From Octopus sinensis (Eukaryota), in contig NC_042998.1 of NCBI RefSeq assembly GCF_006345805.1, positions 83,762,001-83,826,000 on the forward strand: DNA of 64,000 bases. The letters are read 5' to 3'. This document shows, in pieces, positions 1 through 64,000 of this stretch (position 1 is the stretch's first letter; every line of letters begins with the position of its first letter). Made by a program: the position numbers and the translations under genes. The notes under the pieces are model-generated. The model worked only from the letters and a program-made list of their open reading frames with translations. It was not told the origin of the DNA and made no database searches.

Positions 1-1570
1 GCCAATCACAAATAGGTAGCGCCTATTATGCCTCCAAGGAACAGTTTGAGAAAGGAACAATACTGACTTCAAATTGAACAAGGTAAATTAGAAAGAAATG
101 ACATTTAGACAGACATATCTACGATTTAAAAACACATAGAAATACATGGCAATACCAAAACATGTTAAGAACACAGATCTTACACTATAACATCTACAAG
201 GAAGACAATAGCGCCAGATCTGTTAGCGTTACGAAACAAAAAGAAAGAGTTGCTGGACATAAGTCAGCTCCAGCAAACAAAATCACGTAGCAAAAGTATT
301 TGTAAGGAGACTGTCACCTCAGTCGAGGAGTTCATGGAAGAGAGAGTAAGGAAGCCTGTAACATAGATCTGTATCTTGAAAAACAGAGTGAGCCTTAGTG
401 TAACCCATAGGAGCTGTCAGAAGAAGGTGGCATATGAAACGATTTGGCTTTTATCAATCCGTACACAGTAAAGCACATGGTAACGTGTACTCGACTTTTT
501 ACACGACAGTGATACAAGAAGACAGGCGGAGTTGACATATAACAGAATACTACTGCAATATATAGAGCGACGGAATACAAATAGCTAGGAACATTAGTTG
601 TGACGTTGACTCTTGGCATGACAATCCATTATATGTCACGGTATGAGTAGATGTTGAAAGTAGAGGTAACTTGAAATATTATGCGGTTAAGTGGTGTCTA
701 TATGGATATGCAACTCCTGATAATGCCGCGAAGACCACATAGCGATCGAGTTGTATTACACCATCGCAGATACAAAAAAGAATAATATCAGACTGATGGT
801 ACAGAGCTGAAAGTCTAGTTGTTATACATGTTACAGCAAGAGTCACTTGCAGTTTTCTGCCCAGGAAAGATGAAAAAGCAGACGAGAAGGAGAGAGCAGC
901 GGAGATAAGCAGAAATAGAAAAAAACTACCAACAGTTCCCAGAAACTTCTGTTTCTAAAGCACCATTTAATCTCATGCCTAAAGATAGTCGGGAAAATCA
1001 TCTCGATCTCGGTGCGCAGGGCTAACCATCAGGAAGCCAACTAACCTCATCCCTATATGACTACATGATCTTGTAACGATGGCGACTGGATACTGGGAAT
1101 GTATAGCAGGCCATCGGAGATAACGGAGAAATTCATAAAACACAGGTGGCGGGGACCATATTTCCACCTCGAATTACATGATATTCGTAGTCCTTCAAAT
1201 AGCCAACGAGGAATTGATGAAACTATAAAACAAATTGAAGGATGAAAACGGAAGGAACAATGATCTGACAAGACGAGCTTGGTTATCATTTTAAAGAACA
1301 TCGATAAGAGAGAGAGAGAGAGAGAGAAGGTGAAAATCGCACCGGTAATCTATAAACAGCTAAAAAGAGCACTACTTTGAGGATATAATCCTTGCTCAGT
1401 CTCACACCAAAAGTGCTTACGGGCACTTTCAAAATTACCAGATGCCAGGAGTAAAAGGTGCTCGGAGCCGTAAGATGCTTTGATCTAATCAAGCTGGCGC
1501 CTTCTCACCCGTATGTGAATATACGGCCCATGTTTGCTTTTATTTCTATTCATTTAGGTATGTATATGCA
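1..1570 (+). mobile_element. Highly degraded gag-like ORF1 relic of a non-LTR element
   Basis: Broken reading ...IRLMVQS*KSSCYTCYSKSHLQF/CP at 820-860 is a CX2CX4HX4C knuckle with a 1-nt frameshift, followed by a charged linker. Many stops. Confidence 0.45.
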
Positions 1571-1685
1571 TTTTAATTTTTCTTGCACTCTAGGGTTCAT
1601 AAGGCCGGCTACACGGTTTTCATGGCGTATAAGTGTCCGAGATCACAGCATCTCACTGAACGAGATACCGGTCAGTTGCAGAGTT

Positions 1686-1832
1686 CAAGGCCAGCAATTT
1701 TGAGGGGAAGGGGAAAGTCGATTATATCGACTCCTGTACTTGACTGGTACTTTGTTTTATCAACTTCGAAAGGATTAAAGGCAAAATTGACATCGACGAG
1801 ATTTGAACTCAGAATGTAGAGAGCCGGAAAAA
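1686..1832 (-). mobile_element. SINE family A, partial
   Basis: Reverse complement of gagttcaaat...tttgcctttcatcctttcg...gataaa..aagtaccag core shared with copies at 28460 and 61499. Confidence 0.75.
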
Positions 1833-2019
1833 AAGTATTAATTTTAATATGTGATCGTTATTGCTAATTTGTAAGAAATTATAATTATTGATGTTGTTAG
1901 TGTTATTATTTCACGACTGCTTTATATGAATGAGTACCATTAATTTACTTGTGTCTATTGTGTGTCCCTTCTGAATAAATCAATGCTTTGGTGCCAAACT
2001 AAGTAACCGTCATCGTTAT

Positions 2020-2209
2020 CCTCATCGTCATCATTATTATTATTATCCCTATCGTTATCACCGTTGTCATCAACATCATCATCATCATCATCTGCATCAA
2101 TATCATCAACGTCGTTGTCCTCTTCCTCCTTATTATCCTCATCATTACCATCATCATAATCATCACCACTATCGTCATCATCTTCCCTATCGCCTTGATC
2201 ATCATCATT

Positions 2210-2271
<62 letters not shown>

Positions 2272-2272
2272 A
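2020..2272. repeat. (ATC)n/(ATT)n microsatellite
   Basis: Direct reading. Confidence 0.95.
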
Positions 2273-3184
2273 GTCGTTGTATATTTCTTTTACCGCGTCT
2301 TCGAAGTTTGCCTTTCCATATTCTTGACAATAGTGTCAATTAATTCCCTCAGACGATTAAAAACTCATATGATAAAACGAAAAATTTTGTTTTCTTTCAA
2401 ATACATAAAAAAAACGAAAGAAAAATAATATGGTGAGTGATATGCGACAGTCTTCTCACTGAACCGTGCATATAAGCTAAGCAAATTTATGCATCTCTAG
2501 GACTGTATGTGACAGTATGTGACAGTATGTGATAATGTAAGAGTTTGCATCTGTGTGTGTTAATTTTTCTTTGTCGCTTAATAAGTAAGTTAGTAGTCAT
2601 AGCAACTAATTTGACAGTTAATGATACAGAAAGCAAATGATGAAAGAAAGCACAAAAGAAATAAATGAAATTACTCAATTCTATAATTATGGTGATGATG
2701 TAAAACGCGTAACCATGGTGATACTCTAAACAATTTGATAATTGTGATGGTATAGTTGACAAATTCACAGTTTTGATGGCAAAGTAAACAAATGCTACTG
2801 TCTTGTCTACGGTAGATTATTATTTTGTGTTTTCCTTTAAATCTTCGAGATAATATAAATATTTCAGCATTTGCTGACAGAGCAGCATGAGTAAACATTG
2901 ATCTCTGATTCAGTCTACTTCGCTGATAGACGTACTATCAGTCAATATAGCTCCTGACTCTAACTAACCGTAGAGCAGGATAAAATATCTATTTATTTTG
3001 TGTGATTATTTTGCCCAACGTCAAACATCTTTTAACACGTCTTACAATATCGTGCAATGTCAGTGACCTTCCTCTCGAAAATATGAATTTATACAAATTC
3101 TTTCTTGTTTATCTTCGCGTATTTTGTGACAACTTTGTATGTGTGTTTATTGTATTCGTTAATGGGCCAAACTGACACTAATAG

Positions 3185-3388
3185 AGGATTAGCACAATCG
3201 TTAGCACGCCGGGCGAAATGCTAAGCGGTATTTCGTCTGCTGCTACGTTCTGAGTTCAAATTCCGCAGAGATCGACTTTGCCTGTCATCCTTTCGAGGTT
3301 GATAAATTAAGTACAAGTCAAACACTGGGGTCGATGTAATCGACTAGCCCCATCCCCCGAAATTTCAGACCTTGTGCCTACAGTAGAA
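3185..3388 (+). mobile_element. SINE family A (short-tail variant) followed by (TAT)n to 3458
   Basis: tRNA-like head with B box gagttcaaattcc and shared central domain. Confidence 0.85.
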
Positions 3389-3456
<68 letters not shown>

Positions 3457-3980
3457 CATTGAGTGACAGAGAAATGCATGCCACCAAAGTGACAGTAGGG
3501 TACAAATATACGAAGCTCAATATACCCAATGTGACTACCTGTCTGATAAGGGTACACCGGGCACATGCATCACAAACATATGTGCACGACATGGTGATCT
3601 CATATCAAGCTAAACAGCACATGACCTTGCAAGTGGGGCCCAGTTAGAAATTTCTTCAGGTGGAGTAGCCCATCCCGCTCAAAAGATCTCTGAATAAGGT
3701 TTGTTTCCAGAGGTGAATTATTCAAACACCCCAAAATTCCTTTCAATACATGACTATGATGCCCCCCCACCATTACTTCTGTTCCTGATCAGAGATGCGC
3801 ATATCGTCAACCACTAAAGGACATGCTCAACTGTTTAAGGTCAAACAACTAATAAGCAAATCTGTGGTATTGAGCAGAATATTTGCTGTAACCCATCTTA
3901 TATGATAAGACAAAACATGTACATGATAACACTTCCAATCAGTTAAGATCAGAAGCTATGAAAGCCAGTACCTGGTACTG

Positions 3981-4268
<288 letters not shown>

Positions 4269-4989
4269 CCATGTTGTTAATTCAAATTCCTCCGAGGTCG
4301 TTTTGTTTTTGCTTTTATTCTTCCGGAGTCGAGCCTGCAGTTAATATAATCTATTCTCCCCACAAAAATCCCATCAAAATTCCAGGCCATGCGCCTATTG
4401 TAGAAAGGGATTATTGTTATCATCATTACTATTATTAAGCACAGTCGCATAATCGAAAACTGAGTCTTTATTCCATTATCCAAGGAACCTAAGCATTATG
4501 TTAATCAATCTCTGGCATTCTTTTAACTGGAATAACTTCGTAAAGAGAAAGAGACAGACAGACAGACAGACAGAATGGATGTATGACATGGTGTTGGCAG
4601 TGAGGAACAAACTGAAAACAAAATTTTAATAGCAGGTTATGAAAACGAGTTTTGAAATGAGAGGCCATGCACTTCAATCTCAGCTTCAACTAACAGATGG
4701 CGGCTGCCAGTTGATATAATAATTGAAAGCTTTGCTCTTTATGAACAAGACACACAACATCAACAACATTTTTTAACAACTTAGTTACAAATTTGAAGAT
4801 GACCATCACATACAAAAGGAACTGCGATATGATTAACATCTAACTAAATCTTCTACGACTCAGCAACACTAAGTTATGGGATTGGCACTTAAACCGCTCT
4901 AAAATATCGGCAGTATTTCACATTCTCTTATTTACAGTCAAATGTTTAAAATGCCGAACAAACAGAGGTACACACACATATATGTATAA

Positions 4990-5115
4990 ACATGCACATA
5001 CATACATACATACATACATACATACATACATACATACATACATACGTACATACATACATACATACATACATACATACATACATACATACATGCATGCATA
5101 CGTACATACGTACGA
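4990..5115. repeat. (TACA)n microsatellite
   Basis: Direct reading. Confidence 0.95.
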
Positions 5116-5254
5116 ACGCAAACACTACACACACGTATAAGTGGCGCCCACTCAAGTGTCGCGTTTTTGTCAATGAGACTTGCACGCACACACAAAAATA
5201 TTACATTGAAAGATTACTCGTATATATCTATATTTATATGTATTTTGTGTCTGT

Positions 5255-5455
5255 GCTTGCCCCCCACCACTACCACCACTTCACAACGGGTGTTGTTTTT
5301 TCATGTCCCTGTAACTTAGTGGTTCGGAGGTGAGGCACCGATAGAATAAGTATCAGGCTTCCAAAAATTAAGCCCTGGGGCCGATTTGTTCGACTAAAAT
5401 TCTTCCAGGCGGTGCACCAGCATGGCTGCAACCTAAAGATTGGAGCATGCAAATC
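5255..5455 (+). mobile_element. SINE family B, 3' half
   Basis: accgatagaataagtatcagg...ctggggccgatttgttcgact...ggcggtgcaccagcatggc matches other B copies. Confidence 0.75.
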
Positions 5456-5964
5456 ATAAAGGATACACACACACACACACATACATACGTAAATGTCGAA
5501 CGACGCGTATGAGTTTTCAACACCACATAGGTGGATAGAGTTTATTTGTATATTAAGGCTACCATTGGTTTCATGTTATGAAACATATCTTAATATCTTA
5601 ACAATGTTTCAAGCCGATCACATGGAAGGATGGTGTTCGTCTCCATTATGGAAAAAAAGCGCAAATTTTATGAATTCACAGGAAGTCTCGTAAAGAAAAT
5701 AATATATATATATACACAAAGACACACACATATATGTTTTGTCTTTTATCTTCATACACATATATGTGTGTCTGTACGTATCCCTCACCACCGCTTGATA
5801 AATAATTTCGGATTGCTTTGAATATATTGCGTTAACATGTATTTTCGGGACGCTATTGTCGGTATTTGAACGATTTGTTTGTGTTGATACAACAGAAACG
5901 ATTGCAGACTTTGTATGGTGAATTCAACAATTAAAGATGTGATTTTCTCTATGCATGTTTTTAC

Positions 5965-5966
5965 TT

Positions 5967-5999
<33 letters not shown>

Positions 6000-6096
6000 G
6001 ATATATATATATATATATATATAATTTTAATCCAAACGGGAAAACAAAAAAACAACAACAGTGGAACAATTACAGTATTATTATTAATAGGCGCTC

Positions 6097-6167
<71 letters not shown>

Positions 6168-6170
6168 CAT

Positions 6171-6252
<82 letters not shown>

Positions 6253-6265
6253 ATATAATGTTAAT
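5965..6265. repeat. (TA)n/(CA)n microsatellite cluster
   Basis: Direct reading. Confidence 0.95.
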
Positions 6266-6471
6266 ATAATGTTCATATAACTCTCTGAATCAGGATCATT
6301 CTCATTTTTGGACGAGTGAAAAACCAAGTCATCTCCGGGGGTTATTGGGATTCAGAAGCAATAGACAGAAAGAGAGAGAGAGAGAAACAGCCGAATAATT
6401 ACCATTTTGCTTCCAGCTTTGGCGCCAACCGTCTTTATAATGACAATTTGCAGTACAGTTGCGAAGATAAG

Positions 6472-6526
6472 CAGTAGTAGTAGTAGTAGTAGTAGTTGTA
6501 GTAGTAGTAGTAGTAGTAGTAGTAGT

Positions 6527-6614
<88 letters not shown>

Positions 6615-6620
6615 TAGTAC
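6472..6620. repeat. (TAG)n microsatellite
   Basis: Direct reading. Confidence 0.95.
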
Positions 6621-6789
6621 TGTCCTGTTTCAGATGAAGAGAGTATGTTATACATGGAATAAAAGACTCGAGCAACAACAAAAACAGGCTATTGACCAGT
6701 GTGTAACCAACCTTACAAATCAGCCATAGGCTGATGAGATAAATTAAGCAGCCAATCGAATAATAGTAATAATAAATAAATAAATAAAT

Positions 6790-7060
6790 AAAATCAAAAA
6801 TACAATCTCTTAAAATTTGAAATTGCAAGAATTTGGAATATGAAAACTGTCAAAATTGTGTCTTTGATAATTGGTGCATTGGGAACTATAAACAAAGATA
6901 TAGAAAAATGGTTGAAAGAGACTGGAATAGCTTTGTAGAGCTTTTACAGTGAGTTTGCCGCTTATAGACACGAAAGATTATCAAGAGGGTTTTAAGCACT
7001 TAAAGTACTATTGAAAGATTGTGGGTACCTAAGGTTACAGGTATTCATGGCTACAAATGG
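6790..7060 (+). mobile_element. 3' end relic of an RLE-type (R4/Dong-like) non-LTR retrotransposon
   Basis: Translates LKFEIARIWNMKTVKIVSLIIGALGTINKDIEKWLKETGI...RKIIKRVLST*, the typical C-terminus after the restriction-like endonuclease (IGALG motif). Confidence 0.7.
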
Positions 7061-7639
7061 GCTATTATTCAACTGACAATGAATTTTCATTTTTACCTAT
7101 CATCATAGGTGCATTAGACTATGTACCTACATATTTTCACAAAAACCTACAAATACTAGATTTTTCAAAGAAAGAGCAATAGAAACCGACGCGGATTACA
7201 TAATCAAGTCCTATTGCCCAATAGTTAGAGATATGTGGCTTTTAAGCATAACGTTATTGGATTCAAAATATGCTGACAGCATTCACCATTGTGGAGGAGA
7301 AATCTGTCAACATCTTTTCAGTCTAATAATGTTTTAAGCCAGTAACAGTTTTCTGATTAACATAACATTGCTGATAATTTAGATAAACACTATTTTTTTA
7401 ATTAATTTAATTTAATACAACTATGAATCACAATCATATAATTATAAATTTGGTTGTTTATCTTAATGAAAAAGCTTTTGAATATAAACTATAGTATTAA
7501 CTATATGTGAGATTATGTTTATTATGCTTTTATGCTATCTCCCTCTTCATCCATCTCTCTTACTTACTTACTTTCTTTCTTTCCTTCTCTCTCTCTCTCT
7601 CTCTCTCTCTCTTTATATGTATTTATATATTTATGGATA

Positions 7640-8100
7640 AATAGATAAATACACCAATATGAGGAACATTATATCTCGCAAAAATCACCAAGTGTTTACC
7701 AGTTATAACTAAAGCTTGCCCTCTTGACAAAGTGCATATGATAAATTCTGTCACATATGAGGCTGAAATTGCATCTACATTCCAAGGCAAATCAATTGGA
7801 AAGAAGAACTACATCGGGCTATGTGAGGGCAAATTTAAGAGACGTTGTGCAAACCACCTATCATCTTTCTGGCACATCTATAAAAGTAATGCAACTAAAT
7901 TGGTTATGTATGGAATTTGAAGAGTAGCTCCACATCACATACAATTAAATAGAGAACAGTGGAGAAATCCAAGCCATATGTTAATGAATCTAAGAAATGC
8001 TATTTATGCATAGCAGAAAGATTTCATATTTTTCTTCGATCCAGCAATTCCAACACACTGCTTAATTCGAGATCTGAAATTTTTAGCAGGACAGGTTTCT
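7640..8100 (+). mobile_element. Penelope-like element GIY-YIG endonuclease relic
   Basis: CPLDKVHMINSVTYEAEI...KNYIGLCEGKFKRRCANHLSSF, then after a frameshift YVWNLK...IK*RTVEKSKPY...KCYLCIAERFHI...NSRSEIF. This fits the PLE GIY-YIG pattern (VxY...YIG, FKxRxxNHxxSF, CxLC). Confidence 0.8.
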
Positions 8101-8318
8101 TTTAACGAATTGGCGGGTACCACCCGCTCCGAATTGAGTCTTGTAGACTTAGACATATTTTCTGGTATTGTGTTCTAAACCAGTTGTATTCAATGTGCTT
8201 TCTGCAATCAGGGAGGACGAGGATCGTAATTTTTTATTTCGTTTCCTTTTTTCGTTCCATTTTTGCACCGACTGTCTTCACATTTTTTCATATTTTCTTA
8301 CTGACCAGCGTCCTTGTA

Positions 8319-8352
<34 letters not shown>

Positions 8353-8528
8353 GCATGCTTACTTTGTTTAATGCTGTCCGTCAATGTTGAGGAGTTTTAA
8401 ACATAGCCTGGAAGATTGCTTTGAGATACATGGCGTATTTTATAAATATGCCTGTTCAAGTATCATAATAGCATGAAATTATTAGTAGCTTTTCCAATTG
8501 CGTATCCAATTTAATATGTGTGTGTGTG

Positions 8529-8562
<34 letters not shown>

Positions 8563-9745
8563 ACAAAGATCCTAGATTATTCAATACAAATTATATTACA
8601 ATATGTAAATATATGAATTGAAAAATAAACGCATTTTCCCCTATTGTAAGTATATTTTCAATTAATTTAATTACGATATATACGTTTACCGTAGCTATCG
8701 ACTTTTACATATGCATATCTAGTGACCATGCTTTATATACATTCATATATTCTTTCATACATACATATATATATAGATACATACATTTATATATACACGT
8801 GTACGCACCCATGCACACACGTATCCAACTGTGCTGCTTCACACGTAAATGTATGTATACATGTAAGTTTATATCTGTCTCTATAGTTAAGTGAAAGATC
8901 GATGTGATGCATCTATCCACATATTAACATATAAATCAATGTTGGCTTAGTTTTTTAATATGCATTTCTCTGCGTGCCTGTTTGCCTGTCAGTCAGTAGA
9001 GTTGACTACACGTCTGTCCATTTGCATCAGTCAACTACGCAAATGCATATTTACTCTGAAGAACAACATGAAAAAGCTAATGGAAAAATCAGATATGCAA
9101 CAAAAGGAGAAATATTAGTTACTAACAAATATTAGGTTTCCATCGGCAAGTACGGCAGATAACTCTGAATATATTCCACTTTTATTTGAATTTCTTCAGA
9201 GCTAATGCAAACTCAGTTAAAGTTGCCGAAGTAATTGTGATCAAACTGTCAAGTTTATTTGATGTTGTAGAATAAAGAAATAGTGAAATGTCAATTAAAC
9301 TCATGTGCGACTTCCTATCAACATTTCTGATCTTTGTTTTAACATTTTATGCATGTCTTTCTTTCGTTCTCTGTTTTTTTTTCTATTCGTGTATGCGAGG
9401 ACATTTAAGCATATCTATCGTTCTTGCCGTCTGTCTCTCCATGTTTATCTAAGCATCTCTAAAATCAAAGACAACTCTGTTATCTTCTGTGTAATTTTTT
9501 TATACTCCATCTAAGAACAGAATAATATTCCCAGTGGTTGTGTAAATTAGTTACAGTAGAACAGTGATGCGGCGAGAGAATGAAAGGAAAAAGAATTGCT
9601 TTGTGATAGAAATATTTTTCCTTAACAAAATTTCACTTCTGTATGGCCAAAGAAATATCACTTCTTTGAACTCAAGTAGCATTTATGTATATTTGGCATC
9701 AAGTTGTGTCACTGCTTGGCTGGATTTAGAATGTATAATCAATAT

Positions 9746-9747
<2 letters not shown>

Positions 9748-9788
<41 letters not shown>

Positions 9789-9893
9789 GATAGATAGATA
9801 GATAGAAAGATAGATAGGTAGGTAGGTAGGTAGGTAGGTAGGTAGGTAGGTAGGTAGGTAGGTAGGTAGGTAGGTGGATAGATAGATAGATAG

Positions 9894-9955
<62 letters not shown>

Positions 9956-9970
9956 TGTATGTATGTATGT
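9748..9970. repeat. Compound (GATA)(GGTA)(TA)(TGTA) microsatellite
   Basis: Direct reading. Confidence 0.95.
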
Positions 9971-10711
9971 TTAATTCAACATTTTGAGTCAACTGGCTAT
10001 ATTAAATATATTGAACAAGAGAGATTACTAGTTACTCATATTATGACCTAAAAAAATAAACTATAACACCGGTTTAACATTTTTTCCGCATCTCCTAAAT
10101 AAGTACAATATAGTCTTTTTGATATACCTAATACTTTTTTCTCTTAGAACACCGGAAAGTATATCTTAACCCATTTAAATCCTAAATAATACCAATATTG
10201 TATTCCTCTGTGTTACTTACAAAAAACATTATTGTAGTATAATATAAACAAACTTTTCATCACTTCTTCCTTTACATTTCTCAATCTAATTCTTTGTATC
10301 TTATACCCCTAATGATAAGTTACATTCGTCTTTATCCCATTTTCCTCCCAGAAACTTTTATAAATATATTTTTCAAATGTATTGTGGTGTTTTAGCAACA
10401 TTTCAACGATCAATATTAGATAAATTTCAACGATCAATATCTAATCCCATGAACTCCACAACCTAATAAGTTGTTTACATTTGAAAATTTCGAAACACAG
10501 TCCTCAAATTATTCATTTCGTAATTCAAGACCAGAAAATTTACTTACTTTCCCCTGAAGATACCCAACAATATATGTTTTTTTTTACATCTATAATCGTT
10601 TGAATGTTGATAATTGAAACATGTGCAGGATTTTCTTTTCGGATACTTTTGGGTTGCTTTGTTGATCCGGTTTCTTTTATCCTTATTCTTATATGTATCA
10701 CTTTTACTTTG

Positions 10712-11045
10712 CGGGCTCAGTGGTTAGAGCGTCGAGCTTACGATCGTGAGGTTGTGAGCTTGAATCCCGGACCGGGCTGCGTGTTGTGTTCTTGAGCAAA
10801 GCACTTTATTTCACGTTGCTCCAGTTCACTCAGCTGTAGAAATGAGTTGCGACGTCACTGGTGCCAAGCTGTGTCGACCTTTGTCTTTCCCTTGGATAAC
10901 ACTGGTGGCGTGGAGAGGGGAGGCTGGTATGCATGGGCGACTGCTGGTCTTCCATAAACAACCTTGCCCGGACTTGTATCTAGGAGGGTAACTTTCTAGG
11001 TGCAATCCCATGGTCATTCATGACCGAAGGGGATCTTTACCCTCT
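10712..11045 (+). mobile_element. SINE family C, near full length
   Basis: tRNA-like head (gctcagtggttagagcg...gcttgaatccc), central gtgttcttgagcaa..cactttatttcacgttgctccagttcactcagctg. Near-identical layout at 41975-42300. Confidence 0.88.
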
Positions 11046-11449
11046 TTTTACTTTTCCATTGTGATACAAATAAAATAATCAAGTGTCTATTATACTTTTT
11101 CTTCTCCATTTCCTTTTATTTATATATATATATATATGTAACTCCAAGAAAGTTAGAGGTTGTGAATCCAACCCACTAAAGGATAATATCTATCCAATAT
11201 ACTGCTGGTAGAATACCCGATTATTAATACACAAGTGTTTTTTATTGCATTGTAATTACATTACCTTGTGTACTAAATGGGTGAAGGTAAAGAGATATTT
11301 TACCATTAATTTATATAGCAATAAGAAAATGGAGGGGATCAATAGGTGGTTCATCAATTTTAGACATTATATTATGTTAACTTATTTACTAAACTGATAA
11401 TTACAATAACACACATACATATAACATATTATGCTTTACACACACACAC

Positions 11450-11519
<70 letters not shown>

Positions 11520-11675
11520 GTAGCTGTGTTGTAAGAAGCTTGCTTCCCAACCACATGGTTCCGGATTCAGTCCCACTGCGTGGCAGCGTAGGCATGAGTC
11601 TTCTACTATAGCCCTGGACCGACCGTAGCTTTGTAAATGGATGTGGCAGACGGAAACTGAAAGAAGCCCTTCGTA
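11520..11675 (+). mobile_element. SINE family B, 5' half
   Basis: gctgtgttgtaagaagcttgcttcccaaccacatggttccggattcagtcccactgcgtggc...gacggaaactgaaagaagccc. Confidence 0.85.
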
Positions 11676-12274
11676 TAATATATATATATATATGTGTGTG
11701 CGTGAATGTGTGTGTGCATGCTTATCTATGTGTATATATTCATACATACATACACACACATATATATTTATATATCATAATAGCTTGTACAAAATATTGC
11801 TTGCACAAGCCACCGAGACAATGAAACAATTATATGATATTCTGACATTTTTTAATGAACTTATTATATAGCGCAGCAGGTTAAATCCAAGTAAAGCTGA
11901 AATTTAATTATCACGAGGAAATCCACCCAAACTATATGACGGAACATATAAGTAATTTGGTAACTACTACTACGACACTAGTTGCCTATAATGACCTAAA
12001 TCTTAAGACTAAGATGCTTTGGTATCCATGCTTCTGCGAGACCAAGAAGCATTGCTATCTCAAGCCTTTACATATAATTCAAATCATAGGAAGCGATACA
12101 TTAATTGTATAAAAACATAATTCGTTCGTTATAATCGCTAAAATATAAAATTACAAGCAATCTATAATTTCGAAGATTCTCTGAGGAAGCAATATCTTCT
12201 ATTAATGAGTAAAGGCAAGAAAAACGTGCAAGACGAGTATCATTATAATACAAGACATTTGAATGGGATGGGAC

Positions 12275-13010
12275 ACATATACATCTTATTCTGTACAGAA
12301 TAAGATACGTACACACTTTCTACATGGTATAGGAGAAATGCACAACATTTCTAATGTACAAGACACATATGCAATGTCTTTGCAATATAGGACACATACC
12401 AACTATTTATATTGTATAGAATACATACGCACTATCTTTATGGTATAGGACACATATGCACCATCACTATGGTGTAGGACAAATATATGCTACTTTTATG
12501 TATAGGACAAATATATGCTACTTTTATGTATACTATGTGTATAGTATAGGACAAATATACCATATATATATATATATATATATATACGTGTGCAGACAGG
12601 ATGTGGAATAGCCAAGAAGCCGAACAGACACAATGCCGAACGGACATAAAGCCGAATGGACACAAAAAAAAAATCCTACCTACATAGTTTAATGATCAAT
12701 TTACCAATTTGGAATATATATTCACCAATTTGGCAATTTTATTATATATTTTAATTTTCGTATGTCTTTTCGGCATCCATCTTGTCTGTTTGGCTTTATG
12801 TCCGTTCGGCACTGTGTCCGTCCGGTATTGTGTCCGTTCGGCTTTATGTCTGTTCAGGATTGTGTCCGTTCGGCTTCTTGACTTCGGCTTCTTGTCCTTC
12901 GGCAAAAGTGCATTCAACATATATGTACCTATATATATGGTATAGTACGCATATACACTAAGTATATGTTATAGTACACATATACACTATCTGCCTACTA
13001 TGGAACAAAT
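12275..13010. repeat. Degenerate ~29-bp minisatellite (tataggacacatatgc..) interrupted by a fold-back-like element
   Basis: Unit repeats at 12275-12560 and resumes at 12935-13010. Confidence 0.65.
12587..12920. mobile_element. Non-autonomous fold-back/MITE-like element with inverted arrays of GCCGAACGGACA
   Basis: 3-4 copies on + at 12611-12663 and ~7 reverse-complement copies at 12783-12905. Confidence 0.6.
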
Positions 13011-13482
13011 ACACACGATCTGTACAGAACTGACTTTTGTCTGCCTGCACAGAACAACGGAGTATAGATTCGTTTGTATCGAGTCTACTTCGGAGTTGTT
13101 ACAGATACAACTGGTTCAACGGAGCCTCTATGCGAGCATTTGTTTATTTTGCTGATTTCGCAATGCTCCCTCAAATTTTCAGTCATCAGTAAGAGTAAAA
13201 CTCTTATGTTGCACATTAGTGTTCTTTTGACAAAGATATGAGCACACTATAAGCACATAGAAGGTAACTAATTCTCCGCATGCACAGTTTAGCAAGTACA
13301 GTATCAATAGGAGAACACGGACTACTAAATAAACACTTGTTAATTTACACTGATACAGGTCTTTACAACGGTGAACTGAACATTGTGTAAATTAGTTACA
13401 TAATGAGGTCTGAGTATGTGGAGATATATACCTTGATGACATACATACATACATATATATGTATATATACATACGTATATAC

Positions 13483-13548
<66 letters not shown>

Positions 13549-13573
13549 AATATATGTATACATATATATATAT

Positions 13574-13884
13574 ATCACCATGATCACCATGACCGACCAG
13601 GCTATCAGATGTTGCTACACATCGCTGGTCACAATGCGCTTCGCATTGTTTTAGCCTTCAAATGACGCCACCTCACTGGCTAAGCGAGCAGGCCTACAGG
13701 AGAAAGAGTGAGAGAAAGTTGTGGCGAAAGAGTACAGCAGGGTTCGCCACCACCCCCTACCGGAGCCTCGTGGAGCTTTAGGTCTTTTCGCTCAATAAAC
13801 ACTCAAAACGCCCGGTCTGGGAATCGAAACCGCGATCCCCTGACCGCGAGTCCGCTGCCCTAACCACTGGGCCATTGCGCCTCC
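13574..13884 (-). mobile_element. SINE family D, full length
   Basis: Reverse complement head ggaggcgcaatggcccagtggttagggcagcggactcgcggtc...ggtttcgattccc (A and B boxes). Confidence 0.9.
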
Positions 13885-13896
13885 ACACACACACAC

Positions 13897-13929
<33 letters not shown>

Positions 13930-14082
13930 GTGTGTGTGTGTGTGTTGTGTGTGTGTGTGCTTATATATATACACACACACATATATATATATAATATATA
14001 TATATAATATATATATATATATATTATTATATATATATATATAATATAATATATAATATATATATATGTATATATAAGCATA

Positions 14083-14380
14083 TGGCCCAGTGGTTAGGGC
14101 AGCGGACACGCGGTCGTAAGATCGCGGTTTCGATTCCCAGACCGGGCGATGTGAGTGTTTATTGAGCGAAATACTTAAAGCCCCACGAGGTTCCGGTAGG
14201 GGGTGGTGGGCATCACTACTGTAGTCTTTCGCCACACTTTCTCTCACTCTTTCTTCTGTTGGCCTGCTCACTTAGCTAGCGGGGTGGCGTCATTTGAAGG
14301 CTAAAACAATGCGAAGCACATTGTGACCAGCGATGTGTAGCAGCATCTGATAGCCTGGTCGGTCACAGTGATCACGGTGA
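14083..14380 (+). mobile_element. SINE family D, slightly 5'-truncated, with 10-bp TSD
   Basis: Homologous to 13574-13884 in the opposite orientation. TATAAGCATA flanks both sides (14073-14082 and 14381-14390). Confidence 0.9.
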
Positions 14381-14404
14381 TATAAGCATATATATATATA
14401 AGCA

Positions 14405-14456
<52 letters not shown>

Positions 14457-14520
14457 AGTATATTATATGTGTATATATATTTATATATGTAAATATAAAA
14501 TATATATATAAGTATATATA

Positions 14521-14562
<42 letters not shown>

Positions 14563-14709
14563 TATATTTATATAATATATATAATATAAACAATTCAAGG
14601 TATTTTTTGATGTGCTGGCCATTGATAAGATTTTTTTGGGAAAAGAATATTTTTTCCAAAAATCTTATCAATGGCCAGCACATCAAAAAATACCTTGAAT
14701 TGTTATATA

Positions 14710-14764
<55 letters not shown>

Positions 14765-14832
14765 TATATATATTATATACTATATATATATATATTTACA
14801 TATATAAATATATATATATAATATATATACAC

Positions 14833-14873
<41 letters not shown>

Positions 14874-14958
14874 TGCTTATATATAACCATATATATGCTT
14901 ATATCACCGTGATCACTGTGACCGACCAGGCTATCAGATGTTGCTACACATCGCTGGT
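14326..14958. repeat. ~630-bp fold-back palindrome centred near 14647
   Basis: Perfect 42-bp inverted repeat 14589-14630 / 14663-14704. Outer arms 14326-14410 and ~14865-14958 are reverse complements. Confidence 0.9.
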
Positions 14959-15025
14959 ATATATATATATATATATAATATATATAATATATATATATAT
15001 ATATATTATATAATATATATATATA

Positions 15026-15081
<56 letters not shown>

Positions 15082-15448
15082 GTATGTATGTATACGAACA
15101 ACGCAATGTTGCGGTACATGCAAAGTATTAAAAGACGCTCAGGGGAGGAAGGAAAGGGTATTTTACGTTTGAAACAAACTCTTCTTCAGAAATAGGAGAC
15201 AGAGGAAGGTCAAAGAAGAAAGGAGGACGGAAGAAAAAATCGTCGACATGTAGTTACATATACATATGTTTGTATATATATATATGTATATACATAAATG
15301 TATATATATAATTTATATGGGTGTGTGTGTATGTGTGTGTGCGTGTGTGTGTGCAAAATATAGGGTAGTGAGTTCTTTTAGAAATTTCCCTTCCAGTGGC
15401 CTAGCATGTATAAAATGTCAATAGACAACATGTTCTCAATATAAAATA

Positions 15449-15809
15449 GTGTACATTTAAACACAAGAGAAAACTGCCTTGAACAGGCATTTTTTACACG
15501 CTGGAAGAAGTATCCAATACGACCAAAACTGCTGACTGAAACTGCGCTTGCGCTGTAAATTTGAAAAATTATAATGTATAACGATAAGCCACGTGTTATT
15601 TGTCTCTTAATTATATGTTAGTGTTATGTTGCGGTCACTGATGAGAAATTTGCCTAGCAAATTATTTTATTTGCTAAAAAATTTTGAAATCTATTTTTCA
15701 TTCTTTTTGAAGATTTCTCTTAAATGTGGTTTTGGTCGTTTTGACTACTTCTTCTAGCGTATAAAAACTGCCTATTGAAGGCAGTTTTCTCTTGTGTTTA
15801 AATTTACAC
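15449..15809. mobile_element. MITE with ~80-bp terminal inverted repeats
   Basis: gtgtacatttaaacacaagagaaaactgcctt...cgaccaaaac (15449-15530) versus its reverse complement at 15728-15809. Confidence 0.8.
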
Positions 15810-15856
15810 CTCTCTCTCTCTCTCTCTCTTCTCTATATATATATATATATATAATA

Positions 15857-15943
<87 letters not shown>

Positions 15944-16125
15944 GTATATATATAATTTATATATGTATATGTACATATATATAGGTATATATATGGATAT
16001 ATATATATGTGTGTGTTTTATACATGTATGTAACTTTGTGTATATATATTATATATATTATATTTATTACATATATATATATATATTATATTATATATAT
16101 TATGTATATTATATATATATATATT
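15810..16125. repeat. (CT)n then degenerate (TA)n tract
   Basis: Direct reading. Confidence 0.9.
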
Positions 16126-16126
16126 C

Positions 16127-16325
16127 TTCCCAAAGAAGATCGTCTTATTGCAACAGCTCAGCTACTGGGTAGGGCTGGAACAGCTAAGACTCTACTCCTT
16201 GGAGCGTAGGCGGGAGGGGTATGCAGTAATATACATCTGGAAGATCCTGGAAGATTGTGCCAAATTTTGGCATTGAAAGCTACACCAATGCTAGTACGGG
16301 TAGACACTGCTAAGTGCCAAAGTGT
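16127..16325 (+). mobile_element. CR1-group LINE fragment (same family as 46942-48145)
   Basis: [47 protein letters not shown] aligns by eye with 47620-47800. Confidence 0.85.
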
Positions 16326-17369
16326 AATAGTTTTTACATTTTCATTTTACTCCGACTCCGAATGGCTTGGGAAACACTGGTTTATGCCCTTAACAATACA
16401 GTGCTTGTACAAAAAGGTCACTACAATATCTAGGTATTAGTTATATTATATATTCTTTATCAATACAGTTATAGGGAGGAGACAGCAATTAAGAATACGG
16501 GATCTTTCTGCTGGATCACTGAAGACTTCTGCTCCATTCTGCAATTCACTAAATGACAAAAAGACTCTTAAAGAGTGGTGTCGGCCGTTTAAAGTAGAGA
16601 TACAATATGAGGTGACATACTTCAACTGTGAATCGAAGCCATATTGCAATCATACCATTCTACAATGAATGGACACTAGAGAGAGAGAGTGAGGATAGTG
16701 TCAGAGAGAGAGAGAGAGAGAGAGAGGATAGTGAGAGAGGCAGAGGGAGAGAGTATATTTTATTTGAATTCTGCTTTCGCAACGCAACTCCTTACACAGT
16801 GCAGGTGTTTAATTCTCATGCGAAACTTCATTCAGTGGCGTACGGGATTTAACCATACTTCTTGGAAAATAATAGTCGTGGAGCAGGTTTTACAATATCA
16901 TGTAATATTAGACTAAATGAATGTGGGGCACTGAACCCATTTGTACCCAGAGGTCGGATCTCTTTGTAATCGATTAAAGTCAATATTTACATACGTATCG
17001 TTTTCTTTTATTACAACTAACTAAATGCTTCTACGTATGGATATTGTTTAGATTCATCTGTACGCATGCGTGAATGAGATTGCGTAGATTTATACGTAAG
17101 TCGCTATGTTGAAGTATGTGGGCGTATACACATTATCATTAACTTTATGAAGCTCTTTTCATTAAATATGCTAGAACTGAATGAAGGCAATTACAGTATG
17201 TGAGTATATGAATGGATGAGGTGTTGATGTGTAAATACAGGGCGACTGAATTCTCCATCTGCCAAAATTGAAGGCATTGTGTGGCTGCATTCGAAAACAC
17301 TGTTTGTTATTTATTTATTTTGTCTTTACAAAGCAGAAAAGTTTAGGAAAAAAGTTCATGTGTGCGTGT

Positions 17370-17496
17370 GTGTGTGTGAGTGAGTGTGCGTGTTTGAAAA
17401 AATTTCATATATATATATATATATATACCTATATCCATTTAGCTCTCTCTCTCTTTTTCTCTTTCCCCCTCTCTCTCTCTATATATATATGTGTGT

Positions 17497-17527
<31 letters not shown>

Positions 17528-17599
17528 CGTGCGTGTGAGTGTGTGTGTGTGCGTGCGTATGAGAATTTTTTTATCATTTCCTAATTTCCAATGTATTGA

Positions 17600-17646
<47 letters not shown>

Positions 17647-17840
17647 TGTGTGTGTCTGTGTGTGTCTGTGTGTCTGTGTGTGTGTGTGTGTGTCTGTGTG
17701 TCTGTGTGTGTGTATGTGTGTCGTGAGTAATTATGTATGTATATGTACGTATGCATATATATATGCATACATAAGCACATGCGTACGTTAATGCAAACAC
17801 ACACACATACATACGCACACACATACATACACACATACAT
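17370..17840. repeat. (TG)n/(TA)n/(CT)n compound microsatellite
   Basis: Direct reading. Confidence 0.95.
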
Positions 17841-18374
17841 GTAAGACGATCATTGTAAGTCTACAAATATATCTATATATGTCCTTGTGGGCGTGCAGAC
17901 TTAAAAAAACACATATTTCATTAGCTCTACTGTGCACACGTAGTTATTATGCATAACCATAAACGAACAGGTTTTATTAAAACAAAAAAATGACCTCACT
18001 TATAAATGATTGATAATTCATTATTTGTCACATTGGTTTTGAAACTCACATACACCAACAAAAACACGCACAAGCATGCGGCTATCAACAAAACCTACGC
18101 AATCGTACGCCCACTGACAGAAAATACGCACACTAAAAGGAAGGCCTCATAATGACGTTACAGCTAACCTAGAAACAACAGCAAAAACGTCAAATTAGCA
18201 CCATACTATAGACGCGGAAGGACACGTGGAATCATTATTTTAGGTGTACCATGTTTGAAGCAAAACTACATGCAATGGTTAGAAAGAGTCAGAGCTAACC
18301 TGGACCTAAATAGATCAACACACCCAGTGTCCATATGGTTCTGTGTTACTCTGCCCTTGTAACTAATTCGTCTA

Positions 18375-18570
<196 letters not shown>

Positions 18571-18652
18571 TCTATCTGTCTACAAACCTAAATATTAGCT
18601 AGCTAACTAGCTTGTAAGAGCTTTGTTTCTCTCTTTTTTCCTCTCTCATTCT

Positions 18653-18688
<36 letters not shown>

Positions 18689-18812
18689 ATATTTACATAT
18701 ATAGTTATATGCATATGGATACACACACACACACACACACATATATAACTAGCTAGCTACCTAGTTAGCTAGACAGAGAGATACACACACATATATATAC
18801 ATATATATATAT

Positions 18813-18855
<43 letters not shown>

Positions 18856-19507
18856 TGGATGTATATATATATATATACATATACATCCATTGTACATGTG
18901 TGTGAATGTGTGTGTGTATTTATTTATTTATCATTCTTTAACAAGAATAGCACTGACAGCTTTCATCGGTCTGTCATGCATTTCAATTAATATTGGCTTT
19001 ATATAGTCCCTGTTGAGGAAAAATCTTTCTAGAGTATGTGGGATTCAGTTTAATGAAAGTTAGAATGTAGGGTGGGTTGTAATGGAGAGGCGTTATTTAC
19101 TAAATTTGGGGTTATGTTATTGTTCAGCATTTATCAATGCATGTACAACCATGTAAATACGGGTGTATATTTAGGTGTATCAGACTTAGGTCATGAGAGT
19201 GTTAATTAATGGTCCTCAAAAAACATGCAGGTAGGTAGAGGGAGGTTTTAGGCCCTTGGATGTGTCACTAGTTTCAGTCACTTTCGGTTTTATTAGATTT
19301 AATCCTTTACTTTGACAATGTAAAGGTCAAAGTTTATTCCCGCATTTTAAAACTTAGTAATTGGGTGTATCAGCTTGTTAAAGAATAATGAATATGAACT
19401 CTACAAATGTATAGAATAACCCTTCCGATTAATGTAAAATTGTTTTTATGATAACTGAACATAAAAACAAACACACACATACACATACTCTCATATATAT
19501 ATATACA

Positions 19508-19727
19508 CAGGGTGGCCCAAAAGTAGGTTTACAGTTATTCAAGTATCGCTTTCGTATTCATATATTAACAGTTTAAATTTTGATTATAAAAAAAAAATGA
19601 AACCATTATTCTATGCTAATTTAGTCAATTTTGTCAAGCTCCCTTTTCAGTTTGTAAGATAGAAATTTAAATGTAATAAAATGTTTTAAAAGAAAGTTAA
19701 CTGTAAACCTACTTTTTTGGCCACCTG
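19508..19727. mobile_element. Tc1/mariner-type MITE (~220 bp)
   Basis: TIRs cagggtggcccaaaagtaggtttacagtta / taactgtaaacctacttttttggccacctg, inserted in a TA tract. Confidence 0.85.
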
Positions 19728-20324
19728 TATATATATATATATATATATGATGTATGCGTGTGTATGTGTGTGTGCGTGCGTGCGTGTGGATGTGTTTCTT
19801 TTTCTCTGAGTTACTCTTTCTCAATATGTAAACTCGGTTGTTCCTTACTCACTAACAATAAGGTCACAATTTCATAGTTACCTTACACTCATTCACGTAA
19901 AAGTCAATCAGCGCTCCATTCCACCTCACCACCACCACCACCACCACCACCATCACAATCATCAGAACCACTGAATATCCATAAAAATATAATATTTTCT
20001 TTAAGACCTCATGCATAACAAGCGTAACAAAACTTACTGAACGGTGTAAGTCTTTTTTTAATGAATCGTGTTTTAAATAAAACACTGCATCATACACACA
20101 TACACTCACAAACACACACATACGCTCACACACGCACATACACTCACACAAGCACACACATGATTATATAACTATATTTCTCACATGTAATATACGGTTG
20201 TATTATCTGGGTAATTTATATTTATTTATCATTTAATAGTGACGTTGATTATTATCATGGCTGACATCTTAGGTAATAAAAGCTGCACACGTATTATGTA
20301 CACACAGTCATACATATTCATTCG

Positions 20325-21075
20325 CAGGCGTAGGTGTGTGGTGGAAGTTTGTGTTCCAACCACTTGTTTCCGGATTCAGTCCCACTACGTGGCAATTTAA
20401 ACAAGAGACTTCGGATCTTTTCGGTTTGAACGACAGTTTTTAACATAATTTCTAGGTAACTAAAAAATTTTAAACTTCGTATACTGGTAGAATGTGTTTA
20501 TAAAACATCTTTTTCTCTTGGCTTTATTGGGAAAATTCTATAGTTTGTAAGATATTTGTTGTTGTTTTTTCTTCAATTTCTGCAATTTCAACCAATCACT
20601 GACGTCTGTTGAGGTAAAAACCATTCTGTGCCGTATGAATATGTCCTTCGTTTAAGAAACAGATTGGGTTTATTTACATTTGTGAAGAAAAAGAGATACC
20701 CTTCCCCCACCCCTAACCCTAACCCTAAATAAAATTGAAATGCAATAGATCGATACTACAGTCATAATTATGGGTGACAATTTCATATGACACCGCTAGA
20801 AAAAACTGCTGTTCAAACAGAAAAGATCCGAGACTTCTGCTGTAGCATCAGGTCGATCAATGCCGTGTGTGAGTTTGTCTCCCATCACTGCTTGACAACC
20901 GGTGTTAATGTGTTTACGTCTCCGTAGCTTAGTGGTTCGGTAAAAGCGATCGACGGAATAAGTTCCGGTCTTAGAAAAAAAAAATGTAATGGGATTGATT
21001 TGTTCGACTGGAATTCTTTAACCCGATGCCCCAGCATGGCCGCCGCAGTCTAATGACTGAAACAAGTAAAATCAA
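20325..21075 (+). mobile_element. SINE family B split by a MITE at 20413-20829
   Basis: Removing the MITE and one TSD rejoins ...caagagacttc|tgctgtagc..., matching the B body seen in other copies. Confidence 0.8.
20413..20829. mobile_element. 417-bp MITE with GGATC termini, ~29-bp TIRs and 8-bp TSD (Merlin- or hAT-like)
   Basis: TSD GAGACTTC at 20405-20412 and 20830-20837. TIRs ggatcttttcggtttgaacgacagttttt / aaaaactgctgttcaaacagaaaagatcc. Internal (CCCTAA)3. Confidence 0.9.
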
Positions 21076-21429
21076 AAACAAAAAAAAGAAAAAAATATGT
21101 GATCACAAATACACACACTCACATACGCACACGCACACACACAAACACACACACACATACATACGCACTGACGCATTGAATTACGATAGACATCATCACT
21201 GTCACTCCATTCACGCATATCAGAACGCGTTGATTCAGTGTTAGCGTATGTAAAGCGTGAGCATCAAAAGCTAACTAAACAAAGTACGCCCACACGCGCC
21301 GCAATACAAAGAACGTACTCCTACAGACGGACAACTGCGCATGCGCACACGACTTGTATCTAAAGCGAATAATATCCAGTCTCACATCGAGAAATAGGAT
21401 TGTGATAAAAAGAGTGATAAGCATGCGAT

Positions 21430-21445
21430 TGTATGCGTGTGTATT

Positions 21446-21482
<37 letters not shown>

Positions 21483-21631
21483 TGTATGTATGTATGTATG
21501 TATGTATGTATGTATGTGTGTGTGTGTATGTGTGTGTGTGTGTGCGCGCGCGTGGGTGTGTGTTTACATAGACACACATTTCTAACTCTGCACTTACATA
21601 TGCGTTTGTACATCTGCCATTGCTTATGTGT

Positions 21632-21683
<52 letters not shown>

Positions 21684-21727
21684 GTATATATATATATATA
21701 TCATAAATATAATATATACACACACAC

Positions 21728-21767
<40 letters not shown>

Positions 21768-21773
21768 GCAAAC

Positions 21774-21819
<46 letters not shown>

Positions 21820-22046
21820 TGAGAGAGTTTGAAAGAGAGTTTGAGAGAGAGGGGAGAAAAAGGGAGAGAGAGACATGTGTATATGTTAAGGAGATGTTCA
21901 AGCGTATACAGGTAACCACATACAAATATATGTGCATATATACACACATACGCATATGGATATTTATATACCCATACATGCATGTACATACGTGCATATA
22001 TGTATGTACATATGTATATATATATATGTATATATATATGTGTGTG

Positions 22047-22082
<36 letters not shown>

Positions 22083-22230
22083 TATATATGTGTGTGTATG
22101 TATATATGTATACCCGTAAACATGTAAACACATATATGAACATACATATGTATATACATTAACATACATACTTGCAAAACTACTCCCACACACATTTGCG
22201 TGCACATATATACATGGATACATTTACATA
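21430..22230. repeat. Large compound microsatellite block
   Basis: (TGTA)n, (TG)n, (TA)n and (GA)n read directly. Confidence 0.95.
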
Positions 22231-22764
22231 CATATGTTATGGTGAAAAAATGATATGTATGCGCATACTCGACAAAAGGCCAGTGATAACAACGTGACGC
22301 TTCGATATCAAAACATTATACAATTTGTATGTGTGTATGTGTGTGAATGCGAGAGAGGGAGAGAGTGTCTGTCTATGTGCGTGTGTGTCTGTATATGCAT
22401 ATACGCCCACAGTCCTCATAATTCTTACAAATAAGCTTCTCCTCAGAATGTGATATACCTTAGAACCAAAACAAATACGCAGTGAAAGAACTCAAATAAA
22501 TACGCAGTGGAAGAACTGATATAAATAAATAAATAAATAAAATCAACAAGAGGAATATTTTAAAAATTCTAAAAAAAACTAATAAACAGTTACGATACCT
22601 TATCTCGATGTTTGCCACAACTAATTAATATTATTAAATTAAATCCTAACTCGTATATACCAGTGTGGCTAAATCGCCGTTATATGCTTTGCTTCTTTAT
22701 TCAATAAAGTCATACGTTTTAGTTGATGTATGTCTGTAATGATGTATGTGTACAAACAGTAGAG

Positions 22765-23145
22765 GTGGAATGGCCCAGTGGTTAAGACAGCGGACTTGCG
22801 GTCGGAGGATCGCGGTTTCGATTCCTAGACCGGGCGTTCTGTGTGTTTATTAAGCGAAAACACCTAAAGCTTCACAAGGCTGCGGCAGTGGGTGGTGACG
22901 AACCCTGCTGTACCCTTTCACCACAGCTTTCTCTTACTCTTTCTTACTGTTTCAGTTGTACCAGTATTTCAAAGGGCTAGTTTTGTCACACTCTGTGTCA
23001 CGTTGAATCTCTCCCGAGAACTACGTTAAGGGTGCGCGTGTCTGGAGAGTGCTCAACCACTTGCACCTTAATTTCACGAGCAGGCTGTTCCGTTGATCGG
23101 ATCAACTGGAACCTTCGTCGTCGTCGTAACCGACGGAGTTCCACG
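22765..23145 (+). mobile_element. SINE with family-D head and an alternative tail
   Basis: Head as at 14083. Tail tcacgagcaggctgttccgttgatcggatcaactggaacc...ccgacggag also occurs at 50345-50415 and, reversed, at 56375-56440. Confidence 0.85.
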
Positions 23146-23541
23146 ACGATATGTATCAAGAACCTATAAAATAACTGTTTGTAATTAAAGATTCATAATT
23201 TTGGATCTTACAATATTCTTTGAATAAAGGTTTAAGTGTGTGGTTGAGAAGTTCAAATCACAAACATGTAGTTTTGGTTTCATTGCTGTGGTACGGTACA
23301 TTAAACAAATGTCTATTCCAATAATCTTGGCTGATCGAAGCCTTGTGGATGAATTGGGTAAAGGAAAACTGTGCAAGGCATCAGACATGTTGGAAGATAC
23401 TATTTGAGTTGTTTTTCACGACATGAAACTATTGGTAGCTCATAAAAATGCATACTGTGTTTATTAGATAATATTTATCTCTCACCAGATGGAGTACTCA
23501 CTGTCTTAGTTGATCTTACCATCACGGAACAGTACACTATA

Positions 23542-23595
<54 letters not shown>

Positions 23596-23764
23596 AGAGA
23601 GAGAGGGGGGAGTGAGATATATATATATATATATATATATATGTGCGTGTGTGTGTGTGTGTATGTATGTATAATACATGTGTATGTGTATATTTGCGTA
23701 CCTGCGTGTGTGCGTGCGTGCGCGCATGTGTGTGTATACGCACATCTTTGAATCACACTGCTTG

Positions 23765-23935
23765 ATCAGCGATGTTGGTATGTTTACGTCCACGTGCCAT
23801 AGCGTTTCAACAAAAAGAAACAGATTTAAAGAAATTAGTACCGGAGTTGATTTAACAGACCAAGCTTTTGCAGGGGGGTACTCCAGCATGGCCGCAGTTG
23901 AATGGGTGAAGCATGGAAAAGAGTAACAAATAAAA
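23765..23935 (+). mobile_element. SINE family B, degraded 3' part
   Basis: gatgttggtatgtttacgtcc...tactccagcatggccgcagtt. Confidence 0.65.
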
Positions 23936-24001
23936 GAGAACCGTTAAAAGGAATTTGGATGTAGTCCTTTCTTGCATCTTGTATCAACCAATCTGTGTGT
24001 G

Positions 24002-24298
24002 CAGTGATGGACTGGGTCTAAAAATACTGGTTGCCAGGAGACTAAGGAGGACCACCCTCAACTACAATGCTATCATTTAATGTTTTGTTTTTTTTTGTTG
24101 AAAGTATTCTTTTCAACTGTCTACAAACGCAGCCAGGCTGAAATAATGCATTTTTCCAGGAATGAATTTAAAAGTTCTCAAATTTTAGGGTATGGGCCCC
24201 TCAGATATTAACATGCCCCCCCCCCTATGTGGATTCTAATGGCGCAGGGGCCCACTTGCCATCGGGCAAGCTGGCAACCTGGCCAGTCCGCCACAATG
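24002..24298. mobile_element. hAT (Tip100-like) MITE
   Basis: Degenerate TIRs cagtgatggactggg / ctggccagtccgccaca..g, flanked by TG repeats. Confidence 0.5.
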
Positions 24299-24669
24299 TG
24301 TGTGTGTGTGGTCAAAGAAAACAACGTTGGTTATACGTTAATAATAATACGTTATTATAAAATAATAAAAAAATAGTCCCGTTATCTTTTGAACAGCACC
24401 AATCAAAAGATACTTTTAAATAATTCACTCGAGTTTTTCCGTCAAAGTTATTAGTATAGTTTTCATTTTCATTTTCTAAGATATGAAAATATTTGTACCC
24501 AGTAGAAATTTAATCAATATTTATTGCCAGTTTTTAAGTTCAAATCTCACCAACAACTTTATTCTTCATTCAACTGTCTTAAAGGAGAGTTAAAAATAAC
24601 TATCAGTAACATGGTGCTTTAATTCAATATATTTTATACTCTATCGAACAAACTGGGCTTCCTATATCC

Positions 24670-24780
24670 TTTTCTACTCTAGGTACAAGGCCCAAAATTT
24701 GGAGGGAGGGTCCAGTCGATTAGATTGACCGCAGTACACAACTGGTACCTAATCTATCGACCCCGAAAGGATGTAAATTT
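24670..24780 (-). mobile_element. SINE family A, 3' fragment
   Basis: actggtacctaatctatcgaccccgaaaggatg is the reverse complement of the A core. Confidence 0.7.
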
Positions 24781-25094
24781 CTCGGTAACACACAGAAGCA
24801 TTTATTATGGTAGTAGAAATTTTTGCACGTCGTTCAAAATTTGTACTTTGTGCTTGAAAAATAAAACTCGTAAACCAGGGATCTCGTAATGCGGGACCTC
24901 GTAAAGTGAAGTATGTCGCTTCTATTTTTTAATTATTATAAATCTTCCATTGAGGAGGGAGCCAGTTTTCAACAAAGATATAAGGCTCTATCTTTGGGAT
25001 AGAGCCTTGTATTTTTGGGATGATCCTCGTAGGATGAGTTATGTATGTATGTATGTATGTATGTATGTATGTATGTATGTGTGCATGTATGTAT

Positions 25095-25235
25095 AATACG
25101 GACTTCCACAGTTTCCGTCCTCCAAATCCAAGGCATTGGCTCACCTAACGCAGAAGACACTTGCCCAAGGATGGAACCCAAAACCTCGTAGTTTCAAAGC
25201 GAACTTCTTAACCACAGATCCATGCCTACGCCTGT
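25095..25235 (-). mobile_element. SINE family B, 5' half
   Basis: cagtttccgtcctccaaatcc...gaagacacttgcccaagg...cttcttaaccacag. Confidence 0.75.
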
Positions 25236-25623
25236 ATAGTTAATAGGAATAATCTTTCGTCCAATCGTTTAAATGTGTATCTCTGGTTACAAATTAATCA
25301 TTTAAAAGTCTCAATAAGTTCGGATTTTAAAACATACGACACCAGAATCTTTGCCTCTCTATCTCTATGTCTCTCTCTTTTCTCTCTCTTTCTTTCTCTC
25401 TCTCTCGTTCTTCTCTCTCTCTCTTCTCTCTCTCCCTCTCTCTCGCTCTTCTCTCTCTCTCTCTTTCTTTATATTTCCCTTTCTCTTTTTGTCACTCTTT
25501 CAAGGTCTTTTGAAGTTCAGATAAACAGAGAGAGAGAGAGAGAGAGAGAAACAGACACACAGACAGATAGATAGACAGAGAAAGACAGAGAGTATACATA
25601 ACTAACTTGCTTGATAGAACGAC

Positions 25624-25683
<60 letters not shown>

Positions 25684-26999
25684 TTATTTATCTATTTATC
25701 TGGGCCTGTTTTATGAGCCAATATGCGGGATGGGGTGCAAAGTTAAGGGTCGACCCGAGCGGCACCTCTAACTGACAATATGGGACAATGTGTAGAAAAG
25801 CTGATTTTTAGAATTTATGGGTGTGTACCATCAGACGGGCTTCCGCACAGTTATCATCTCTCTGATTACTCTCACTAAGATAGCTTCAATAAAAGCTATG
25901 GTTGAAAAAAAAAAGTAAAATTATTTCTTGTCCAATACGGAACGAAATTTCTTACCCCACCCTCACCACACACACACAAACATAGACACACATAAACATG
26001 TATTTCAGTAGGTGACAAGTTCAAAAGAAACTGATTTGGTGGTCTTAGAAGATTTCAAAGCAAAGATAAGGATTAAGAATGAATAAAATATTTAATCCAT
26101 AATCGCCAGACAAAATATGTCCTACTTCGTGTATGGCTCTTCGGGAACCATAAGTATAAGAGTAGAGCTATAGGCAAAGCACAATATATTTTGGCGGACT
26201 AATGATCATATTGTGTGTGTGTGTGTGTGTGTTGACATGTATGTATGCATCTGTGTATATATATACACACAAATACATACGTACATACATTTTTGCTCTC
26301 TTTTCTTACTTCCAAATTCCTTCCGTTCGTTCTTTCTTTTTCCTTATTTCCGCCCCCTGTTTTTGTGTTCTGTTTTTATCGCGCCATGTCCCCCACTCTT
26401 TCTCTCTCTTCCTGTTTCACGAAGTATCTCTCAATCTATCTGACTGTCAGTATTTTCACGGTCTTTCACCTGTCCTTGCTTCGTCTTCTCAATTTACCTA
26501 TCGCCCTGCCACCATATTTCTCCTAATCAATGTTCGTAATGAATAAGCAAGCATAAAAGGTCATACGTTGTTAGAAGGGTCAACAGATAATCAGGGATAT
26601 TGACATTTATGTATTTTCGCAAGACTTCCCCTAGCAACTTAATATCATTTAGTGATGTACTATTAATTCAGAAAAATACTTGAAACAAGTCTTGCATAGC
26701 TTGAACGGTCTTACATTGGAAAATAATAAAACGTATGCGAAGTGGATATAGGGTGTGAGGTCGACTCCCATATGCTACTAAAATCAGAAGGATTAAACTA
26801 AATATTGTAATGCAATAAACAGTTTGTTGTCATGATTCTCTTATGATTTTTACAATAGTGTATGGCATTTAAATGTGTTAAACATGAAAGGTAAGCAACG
26901 ATATTTCATATTAACGAATGGAGGTTTTCAAAGCGAGGACGATGTCTATCTTGATATATACATATATGTATATGTGTGTGTGTGTGTGGGATGTACATG

Positions 27000-27034
<35 letters not shown>

Positions 27035-27186
27035 CTGTGTGTGTGTGTATGCATATATACACACACATATATGTATATATACACAAACACACGTATGTTT
27101 CACACCTACGTGAGTTTCTCAAGCATACTTCCCGAACACTTAGCGAATTATTTCAGGACTCTTTGATGAACTAACATAAAAGAACA

Positions 27187-27227
<41 letters not shown>

Positions 27228-27717
27228 CACACACGCGCGCACGCACACGACCTCCACCCACATGCACACGCCTCCTCCCACCATCACACACACACATTCA
27301 TAAAATATAAAATAAACACCCTACGATAGTCCAAGTATTTCAATGCCAAAGGCTTTTTTCAAAGCCTTTTTAAAGAAATGTTTTGGTGTTGAAACATCTA
27401 CGCAATTATAAAACATTTACTTCTATAAAAAATACACTCTCTATTCTTCCTGTTATCGTGTTTCTTTGTTTTTAGTTACAGTCTTAAGCTTCGGATTTGA
27501 CCCACAAAAAGCTTAGATAAGAATCAAAAGATACAGAAAGTAATTAAACAGCAAAACAAGCGAGCAATTATTCTATCTTTCTATGAGTGTAAAACACTAA
27601 GTTCAAGACAAAACCGGCTCTATGGTATCATAGCTGCAATATTCATGACCATCGCAAAGTTAAATGTTTTTAATATTCCCAGTCTACCAAAGGCTAAATA
27701 CAGCTCTAATACGTTAA

Positions 27718-27918
27718 GGCTTTAGCATTTAAAATGGCTGTATCCAGCCCATATATTCTACCTATGTTATGTTCAAGCCGACCAGATTTGGTCTTTCATT
27801 CTAAAAATATACCATCACATTATCAAAATTTCGGAGTTATGAGATAATGTGTGATTAATTCAAGATAAAATAATAAAATAAGCATTATATTGGACAAAGT
27901 AATCTGAATGCTAAAAGA
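27718..27918. mobile_element. piggyBac-type MITE flanked by TTAA
   Basis: TTAA at 27714-27717 and 27919-27922. Degenerate TIRs ..tttagcatt / aatgctaaaa.. Confidence 0.6.
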
Positions 27919-28459
27919 TTAAAGTAATGCATGCTTTATGATGTGGCACCCCACAAAGCCAAAATAATACAAAGGCTGAATACGAATAGAAAATGGCTCT
28001 TGAACAAAAAATATATCAAAGAAAAAACGTAGACAATGCTTTATTGCACAGCATATAACAACTGGGTGCAGCACTTTGATTACATTATATATTACACATT
28101 ACATGATACAATATTCATTATACATTATTTATGATTGCCAGAAACTGAGTTGAGTTTAAATCATAATGACGTTTTTCGGAAATTAATTTTGCAACTCCTT
28201 ATTGCAGATGCAGTTATTAGCTGTCTTTCTGTGAAAATTATTGGTTATGCAGTCATCAGTTACTATTTAATAACGTGTAGGTGTTGTTGAGTGTGGTTAT
28301 GTTCCACTTGGGCCTTAGACTTGTTACCTAAGTGACATTTGCAATTCAGGTAAGGCATTGCTTTGATTATATTTGTAGTAGACACCAAAATCTAAATATA
28401 CTGTTTTATACTAATTCTCTTTTCAAGACAACCATCTAGACTAATAATATATATATTAA

Positions 28460-28690
28460 GGCGGCGAGCTAGCAGAAACGTTAGCACGCTGGGCGAAATG
28501 CGTAGCCGTATTTCGTCTGCCGCTACGTTCTGAGTTCAAATTCTGCCGAGGTCGACTTTGCCTTTCATCCTTTCGGGGTCGATAAATTAAGTACCACTTA
28601 CGCACTGGAGTCGATGTAATCGACTTAATCCGTTTGTGTGTCTTTGTTTGTTCTCTCTGTGTTTAGCCCCTTGTGAGTAGTAAAGAAAAT
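28460..28690 (+). mobile_element. SINE family A (long-tail variant), well preserved
   Basis: ggcggcgagctagcagaaacgttagcacgc...gagttcaaattctgccgaggtcgactttgcctttcatcctttcggggtcgataaattaagtacc. Near identical to 61499-61732. Confidence 0.92.
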
Positions 28691-28817
28691 ATATATATAT
28701 ATACTCGGTGTCGTGTCTAAATTTCAACAAAAGATATATTAACAAGAAACCTAAGGCATCAGAATGAGATTCTCACAAAAACTACATCATAAAGATACAG
28801 TACAGTACATACATACA

Positions 28818-28853
<36 letters not shown>

Positions 28854-29164
28854 TAATGTATATATATACCACACACACACCACATACACATATACAACGA
28901 CCTCGTACCCACAAGAGTAAACAGGAGAGACAGAGACAGACAGAAACAAGGAAAAGGCCCCTTGTATTTAATTAAATACTATGCAAATATTCTTTTTAAA
29001 AACTTTTCATTTAATTTTTCCAAAATTTAATTGTTATCTCAATGACTGAAACCGGTACTGAAATGTTTTTTACAGAATTATTTTACCATTTTCTACCTTG
29101 ACTTTTTTTCCATATAGAATTATATAGTATAATAATATACACTCACATGTATAATGTATGTGAT

Positions 29165-29300
29165 GGACGTTTTTCAGTTTTCGTCTTCCAAGGCTCTGGT
29201 CAACTCGGAGCTATATAGTAAAAGACACATGGCCAAGGAGCTACGTGGTGGGACAGAATCAGGAACTGTGTATCTGAGAAGCAAACTTTTTGCATAGTGC
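29165..29300 (-). mobile_element. SINE family B, degraded 5' half
   Basis: ttcagttttcgtcttcc..ggagctatatagtaaaagacac..ccaagg..cgtggtgggacagaa. Confidence 0.65.
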
Positions 29301-30349
29301 ATGAGCAGCAAGCAAGTAGTTAGTTGCTTCAAGAGGAGTCAATCCTGTATGACTGCCTCGATTTTTTTCAAAGACCTGATGTCGCTAATGTATGTGCATG
29401 CGTGTTTGCGTGTGTGTGTATTTCATACATACATAGATACATACATCCATGCACGCCCTTACACACTAACGTATACATATATTTTCATAGATTTATGCAA
29501 TATATATTTTGTGCGTTTTGTGTCAATTATCCGCACTGGGGAAAACGCACGATATCTAAGCTAAAACAAAGAAGTGAAATAAAGAACAAGATCAGGTGTA
29601 AGAGAAATTAGGAGGCCTGAAAGCAAACCTTGTTTGCAAGGAAGAAGAGCGGGATAGTACAGTGACAATACATACTTAGAAGGGAACGGTTTGGGTCAAA
29701 ATGTCTATTCTAATAGATAATAGCATAACATCTAATACTAATACATTATGTACAGAAAAACAGAGGGATGGAATACAGACAGTAGAAAGTAAAGAATTGC
29801 AATATATAAGCTGAGATGAAAAATGCAGACAAAATATGTAAGAATTATTTACCATATAATAAAAACCGTGTCAATGCCAACTACGCTATCTTTAAGATAG
29901 TGCGTTTGCGCTCGTAACATACACACATACATATGCAGGCAGTCTCACGCATACGAATATACTAAACACACATACATATACAGGCACGCGCACACAGACA
30001 CATGCACACGCACTCACACACACAACGTGAAACTGTGGGCGGTTCTTATCCATTGTATGCACACAGCGTCCCAGGTGTTTTGCCCACGGTCACATTCAGT
30101 GCTATCAATATAACAAAGTGACAACTTTACGAAAGCACCGTTCACTGTGGATCACGTTGCAAAGGATATCTCTCTCTCCCTCACTCTTTCTCTGTCTGTT
30201 TCTCCATCTCTCTCTTTCTCTCCCTATCTCTCTTTCTCTGTATGCATACATACATGTATATATGTACATATATTATTTACATCTTTCATATATAGTATAC
30301 AGGTCATTCTATGCTATTTCAAAATACACATAATATATATGCCCCATGT

Positions 30350-30368
30350 ATATATCAACACACACACG

Positions 30369-30412
<44 letters not shown>

Positions 30413-30740
30413 CGCATATATATATACATATACATATACATACATATACACATATATATATATGTATATATATACATATATATATATACATAAATATATA
30501 TACATATATATATGTATATATATATGCATATATATACATATATATACATATACATATATACATACACACACAGACACACACACATATACATATATATATA
30601 TGTATATATATATATATGCATATATATACATATATATATACATATACATATATACATACACACACAGACACACACACATATACATACATATATATATTTA
30701 TATACATATATATATATACACATATGAATGCACGTATACA
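30350..30740. repeat. (CATATA)-rich compound microsatellite with an internal ~95-bp duplication
   Basis: catacacacacagacacacacacata occurs at ~30560 and ~30655. Confidence 0.9.
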
Positions 30741-31501
30741 TCGATATCTACATAAGATATTTTATCATGGTTGATAGGCAGTCAGAGAGTTTTTACTTAT
30801 TTGCTTTCTGTAATATTAAACCTTAAAACACACATACAGACATACACTAACATACTAACCAATAAGCGCAGTAATGATGATGATGATGATAACGAACTCT
30901 CATTTTGCGGCAATTAACTCTGATTTCAATGATAATAACCATTAAAAGATCATTCTGGTGTCGCCTTGAATCTAGTCTCACATAAATTCCATGTTTAATG
31001 CAGTACGCTGAGATGAAACTGCGGGATATAGTTTTCTGCTAGATGAGTTTGAGAAAATCTTTTGACTGTCATTGGTCGTACTGTTGCTATTAGCCATAAC
31101 ACTGTGCTGGTTAATGGCGTTCAAATTTCTTTTATGTCTTGTGATTCTCATTAGCAAAGGATTTTTTTACTCCTATTTTAAGCTCTATAAAAATTAAGCA
31201 TAAAACAAACGATGACGTCACACGTACATGCACACCACACATGTACATCCATATATATAAAGGGAAGGTTCTTCAAAGGTTTCGACGATGATTGTTTAAT
31301 CAACTGAATTACCTGCTCCTGAATTAACACGTATGGCGTTAAGTATTCAACTGACACATACCTTTAACGTAATTCTCAGGCAGAATCAGCGGGCCGCAGC
31401 GTGTGACAAGACTATGCTCTTTTGAACTACAGATTATATTCTGTATCATATATTATATTATATTCTATATCATATATTATATCATATTATATTCTGTAAA
31501 G

Positions 31502-31712
31502 ACAGCGTGCTGGCAGGAACGTTAGCACGCCGGATGAAATGCTTAACAGTATTTTGTCTCTCTACGTTCTGAGTTCGAATTCCAGCGAGGTCAATTTCTC
31601 TCTTTCATCCTTTTGGAGTCGATAAATTAAGTACCAGTTGCGTACTGGGCTTGATCTAATCGACTGGCCCCCTTCCCCCAAATCCCTGACCTTATGCCTG
31701 AGTAGAAAAGGT
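31502..31712 (+). mobile_element. SINE family A
   Basis: Shared head and core. Confidence 0.82.
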
Positions 31713-31984
31713 ATATTATATTTTGTATCATATATCATCTTATACTATATCTTACAGAACATTGTGACGGGATTCTATACACTTTCCGTAAACCCAATTT
31801 TACTCATAATTTATGGGTCAATTTATAGTGTATTATTTACACAAGTAATTACAAGTCAAACGGTGGTGGTTGAAGCCGATTTTGGGGTCGAAGCAAAGAA
31901 ACAATGTTTCTGTTGGATTCTTGTCAATGCTGACCAAATTTCCACCGTTACGTGACCAAATTGTCATCATCATCATCATTATTA

Positions 31985-32041
<57 letters not shown>

Positions 32042-32069
32042 TACTATTATTATTATTACCATTATTATT

Positions 32070-32285
32070 ATGGCGATGAGCAGACAGAATCGTTAGCACG
32101 CCGAGCAAAATGCTTAGCGGCATTTCGTCCGCCTTTACCTTCTGAGTTCAAATTCTGCAGAGGTCGACTTTATCTTTCATCCTTTAGGGGTCGATAAAAG
32201 AAGTACCAGTTACGCACTGGGGCCGATGTATTCGACTTATCCCCTTACCCAAAATTTCAGGCCCTCTGCCTACAGTAGAAAGGAT
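32070..32285 (+). mobile_element. SINE family A within a (TAT)n tract
   Basis: Shared head and core. Confidence 0.85.
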
Positions 32286-32439
32286 TATTATTACTATTAT
32301 TATTATTGTGTTTTCAACAGCTTCAGATAAGTTTCTACTGTATAAACACTAGATGCACCTCCATGTTCCAGTTGTATGTGCAACATTGTATATTAGGAGG
32401 TAGACAGAAAATAGCTGCTGTGGATGGGATTCATTATGA

Positions 32440-32990
32440 AACAAAACATTTCCCGGCTAGATGAGAAAATGTTAGCCCTTTTAAACCGGAAATTTTAGAC
32501 TATCAAAGCAATTACTAAGATTTCACTGACGATCTTTTATCATTTCAGCCTTTTTTCTTTTTCTTTATTTTCTCTAAATCCTTTTGTCGCTGAGTGAATC
32601 TCTAAGCATTTCTTTTGGAATACCGAACTGTTATTTAATTGTCATCTAACTTTTGACTGTCTTTCTAGCAGCAGAAATCATCGAAAAAATAACACCTAAG
32701 TCTTGTACATGGCATACAAAGTCAATGCGGAAACGTTAGATTTTAGAACCGAAAAATTCAGACTAACAAAGCAATTACAAGCAGTCAGTTTTCAATGACA
32801 ATCACTTGTGACTTCAGCCATTCTCTTCTTTATTTTTCTCTAACCCTTTTCTCCACGAGTTACTCTCTAAGCATTTCTTTGGAATAGCGAACTATGATTC
32901 AATTAACATTCAACTTTTGAACTGTCTTTAAAAGAGCAGGGATAATCGAGAAATAGCATCAAAATCTTGTTGATGGTATAGAAAGTAGAT
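32440..32990. repeat. Diverged tandem dimer, period ~263 bp
   Basis: Anchors aaaccggaaattttagactatcaaagcaattac (32483) and gaaccgaaaaattcagactaacaaagcaattac (32746). ctctaagcatttctt.tggaata.cgaact occurs in both units. Confidence 0.8.
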
Positions 32991-33564
32991 ACAATGGAAC
33001 AGTGCAGGAAATAAAGAGTCTTGGATTCAATGCACATAACCACTTTCCCCTATTTTACTAGTTTCAGTCAACGAATTATGGCCATTCTAGGTCAGTGTCT
33101 GGTAGAGCTGAGTTGATTAAATCAGTACGCTTTCAAAATAAGAGATAGGGAATTGTGAATTGCAAGAAAGAAGACGGACAATTGCCATGGTCAGAAAAAT
33201 CAAGATGTGTTTAAACTTCAAACATGCCCAACACCATGGTAAGAAAATAAGAATTATATGGATGCAAACTCTATTTCGTCTTCTGATTAATAGAGGGTTG
33301 GCCAAATAATTTCATTAACAATTCTGTGGGGAGGTGAGGTGTTGGGACTTGTCAGTTTGATAGCTGTTGGATTAAATTAACCCAAATGCTTGGTTTTTTT
33401 TTATTGAACTCGAAAGGATAGGACACAACTAAATACAAAAGCAACTAAACTAAAAGAACATAGTTATACAAAAATAATTACCTTTATTCATAGCTCTAAC
33501 ATCGGCTTATCTTACGTTATGTTTACACAATAATAAACAACAACAACAATAATTTTTCTTTTAA

Positions 33565-33795
33565 TTTTTGGCACAAAGACAGCAATTTTTTAAGAGAGGG
33601 GGCAAATCGATTACATCGACTCCAGTGCTTGACTGATACTTTATTTTACCTCTCCCCCTCCCACCACCAGCGCCATCTCAAAGAATAAAAGGCGAAGTGG
33701 ACCTCGACGAAATTTGAACTCAGAACGTAATGAGTTGGAAGAAATACTGCAAAACGATTTGTCCAACGCCTTAACGGTTCTGCCAGCTCAACACC
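33565..33795 (-). mobile_element. SINE family A
   Basis: Reverse-complement core and head. Confidence 0.8.
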
Positions 33796-33879
33796 ATAAT
33801 AATGATGATAACAACAACAACAACAACAATAATAATAATAATAATAATAATAGGTCTTCTTCCTATTATTATCATTATT

Positions 33880-34075
33880 AAGGCAACGAAGTAGTATAGC
33901 ACCGGACAAAATGCTTAGCAACATTCCTCCCGGTTCTTTTTGTATTCTAAGTTCAAATCCCGCCGGGGTCAGTTTTGCCTTTCATCCTTTCGTGGTCGAT
34001 AAAATAAAGTACCAGTCAATTATTGTCGACTAACCAGTTCTCAAAATTCATGGCCTTATGCCTTCATTACAAATT
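33880..34075 (+). mobile_element. SINE family A
   Basis: Shared head and core; inverted relative to 33565-33795. Confidence 0.8.
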
Positions 34076-35459
34076 TTATCATTTTTTGTTGCTTTCTTCA
34101 GGGTTGTTTAAAATATTTAAAATAAATACCAGCTGTTGCCTGGGGTTGATTTAATCTAATTCCCTTACTGTCAAATTTATAGCCACATAAATGTATATAA
34201 CTGTCTATGTTTATATCAATCCACTCACCCAAACATACATATATATACATGCACATACATACAGATATATCTGTGTGTGTATATATATGTATATACATAC
34301 ATACATACACATACACATATATATATATACATACACACACACACATACACACACGCGCACACATATATATATATACATATACATATATATTATATATTAT
34401 ATATCAACCCACAAATATATATATGTACCAATGTGAAACTATATTATATATATCTTATATCAAACCTAAGTCAATATTTTCCCCACCGCGGCCCCTTCTT
34501 TCTTCAATTCTTAGATATTCGCTGCCTCCATCCCTTTATTGTCATCGTCATCATGAAGACCATTAAATGTATTTCCTTAGTAAGAAGGTTAATATTTGTT
34601 GAAGTGAAATATGCCAAAAAAATGCAATAGACCTAATTCAGTGTGTATAACTGTTATTCAATCTAATTGACACCTTAGGGGATAGAGGCGAAGTCGAAAC
34701 AGATACTGCCCACACACTATGCGCGTGAATGTGTGGATGTGTGTGTGTGTGTGTGTTTGGGTGTGCGTGTGCATTTGTGTTCGTGTAAGCGAAAGAGCAC
34801 ATATATAATGTTGGTGTTCTCGATGTATGTAACGCGTTTTGCAGAAATAGTGGCTACATGTTTTACATGTGCATCAGTGTGTGTGTGTGCGTACGCACGT
34901 GTGGGCGTATTAGTATGTGTGTATGAGTCTGTGCATAGCACATTCAGTTTGTTCAATTATATCTTCTGCTTATTCACTGCATATAGTTCCTCGTAATCAC
35001 TATTTTTCTTACATAGGCGCCACGTCAATAGCTATTCAGGAAACAGGTCTTATCGACAGCACCATAAAAAAATCTTTGGTTTTCTTGATAATAAAATATG
35101 GAAAGTAATGTCAACTCAGACTTTATATTCGCTACATAATGGAATAATGGTAAAAATGAGTAGTAATCCTGCGATGGACCGGTATCCCATCCAGGTAGGA
35201 ATATTTACGCCACAGAAACCTGGAAACCGGCTCTATGCTCCCTTCGGATTAATGTAGAGTAATCAACCATAACCACACAAAGGAACAATGTTAACTAGAA
35301 TGGTGATTTTACTACCGCTTCTTCCGAGCGAAATCTTTGCTAAGCTTTATCATTGGTAATGGATCATAGGTGATAGAGAAATGAAATTACTCGTGGATAC
35401 ATAACAAATCACCAGATCTGATTATTAAGCCTGAAATTAAAGTCCCTCTTAAAGCGGAT

Positions 35460-35665
35460 CTTATCCCGGTTTCCGAAGAGCTTAAGCGACCGACAGAATA
35501 TAAGAATCCGTCTAAAGAGGACTCCAATCCATTGTAGAGTTAACTCTCAGCTACTGCTCATTCTCATTTTCACTCAACTGAACTGAAGTAAGGTGAAATG
35601 AAGTGCCTTGCTCAAGGACACAACGCACCACCTGTTCCGAGAATCGAAAGAACGAAATGACGGTT
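35460..35665 (-). mobile_element. SINE family C variant, degraded
   Basis: gtgaaatgaagtgccttgctcaaggacacaacgc is the reverse complement of the C central domain. Confidence 0.7.
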
Positions 35666-35714
35666 TGACATCCCAAGCACTAAAATACACGCTCCTCACT
35701 GATTATTATTAATG

Positions 35715-35920
35715 AGCTTGTAGAATCATTAGAGAGTCGTGCAAAAATGCTTTACAAGATTTCTTCTGGGTCTTTACAAGGTGAGTTCAACTGCAGTCGA
35801 AGTCAGCATTGCTTTTTATTCGTTCGTGGTCGGTAAAATAAATACCAATTGAATACTGGAATCGATGCAGTCAACTTCCTCCTCTCCTCAAAATTCCTGC
35901 CCTTGTGCTAAAATTAGGAA
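35715..35920 (+). mobile_element. SINE family A, degraded
   Basis: Shared core. Confidence 0.7.
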
Positions 35921-36235
35921 GAACTTCTGTCCAACTCTACGCCGAGTCCATCGTGAGATTGCCCCGCCACCCACCGTTAACAAAGCAGGGTAGGCACAGT
36001 TCCTCTGTCTAGTGGTTATCGCAAGTGATGTTGTGTGGTTGTAGAGGCTAAGAGGATTGGGGTTAGACACTTTTCTCTTCGGTCAAGTCTCCATCGACTT
36101 TTTAAATCCCACTTGGAAGGAAAATGAGGAGGAAGAGGGAAATGCGTTCGAACAGTGAATTTGACAAAAGGTGGGTGACATGGCAAAAATTGTTAGCGGC
36201 AATAGATCTACTCTAAACACGTACCTGCTGACTGA
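35921..36235 (+). mobile_element. ORF2 C-terminal relic of a Tx1/L1-type LINE
   Basis: ..AQFLCLVVIASDVVWL*RLR.. and ..LFKSHLEGKMRRKRE...FDKRWV.. resemble Tx1-type ORF2 ends as I recall them. Confidence 0.45.
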
Positions 36236-36494
36236 AGAACATCAGATGAGCTATAGATTGTGCCCTTGGTGGTCAGAGGCATAGTAGATCTGTGAGGTTC
36301 CTTGAGTGGCTACAGTTAAATGTTCCACTGTATCAGGAGTATTGCATCATTCATGTGTTCACATACTGTGTATACAATGTACATTTTTATCTCACTTCAT
36401 TGTCTTTTTCATTCTCATTATCTTTCATATAAACCCCTAACATGGACTGTAATGCCCCCCTCATCTGATACACTTTTGGCAAATAACAGAAATC

Positions 36495-36665
<171 letters not shown>

Positions 36666-38861
36666 CATACAGTTTGCACTGCGGAATACTCTGTTGGACG
36701 TCGGCTGAAAGCCACCAATATTTCGGCACCTTTCTTCATGTGTGTGAGTGCGTGCGCGCGCGTGTGTGTCTGTGTGTGTGTATTTGCTAGGATCCAATTA
36801 TTAACATAGACGCTTACATTTATGATAATGAAAAGACACCCAGCATTTCCGATTTATTAAATGATGTACACACATATATACATATATATATCATTATCGT
36901 GATCATTTACAACACAGCTATATGATCAATAGAACTAAATTAATTACTGCTTATTATTTTTTTATTGCTATAGCATTCCTCGTCTATCATTAAGGCCGGT
37001 TGTTTGTGATGATCGTGATACAATATATTAGATTAAAATGGTAAGTTACAGCAAAGGTATGATTAGATTAGCGTGATATATTCTTCGTTCTTTACAATCA
37101 ATATCGATATTGATTCCCGTCTTTTACATATTTTTTTTATTTATTTTAATCTTTTTGAGAAGCGACAAAGCAAAATTTTGTGATAGTGAAATGCTCGCTA
37201 GCATATTCGCTATAATGTCAAAAGACTTTAATTAACGAAAAATCTATCCTTTTTGACAACAATAGTTAGTATTTAAATGATTACTTCAAGGGGAGACAAC
37301 CCCGAAATTGTAATTGATTAAAAGTAATTAAATATGGTATGCAATTGGAGGAGTGCCTAACATTTAGCAATGCGATGACAACTTCAAGCATGTTTTGTAC
37401 TTATTAAAACTCATTTACAAAACCTGGTTTGACTGTAACTTCAAGAGCTTAGAATGATAGGAATAATATAAGTTTTTGTGAATGAATACTGAGTGAGGCA
37501 ATAAATTCAAAGAATGATGAGGAAAGCAACCAAGAGACACCTTCGGCATACATAATACTAAAGTGGGTGTTAGAATATATGACGTAGTAAACCAAGAAAT
37601 TTAAGAGAATTATAATTACATTCTCAGTGATAAAAACGATCCAACTCAATAATTCTAGTCAAAAAGGCAGAAAAGACGACCACGATTTTTGTAACGTTTG
37701 GTAGAATAATCGATTACATTGACAGATTGATTGCTATTTGGTTTTTATTTTAATACCTGTAAAAGAAAGAAATGGTAAATAGTCGACTCCGGCAGTATTT
37801 AAATTCAGAACGCAACTAATTGTCGTTATAAGTGAATAACGCATGGACACCATCTGCATGAAAACAACAGTGAAGTTATCATATATTAATATATTAAACA
37901 TTAAACATTTTAGATAATTGTGTGCGGGAGAAACAAAAAATTCTGACATATTTTTTTTAATAATTTCGACAAGTACGGGAGACAACTTCGAGTATATTTC
38001 CTCTTATTAAGACCTTATCTGCAAAACGTGCAAACATATATTTCACCATACTTGCCGAAACAGTGAAAGGAGAATAACTAACTAAATTACAAGATTGCAT
38101 TTATCAGTTGACGTAAGAAAATAAATTTAGTTTAGAGAATAATTTACACAGTGACGCCAACTGCATGCAAAAGGGATAGTTAAGTTGGTGACTCACCATT
38201 TCGGCCAACCTACTTCTTCTCATTAAGGTCAGTTTTGTTTTCTTTTGTCTGCACACAAGAGAAATGCAGTTTGGGGGACTTCCATGTCCTTCCAACGGGC
38301 ATTAACGGCAAAAGTGAAGTAGTAGGTCATTAATAAATTTTAATTAATACTAACCCAAAGATTTCAATATAAAACATGTAGAACATACTGTGTCAAGCAA
38401 TTACAAAGTCTCTTTCTTTTCTTGTTTTCTTATAACAAAAGTAAAACACTGTTATATATATATATAACTCAGTTCCAGCATATTAAAATATATTCACAAA
38501 TTATATTAATAACATAGGATTAGCGATTAACATTCGCAAGAACTGTACAGCAGTGAGTAAGTATGAAACAAACTTCTTCCATTTCTTTGGAGAAGAACGC
38601 TAACCAGTATATACCTGCGTTAATCCACCGCAGGTATATATTCCCTGTTTTGTGATGCAGCACCGATGTTAGTTACCTAACCTAGAGCTCGGGAAATATT
38701 TGATACAGCTGCCTATCTTCTATGATGCATCTTTCCCGCGATAACATTAAGGATATGAAATAATATTATATGCAAGTATGCGTGTATGTGTGTATATATA
38801 CATTTACATACAGATATACATTATGTGTGTGTCAGTTTGTATTCAGCACGTTTCTGTCATG

Positions 38862-38922
<61 letters not shown>

Positions 38923-39176
38923 TGCTGGTAGGGACGCTATTTCGTTATGCAACCATAATATACTGCCGAGTATATTAAAGGCTTATAAGTTAATACTGTG
39001 TCCTAACTGTGTTAGCAGTGCGATTCAATCACTTTTTAAAGTTATCACTAAAGATTTTCTATAGAAATTAGAACCAGCACTAAATGTTATGACGTTTTGT
39101 ATACGAATACGTCGTAGCTTTCAGTACTGGCTCTAATTTCAATAGAAAATCTGTTGAGATAACTTTAAAAAGTGAT

Positions 39177-39219
<43 letters not shown>

Positions 39220-39947
39220 AAATGAAAGAAACGAGCTGATTTTATGCCAATGTTTTGATATTTTTAATCAAAATATTCTGCTAATATATTTATGTCTACA
39301 TTACAGTTGTCATAGTTTTAACATTTTTATTTCATATCTCTTATTTTTTTCTTATATCACAACTCGTGTAAACTATATATTTATTTTTTTAAACATCCCT
39401 CAAATATCCTTCATATCGTTTTTCCTTTCATGTAATTTTTAAGAGAGTTTTATGTTTAAATTTGAATTTTTTACTTTCTTTCTTTCTTGTGACTCAGTAA
39501 GATAGAACTGAAGGGGTTATTAAATCTTAAATTTTGTTTTGAAAGCAGATATATAATATCAACGTGAATGTTGTTACAAATGACAACCTACTTTTCTCCT
39601 TTATCACATTACTTATTTTCTGCTATAGTATAATACCTATAATAATATTTATTCACCTCTATTTTCAACACTTATTCATATCCAATCAGTTTGAAAGTCC
39701 ATTTTGAATCCTTTTGAATGCGTATTTCCGTGTATATTTATGTTTTGAGTCTGCCATTTTAAGTTGTTACGTGAAATATTGGTTTCAAATACTGCCTCAC
39801 TATTCTAACAATGAAAATGGCGACTGCCGGATCATTCAATCAAACAAAATCAGCCAAATTTTGCTCTTTATTTCTTTTTCATTTCCTTTTTTTTTCATTG
39901 TGATTTTTTTCTTTGTAGATATGAATAAATTAATACTGATTTCAAAT

Positions 39948-40152
39948 TTTGGTGCAAGGTTAGCAATTTCGGGGCAGGGGGTAAGTCGATTACATCGACC
40001 CCAGTGCTCGACTGGTACTTAATTTATCAACCACGAAAGGATGAAAGGCGAAGTCGACCTCGACGGAATTTGAACTCAGAACGTAAAGACAGACGAAATG
40101 CCACGAAGCATTTTGCCCGGCGTGTTAACGTTTCTACCAGATCACCGCCTTA
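39948..40152 (-). mobile_element. SINE family A
   Basis: Reverse-complement full head and core. Confidence 0.87.
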
Positions 40153-41162
40153 ATGAATAAACTAATATTTGAAAAGTTTCAGTGCTCAGCGTAATAAGAA
40201 CAGCAAAACAACATAAATAAAGGCATGCATAAGGATTCAAATGACTACTTTTTCAACTGCATAGCTAAGCTTACAAGTAAGCGTTGTTATATTCGTAAAT
40301 GTACAGAGATATCAAATGAGAAACCAGCGTTTCCCTGCTTCGATTCTCAATCAACTCTCCTTCTCTATTCTTAATTTTTGATTTATGTATCAGCACAATA
40401 TTTTTTTAGCTTAAAGAAATCTTATAACTGCTTTATATTTTTTTTTCCATAATTTTGTTTTTCTTAAAAATAAAATTATATATTTTTCTGCTAATCATTA
40501 GTCTAATAAATTTAGTTAAAAGCTAAAAGAATTTATTTGGTTATTCATTAATTTTGTTTCTTTTAGGATCCAAATTTTGTAACAGTAATAATTAAAAAAA
40601 AAACAAAAAAACAGTAAAGCAATTTTGGTTTTAAACAGTTTGGTAAAATATATTATTGACAACAATATCAAGCAAAATATTAGACAATGTTTATATATAT
40701 TTATATATGTATGTATTATAGGTGGCGAAGTAAAGCAAAATGATTATGTACAGATTTAATATATTTTGGAGTAAATTGCACTTGATAAATCTTTGCAATT
40801 CATCCAGACATTTTGTTTTGTTTAGCATTTCTCTCCTTCAGCATTATCTTCTTTTTCTACACACACTCCTCTCTCTCTCTCTCTCTCTCACACACACTTT
40901 CTCTCTCTCTTTCTCTCTATCTTTCTCTCTCTCTTTCGCACGCTCTGTGAATCACTTAATCTCCCGTTTTTCTTTTTGGTTTTGTTTTTAGTTGAGAATC
41001 TCAATTTTTGGCTACATTAATGATTTTTTTTCTTTTCAAGCAAATAATTATCATAGAAAACTGACAGTGAAAAATAATTATAAACACAACAATATTTATA
41101 GAAATGTTCTTTGCAATATAGAGAAAAAGAAAGGAAATAAGTTTCTCTGGACCTGTCAATAG

Positions 41163-41467
41163 TCACTTGTGTAAGCTATGCCACATGGCTGTGGATGTTC
41201 TGTGACAGCTGAGCAGTTCCATCCAATGTTTGCGTTCACTTCCTTGCCTCTCTGGTCCCAGTGTACACTTTCCAATTAGTTCACCGTGGCCTATAATATC
41301 ATGATCCCACACGCAACACTCAAGGGCCACTTTTGGCAAAATCTCGGCCGGAACATTGAAAGTTAACGCTTCGTTCCAAACTGGCGACAATGTACTTCTC
41401 TGTACTGAAGATTTCTTTCTTTTAATTTTCTTGCCATCAACAATTAATGATATTCTAACAAATGGGT
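41163..41467 (-). CDS. SYT: Synaptotagmin-family gene, last coding exon (C-terminal part of C2B domain; paralog undetermined)
   Basis: Encodes (D)PFVRISLIVDGKKIKRKKSSVQRSTLSPVWNEALTFNVPAEILPKVALECCVWDHDIIGHGELIGKCTLGPERQGSERKHWMELLSCHRTSTAMWHSLHK*. It has the DP(F/Y)V motif, polybasic strand, P-V-W-N-E motif, D-x-D loop and terminal WHxL typical of synaptotagmin C2B. Polypyrimidine tract plus ctgcag acceptor at 41468; TGA at 41163-41165. Confidence 0.95.
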
Positions 41468-41974
41468 CTGCAGTAAAAAGAAACAAAAACAAAATGGAAA
41501 ACAATTTCTCTCGAATAAAACATCTTTTAGATATTATATTTTACGAATAACGCTAACATATAAAACTGTTATTCTTAATGTTTGTTAAAGACAAAATATT
41601 AAATAAATATTTTTTGCAGCTTTGCATTGAGTTACATTATCTTTCTGTTTCTAAACAGAAAGCAAATATTCTGAACATTTCATTCTGAGCCATTACTTTG
41701 ATACAGATGACTAGATTTCATGAAGCCCACTCCCTAAGCTGCAACAATTTTATTTCTCATTTCACAGTTTTCTGTTCCAGATTAGGAGATGATAAAGCCG
41801 AGATATATTTTCTGCAAATCTATACCATAGAAATCACCCTTACTCTATGAAGATAATTTTCCAAACTGTTTTCCGTATTAATTGGATCTCCAGAAGGTTT
41901 CGACGAGGGGTGAGCCATTTGTTTAATCAACAAAGTTACACGTTTATTGCAACATAATCTGGATTAGTGAAGAC

Positions 41975-42300
41975 ACAGGCTGAGCGGTTAGGGCGTTGGG
42001 CTTACCGTCGTGAGGTTGTGAGTTCGACTGAGCAGTGTGTTTATTGTGTTCTTGAACAAAACACTTTATTTCTCGTTGCTCCAGTTCACTCAGTTGTAGA
42101 AATGAGTTGGGACGCCACTGGTACCAAGCTGTATCAAACTTTGCCTTTCCTTTGGACAGCATTGGTGGCGAGGAGAGGAGAGGCTGGTATGCGTTGGAGA
42201 CTGCTAGTCTTCCACAAACTTTCCCCGGACTTGTGCCTCGAAAGGAAACTTCCAAAATACAATCTCATGGTCATTTGTGACTGAAGGGAGTTTTTATCCT
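41975..42300 (+). mobile_element. SINE family C (intronic, antisense to SYT)
   Basis: Colinear with 10712-11045. Confidence 0.87.
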
Positions 42301-42309
42301 ATAATTTGG

Positions 42310-42540
42310 GTGAGGGCAGCGAGCCAACCGAATCAGTAGCGCATCGAATAAAGTACTTAGTGGCATTTTCCCCGGTTCTTTATATTCTTAGTTCAAATTC
42401 CATTGAAGTTGGCTTTGCATTTCATTCTTTTGTGGTCGATAAAATAAGTACCATTTGGGCATTACTGAGGTCGACGTAATCGACTCTCCTCCTCTTCCCA
42501 AAATTAATGGTCTTGTGCAAAAATTAGAAAGGATTATAAA
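42310..42540 (+). mobile_element. SINE family A
   Basis: Shared head and core. Confidence 0.8.
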
Positions 42541-42795
42541 CTGGGTGCTACAATTTTTTTTATCTTTAGCGTCATTCCCACACCGATTTAGAGTACCACT
42601 GTCGGCGACATGGTCGCTCTTTCTAAGTACAAGGAACGTTCAGCCGGGAAGCTTTCACAGTTTCATCAAACCATTATTCAAGATATCGCGCAATGAGATC
42701 AAACCCGAGACTTTGACTGTAAGGTATCTTTTTATTGAATTAATCGGCTTTTGGCTGTAACTATACATCGATATATATAATCGATATTTATAAGT

Positions 42796-43212
42796 AAGGC
42801 GGAGAGCCGGTAGAATCGTTAGAACGCCGAGCGAAATGCTTAGCGGTATTTCGTCTGCAGTTACGTTCAGAGTTCAAATTCCGCCGGGGTCGACTTTGCC
42901 TTTCATCCTTTCGGGGTCGATTAAATAATAAGTACCAGTTACGCACTGGGGTCGATATAATCGACTTAATCCGTTTGTCTGTCCTTGTTTGTCCTCTCTG
43001 TGCTTAGCTCCTTGTGGGTAGTAAAGAAATAGGTATTTCGTCTGCCGTTACGTTCTGAGTTCAAATTTCCCCGAGGTCGACTTTGCCTTTCATCCTTTCT
43101 GGGTCGGTTAAATAAGTACTAGTTGCGCACTGGGGTCGATGTAATCAATTTAATCCGTTTGTGTGTCCTTGTTTGTCCCCTCTATGTTTAGCGCCTGTGG
43201 GCAATAAAGAAA
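42796..43212 (+). mobile_element. Tandem pair of SINE A long-tail copies (second is 5'-truncated)
   Basis: ggtatttcgtctgc...gtagtaaagaaat repeated at ~42845-43030 and ~43031-43212. Confidence 0.88.
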
Positions 43213-43914
43213 TTGATATATATAAATCCCCTGGTCAGCCATATCAAAATAATGGCTCAGAGAGAAACGTTCAAGATATTCGCATCAGTCTAGAAATATA
43301 AAGATAATAAGTGCTAATGTAATAGGAAAACAGTAACGTTACATTTTTTTTTTCTTTTTTCTCTTTTTTTTTTTCTTAATTTCATTGAAACCCACTCCTA
43401 TACTGTATCACAGTTTTATTTCTCGTTTCATATTTTTCAGTTCAAGATTAAGATATGATAAAGCCGAAATATACTTTCTGAAAATCTTTACTATTAAATG
43501 AACGGAGTTTTAAAACGACAAACTTTTAAGTAAACTATAAGATCTTTATTACCAAGCTGTTATAAATTAGTGCCAAGAGGAGTTTTTTTCTTTCTTTAAA
43601 AAAAATTGTTACACTCTCGGAGCATTTCTCTCTCATTTTCTATTCGGTTAATTTTTCTGGTAGTAAAATGAAAACTACTCTCATTAACACGATTTTCCAG
43701 AAGCTAATCTCGCTTGCCTTCATCATTTTACTTGCATATATAATATTGGCTTTATTTTCACAAGACACAGAAATCTAATATTTTAATAGCACAGAAAGCC
43801 TATATTTTAAGGGAGGATGAAATATGACGTGATGTCAGCGTCGATCAAGAGGGCATCCATGGCAGATATGCTAGATGATATGGCTTTTAAGTATAGATTT
43901 ATTTATTTATTTAC

Positions 43915-43953
<39 letters not shown>

Positions 43954-45021
43954 TTTCTAGTAATCAGCATCTAAAACGAACTATTTGATTGTATAGAAAA
44001 CTGTATTAAATAAACGCGTATGGAAACATCTGCATTCTTGACAATACTTAACTCACCAACTATAATCATGGAGCCAAATATTTTATTATAGATATTAGAG
44101 CGTTAACTGTGTGATTCCACTAACAAATTAACGATCCTTACTTGATTAATTAAATCAATCTCAATTTCTGCCACAGACTATATGCTGTATTTTTAATCAA
44201 GGAGCACCATAGTAAATTTGCTACAGTCTACATAATTGGAAAAATCAGGGCTGTAGATTGATTCGGTTCATCAAAACTTTGACTCCGACCTCTCCATTTG
44301 TAACTAGACTAATTATAAATTTCTTATATTGATTAATTGCACACATCCTATATTGTACAACGGGAATCATTAGGCTACTTGATGGAACTCAAACTTAAGT
44401 TAGAGTTCCAAAGTTGTTGCCATACCACTATCATATTACATCTATCCTCATTGATTACGGATGTTTGGATTACAAAAATCGCCCTGGATAAGTGAGAAAT
44501 GAAAATAGAGCATATGAGAAAAATAGGTTTCCAAACGCATGTTTTACAAAGTATATGGAAGGTCGCTGATGTATGCTTTTACGGTCCAAGCAGAATCTTT
44601 GATTGATCACAGACTTGTGTTACCACAGATTAACTCGGTTTACAATAAGCGAACCAGGTTATCTTGGATCATTCATGAATGAATCAGTGATAAGCGAAGA
44701 CAAATCTATTTTATAAAATAGGAAACCAAAGGTGACCGGCTCTTATATCCCACCTACGTCCTATAGAACCTTTGCACATTAGTCCTTTAAATAACCCACT
44801 GGACCCACAAAAATAATTATAATTCCATAAAATAGATAGGTTTTGGTTTGAGATAAAGACGAAGTGTATGCAGCCTTGGTCTTTAATAATACCTTCAAAT
44901 GGCGAAATGCTAAGAGATTTGCGCTATTTCTCAATTCGGAAAGAATAAATATTTGCTGATCAAAATAGCTTCTTTAATTAAAATTGCTTTAAATTCCGGT
45001 TCATGAATTAATATGGCTTTC

Positions 45022-45225
45022 AAATTTTGGCACAAGACCAGCAATTTCGAGGAAGGAGTCAAGTTAATTACATTGGCCCCAGTACTCAACTGGTACTTAT
45101 TTTATCGACCCCGAAAGGATGAAAGGCAAAAATCGACGTCGGCGGAATTTGAACTCAGAACGTAAGGACGGAGGAAATGCCGCGAAGCATTTTGCCCGGC
45201 GCGCTAACGATTCTACCAGCTATCC
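45022..45225 (-). mobile_element. SINE family A
   Basis: Reverse-complement head and core. Confidence 0.87.
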
Positions 45226-45499
45226 AAATATCATAAACCTTTAACAGCCAACAAACTAGTAGTGCGTGTTTAGCATATTCAGACGTCTAATAAATAGTTT
45301 TCTTTTTTAATACAAAAACCACCGACGTTTTACTTATAGCCTTCATAGAAACCATAACTAAGATAAACTGGCATGCTGTCACACGAGAGTGGTACATTCA
45401 CGTGATCCCTAATATACATACTTCATAGGAGAATGACAATTTGTTGCATTTTGCACAGCGCGCTGACGATTCTCTCACCTCATCCCCTTATTCATAAGT

Positions 45500-45710
45500 T
45501 AATGTTAGAACGTTTACGGTGGCGACCAGGCAGAATACTTAGCAGCATTTCGTCCGCCTTTACGTCGAGTTCAAAATCCGCCGGGGTCGACTTTGCCTTT
45601 CATCCGTTTGGGGTCGATAAAATAAATACCAGTTGAACACTGGATCGTTCTAATCGATTTAACCTTTCCCCGAAATTGTTAACTTTGTGCCAAAATCTGA
45701 AACCAATGTA
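45500..45710 (+). mobile_element. SINE family A
   Basis: Shared head and core. Confidence 0.83.
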
Positions 45711-46734
45711 AAAACTTTCTATGTATACTGTCATTGCAAATCTGTTTTTGCTTATTGGTATAAAGATCTTAATAGAACGAGGCCTTTCATTTTGTGAGTG
45801 ATGCAACTCACTCTCTTTATAAAGGAGACTATGGAAAATACTTGAATGTGTTAAAATTACTGGCCAAGTTTGACTCTTTTCTGGCAGAACATATAATTAC
45901 ACTGGAAAATAGATATAGCTGAAATGAAACGTTTAATTTTAAACACCATGTGATGAACTGAATAATCCGTTTAGATTCAGCACACTCGAATACATTATCT
46001 GTGAAACGAAAAAAATATATTGTTTTATTTCATTGGTTTTCACTCCAAACGTAGATAATGAAGATCAACTGAATTTGGCTATGCTGTGTGTTGCTTTTGA
46101 TATTATAAATCCGCTGGGATCAAATTAACATCAACTTCAGCAATGAGCTGCAAGTATAGTGGTTTCCACGCATAGTTTTAAACAGATGAATGACTATGTG
46201 GATTACATTCCATGTTTCGCAGCTTCACATTAAACGTCCATTTTACTTTTTTCTTGTTTTCTTTCTTGGAACATGCGCTGCTAAATGTTGTCAAGAAGCA
46301 TTGATTTTTTTTCTCTTTGAATTTGTACATTTTTCCAGTTTCTTTTTGTCAGTTGTATATTTTTTCTGCTGCGATATCTGATGGCGATGCTCATTTTCCC
46401 ATGGAGGGAAGAAAGTTTCAGATAGATGTCAAGCAGTCAGACTGTGTAGATGTAACAAAAGCACCTTTACTTAACTTTTCTCTCTTTAATAAAACGAATG
46501 TTAGATGACAACAAAGATTAGGAGATAGATGGGGAGAGAGAGAAAGAGATAGATGGAGAGAGAGAGATGGAGAGAGAGAGAAAGAGATAGATGGAGAGAG
46601 AGAGACAGATAGAGAGAGAGAGGTAAATGGAGAGAGAGAGGTAGGTGGAGAGAGAGAGAGTTCTGACAATTGGCTCGTGGACTACTTTCAACCATGATGA
46701 AGTTACGAAACAAGAATACTGGCATATTCTTTTT

Positions 46735-46930
46735 CCGTCTTTTTACTTGTATCAGTCATTAGAATATGGCCATGCTGGGGCACCGCCTTGGAGAATGAAT
46801 CAGCTCCATTACTCTTTTTTATCGGTCTCTTTTGCCGAATCACTGAGTTACATGTACCTAAACACACAGGCACCAGTTGTCAAGCGGTGGTGGGGGAAAA
46901 CATAGACACAAAGACATATACACACAGATA
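46735..46930 (-). mobile_element. SINE family B, 3' half (5' half at 48240-48410)
   Basis: Colinear with the intact copy at 50785-51180, but separated by the LINE. Confidence 0.8.
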
Positions 46931-46941
46931 CATATATATAT

Positions 46942-48144
46942 GATCTTGGCATAGTTGGAAAATTGGGAGAATGGCTTCATGACTTTCTGAAGGATAGAAG
47001 TCAGGTGGTAGTAGCCAATGGGGCCACTTCCATTAACACGCAAATAGTGAGCGGTGTTCCGCAAGGCACTGTTTTGGGACCACTACTGTTCATAATGTCC
47101 CTCTCAGACATGCCCTCAGCCACGCAGAGAGCCACGATCACAAGTTATGCAGATGATACAAAAGTTTCACAAGCAATACAGAACCCTGAAGACACTAAGC
47201 ACCTGCAATGTGAGCTGGACAAAATATACAAGTGGGCTGAAAAGAATAGCATGCAGTTCAATGCTGAAAAGTTTCAAGCTTTATGCTATCAGCATGCAAA
47301 ACTAAATACAATACCCAATAAATACACTGGACCTGGAGGGATTGCAATCCCAGAGGCACAATCAGTACGAGACCTGGGTATTTACATGAGTGATGATGCA
47401 ACCTTTCATGTGCATGTTGCTAAATTGGCAATGAAATGTAGGCGGCTGACCGGATGGATTCTTAGAACCTTTAGAACAAGAGACCAGGAAACCATGATGG
47501 TCCTCTGGAGGACACTTGTCCTAAACCACTTTGACTATTGCTCTCAGTTATGGTCACCATCCAGTGTCAAAGTTAATCACAGAACTTGAGGCGATCCAAC
47601 GAAGCTGCACGAAGAAGATAGCCTCTGTGCAGCATATAAGCTACTGGGAAAGACTCAAGAGATTGAGACTCTATTCCTTAGAGCGTAGGCGAGAAATATA
47701 TGCCATAATATACATCTGGAAGGTCCTAGAAGGACTTTTCCCAAACTTTGGCATCGAGAGTTACACAAATGCCAGAACTGGGCGCCACTGCATAGTGCCA
47801 AGGACTCCAAATTTGCCATCAAGATGTAGGACAAGCTACTGTGATAGCCTGGGCTTCCGAGGCCAACAGCTCTTCAATATCCTCCCGAAGAACCTAAGAG
47901 ACCTGCATGGGGTGGATGCAGATGTCTTTAAAATGAAACTGGATTTCTTCTTGTCAGGTGTCCCAGATGAACCAACTTCACGGCAGGAGCTGCAGATGAG
48001 AGCAGCTGCATCGAACTCTCTCATGCACCAAATGGCAATTGCTAAGAAGCATTCGTGAAGTAAAATCATGTAGCAACACCAAATGGAGGTGCCCCAGCAT
48101 GGCCACAGCTTGTGAGCTGAAACTAGATAAAAATAAATAAATAA

Positions 48145-48145
<1 letters not shown>
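46942..48145 (+). mobile_element. 5'-truncated CR1-group LINE: RT C-terminal half, 3' UTR and (AAAT)n tail
   Basis: SGVPQGTVLGPLLF, YADDTK, YCSQLWSP, SYWERLKRLRLYSLERRR motifs. One +1 frameshift at ~47570 links ORFs 46963-47589 and 47531-48058. Confidence 0.95.
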
Positions 48146-48197
<52 letters not shown>

Positions 48198-48202
48198 AAC
48201 AC

Positions 48203-48239
<37 letters not shown>

Positions 48240-48242
<3 letters not shown>

Positions 48243-48410
48243 CGGGTTTATTTCAGTTTCCGTTTACCAAATCCACTCACAAAGCTTTGGTCAGCCCGAG
48301 GCTATAATAGAAGACACCTACCCAAGGTGCCACGCAGTGGGACTGAACTTTGAACTATGTGACTGGGAAGCAAGCTTCTTACCACGGAATTACACCTGAC
48401 CATATTGAGG
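48240..48410 (-). mobile_element. SINE family B, 5' half
   Basis: acgggtttatttcagtttccgtttaccaaatccactcacaaagctttgg...cccaaggtgccacgcagtgggactgaac. Confidence 0.85.
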
Positions 48411-48583
48411 AATCACGTATTATAGTATTTTCAAACATCCAGTATTTGTTTTATATTTTACTGACCCATATTTACACACAGCTTGTGCACTCTATGAATA
48501 TTTGCTTGGATATATTCTAGCTATGATGTCTAAGCTTTCAGACATTGAATAGAGAAATCCAGGATCTGGTTGAGTGTGTAGAT

Positions 48584-48680
48584 CAGTGGTTCTCAACCAC
48601 GGTTCCCAGAGCTGCATGTGGCCCTCAGGCATCCTTCCTAGGGTGGGGGCTCGACGGTCTTCTCTCTATAAATATAATAC
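48584..48680. mobile_element. hAT (Charlie-like) terminal fragment
   Basis: cagtggttctcaacc terminus; the partner end was not found. Confidence 0.4.
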
Positions 48681-49039
48681 ATTTTTCGTTAATTGACTTA
48701 TGTTTTACGTTTTTTGGTGTGGCTCCCTAAAAATATCCAGGTTTTGAATCTGGCTCTGATATCAAAAAGGTTTATAAAGACTGATGTAGATTACCAACAA
48801 CAAACTAAAGGTAGACATCAGCGAAATAGTAAATGCAATGATTTCAGTGGTTTCAGTACTTTAATCAAGTCTTTTGTTGGATTGCAAATACCTTCTCAGG
48901 TGTTTAATAACCAAACATTACTTGGCATTACTGATAGCTTGCTTTCTGTCCACTCAAAACGCCAGAAAGGTTATCAAAATATGAATGATATATTTGAATT
49001 ACTTTATCAGCTGCAGTTATTTAAATCATATACGACCGG

Positions 49040-49398
49040 AAGTCTCGGTCGTATAGTTTGATGGACGACATATGAGGGCTCGTGTAGTTTGATGGACGAC
49101 ATATGAGGGCTCAGTTTTTGCCGAACGACCTGCACAAATGATTTATTTATAGTGATCAAACGTTCGTCCCGTACATCGACGTTGTCTGAACAGGTGCACA
49201 GTGTACCACACGTCAGGTGTTGAAGTGACTGCAGAGCAGCTTGAGATGAAGTGGTTTGCTCAAGAGCACAACGCAGAACCCAGTCTAGGAATTGAAACCG
49301 CGATCTCTCGATCATTAGTGCAACACTTTAAACCAGTGGTTCCCACCTCTTTTATCCAAATGAGTTTTCCCACGGACCCCTTCTAATATGCTTATCCT

Positions 49399-49457
<59 letters not shown>

Positions 49458-49570
49458 GAAATTTTGAATTTAGTTAACGGACCCCCAGTACTACCTTTGC
49501 GGACCGCCAGGGGTTCGTGGACCTCAGGCTGGGAACCACTGCCCTAAACACTAGGTCATGCGTCCTCATA
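49040..49570 (-). mobile_element. SINE family C variant split by a hAT MITE
   Basis: gatgaagtggtttgctcaagagcacaacgc...ggaattgaaaccgcgatc...gcaacac|MITE|ccctaaacactaggtcatgcgtcctc. Confidence 0.75.
49334..49541. mobile_element. hAT (Charlie-like) MITE with internal (TG)n
   Basis: TIRs cagtggttccca / tgggaaccactg; imperfect 8-bp TSD ctttaaac / ccctaaac. Confidence 0.82.
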
Positions 49571-50129
49571 TATTGTGTAGACCACAGAGGAGTTTAAAAC
49601 TAAATTCTTTTTCTCATATTGGCACAAAACAAGACCTTGTATAGCTTTAATGTTTTTCAAGTGCAGAAAATGTTTTGCGCATCTGTTTGTCTCTCGTAGT
49701 TAATGAAGTATGTATATTATCAAAACTGAAAAGAGGAAGGCTTCATCTAAGAAGCCTCATAGTTGAAAACAAATTTCATTATAATGAACATTGAAGATCT
49801 TCTACCGTGAAAAAGACATTTTCTTTATCATCAACAGAGTTGTTTATGCTGAATCTAAGAAATGTAATTTTTAAATCGCTGTTTACCAACTATTCACATA
49901 TAACATTTACCAGATTCAACATTTATGTGTAAATTGTTTGAATCTTTAAAAAATTAAGTCTCCTTTATAACACATGTTGCAAATCCCGCATTACCTTAAA
50001 CTGGCCCTGTATGGAACACCAGTCTAACGCAAGTAACGTTCCATCATTCATTGAACTGACATACGACATTGAAACGCAATGAAACTTCTGCAACGAGTCT
50101 CATCAAGCTCTATCCCCCGAAAGAGTGAA

Positions 50130-50415
50130 GGAACGTGACTTGGTGGTTAGGATATTCAGCTCACGTTCGTAGGGTCCTGAGTTCGATTCCTGATGGCACG
50201 TCGTGTTCTTGAGTAAGACACTTTATTTCATGTTGCTCCAGTTCACTCAGCTGGCAAAATGAGTACTACCTGTAATTTAAAGGGCCAGCCTTGTCACATT
50301 TTGTGACAAGCTGAATGGGGCGCTCAGCTGCTTTCATGTAAATATCACGAGCAGGCTGTTTCGTTGATCAGATCAACTAGAACATTTGTCGTCGAAACAG
50401 ACGAAGTGCCAGTAT
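50130..50415 (+). mobile_element. SINE family C head with the tail seen at 22990-23145
   Basis: C central domain followed by tcacgagcaggctgtttcgttgatcagatcaactagaac. Confidence 0.8.
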
Positions 50416-50599
50416 CAACAAAAAGTTTAATGCTATATCCACTTGGTTATTTTACAGAGCATCTCAATACATTTAGAGCTTAGCTAGTGAATATCTATTT
50501 AGTCTCTAGACTTCCTAAATATAGCAGCCAAATAGTTCACGATCTACACTCTACGATACGTTGGATAATGTTGTCTAAATATATTATTAATGAAGATAA

Positions 50600-50780
50600 A
50601 TGCATAGGACAAAATGTTTAGCGGTATTTCTTCCGGTTTTACGTTCTGAGTTCGAATTCCACTAAGGGTGACTTTCTCTTTCATCCGTTCAGGGTCGATA
50701 AAAGAAGTACTAGGAGATGCACAGGGTCAATGCAATCGACGATCCCTCTCCCCCAAAATGTTAGGCCTTAGCCCAATAGG
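50600..50780 (+). mobile_element. SINE family A, degraded
   Basis: Shared core. Confidence 0.75.
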
Positions 50781-50784
50781 ATTT

Positions 50785-51180
50785 TTTATTCTTTTATTTG
50801 TTTCAGTCATTTGACTGAAGCCATGCTGGAGTACCGCCTTTAGTCGAGCAACTCGACCCAAGGACTTAATCTTTGTAAGCCTAGTACTTATTCTATCAAT
50901 CTCTTTTGCCGAACCGCTAAGTTACGGGGACGTAAACTCACCACTACCGGTTGTCAAGTGATTGGGGGGGGGGCAAACACACACAAAAACACATAACACA
51001 CACACACACATATACGACGGGCTTCTTTCAGTTTCCGTCTACCAAATCCACTAACAAGGCTTTGGTGGGCCCGAGGCTATAGTAGAAGACACCTGCCCGA
51101 GGTGCCACGCAGTGAGACTGAACCCGGAACCATGTGGTTGGTAAGCAAGCTACTTACCACACAGCTACTCCAGCACCTAT
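50785..51180 (-). mobile_element. SINE family B, full length (reference copy)
   Basis: tRNA-like head, body, internal CA/TA spacer, second domain and CR1-like tail are all contiguous. Confidence 0.92.
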
Positions 51181-52190
51181 ATATATTATAGATGTCTGCT
51201 AGGTCTAGCGCAGCTGGGAGGTAAAACAGAAACACCTTGTAACTCTGTACTGCCACCACCACCACCCACATTAAATATTCAGGACTAATAACAATTATAT
51301 ATCTATTGTAAACATTTTCAGATAGCCGATTAAAGGGTCACCAGTTAGCATTTTGGCACCGGTGATGTTCTCATGTAAGACAGCTATAAAATTAGTAAGT
51401 TCTCTGTTTTAGTAAAACTTTGTGGATTCTTCTTATGCCAGCGAAAGTTCATTTTAACATTAGCACAATGGCACACATTTGTATAAAAGACACGTCGCTG
51501 ATCTGTGTACATGGACTGATAGCCGAGTGCGTAAAGGGGGCTTAATGTGAAAGCCGCACGATTCTCTGAATCCAAATCTTATACTGCATTTATACTATAC
51601 ATGCCTACGCACACGCGCGCACGCACGCACACACGGTTACACACACACACATGTATGTAAATGTTACAAAATACGCGTAGGGTTTTAGGAAACACCTACA
51701 TCACTAGAAATAGGAGCTAAACCACTCTAATCTTGTAATTAGCGCACATGAATGAAAACGTATACACTAACAGGGATCATAATCTTCCGGAAAGTGCTGA
51801 TCGAGAATTTTTAATACTGACACGTCAGTTTCGACAATTTCCGTTGCCTCGTCAGTTAAGACCTCTCGACTGTTCGGCTCTTTCCGGCTTAGCATTTACT
51901 TCTAGCAATGTAGATGTTTTCTATACCCTAGTCACATTTAGTGACATTTGTAATTCTCCTTTTTGGTGAAACGTTGCAAACTGCTGTTTATATTAATTTT
52001 GGTGTGTGTGTGTGTGTGAGAGAGTATGTATGTATAGTAGAAGTTGAGGCCAATAGAAAAGAAGCAACCAAAATCTACAACGCAAATTCAGAAAAGAGAA
52101 TATAGGTACCTGAAAACTGTAGAAATATAAAGTGAAAAGAAAAAAACGATATCTGTTCAGCACGAAAGTCTCAGGTAAAATACACAATAT

Positions 52191-52234
<44 letters not shown>

Positions 52235-52293
52235 CGGAAAGGACATTTCAGTTTCTATCTTTGCTTTAGTTATATGAGAATCTAAATACAAAC

Positions 52294-52414
52294 CTGATTC
52301 TTCTGCTGGTCCAAGTATTCTTAGGTCTTTGGCTTTGATGATGACAACAGTTAACCTTTCCGCCGTTGGAAGGTAACTCAGCGAAATGAGTAATTCCCCC
52401 ATCGTGCAAGCATG
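52294..52414 (-). CDS. SYT: Synaptotagmin-family gene, penultimate coding exon (start of C2B)
   Basis: Acceptor tttactttgtctag at 52415. The 121-nt exon encodes HACTMGELLISLSYLPTAERLTVVIIKAKDLRILGPAEES+G. Donor G|gtttgt at 52293. The trailing G plus AC from the next exon gives Asp (SDPFV), so the phases match. LSYLPTAERLTVV resembles vertebrate SYT12. Confidence 0.93.
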
Positions 52415-52739
52415 CTAGACAAAGTAAATAAATAAATGAATAAATAAATAAATAAAGGTAATAACTATGTAGACAACAAACGTAAATAATTGTGAGGTTT
52501 TACTACTGGAGAGTGAAAATCTCAAAGCGATTCTGTTTGTTAATTGGAAAAATCACAAACTGAAAACATGAAAGACCGCCACGTCAAATGTTGAAAAACA
52601 AAGAACAAAGAGTAGGATAAAATAATTGAGTTTCTCTCTCTATCAGTCTCATATACACACATACACACATACACACACACACACACACAGATAGATAGAT
52701 AGATAGATACATACATACATACATACATACATACATACA

Positions 52740-52771
<32 letters not shown>

Positions 52772-52847
52772 CATATGTACATATATATATATATATACAT
52801 ATGTATGTATTAAATTTTGAATTAAAAGCGACCATTAATGTTACACA

Positions 52848-52878
<31 letters not shown>

Positions 52879-52959
52879 CATATGCATATGCGTGTCTGTA
52901 TTTTTGTATGTCTGTGTTATACATTCTGTCTTTCGATGATGTTTACAAATGCATTTCGT

Positions 52960-54400
52960 TGTTTTTTGTTCAGTTCCAATTCAACCCTGATCTAGTATTC
53001 CTATGATCAAAGGCATTCAAACTGTAATCAATCTCTACTTTTGTGATGTTAGCCAATGTTTCTTTCTTTTTTATGAAGACAGAGTATAAATTGGTGGCGA
53101 TATTGCTGCTGTTTCTAATATCTCGATAGACCACGTAAAGAATCTCAAAAAGGCTCGTATTTAGCACATGTTCGTGTGCATGCATTGTTAAGTAGAACTG
53201 CAAGATAAATCCGAAGTATTTCAAAGTTGTGTAGCAACGTTTCTCAACGCATGAAGACAAAGAAACATTTTGCTCCGCTACTTGAAAATGATAATGATTG
53301 ATTGCTTTCCGAATTCATTACTCGTTTATGACAATTGACATAATTAATTACCGCTTTGCACAAGCCTAAACTAAAATCACAGTTTAATACGGCACAAATT
53401 GCAACTGCAAACCTGGAACTAATGCAGTGTAGCCTACTGGTGTATTTAGGTAATTGATATACCAATTTGATATCTATATCGTTCAGTATTTCGTTACTGT
53501 GCAAAGTCAAGGTCACACTGTTAGAATAATCGTACAAACATGTAGGAAAAATAACTGTGAAATCCCTGGTTCAGAAACCCGTGTTTTATACATGAGAAAC
53601 AAGTTACTTGCCATGTACAGAAATCTTAAACGCCTGATGCATTTCGTCCCATTCATAGAGTTGGTCAATGACAAAAGATACCTCCCTCCTCACCCATCCA
53701 CCAAAAGTAATAACTGTTGTTTATTGGCTGACAGGATGGTAATTATGTTTGTCGCAGTTTATAAACACGAGTTTTTTGTAGACATTCTATCTTGAACGAC
53801 TGGCTCGACATGGCAATAGCACAACAATAGCATTATGAATAAAAAATATCCAATAGAATGCAATCTACTTCTAATTATATACTTACTGAACCAAGCTGGC
53901 AGAAACGTTAGCACGCCGGGCGAAATGCTTAGCGGTATTTTGTCTGCCACTACATTCTGAGTTCAAATTCCGCCGAGGTCGACTTTGCCTTTCATTCTTT
54001 CGGGGTCGATTAAATAAGTACCAGTTACGCACTGTTGAATTCAATGTTCTCTAAATTTGACCTTCCCTATGCAATGTACGCGTTTTACAACTGCTGAAAC
54101 TACTGTAGAAACTCCATTAACCTAATAATGTTTGTTAAAATATTAATTAGCTAATCCATTTTTAGCTTAACAACCCTTTTCTGTGAATGTTTCTAACTAA
54201 GTGGAATATTTTTGTTTATTATCATTGTAGCTTTTAACAAGATAGAGAACAGTTTCTTCATTGTTGCATTTTGTAAATGAAATATAATATTCATTAGCTT
54301 GCACTTTGGCCTCTTCGCTGCTATCAGAAGAAGCAAATGTTGATTTAATGGTGTTATTGTTTACAGCAAAGAAAGCTGTCATCAATTTGCTTGACTCTAC
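52960..54400 (-). mobile_element. Ancient fragmented LINE RT relic (pieces ~54036-54400 and ~52960-53300)
   Basis: ..NIPLS*KHS.. and ..VEIDYS.NAFD.. resemble early RT motifs (WKxS; IDxxKAFD). Heavily mutated. Confidence 0.35.
53888..54035 (+). mobile_element. SINE family A, 3'-truncated, well preserved
   Basis: Near-consensus head and core ending abruptly at acgcactg. Confidence 0.9.
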
Positions 54401-54574
54401 GATCGAGACTGCAAACTGTGAAGGTCTTTTAAATCGCTGTATCTCAAGCTATATTTTTAACTTAACGAGGTATAATTGAATAAATTAATAAATATCAAAT
54501 ACATAATATAGTCACTAGGCAAACGACCAGTTTCTTTCATCTTAAACGGGAATTCAGCGTTCGTATCTTGCGAC

Positions 54575-54775
54575 AGAATCGTTAACATGTTGGGTAAAAT
54601 GCTTAGCAGCATTTCTTCCGGCTCTTTAGGGTGTGAGTTCAAATCTCGCCGAGACTAATTTTACCTTTCATCCCCCGCCCCGGGGTCGATAAAATATAGT
54701 ACCAGTCAAGCACTGGAGAGTAGGGGGTTGGTGTAACTGACTTGTCCTCTCCCTTCAAAATTACTGGGCTTGAAC
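54575..54775 (+). mobile_element. SINE family A
   Basis: Shared core. Confidence 0.78.
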
Positions 54776-56344
54776 TCTGCAACGGACTGGCTACCCATTC
54801 AGGAAGAATGTTGTGATCTTGGTCTCTTATACCAAGTAACCAGCCATGAGTTCTAGTGTTCAAGAAAAAGTTTTAGAATTTGGTTCACCATACCACGATA
54901 TACAATATCAGAATATATACATTTAAAAAGAAAGATATAGTAAGAAAAATAAATGCCAGAGCTGAGTATCCATTACAGTATGTTCAGTTCGGCATGGCAT
55001 TAAACTCAGTCATTATTTCGACAATTATATAAATAGTTTTCAGCTTATTCTATTAAATTTTGCTAATTTGCTCAAAATAGAACGAAAAGATCAACAAAAT
55101 GAAAGATGCTTCGCAAATATTCCAAACTGTCATAATAAAACATAAATCCAATGTTATCACTGATAAATTATTCAAATATAAAACTTGTTTAAAAAATTCC
55201 CGTTGGCTGTATGTTTTATGTAACATGACTCCACAAAGCAAATGCAGAAAACGTCATTAATTATGATATTGTTACCGAGTTACAGAATCATAAATATAGC
55301 TCTTATTTCTAATCTATTCAATAGATTTTCTTGCAACCCACTTCTTTAAATGTCGCAGAGTTGCATAAATGTAATGTGATCCAAAATATACACCTACACT
55401 ATTACAAACATGTCGAAACTGTAGATCTAAATATTTCAGTATATCTTAAAATTACGTATGAAATTAAACAATTTCATCTGGGATGATAAAAATTAGAGTA
55501 GAAGAAAGTAATCGACAGACAATCCTCTTCACACACACACACCACACACACACACACACACACAGATATTCACTGATATTCGAAGAAATTCTAAATAGAG
55601 ATAAAAGGAGACGCTTAAAACAAGTTACTTGCCATGTATATTTCCTGTTGTTTGCGTTCTGACAGCAACGACTGAAATGGTATGGCGTTAAATTTATACT
55701 TTTGGCAGCATTCACCCGGGGTGGGTTGAGCCAGCTCCGATCAACGAGTTCACCACGTCCCTCACCAATGCTGACAGCATCCAACGGTCGACCGCAGTCG
55801 CTGTTGTAATAGATACCCACTCCCGGTAAAATTGTCAAATATCAAAGACGCAGGGAGCCGGTTGTGCTTCCACGTCTACCAAGTCGACAGATAAACATTG
55901 ATGCCGTGAAGAGGGGAATCTGATATATATGGGCGACTGTCAGTCTTAGGCAAAAACTCTTAGCCAGGCCTGCTCATACGTGAGTAGATGCATGACCAGC
56001 CTTGGTCGACAGCGGCCCAAATATTCTGTAACGCCGGCTTACATTTGATTTTCCTATATGGTCATATTTTCGGAGAAATACATCCGTCGACCGGTTTCAA
56101 AAAACGTCTTCAGAACTCGAAAATGAATTTTAAAAGAAACAAGCGCAGAGCTTGATTGATTGAAAGATAAATTGATGCAATCCCAATGAAATGTTGTATC
56201 AAGAAGTAGTTCAAGTCAAAACCAATATGAAACATGGGATTGATTGTTCAAAAAAGAAATGCACGTAGTAAACGAATGCACATTGAAAATGCAGCTAAAG
56301 TAAGACTGACCAATGAACAGTAAATCTGCTCTGTGATGAAGGGT

Positions 56345-56680
56345 GTTAGTAATCACCTGCCTGATTCTCCGGCGGTTATGACGACGAGTGTTCTAGTTGA
56401 TCCGATCAACGGAACAGCCTTCTCGTGAAACTAACACGCAAGTGGCTGAGTACTCTACACATACGCGTACTCTTAACGAAGTTCTCAGGCAGATTCAGTA
56501 TAACACAACGTGACAAAGCTGGCCCCTTTAATTAAAGGTACAGCATATTCTTTTACCACCTGAGTCAACTGGAGCAACGAGAGTCTTGATCAAGGACACA
56601 ACGCGCCGCCAAGAATCGAAGTCACGACGATTCAATCGTGAGCCGAATACCCAAACCACTAACCCATGCATCTTCACATA
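56345..56680 (-). mobile_element. SINE family C variant
   Basis: Reverse complement of the C head plus the shared tail (ccgatcaacggaacagcc..ctcgtgaaa). Confidence 0.8.
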
Positions 56681-56849
56681 TACGATCGGAGATTTTATCG
56701 CTTAGGGGATTTGAACTAATAGGTTGTATTTCTACTCTAGGTGTATATTACTACAAAGATGGCCTCTCCGAGTTATTTATGAATCGAACTAATTAAGTAG
56801 TAATGACGTACTGACAAACACTAATTCTGATTTGCCACAGTGAGGGTGA

Positions 56850-57200
56850 GCGTCATAAAACTGTGTGGATAAGAAACTCGCTTTGCAGCCACGCAGTTTT
56901 TAGTTAAGTCCTAATACACAGCACCTTAGGCAAGGGTCTTGTACTATAACACTGGGCCGACAAACACCTTGTAAGTCCTGTGGGCTTGTGCTGTGGAGGA
57001 CTATCTACCGCTTGACAAGTGATGCCGGTTTGTTTGCGTCTTGTTAACCTAACGGTTCAGTAATAGAAACTGATAGAATAAGTACCAGACTTTTCCAAAA
57101 ATAAGTATTGGGGGTCAATCTGATTGACTAAAAATCTTTCAAAGCGTTCCCTCATCATGGCAACTGTCCAATGTCTAAAACAAGTAAAGGAATAAAAAGA
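56850..57200 (+). mobile_element. SINE family B, degraded full length
   Basis: accttaggcaagggtcttgtactataac...accgcttgacaa...gatagaataagtaccag...catcatggcaactgtccaatgtctaaaacaagtaaa. Confidence 0.75.
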
Positions 57201-57614
57201 TAAACAGATAAAAGAAAGCTTAATTCGTGTTATTCGATACTCAAACGTTTCTGTCTGCTTAAGGTTTTTGATTAATTATATCAAAATAAATATTTTCAAC
57301 AAAAACAAAGAAAATATAGCCAAAAGGTTATAGTCGGTGTTTAGTTGATTTCTGATCTTGATGTTATCAGGCTTTGAGAAAAGATACGTAAAGCCAAAGT
57401 CAGTGTTATTTGAAGTCTTAACATTAAGGGACAACATTAAATACACTTAGGTAGTTAATGCCACGCTCCAATGTTTTTTTTTAACAACTTTCAGCTCAAA
57501 AGTCAATAACCTGAATAAAGATTATAATACAAGCTTCACATTCGTAGCTAGTGGAGACATTAGAATTTTAGCTTACTTGTGAAGGATCAATGTCAAAGAG
57601 AGATAAGTTGCAAT

Positions 57615-57678
<64 letters not shown>

Positions 57679-57829
57679 CTATTAATAGATAGTAGGAAGT
57701 GGTACACTTCAGTCTTATAAGTATTGGAAGTACAGAATAATTTTCTTCTTTAACTCCATTACTTAGCTGAAACCTTTCTGCATGAAAAGGTAAAATTAAA
57801 GCCCTTGAAGTTCAAAGATGCAACCCAAA

Positions 57830-58235
57830 ATGTCGATGATGTCACATTTCTGTGACAGACATCAGACATGTGATCAGCAAGTACCTAAAAATACTATCAA
57901 GGTACCACCCAATGCGAAAAGATGCAGTCATTAAATCAATACACAAAGATTGGTCTGGAATAAATATAGCGAATCCCTCTATCATTGAATACATACATAA
58001 AAATGAATACAAGGAATATTGGTGAAACATTCCTATCAAAATGTTTAACAAGTGCAGACATAACAGACTGGATATCATCATTTGAAACAGAAAAGAAAAA
58101 GTATGTACCGTCATAGAGTCTGGCTACTATGCTGATAAGAATATCTCTTCGAAAATCAAAGAGGAAGAAGATAACTACGGACAACTACTTCGAAAACACC
58201 AGCTGCTGTATTCAAATTATAAATTCACACTTGCA
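57830..58235 (+). mobile_element. R4/Dong-like non-LTR relic: zinc knuckle and restriction-like endonuclease
   Basis: One frame reads KCR*CHISVTDIRHVISKY...EYW*NIPIK...KCRHNRLDIII*NRKEKVCTVIE...KEEEDNYGQLLR. This is a degenerate CCHC followed by the PD-(D/E)xK-type HNRPD..IE..K motif. Confidence 0.78.
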
Positions 58236-58284
58236 TCAATAATAACACAATCTAACTGGTACTTTGTTGTCGGAATGCTTTTAC

Positions 58285-59320
58285 CTGCTTTGAATGATTT
58301 TTCTGATATGCTGAATCGAAAAACGGAATCTATTTTTTACCATCATATCTAGATTTCAAGATATCCAAACCCTCCAATTATCCCTGTTTGATATACGTGG
58401 ACTTTAAGATGGTTAATTTTTCCCTTAGGGCAACAAAGTTGATTCACCAAATATCTATGTTTTTCATGTATGCAGGGTAGCAAAGCAATGGAAAATCATT
58501 AGGTGATCAAAAAATGGCTACAGCTGACATGAGTTCCAAGGTATTTTGATGTGGTTGAAGAGCTTTTAGTTCAGCCAACTTCCATTTCTTATCAAACTTG
58601 GCAGCATGAAGCAATTGTTTAAAGCTCTGTATAAAGACGGACCGAGCTTTCACTATATCCGCAGGGAATTTCCCTGTCTGAGCAGTGAAATGATAAAAGC
58701 TAGAATATTTGATGGGCCGCAAAAAAAAAAAAATTATGAAAGAAGTAAATTCAATAAACTGCACGAGATTCATTTTTAATAGTTGTAAATGACTTTCTAG
58801 GCAGCAAGAAAGAAGCCAGCTATGTCAAAATCATCGGCAACAATGCTGGAAAACTTACAAAAGTTAGGAGCAAATATGCGCATAAAGCTGCACTAAACCC
58901 AAAGGCACCTTCATAAAATCCCTGAAAATCTTGGTGATATAAGTGATGAACAGGTAGAACACTTCCATTAGGACATAAAAATCAATGGAACAAAGGTATC
59001 AAGGCAGATGGGACTTGCATGTGATGGCGGGCTATGAAAATCAATCCAACGCAAATTCATAGATAATTAGGAATAAACAATCACGTAATTTGCCTACAGA
59101 AAATTTAAGATTTTTCTTGTTTTTCAATAGAATTTTAAGAAAGCATTCTGAGTTTAAAGAAAAACCAATTACTATATATGTATGCTATGCTTTTTTCCTC
59201 ATAAACTGTTTTATTGAAACAGAAAAACAAGGAAATTCTATGAATCCAGTATCTTAAAATCTTGAAGTGATGGTAATAAATGGCTGTAATTTTCGGATTC
59301 TGTGTGTCAAAACAACCACT
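58285..59320 (+). mobile_element. Internally deleted DNA transposon, Chapaev3-like (CMC), transposase pseudogene 58510-59037
   Basis: KLGSMKQLFKAL...IFDGPQ...DFLG...NMRIKLH...PENLGDISDEQVEHFH*DIK/MEQRYQGRW matches the SDEQGERFHQDI..MExRYQGxW transposase family. Degenerate inverted subterminal motifs at ~58285-58345 and ~59268-59315. Confidence 0.8.
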
Positions 59321-59683
59321 AGTTCAGGTCCACATTCTTTGACAGCAGAGATAAAAAGAATTTTTTGGTCTGCGTAATTGGTGCTCTTGATTTTTGTGAC
59401 GTTAGTGACAATCCGGTTAAGCTGGCGTTTTCAGAAAAAGAAATCAACCAGCTAACATGTAGATAAGAAATAGAATCTGTAAGCTGAACAATAAGAATAA
59501 GCAAACTTTAGGAGTTCAAAACGTGAATTTGTATTTGTTATATACATTTTCAACTATGAAACTTTGTATATATTTTAGAAAGCAGCTCCTTCCTTACAGC
59601 AAGACCTCAAATAGCTAAAAACAGAAGAGAACATAATACATACATAGACAAACAAACAGATAGATGTAAATACAAAGACACGC

Positions 59684-59684
<1 letters not shown>

Positions 59685-59772
<88 letters not shown>

Positions 59773-59785
59773 CGTGCGTGTGTGT
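59685..59785. repeat. (TG)n microsatellite
   Basis: Direct reading. Confidence 0.95.
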
Positions 59786-60159
59786 GATTGCTATAAGACA
59801 TGAAGTGTTAAGTTTCGAAAAGATACTAACATAAATTAAGATGGCTCTAGGCGAGGTCGCTCGATTTGTGGGAAAGGGCAGGTTTAACCACGCTGAAAAT
59901 CATACCCTATTGTCTTAAATAAGGCAGAACACATTGAAGAAAAAGTCCTACACTAAGTCACAAAACATGGAACAGTCAGTCATAAATCAGTGATAACTAA
60001 AATATCTCCGTTCCTTTGATCAGTGTGCTCAATTAGAGCTGGATTAGAGACCACGATTAGAGGTTTAATGCGGCCATTTTTATTGCACATAGAGATGATT
60101 TTATCCAAGTAATACTCTAAGTGAAAAGTAATATTATTACCGGTGGAAGAAAGCGGCAG

Positions 60160-60340
60160 GCAGGCAGAAACATTAGCAACTGGGGAAAATGCTTAGCAGC
60201 ATTTTGTACGTCTCTACATTTTAGTTCAAATTCCGTCGAGGTCAACTCTGCCTTTTGTCTTTTCAGGGTCGACAAAATAAGTACCAGTTGACCACTGGAG
60301 TCGATCTAATTTGCTGGACTTGTGCTAATATTTGAAAATA
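60160..60340 (+). mobile_element. SINE family A
   Basis: Shared core. Confidence 0.78.
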
Positions 60341-60361
60341 TTATTACAGCGTGGTAGACAT

Positions 60362-60680
60362 ATACTCTTTTATTTGTTTCAGTCATTTAACTGCGGCCAT
60401 GCTGGAGCACTGCCTTTAGTCGAAGAAATCGACCTCAGGATTTATTCTTTGTAAGCATCGTGCTTATTCCATCGGTCTCTTCGGCCGAACCGCTAAGTTA
60501 CGGGGGCATAAACACACCAACATCGGTTGTCAAGCGGTAGTGGTGGGGGGACAAACAGACACACAAATATATACACACACACACACGCACGCACGCACAC
60601 ACACACACACACACACGTATATATATATATATATATATATATGACGGGCTTCTTTCAGTTTCCATCTACCAAATCCATTC
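60362..60680 (-). mobile_element. SINE family B, 5'-truncated
   Basis: Colinear with 50785-51050. Confidence 0.88.
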
Positions 60681-60682
60681 AT

Positions 60683-60738
<56 letters not shown>

Positions 60739-60741
<3 letters not shown>

Positions 60742-61091
60742 GGTGATTCAAAAGTCTCCATACATAGGAAAAATATTTTTTTATTAAGAAACACTTTATA
60801 GATCCCCTGATCTGATCCTTCTTGATTTTTATCTTTGGGGGCATTTGAAAAGCATGATGTATTGCAGAAAGATAAAAGACATAAATGATTTGAAGGAATG
60901 CATCACCAACTCCTTTGCACATGTATCACCAGATGTGCTATTACGAGTTCACAATGAGTGTTGCAATGTGTAATCAAAACAACGGTAACCATATAGAGAC
61001 TGTTAGATATTAAAAAAAAAACTGTTGTTATAAACTGTTTCTTATAAAAACATAAATTGCCCCCATGTATGGCGACTTTTGAATCACTCTG
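60739..61091 (+). mobile_element. Tc1/mariner deletion derivative (353 bp) with transposase C-terminus
   Basis: TIRs cagggtgattcaaaagtctccatacat / atgtatggcgacttttgaatcactctg with TA on both sides. Internal SPDLILLDFYLWGHLKSMMY matches SPDLxPxDFxLWGxLK. Confidence 0.92.
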
Positions 61092-61498
61092 TATGTATAT
61101 ATATATATATATGCCTAAGAATCCGTAAATCAGAAAGAAACATAGATCAGAAATAATAGGCACTATATTTGCTTGCGGATATATTAATCAAAGTATGCAA
61201 TATTATAGATCCGATTTTACAAATCGGTTTCGTACAGGACACTACATAATAAGACAATAATCTAAGAACCACATTCGTCAGAGTAACCGGTATACCTTTT
61301 ACTTATTTCAGTCATTAGGCTGTGGCCATGTTGTGAGTTTGTATGTATGCGTGCATGCATGTATGCATGCATACATGTACGTATGTATGTCATTGTTCAG
61401 TTTTATTTCAAGATTTTTTGCCAATAAAGAGTCAATTTCTAACCTAGATCCAAGGCTTTTCCATTAGAATTTCGACATCAACAACAAGGTAATTTTTG

Positions 61499-61732
61499 TA
61501 AGGCGGCGAGCTGGCAGAAACGTTAGCACGCCGGGCGAAATGCGTAGCCGTATTTCATCTGCCGCTACGTTCTGAGTTCAAATTCCACCGAGGTCGACTT
61601 TGCCTTTCATCCTTTCGGGGTCGAAAAATTAAGTACCCGTTACGCACTGGGGTCGATGTAATCGACTTAATCTGTTTGTCTGTCCTTGTTTGTCCCCTCT
61701 GTGTTTAGCCCCTAGTGGGTAGTAAAGAAATA
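61499..61732 (+). mobile_element. SINE family A (long-tail), well preserved
   Basis: Near identical to 28460-28690. Confidence 0.92.
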
Positions 61733-62194
61733 TGTAATTTTTGTTGTACGTATGTATATGTGCAGATTTGTATGTTTTGCTTTATGCATGCATGTAAGTA
61801 TGTATGTATGTATGTATAACAGTCAACATTTTCAGTTAATATTTTTAAGGGAGACTAGCTAGAATTGTATGTAGTTCTGGATTAGAGAAGCCTTTGCTGA
61901 AAGCTAATGGATTCAGGGATACGCACGTCAATAAATTAATTATAAAATACAAAGTTGTAAAATATATTGATTATCCTGACACTAGCCCACGACCACACGT
62001 GTTGCTTTATCCCTGAGGACGATATAATCTAAATAGAAACGCCATGGTGGGATTTGGAGATTCTGGGAATACGTTGATATAACTAAAAATATTGATATTG
62101 ATTAAACACTCGATCGGATACTTCTGTGTATGTGTTTTTCAATCAACGTTCTAAAATTTAAAATATATACCTTTCTTCTTTTTTTTCCACTCAA

Positions 62195-62740
62195 TGGACA
62201 GTGGATAATGCTGGGGGCACAACCATGAAGGGTTCCTGCCTAAGAAACTGACCCTAGTACTTATTTCTCAGGTTTGGTACTTATTCTGCTAAGTTACAGG
62301 GACGTAAACAAACCAACACCAGATCAACATCAGTTATGAAGCGGTGGAGTGAGTGACAAAACATACACACACACATAAATATATTCTTCTATTCTTTTAT
62401 TTGTTTTAGTCATCTGGCTGCAGCCATGCTGGAGCACCGACTTTAGACGAAAAGTCTGCTCCAGGACTAATTCTTTGTAAGCTCGGTACTTATTCTATCG
62501 GTCTCTTTTGACCGCACCGCTAAATTGAAGGGACGTAAACACACCAACACCGGTTTTCAAGTGATGGTGGGGAACAAACTCAGACACATATATATACTAT
62601 GGGCTTCTTTCAGTTTCCGTCTACCAAATCCACCTACAAGGCTTTCATCGACCCGAGGCTATAGGAGACGATAGTTACCCAAGGTGTCACGCAAAGAAGT
62701 GAACCCGGAATCATCTGGTTGGGAAGCAAGCTTCTTTATT
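62195..62740 (-). mobile_element. Two adjacent SINE family B copies (62195-62370 partial, 62385-62740 near full)
   Basis: Colinear with the reference copy. Confidence 0.8.
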
Positions 62741-62807
62741 TCATTATATTGGCCATAAAGGCTTTACATAGAGAAAGGAAGCTGCAGGCTGGACACAGAC
62801 ATAATGT

Positions 62808-64000
62808 TATATGAAATGAAAAATGAAAATGATGATTAATGGGGGAAACAAGCGACGCCCGCCGATCGCTGTTTCCCGAGAACATTGATCTCTTATATAT
62901 CATGAGGCAACAAACCTACACTGTTCACAATATTCAATAACAAAATGAGGCACTAAGCCTCTTACCTTTTTTCCCAAACTAGGAATTTTCAATGACACTG
63001 AGGTTTTTCAACCTCTTATCCATATTCCTCTCCAACATCATCCACGCCTCATTCAAGCACAAAGCGAGTACCGTGTCGGCGTCGCCCTGCCACAAGCGAT
63101 ATTCCTCATTAAGCTCCCCCAGCCAACGCAACACGGGCAACGTTATGACCTCCACAGCTATCTGCGGAGGCTATTCGGGATCCCGTGTACAGGCTAAAGG
63201 TACTCCCTTATGGTGCTTTTCCAACACCTACACTTCTCCGCCTCTGTAGAAGAAGACCAATAATTCGTCTTCCTCCGAGGGTGAGGTAGTCACTTCTACC
63301 GTCGGCAGCACAATTCCCACCGACGAGGTTCCGGGACACTCGGGTACTATGTCACCGACTGCCGGCAATGTCCCGTTTCTCTTCCTTTCCTCTCTTTTTT
63401 ATTAACTGATGGAAGGTGCATCTCCTCCGTGAGCAGGAGATTCGCCTCCCCTCCCTCATCCCTAGGATCCTTCGGTGAGCTCCCAGTGTTGCTAACCTTC
63501 TTCCTCTTGCGGCCCTTCTTTGAGGAGTCCTCCGCCTCATCGGCCGCCTTCATTCCCTCTTCTACAGGGGTCTCAACCAACTGCTCCAGGACCTTACTAT
63601 GTTCCTAGGGACAGTTTTTCTTTATATGACCAGGCTACAAGCACCGATGACACCTGGGGGGGGGCAGCCTCAAGAATCTCCGGGTTCCTGCACCTGGACA
63701 TTTTCAAAAAATCTGGAAAAACCAGATTCTTGGCTGATTGGGTCCACAGGATCAAAATAGCTTTTGACCCAACCCAATTAGCTGCAGGCAAAATTTTCAC
63801 ATTGAGGAGTTTGGCTCCGCTGCCACCCAGACTCCGGCGGATAGTCTCCTCTATCACCTCGGGTTCTAACCCGGGTGGCAACCCGCAGACGCAAATTCTT
63901 ATCAACTTCTTCCCACAGTACGTGAGAAGAAACAAAATCTCTTTACCCTCCAAGGGCTGGCTTGCAAATTTGCGAGCCTCCTCAGGGGTGTCAAATAGCA
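62808..64000 (-). mobile_element. Non-LTR element with decayed gag-like ORF1 (RRM-like and CCHC), 3' hairpin and repeat tail; continues beyond the window
   Basis: IRICVCGLPPGLEPEVIEE..., then after a frameshift PPRCHRCL*PGHIKKNCP (CX2CX4HX4C, ~63610-63660), a charged linker, and a mostly open frame to ~62982. Hairpin at 62843-62877; (CATTT)n-like tail at 62808-62835. Confidence 0.8.

What the first reader, a model, noticed from the sequence alone, without database searches (positions are those of the whole stretch)
48084..48145. LINE-SINE partnership: shared 3' tail with a covarying stem-loop
Seen: 25 nt after the RT stop the LINE reads GGAGGTGCCCCAGCATGGCCACAGCTTGTGAGCTGAAACTAGATAAAA. SINE-B ends read GGCGGTGC(C/T)CCAGCATGGCCGCAGTC(T/A)AATGACTGAAACAAGTAAAA (e.g. 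21025-21070, and reversed at 50790-50845 and 60365-60420). Both form a 5-bp stem with a 4-nt loop: CAGCT-tgtg-AGCTG (48106-48119) versus CAGTC-taat-GACTG (21046-21059), i.e. two compensatory base-pair swaps. Established: stringent-type LINE RTs recognise a 3' stem-loop that partner SINEs copy. Inference: this CR1 lineage mobilises SINE-B, and structure rather than loop sequence is the recognition element.
Basis: partly seen in the sequence, partly recalled or inferred. Interest (0 to 1): 0.75.

Follow-up and report, generated by a model that had tools for sequence, protein, structure and literature searches.

The report
Octopus LINE and SINE share tail
A broken copy of an octopus jumping gene (a CR1-like LINE) ends in the same roughly 55-base, two-hairpin RNA tail as the abundant short repeat (SINE) around it. 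This is the textbook sign that the SINE borrows the LINE's copying enzyme, so it is a real but ordinary new example of a well-known partnership.

Summary
The LINE fragment at 46936-48058 (+) stops at 48056-58. From 48085 it carries GGAGGTGCCCCAGCATGGCC-A-CAGCTtgtgAGCTG-AAAC plus A-rich repeats.

The tail belongs to the LINE and is not a stray SINE piece. Seven further LINE copies, including Argonauta hians and Octopus vulgaris, carry it just after the ORF.

Twelve SINE ends in the window share it, at 77-85% identity over the 39-nt core. A profile built only from SINE tails finds every readable LINE tail, and the reverse search also works.

The tail has two hairpins, not one:
It has a GGN/NCC clamp, a conserved G·U pair and an NCCA loop.
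Its loops vary from 3 to 8 nt.

Both hairpins covary. An HP1-like hairpin also occurs in 16 of 72 distant LINE relatives (about 40% amino-acid identity), against about 1 expected by chance. Tail type follows the reverse-transcriptase (RT) tree.

"SINE-B" is the 3' half of a composite SINE of about 400 nt. The LINE copy sits inside one such SINE's internal microsatellite.

Mobilisation itself is inferred, and CR1 clade placement was not tested phylogenetically. Shared, covarying LINE/SINE tails are already described, including CR1-type pairs in bivalves, so this is a new member of a known kind with modest interest.

The parts
46936..48058 (+). 5'-truncated LINE ORF2 fragment: C-terminal part of the RT plus the C-terminal domain. 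It has one frameshift near 47560-47590 and the stop codon at 48056-48058.
   Evidence: ORFs 46963-47589 and 47531-48058. tblastn with P0001 and P0002 covers 46936-48046 at 58-74% identity, with nothing further upstream. Homologues carry PF00078 RVT_1.
48059..48084 (+). Short non-conserved 3' UTR linker between the stop codon and the tail.
   Evidence: The linker length varies from about 0 to 90 nt among LINE copies, and there is no similarity to the SINE here.
48085..48104 (+). Hairpin 1 (HP1): GGA-G-GUGC[CCCA]GCAU-G-GCC. It has a lower GGN/NCC clamp, a 1x1 mismatch, a 4-bp upper stem that starts with a conserved G·U, and an NCCA tetraloop.
   Evidence: Predicted by RNAalifold and by MFE folding of 7 of 9 copies. 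In this particular copy the third clamp pair is an A·G mismatch.
48106..48119 (+).
   Evidence: The stem is CAGCC/GGCUG in other LINE copies and CAGUC/GACUG in the SINE. Loops range from 3 to 8 nt.
48120..48145 (+). Conserved AAAC (the G of GAAAC is HP2's last base, 48119), then A-rich terminal short repeats. Here the unit is (AAAT)n; sister copies and SINE ends carry the 8-mer AAAAGAAT x2.
   Evidence: Read. L084 and L086 end in AAAAGAATAAAAGAAT, and L002 in (AAAACATT)n.
46741..46935 (-). 3' half ('SINE-B', with tail at 46733-46788) of the composite SINE copy that the LINE interrupts.
   Evidence: Joining this flank to 48146-48400 rebuilds one complete SINE.
48146..48396 (-). The host SINE's internal (TA)n/(CA)n microsatellite and its 5' half (head plus 'A' body).
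50780..51176 (-). Full composite SINE: tRNA-like head, A body, (TG)n, B body and the LINE-type tail. The tail is at 50784-50839.
   Evidence: 76.2 bits.
62387..62736 (-). Composite SINE copy with its tail at 62387-62442.
60360..60677 (-). 5'-truncated composite SINE with its tail at 60360-60415.
20866..21079 (+). 5'-truncated SINE (B half) with its tail at 21021-21079.
5237..5462 (+). 5'-truncated SINE (B half). HP2 has decayed in this copy.
23740..23928 (+). Diverged SINE B half with its tail at 23873-23928.
57011..57198 (+). Diverged SINE B half with its tail at 57142-57197.
61291..61338 (-). Tail-only SINE remnant.
62171..62385 (-). Divergent B-type unit lying in tandem behind the 62387 copy. 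Its HP2 has a completely different stem, CCACU/AGUGG.
   Evidence: (19.2 bits, E 0.015).

Best explanation
The segment 48085-48145 is the genuine 3' terminal module of a CR1-like LINE family of octopods (APE-type non-LTR; APE = apurinic-endonuclease-like). The module consists of two adjacent RNA hairpins, a conserved GAAAC, and a few copies of a short (typically 8-nt) A-rich repeat instead of poly(A).

It carries a copy of this module at its own 3' end.

The most likely mechanism is the 'stringent' LINE/SINE partnership:
1. The LINE's ORF2 protein binds the hairpin module on its own mRNA.
2. It primes reverse transcription at a nicked target site from the terminal repeats.
3. SINE transcripts that present the same module are copied in trans.

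What is shown: the tail is integral to the LINE; the SINE shares it; both hairpins are maintained by compensatory changes on the sense RNA strand; tail type co-evolves with the RT.

What is inferred: the RT binds these hairpins, and this LINE family, rather than a relative, drove the SINE's amplification.
For: 1. The tail is integral to the LINE. Seven further copies carry it immediately 3' of the ORF. Their amino-acid identity to the window ORF is 59-75%. They come from three NCBI assemblies (including Argonauta hians and O. vulgaris) and four ENA metagenome contigs.

2. Reciprocal, non-circular similarity. The SINE-only HMM finds 7 of 7 readable LINE tails (E 5.5e-10 to 2.9e-5). The LINE-only HMM finds the SINE tails (E 1e-9 to 8e-4). 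Identity between the SINE consensus and the LINE tails is 30-33 of 39 nt over the core. The terminal 8-mer AAAAGAAT is shared as well.

3. Structure.
- RNAalifold recovers both hairpins.
- MFE folds give (((.((((....)))).))).(((((....))))) in 7 of 9 copies, with z from -2 to -3.8.
- On 18 tails, 90.2% of cells pair and 7 of 12 pairs show double changes. None of 500 shuffles reached the observed value on four of the five measures (3 of 500 on pair types). Slid registers pair only 21-45%.
- Independent compensatory events: HP2 position 4 changes C-G to U-A in the SINE; HP2 position 5 changes C-G to U-A in the window LINE; HP1 clamp changes C-G to U-A in L002 and L085, with a U·G intermediate in L003.
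- The HP1 G·U pair is kept in 16 of 18 copies. This points to RNA of the sense strand.

4. Depth.
- An HP1 descriptor is present in the 3' UTR of 16 of 72 LINE relatives at 38-45% amino-acid identity. Shuffles give 1.0 ± 0.9, and coding-region controls give 1.
- Upper stems in these relatives are highly varied.
- Covariance-model hits in distant loci all lie on the + strand just 3' of the ORF.
- Tail type clusters on the RT tree: 8 parsimony steps against a null mean of 17 and minimum of 12.

5. The same logic is published for CR1-type LINEs and SINEs in bivalves (PMC4824008, PMC11481361) and for amniote CR1, which has a hairpin plus an 8-mer microsatellite (PMC8665684).
Against: - No sampled LINE copy has the SINE's HP2 stem (CAGUC/GACUG), so the actual source or driver subfamily is unsampled.
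- Only 8 LINE tails and about 15 SINE tails were available. The commonest 'covariation' cell count (C-G versus U-A at HP2 position 4) is a single event inherited by many copies.
- The window LINE copy itself folds no better than shuffles (z -0.33) and is 5'-truncated and frameshifted, so it is dead.
- No pol III or tRNA head could be confirmed for the SINE with ARAGORN or Rfam.
- RT binding and trans-mobilisation are untested.
Confidence: 0.78

Rival explanations
1. The family is right but the driver is wrong. The SINE tail derives from this LINE family, but the SINE was amplified by a different, unsampled subfamily or sister lineage whose HP2 is CAGUC/GACUG. The window's lineage never mobilised it.
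For: All 8 LINE tails have CAGCY/RGCUG, and none has the SINE version. The LINE copies differ by 25-40% in protein sequence, so several subfamilies exist.
Against: HP1, the spacer, GAAAC and the 8-mer repeat are (near-)identical between the SINE consensus and L084, L086 and L001. The HP2 loop and stem sequence vary freely even among the LINEs, so an RT that tolerates this variation would probably accept the SINE stem.
Confidence: 0.15
2. The hairpins are conserved for a reason other than RT recognition. Candidates are 3'-end formation or stability of the transcript, or pairing with or priming at the target. Under this reading the SINE keeps them for that reason.
For: No binding or mobilisation data exist. 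Both LINE and SINE insertions sit at TA/TG microsatellites, which hints that the very 3' repeats matter for priming.
Against: In the experimentally studied stringent LINEs (UnaL2/ZfL2, per Kajikawa & Okada 2002 as cited in PMC4824008), the equivalent 3' stem-loop is the RT recognition signal. In addition, tail type co-varies with the RT tree.
Confidence: 0.05
3. Chance juxtaposition: the tail at 48085-48145 is a SINE fragment that happens to lie next to a LINE fragment.
For: The LINE copy is embedded in SINE-rich DNA and is in fact nested inside a SINE.
Against: Seven other LINE copies in other genomes and contigs have the tail at the same place. The host SINE is on the opposite strand, and its own tail is at 46733-46788.
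Confidence: 0.01
4. 'SINE-B' copies are just extremely 5'-truncated LINE copies and not a separate element.
For: CR1-type LINEs are heavily 5'-truncated. One remnant (61291-61338) is tail-only.
Against: Upstream of GGCGG the SINE body (…GGGGTCGATTTGTTCGACTAAA) has no similarity to the LINE 3' UTR or ORF. The SINE body is itself repeated and is joined to a tRNA-like head.
Confidence: 0.01

Closest known systems
CR1-14_CGi (oyster) with BivaV-SINE2 / BivaCORE-SINE1, and CR1 / CR1-Zenon partnerships of bivalve SINEs (Nishihara et al. 2016, PMC4824008; PMC11481361)
   Same: A molluscan CR1-type LINE and tRNA-SINEs share a 3' tail of 35-61 nt at 72-95% identity. The tail forms conserved stem-loops with compensatory changes. 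The same inference of RT borrowing is drawn.
   Different: The host class is different (octopods). The tail sequence could not be compared directly because the figures and Repbase entries are not held. Here there are two hairpins, and HP1 is traceable across LINEs at about 40% amino-acid identity.
UnaL2 / UnaSINE1 of eel and ZfL2 (L2 clade; Kajikawa & Okada 2002, Hayashi et al. 2014, as cited in PMC4824008)
   Same: A stringent-type partnership. A conserved 3' stem-loop followed by short tandem repeats is required for recognition and priming, and the SINE copies the tail.
   Different: That case is proven experimentally, belongs to the L2 clade, and has a single critical stem-loop with a specific loop base. 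This one is computational only. No match to any Rfam family, which would include any 3'-element model of that kind, was found.
Amniote CR1 3' structure (hairpin plus 8-bp microsatellite ATTCTRTG; Suh 2015 as cited in PMC8665684) and CR1-mobilised SINEs of turtles and birds
   Same: A hairpin module directly followed by a few copies of an 8-nt unit, no poly(A), and strong 5' truncation.
   Different: The repeat unit differs (AAAAGAAT or AAAACATT), the hairpin sequences differ, and the hosts are invertebrates.
Octopus SINE families OR1 / OR2 / OK (Ohshima & Okada 1994; cited in PMC4758252, PMC4824008)
   Same: tRNA-derived, CORE-type SINEs of Octopus. The 5' half of the composite element seen here carries a CCTTGGG-type core and is probably one of them.
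   Different: I could not obtain their consensus sequences. I found no statement in the searchable literature naming their LINE partner or describing this tail.

Membership tests
Stringent LINE/SINE partnership (shared 3' tail) | The SINE 3' end is homologous to the 3' end of a LINE of the same genome. | tested here: met
   Reciprocal HMM searches. Identity is 77-85% over the 39-nt core. Alignment A2.
Stringent LINE/SINE partnership (shared 3' tail) | The tail is an integral part of the LINE, present on independent copies at the ORF end. | tested here: met
   8 of 8 LINE copies carry it: window, L001-L003, L084-L087.
Stringent LINE/SINE partnership (shared 3' tail) | The tail folds into a conserved stem-loop maintained by compensatory changes. 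| tested here: met
   There are at least three independent double changes, and the conserved G·U pair indicates sense-strand RNA.
Stringent LINE/SINE partnership (shared 3' tail) | The element ends in short tandem repeats rather than poly(A). | tested here: met
   (AAAAGAAT)2 in L084, L086 and SINE copies; (AAAACATT)n in L002 and L003; (AAAT)n in the window.
Stringent LINE/SINE partnership (shared 3' tail) | The SINE has a pol III (tRNA-type) promoter head. | tested here: inconclusive
   ARAGORN and Rfam find nothing. By eye the composite head contains a B-box-like GGTTCCGGGTTCAGTC. Published octopus SINEs are tRNA-derived (PMC4758252).
Stringent LINE/SINE partnership (shared 3' tail) | The LINE RT binds the tail and mobilises the SINE in trans. 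| not testable with these tools
   This needs a retrotransposition or binding assay.
CR1 clade of non-LTR retrotransposons | A single ORF2 with an APE-type endonuclease and an RT. | tested here: inconclusive
   The RT is confirmed: PF00078 on homologues and weak matches to R2 RT structures. The upstream ORF of the Argonauta copy shows ETH, GGVALY, YRPP, DFN and SDH motifs by eye, but it has no PDB sequence match.
CR1 clade of non-LTR retrotransposons | A 3' hairpin followed by a microsatellite of about 8 nt. | tested here: met
   The criterion is as stated in PMC8665684.
CR1 clade of non-LTR retrotransposons | Phylogenetic placement of the RT inside CR1, as opposed to CR1-Zenon, L2, Rex1 or Jockey. 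| not tested
   No named reference RT sequences were available. Database names are uninformative ('jockey', 'hypothetical'). The YCSQLWSP…LYSLERRR C-terminal motif resembles chicken CR1 only from my memory, so it is a lead and not a test.
Rfam LINE 3' elements (any curated RNA family) | A match to a curated covariance model. | tested here: not met
   There is no hit at gathering score in the window. At E<=10 on the tail and E<=1 on five LINE loci, only unrelated sub-threshold or microsatellite-type matches appear.

The most novel reading that the evidence does not exclude
The two-hairpin module may be the ancient, general RT-recognition signal of a large invertebrate CR1-like clade. HP1, with its GGN-N…N-NCC clamp and frequently a YCCA loop, would be the key part. 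The octopus-specific SINE explosion would then have been driven by this one LINE family. Integration aimed at TA/TG microsatellites would also explain how the composite A-(TG)n-B SINE was assembled.
Probability: 0.3. Interest if true: 0.5.

Novelty: new member of a known kind. Interest (0 to 1): 0.3.

Why it matters
SINEs are the largest repeat class in Octopus genomes, at about 40% of transposable-element (TE) content (PMC8967140). In that repeat survey they are labelled only by head and core type (tRNA-Core, tRNA-Deu), with no LINE partner named.

Naming the LINE family whose tail they carry has three uses:
- It gives a concrete candidate for the engine of that expansion.
- It gives a better rule for annotating these repeats: 3'-anchored, two hairpins plus an 8-mer.
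- It gives a small, well-defined RNA module (about 40 nt, with natural compensatory variants) for testing how CR1-type reverse transcriptases choose their templates.

Conceptually it adds nothing new. Shared, covarying LINE/SINE tails have been textbook knowledge since the 1990s and are already documented in molluscs.

Tried and rejected
- DNA-pattern scan of viral contigs for the tail: 0 hits.
It returned only distant relatives (38-45% amino-acid identity) and no further octopod copies.
- Rfam at gathering and at E-value thresholds gave nothing relevant, only microsatellite-like miRNA or lncRNA noise.
- ARAGORN found no tRNA-like head.
- PDB sequence search with the putative endonuclease ORF gave no hit. 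The RT gave only weak R2 matches, which do not help with clade assignment.
- Supplementary files with SINE or LINE consensus sequences (SINEBase, MetaSINE paper) are not held, so a direct comparison with OR1/OR2/OK or CR1-14_CGi was impossible. The octopus genome paper is not held either.
- A full-text search for the tail motif found only unrelated primers.
- The reverse-complement control for the HP1 descriptor is uninformative, because a GG…CC hairpin is nearly self-complementary; it gave 6 hits. Shuffles and coding-region controls were used instead.
- Rejected ideas: a chance SINE fragment; SINE-B as truncated LINE copies; SINE-B as an independent short SINE. On the last point, the 5' ends of copies fall at positions 1, 22, 127, 163, 182, 192, 219 and about 340 of the composite. 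That is the pattern of random 5' truncation.
Full report
**1. What is in the window**

The stretch 46936-48058 (+) encodes the C-terminal roughly 370 residues of a non-LTR retrotransposon ORF2. These comprise the RT palm/thumb and the C-terminal domain.
- There is one frameshift near 47560-47590 and a TGA stop at 48056-58.
- tblastn with longer homologues finds nothing upstream of 46936, so the copy is 5'-truncated.
- After a 26-nt linker the sequence reads GGAGGTGCCCCAGCATGGCC A CAGCTTGTGAGCTG AAAC TAGATAAAAATAAATAAATAAAT. It then runs into (AT)n(CA)n.
The SINE string it quoted is a fair consensus of copies that individually deviate.

**2. Is the tail part of the LINE?**

Two protein searches with the window ORF found seven close relatives, at 59-75% amino-acid identity, whose DNA I could fetch:
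- L001, L003, L084 and L085, which are ENA metagenome contigs.
- L002, from Argonauta hians (GCA_054771915.1).
- L086, from GCA_024449705.1.
- L087, from Octopus vulgaris (OX597824.1).

Every one carries the same module immediately after the ORF. Examples:
- L001: GGCGGTGCCCCAGCATGGCCACAGCCTGCGGGCTGAAACAGAGTAAAAGAGTATATAT
- L084: GGCGGTGCTCCAGCATGGCCTCAGCCACTGGCTGAAACGGTTAAAAGAATAAAAGAATAT
- L002: GGTGGTGCACCAGCATGACCACAGCCGACTCGGCTGAAACATTTTAAAACATTAAAACATT

The O. vulgaris copy is decayed but still scores 36 bits with the covariance model. The 'chance SINE fragment' reading is therefore excluded.

**3. Is the tail shared with the SINE beyond chance?**

- The 11-mer core occurs 8 times in the window, against 0.33 expected.
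- A covariance model finds 12 SINE tails in the window plus three in the O. vulgaris locus.
- To avoid circularity I built profiles from SINE tails only and from LINE tails only. The SINE profile finds all seven readable LINE tails (E 5.5e-10 to 2.9e-5; window copy 6.7e-6). The LINE profile finds the SINE tails (E 1e-9 to 8e-4).
- The SINE consensus is 77-85% identical to individual LINE tails over the 39-nt GG…GAAAC core. This lies within the 72-95% over 35-61 bp reported for accepted mollusc partnerships (PMC11481361).
- Similarity starts abruptly at GGNGG. Upstream, the SINE body and the LINE 3' UTR are unrelated.
- The terminal 8-mer AAAAGAAT (x2) is also common to L084, L086 and SINE copies.

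**4. Structure**

The tail has two hairpins, not one.
- HP1 (48085-48104) is GGN-N-GUGC[NCCA]GCAU-N-NCC.

Predictions agree:
- RNAalifold on 7 LINE and 11 SINE tails predicts both hairpins.
- Single-sequence MFE folding gives (((.((((....)))).))).(((((....))))) for 7 of 9 copies, with z-scores of -2 to -3.8.
- The window LINE copy has an A·G in the clamp and is not better than shuffles (z -0.33).

Counting pairs on the 18-sequence alignment:
- 90.2% of cells pair.
- 7 of 12 pairs show changes on both sides.
- None of 500 column shuffles reaches the observed value on four of the five measures (3 of 500 do on pair types).
- Slid registers pair only 21-45%.

Because copies are related, I count events rather than cells:
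- HP2 position 4 changes C-G to U-A, once, on the SINE lineage.
- HP2 position 5 changes C-G to U-A, once, in the window LINE.
- The third pair of the HP1 clamp changes C-G to U-A in L002 and L085, with a U·G intermediate in L003.
- HP2 is extended to 6 bp in L002 and L086.
- A divergent SINE unit at 62171-62225 has a wholly different HP2, CCACU/AGUGG.

The first pair of the HP1 upper stem is G·U in 16 of 18 copies. That pair exists only in sense-strand RNA.

HP2 loops vary freely in length and sequence: UGUG, UGCG, ACU, AUAU, GUAAACUA, and WAAU in the SINE. In HP1 the NCCA loop, the clamp and the following GAAAC are conserved in sequence.

**5. Depth of conservation**

A metagenome scan returned 80 LINE loci at 38-45% amino-acid identity, all marine and probably invertebrate. 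Their 3' UTRs all end in short tandem repeats preceded by GC-rich hairpins.
- With filters off, the octopod covariance model hits L069, L012 and L071 (E 3.5e-4 to 2.2e-3) and, more weakly, L049, L045 and L009. Each hit is on the + strand 25-70 nt after the ORF.
- A simple HP1 descriptor was applied: GG-x-y, a 4-5 bp stem, a 3-5 nt loop, y-x-CC. It is met in 16 of 72 3' UTRs. Dinucleotide shuffles give 1.0 ± 0.9 (maximum 5), and coding-region controls give 1.
- The upper stems differ widely (CGGU/ACCG, GCUA/UAGC, GACG/CGUU, GAAUC/GAUUU and others), while the CCCA, UCCA or ACCA loop recurs.
- The clamp's third pair was not required by the descriptor, yet it pairs in 16 of 21 sequences as U-A, U·G or C-G.
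- On a rough NJ tree of the RT/C-terminal region, the HP1-clamp tail type needs 8 parsimony steps. Label permutations give a mean of 17 and a minimum of 12. Other clades have their own tail types. RT and tail co-evolve, as expected for stringent recognition.

**6. What the SINE is**

BLAST with the longest copy shows a composite element of about 400 nt. Its parts are a tRNA-like head, an 'A' body with a CCTTGGG-type core, an internal (TA/TG)n microsatellite, a 'B' body, and the LINE-type tail.
- Copies start at positions 1, 22, 127, 163, 182, 192, 219 and about 340 of the composite. 'SINE-B' is therefore the 5'-truncated form of the composite, not a separate SINE.
- Units containing only the A part and ending in the microsatellite also exist (11520-11677, 29172-29287).
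- ARAGORN and Rfam do not recognise the head.

**7. Context of the LINE copy**

Joining the two flanks of the LINE (46735-46935 and 48146-48400) rebuilds one complete composite SINE on the minus strand. It aligns from position 5 to 385 of the reference copy. The LINE is thus a nested insertion into that SINE's internal microsatellite.

Microsatellites recur at other insertions:
- L001 is flanked by TA/TG repeats on both sides.
- L085, L086, L087 and L003 run into (TA)n.
- The second LINE scrap at 16127-16328 abuts (TA)n.

This suggests integration at TA/TG microsatellites. It offers a route by which an A-(TG)n SINE and a B unit became fused. That route is an inference and was not tested.

**8. 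Mechanism and comparison**

The best explanation is the classical stringent partnership. ORF2p recognises the hairpin module on its own RNA and primes from the terminal repeats at a nicked target. SINE RNA carrying the same module is used in trans.

The closest documented cases are:
- CR1-14_CGi with bivalve SINEs, which have stem-loops with compensatory mutations (PMC4824008).
- CR1 and CR1-Zenon partnerships in bivalves (PMC11481361).
- The amniote CR1 hairpin plus 8-mer (PMC8665684).
- The experimentally proven UnaL2/UnaSINE1 pair, as cited in PMC4824008.

Membership of the 'shared-tail partnership' class is met on every computable criterion. Membership of the CR1 clade is met for the 3' architecture but was not tested phylogenetically.

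In the searchable literature I found no paper that names the LINE partner of the octopus SINEs or shows this tail. Repbase, SINEBase and the 1994 octopus SINE paper could not be consulted.

**9. Verdict**

- a second and more conserved hairpin;
- one compensatory swap per lineage rather than two in one lineage;
- a composite SINE rather than a stand-alone 'SINE-B';
- an unidentified driver subfamily;
- an untested clade label.

This is a solid new example of a well-known phenomenon. Interest is modest, at 0.3.

Noticed in passing
window 46741-48396: The 1.2-kb LINE copy (+) is a nested insertion inside the internal (TA)n/(CA)n microsatellite of a composite SINE on the minus strand. Joining the flanks restores a complete SINE.
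   Followed up: yes
B-only copies look like 5'-truncations. Units with only the A part and a microsatellite tail also occur at 11520-11677 (+) and 29172-29287 (-).
   Followed up: partly
window 62171-62385 (-): A divergent B-type unit sits in tandem directly behind the 62387 copy, separated by a TA/TG run. Its tail keeps HP1 (GUGC…GCAU) but has a completely different HP2 stem (CCACU/AGUGG).
   Followed up: partly
window 16127-16328 (+): A second, internal scrap of the same LINE family (residues about 291-358 of P0001) lacks the tail. Its 5' edge abuts a long (TA)n tract at 16050-16125.
   Followed up: partly
L001 51-134 and 1768-1816; L085, L086, L087, L003 3' ends: LINE copies in other genomes are bordered by TA/TG microsatellites, and L001 on both sides. 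This suggests either a (TA)n terminal repeat or a preference for inserting into such microsatellites.
   Followed up: partly
L004-L083 (marine metagenome LINE loci), 3' UTRs: Distant relatives fall into clades, each with its own 3' tail type. One group (L025, L031, L033, L035, L036, L042, L052, L066, L082) has a CCGAUGUGGGGAAAGCGCCCUGGUCGG-type structure. Another (L009, L045, L050, L053, L064, L071) has a stem-YCCA-stem hairpin without the GG/CC clamp; L049, in the same RT clade, does meet the clamp descriptor. All end in 5-8 nt tandem repeats such as (ACAAGTA)n or (AAAAGTA)n.
   Followed up: partly
window 20707-20728: A short interstitial telomere-like run (CCCTAA x about 2.5) lies just upstream of the SINE copy at 20866.
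   Followed up: no
L002 34-1540 and 2308-5278: The Argonauta locus holds the LINE's putative endonuclease ORF (ETH, YRPP, DFN and SDH motifs) upstream of the RT, split by frameshifts. Further upstream lie ORFs of another, unrelated retroelement-like sequence.
   Followed up: no
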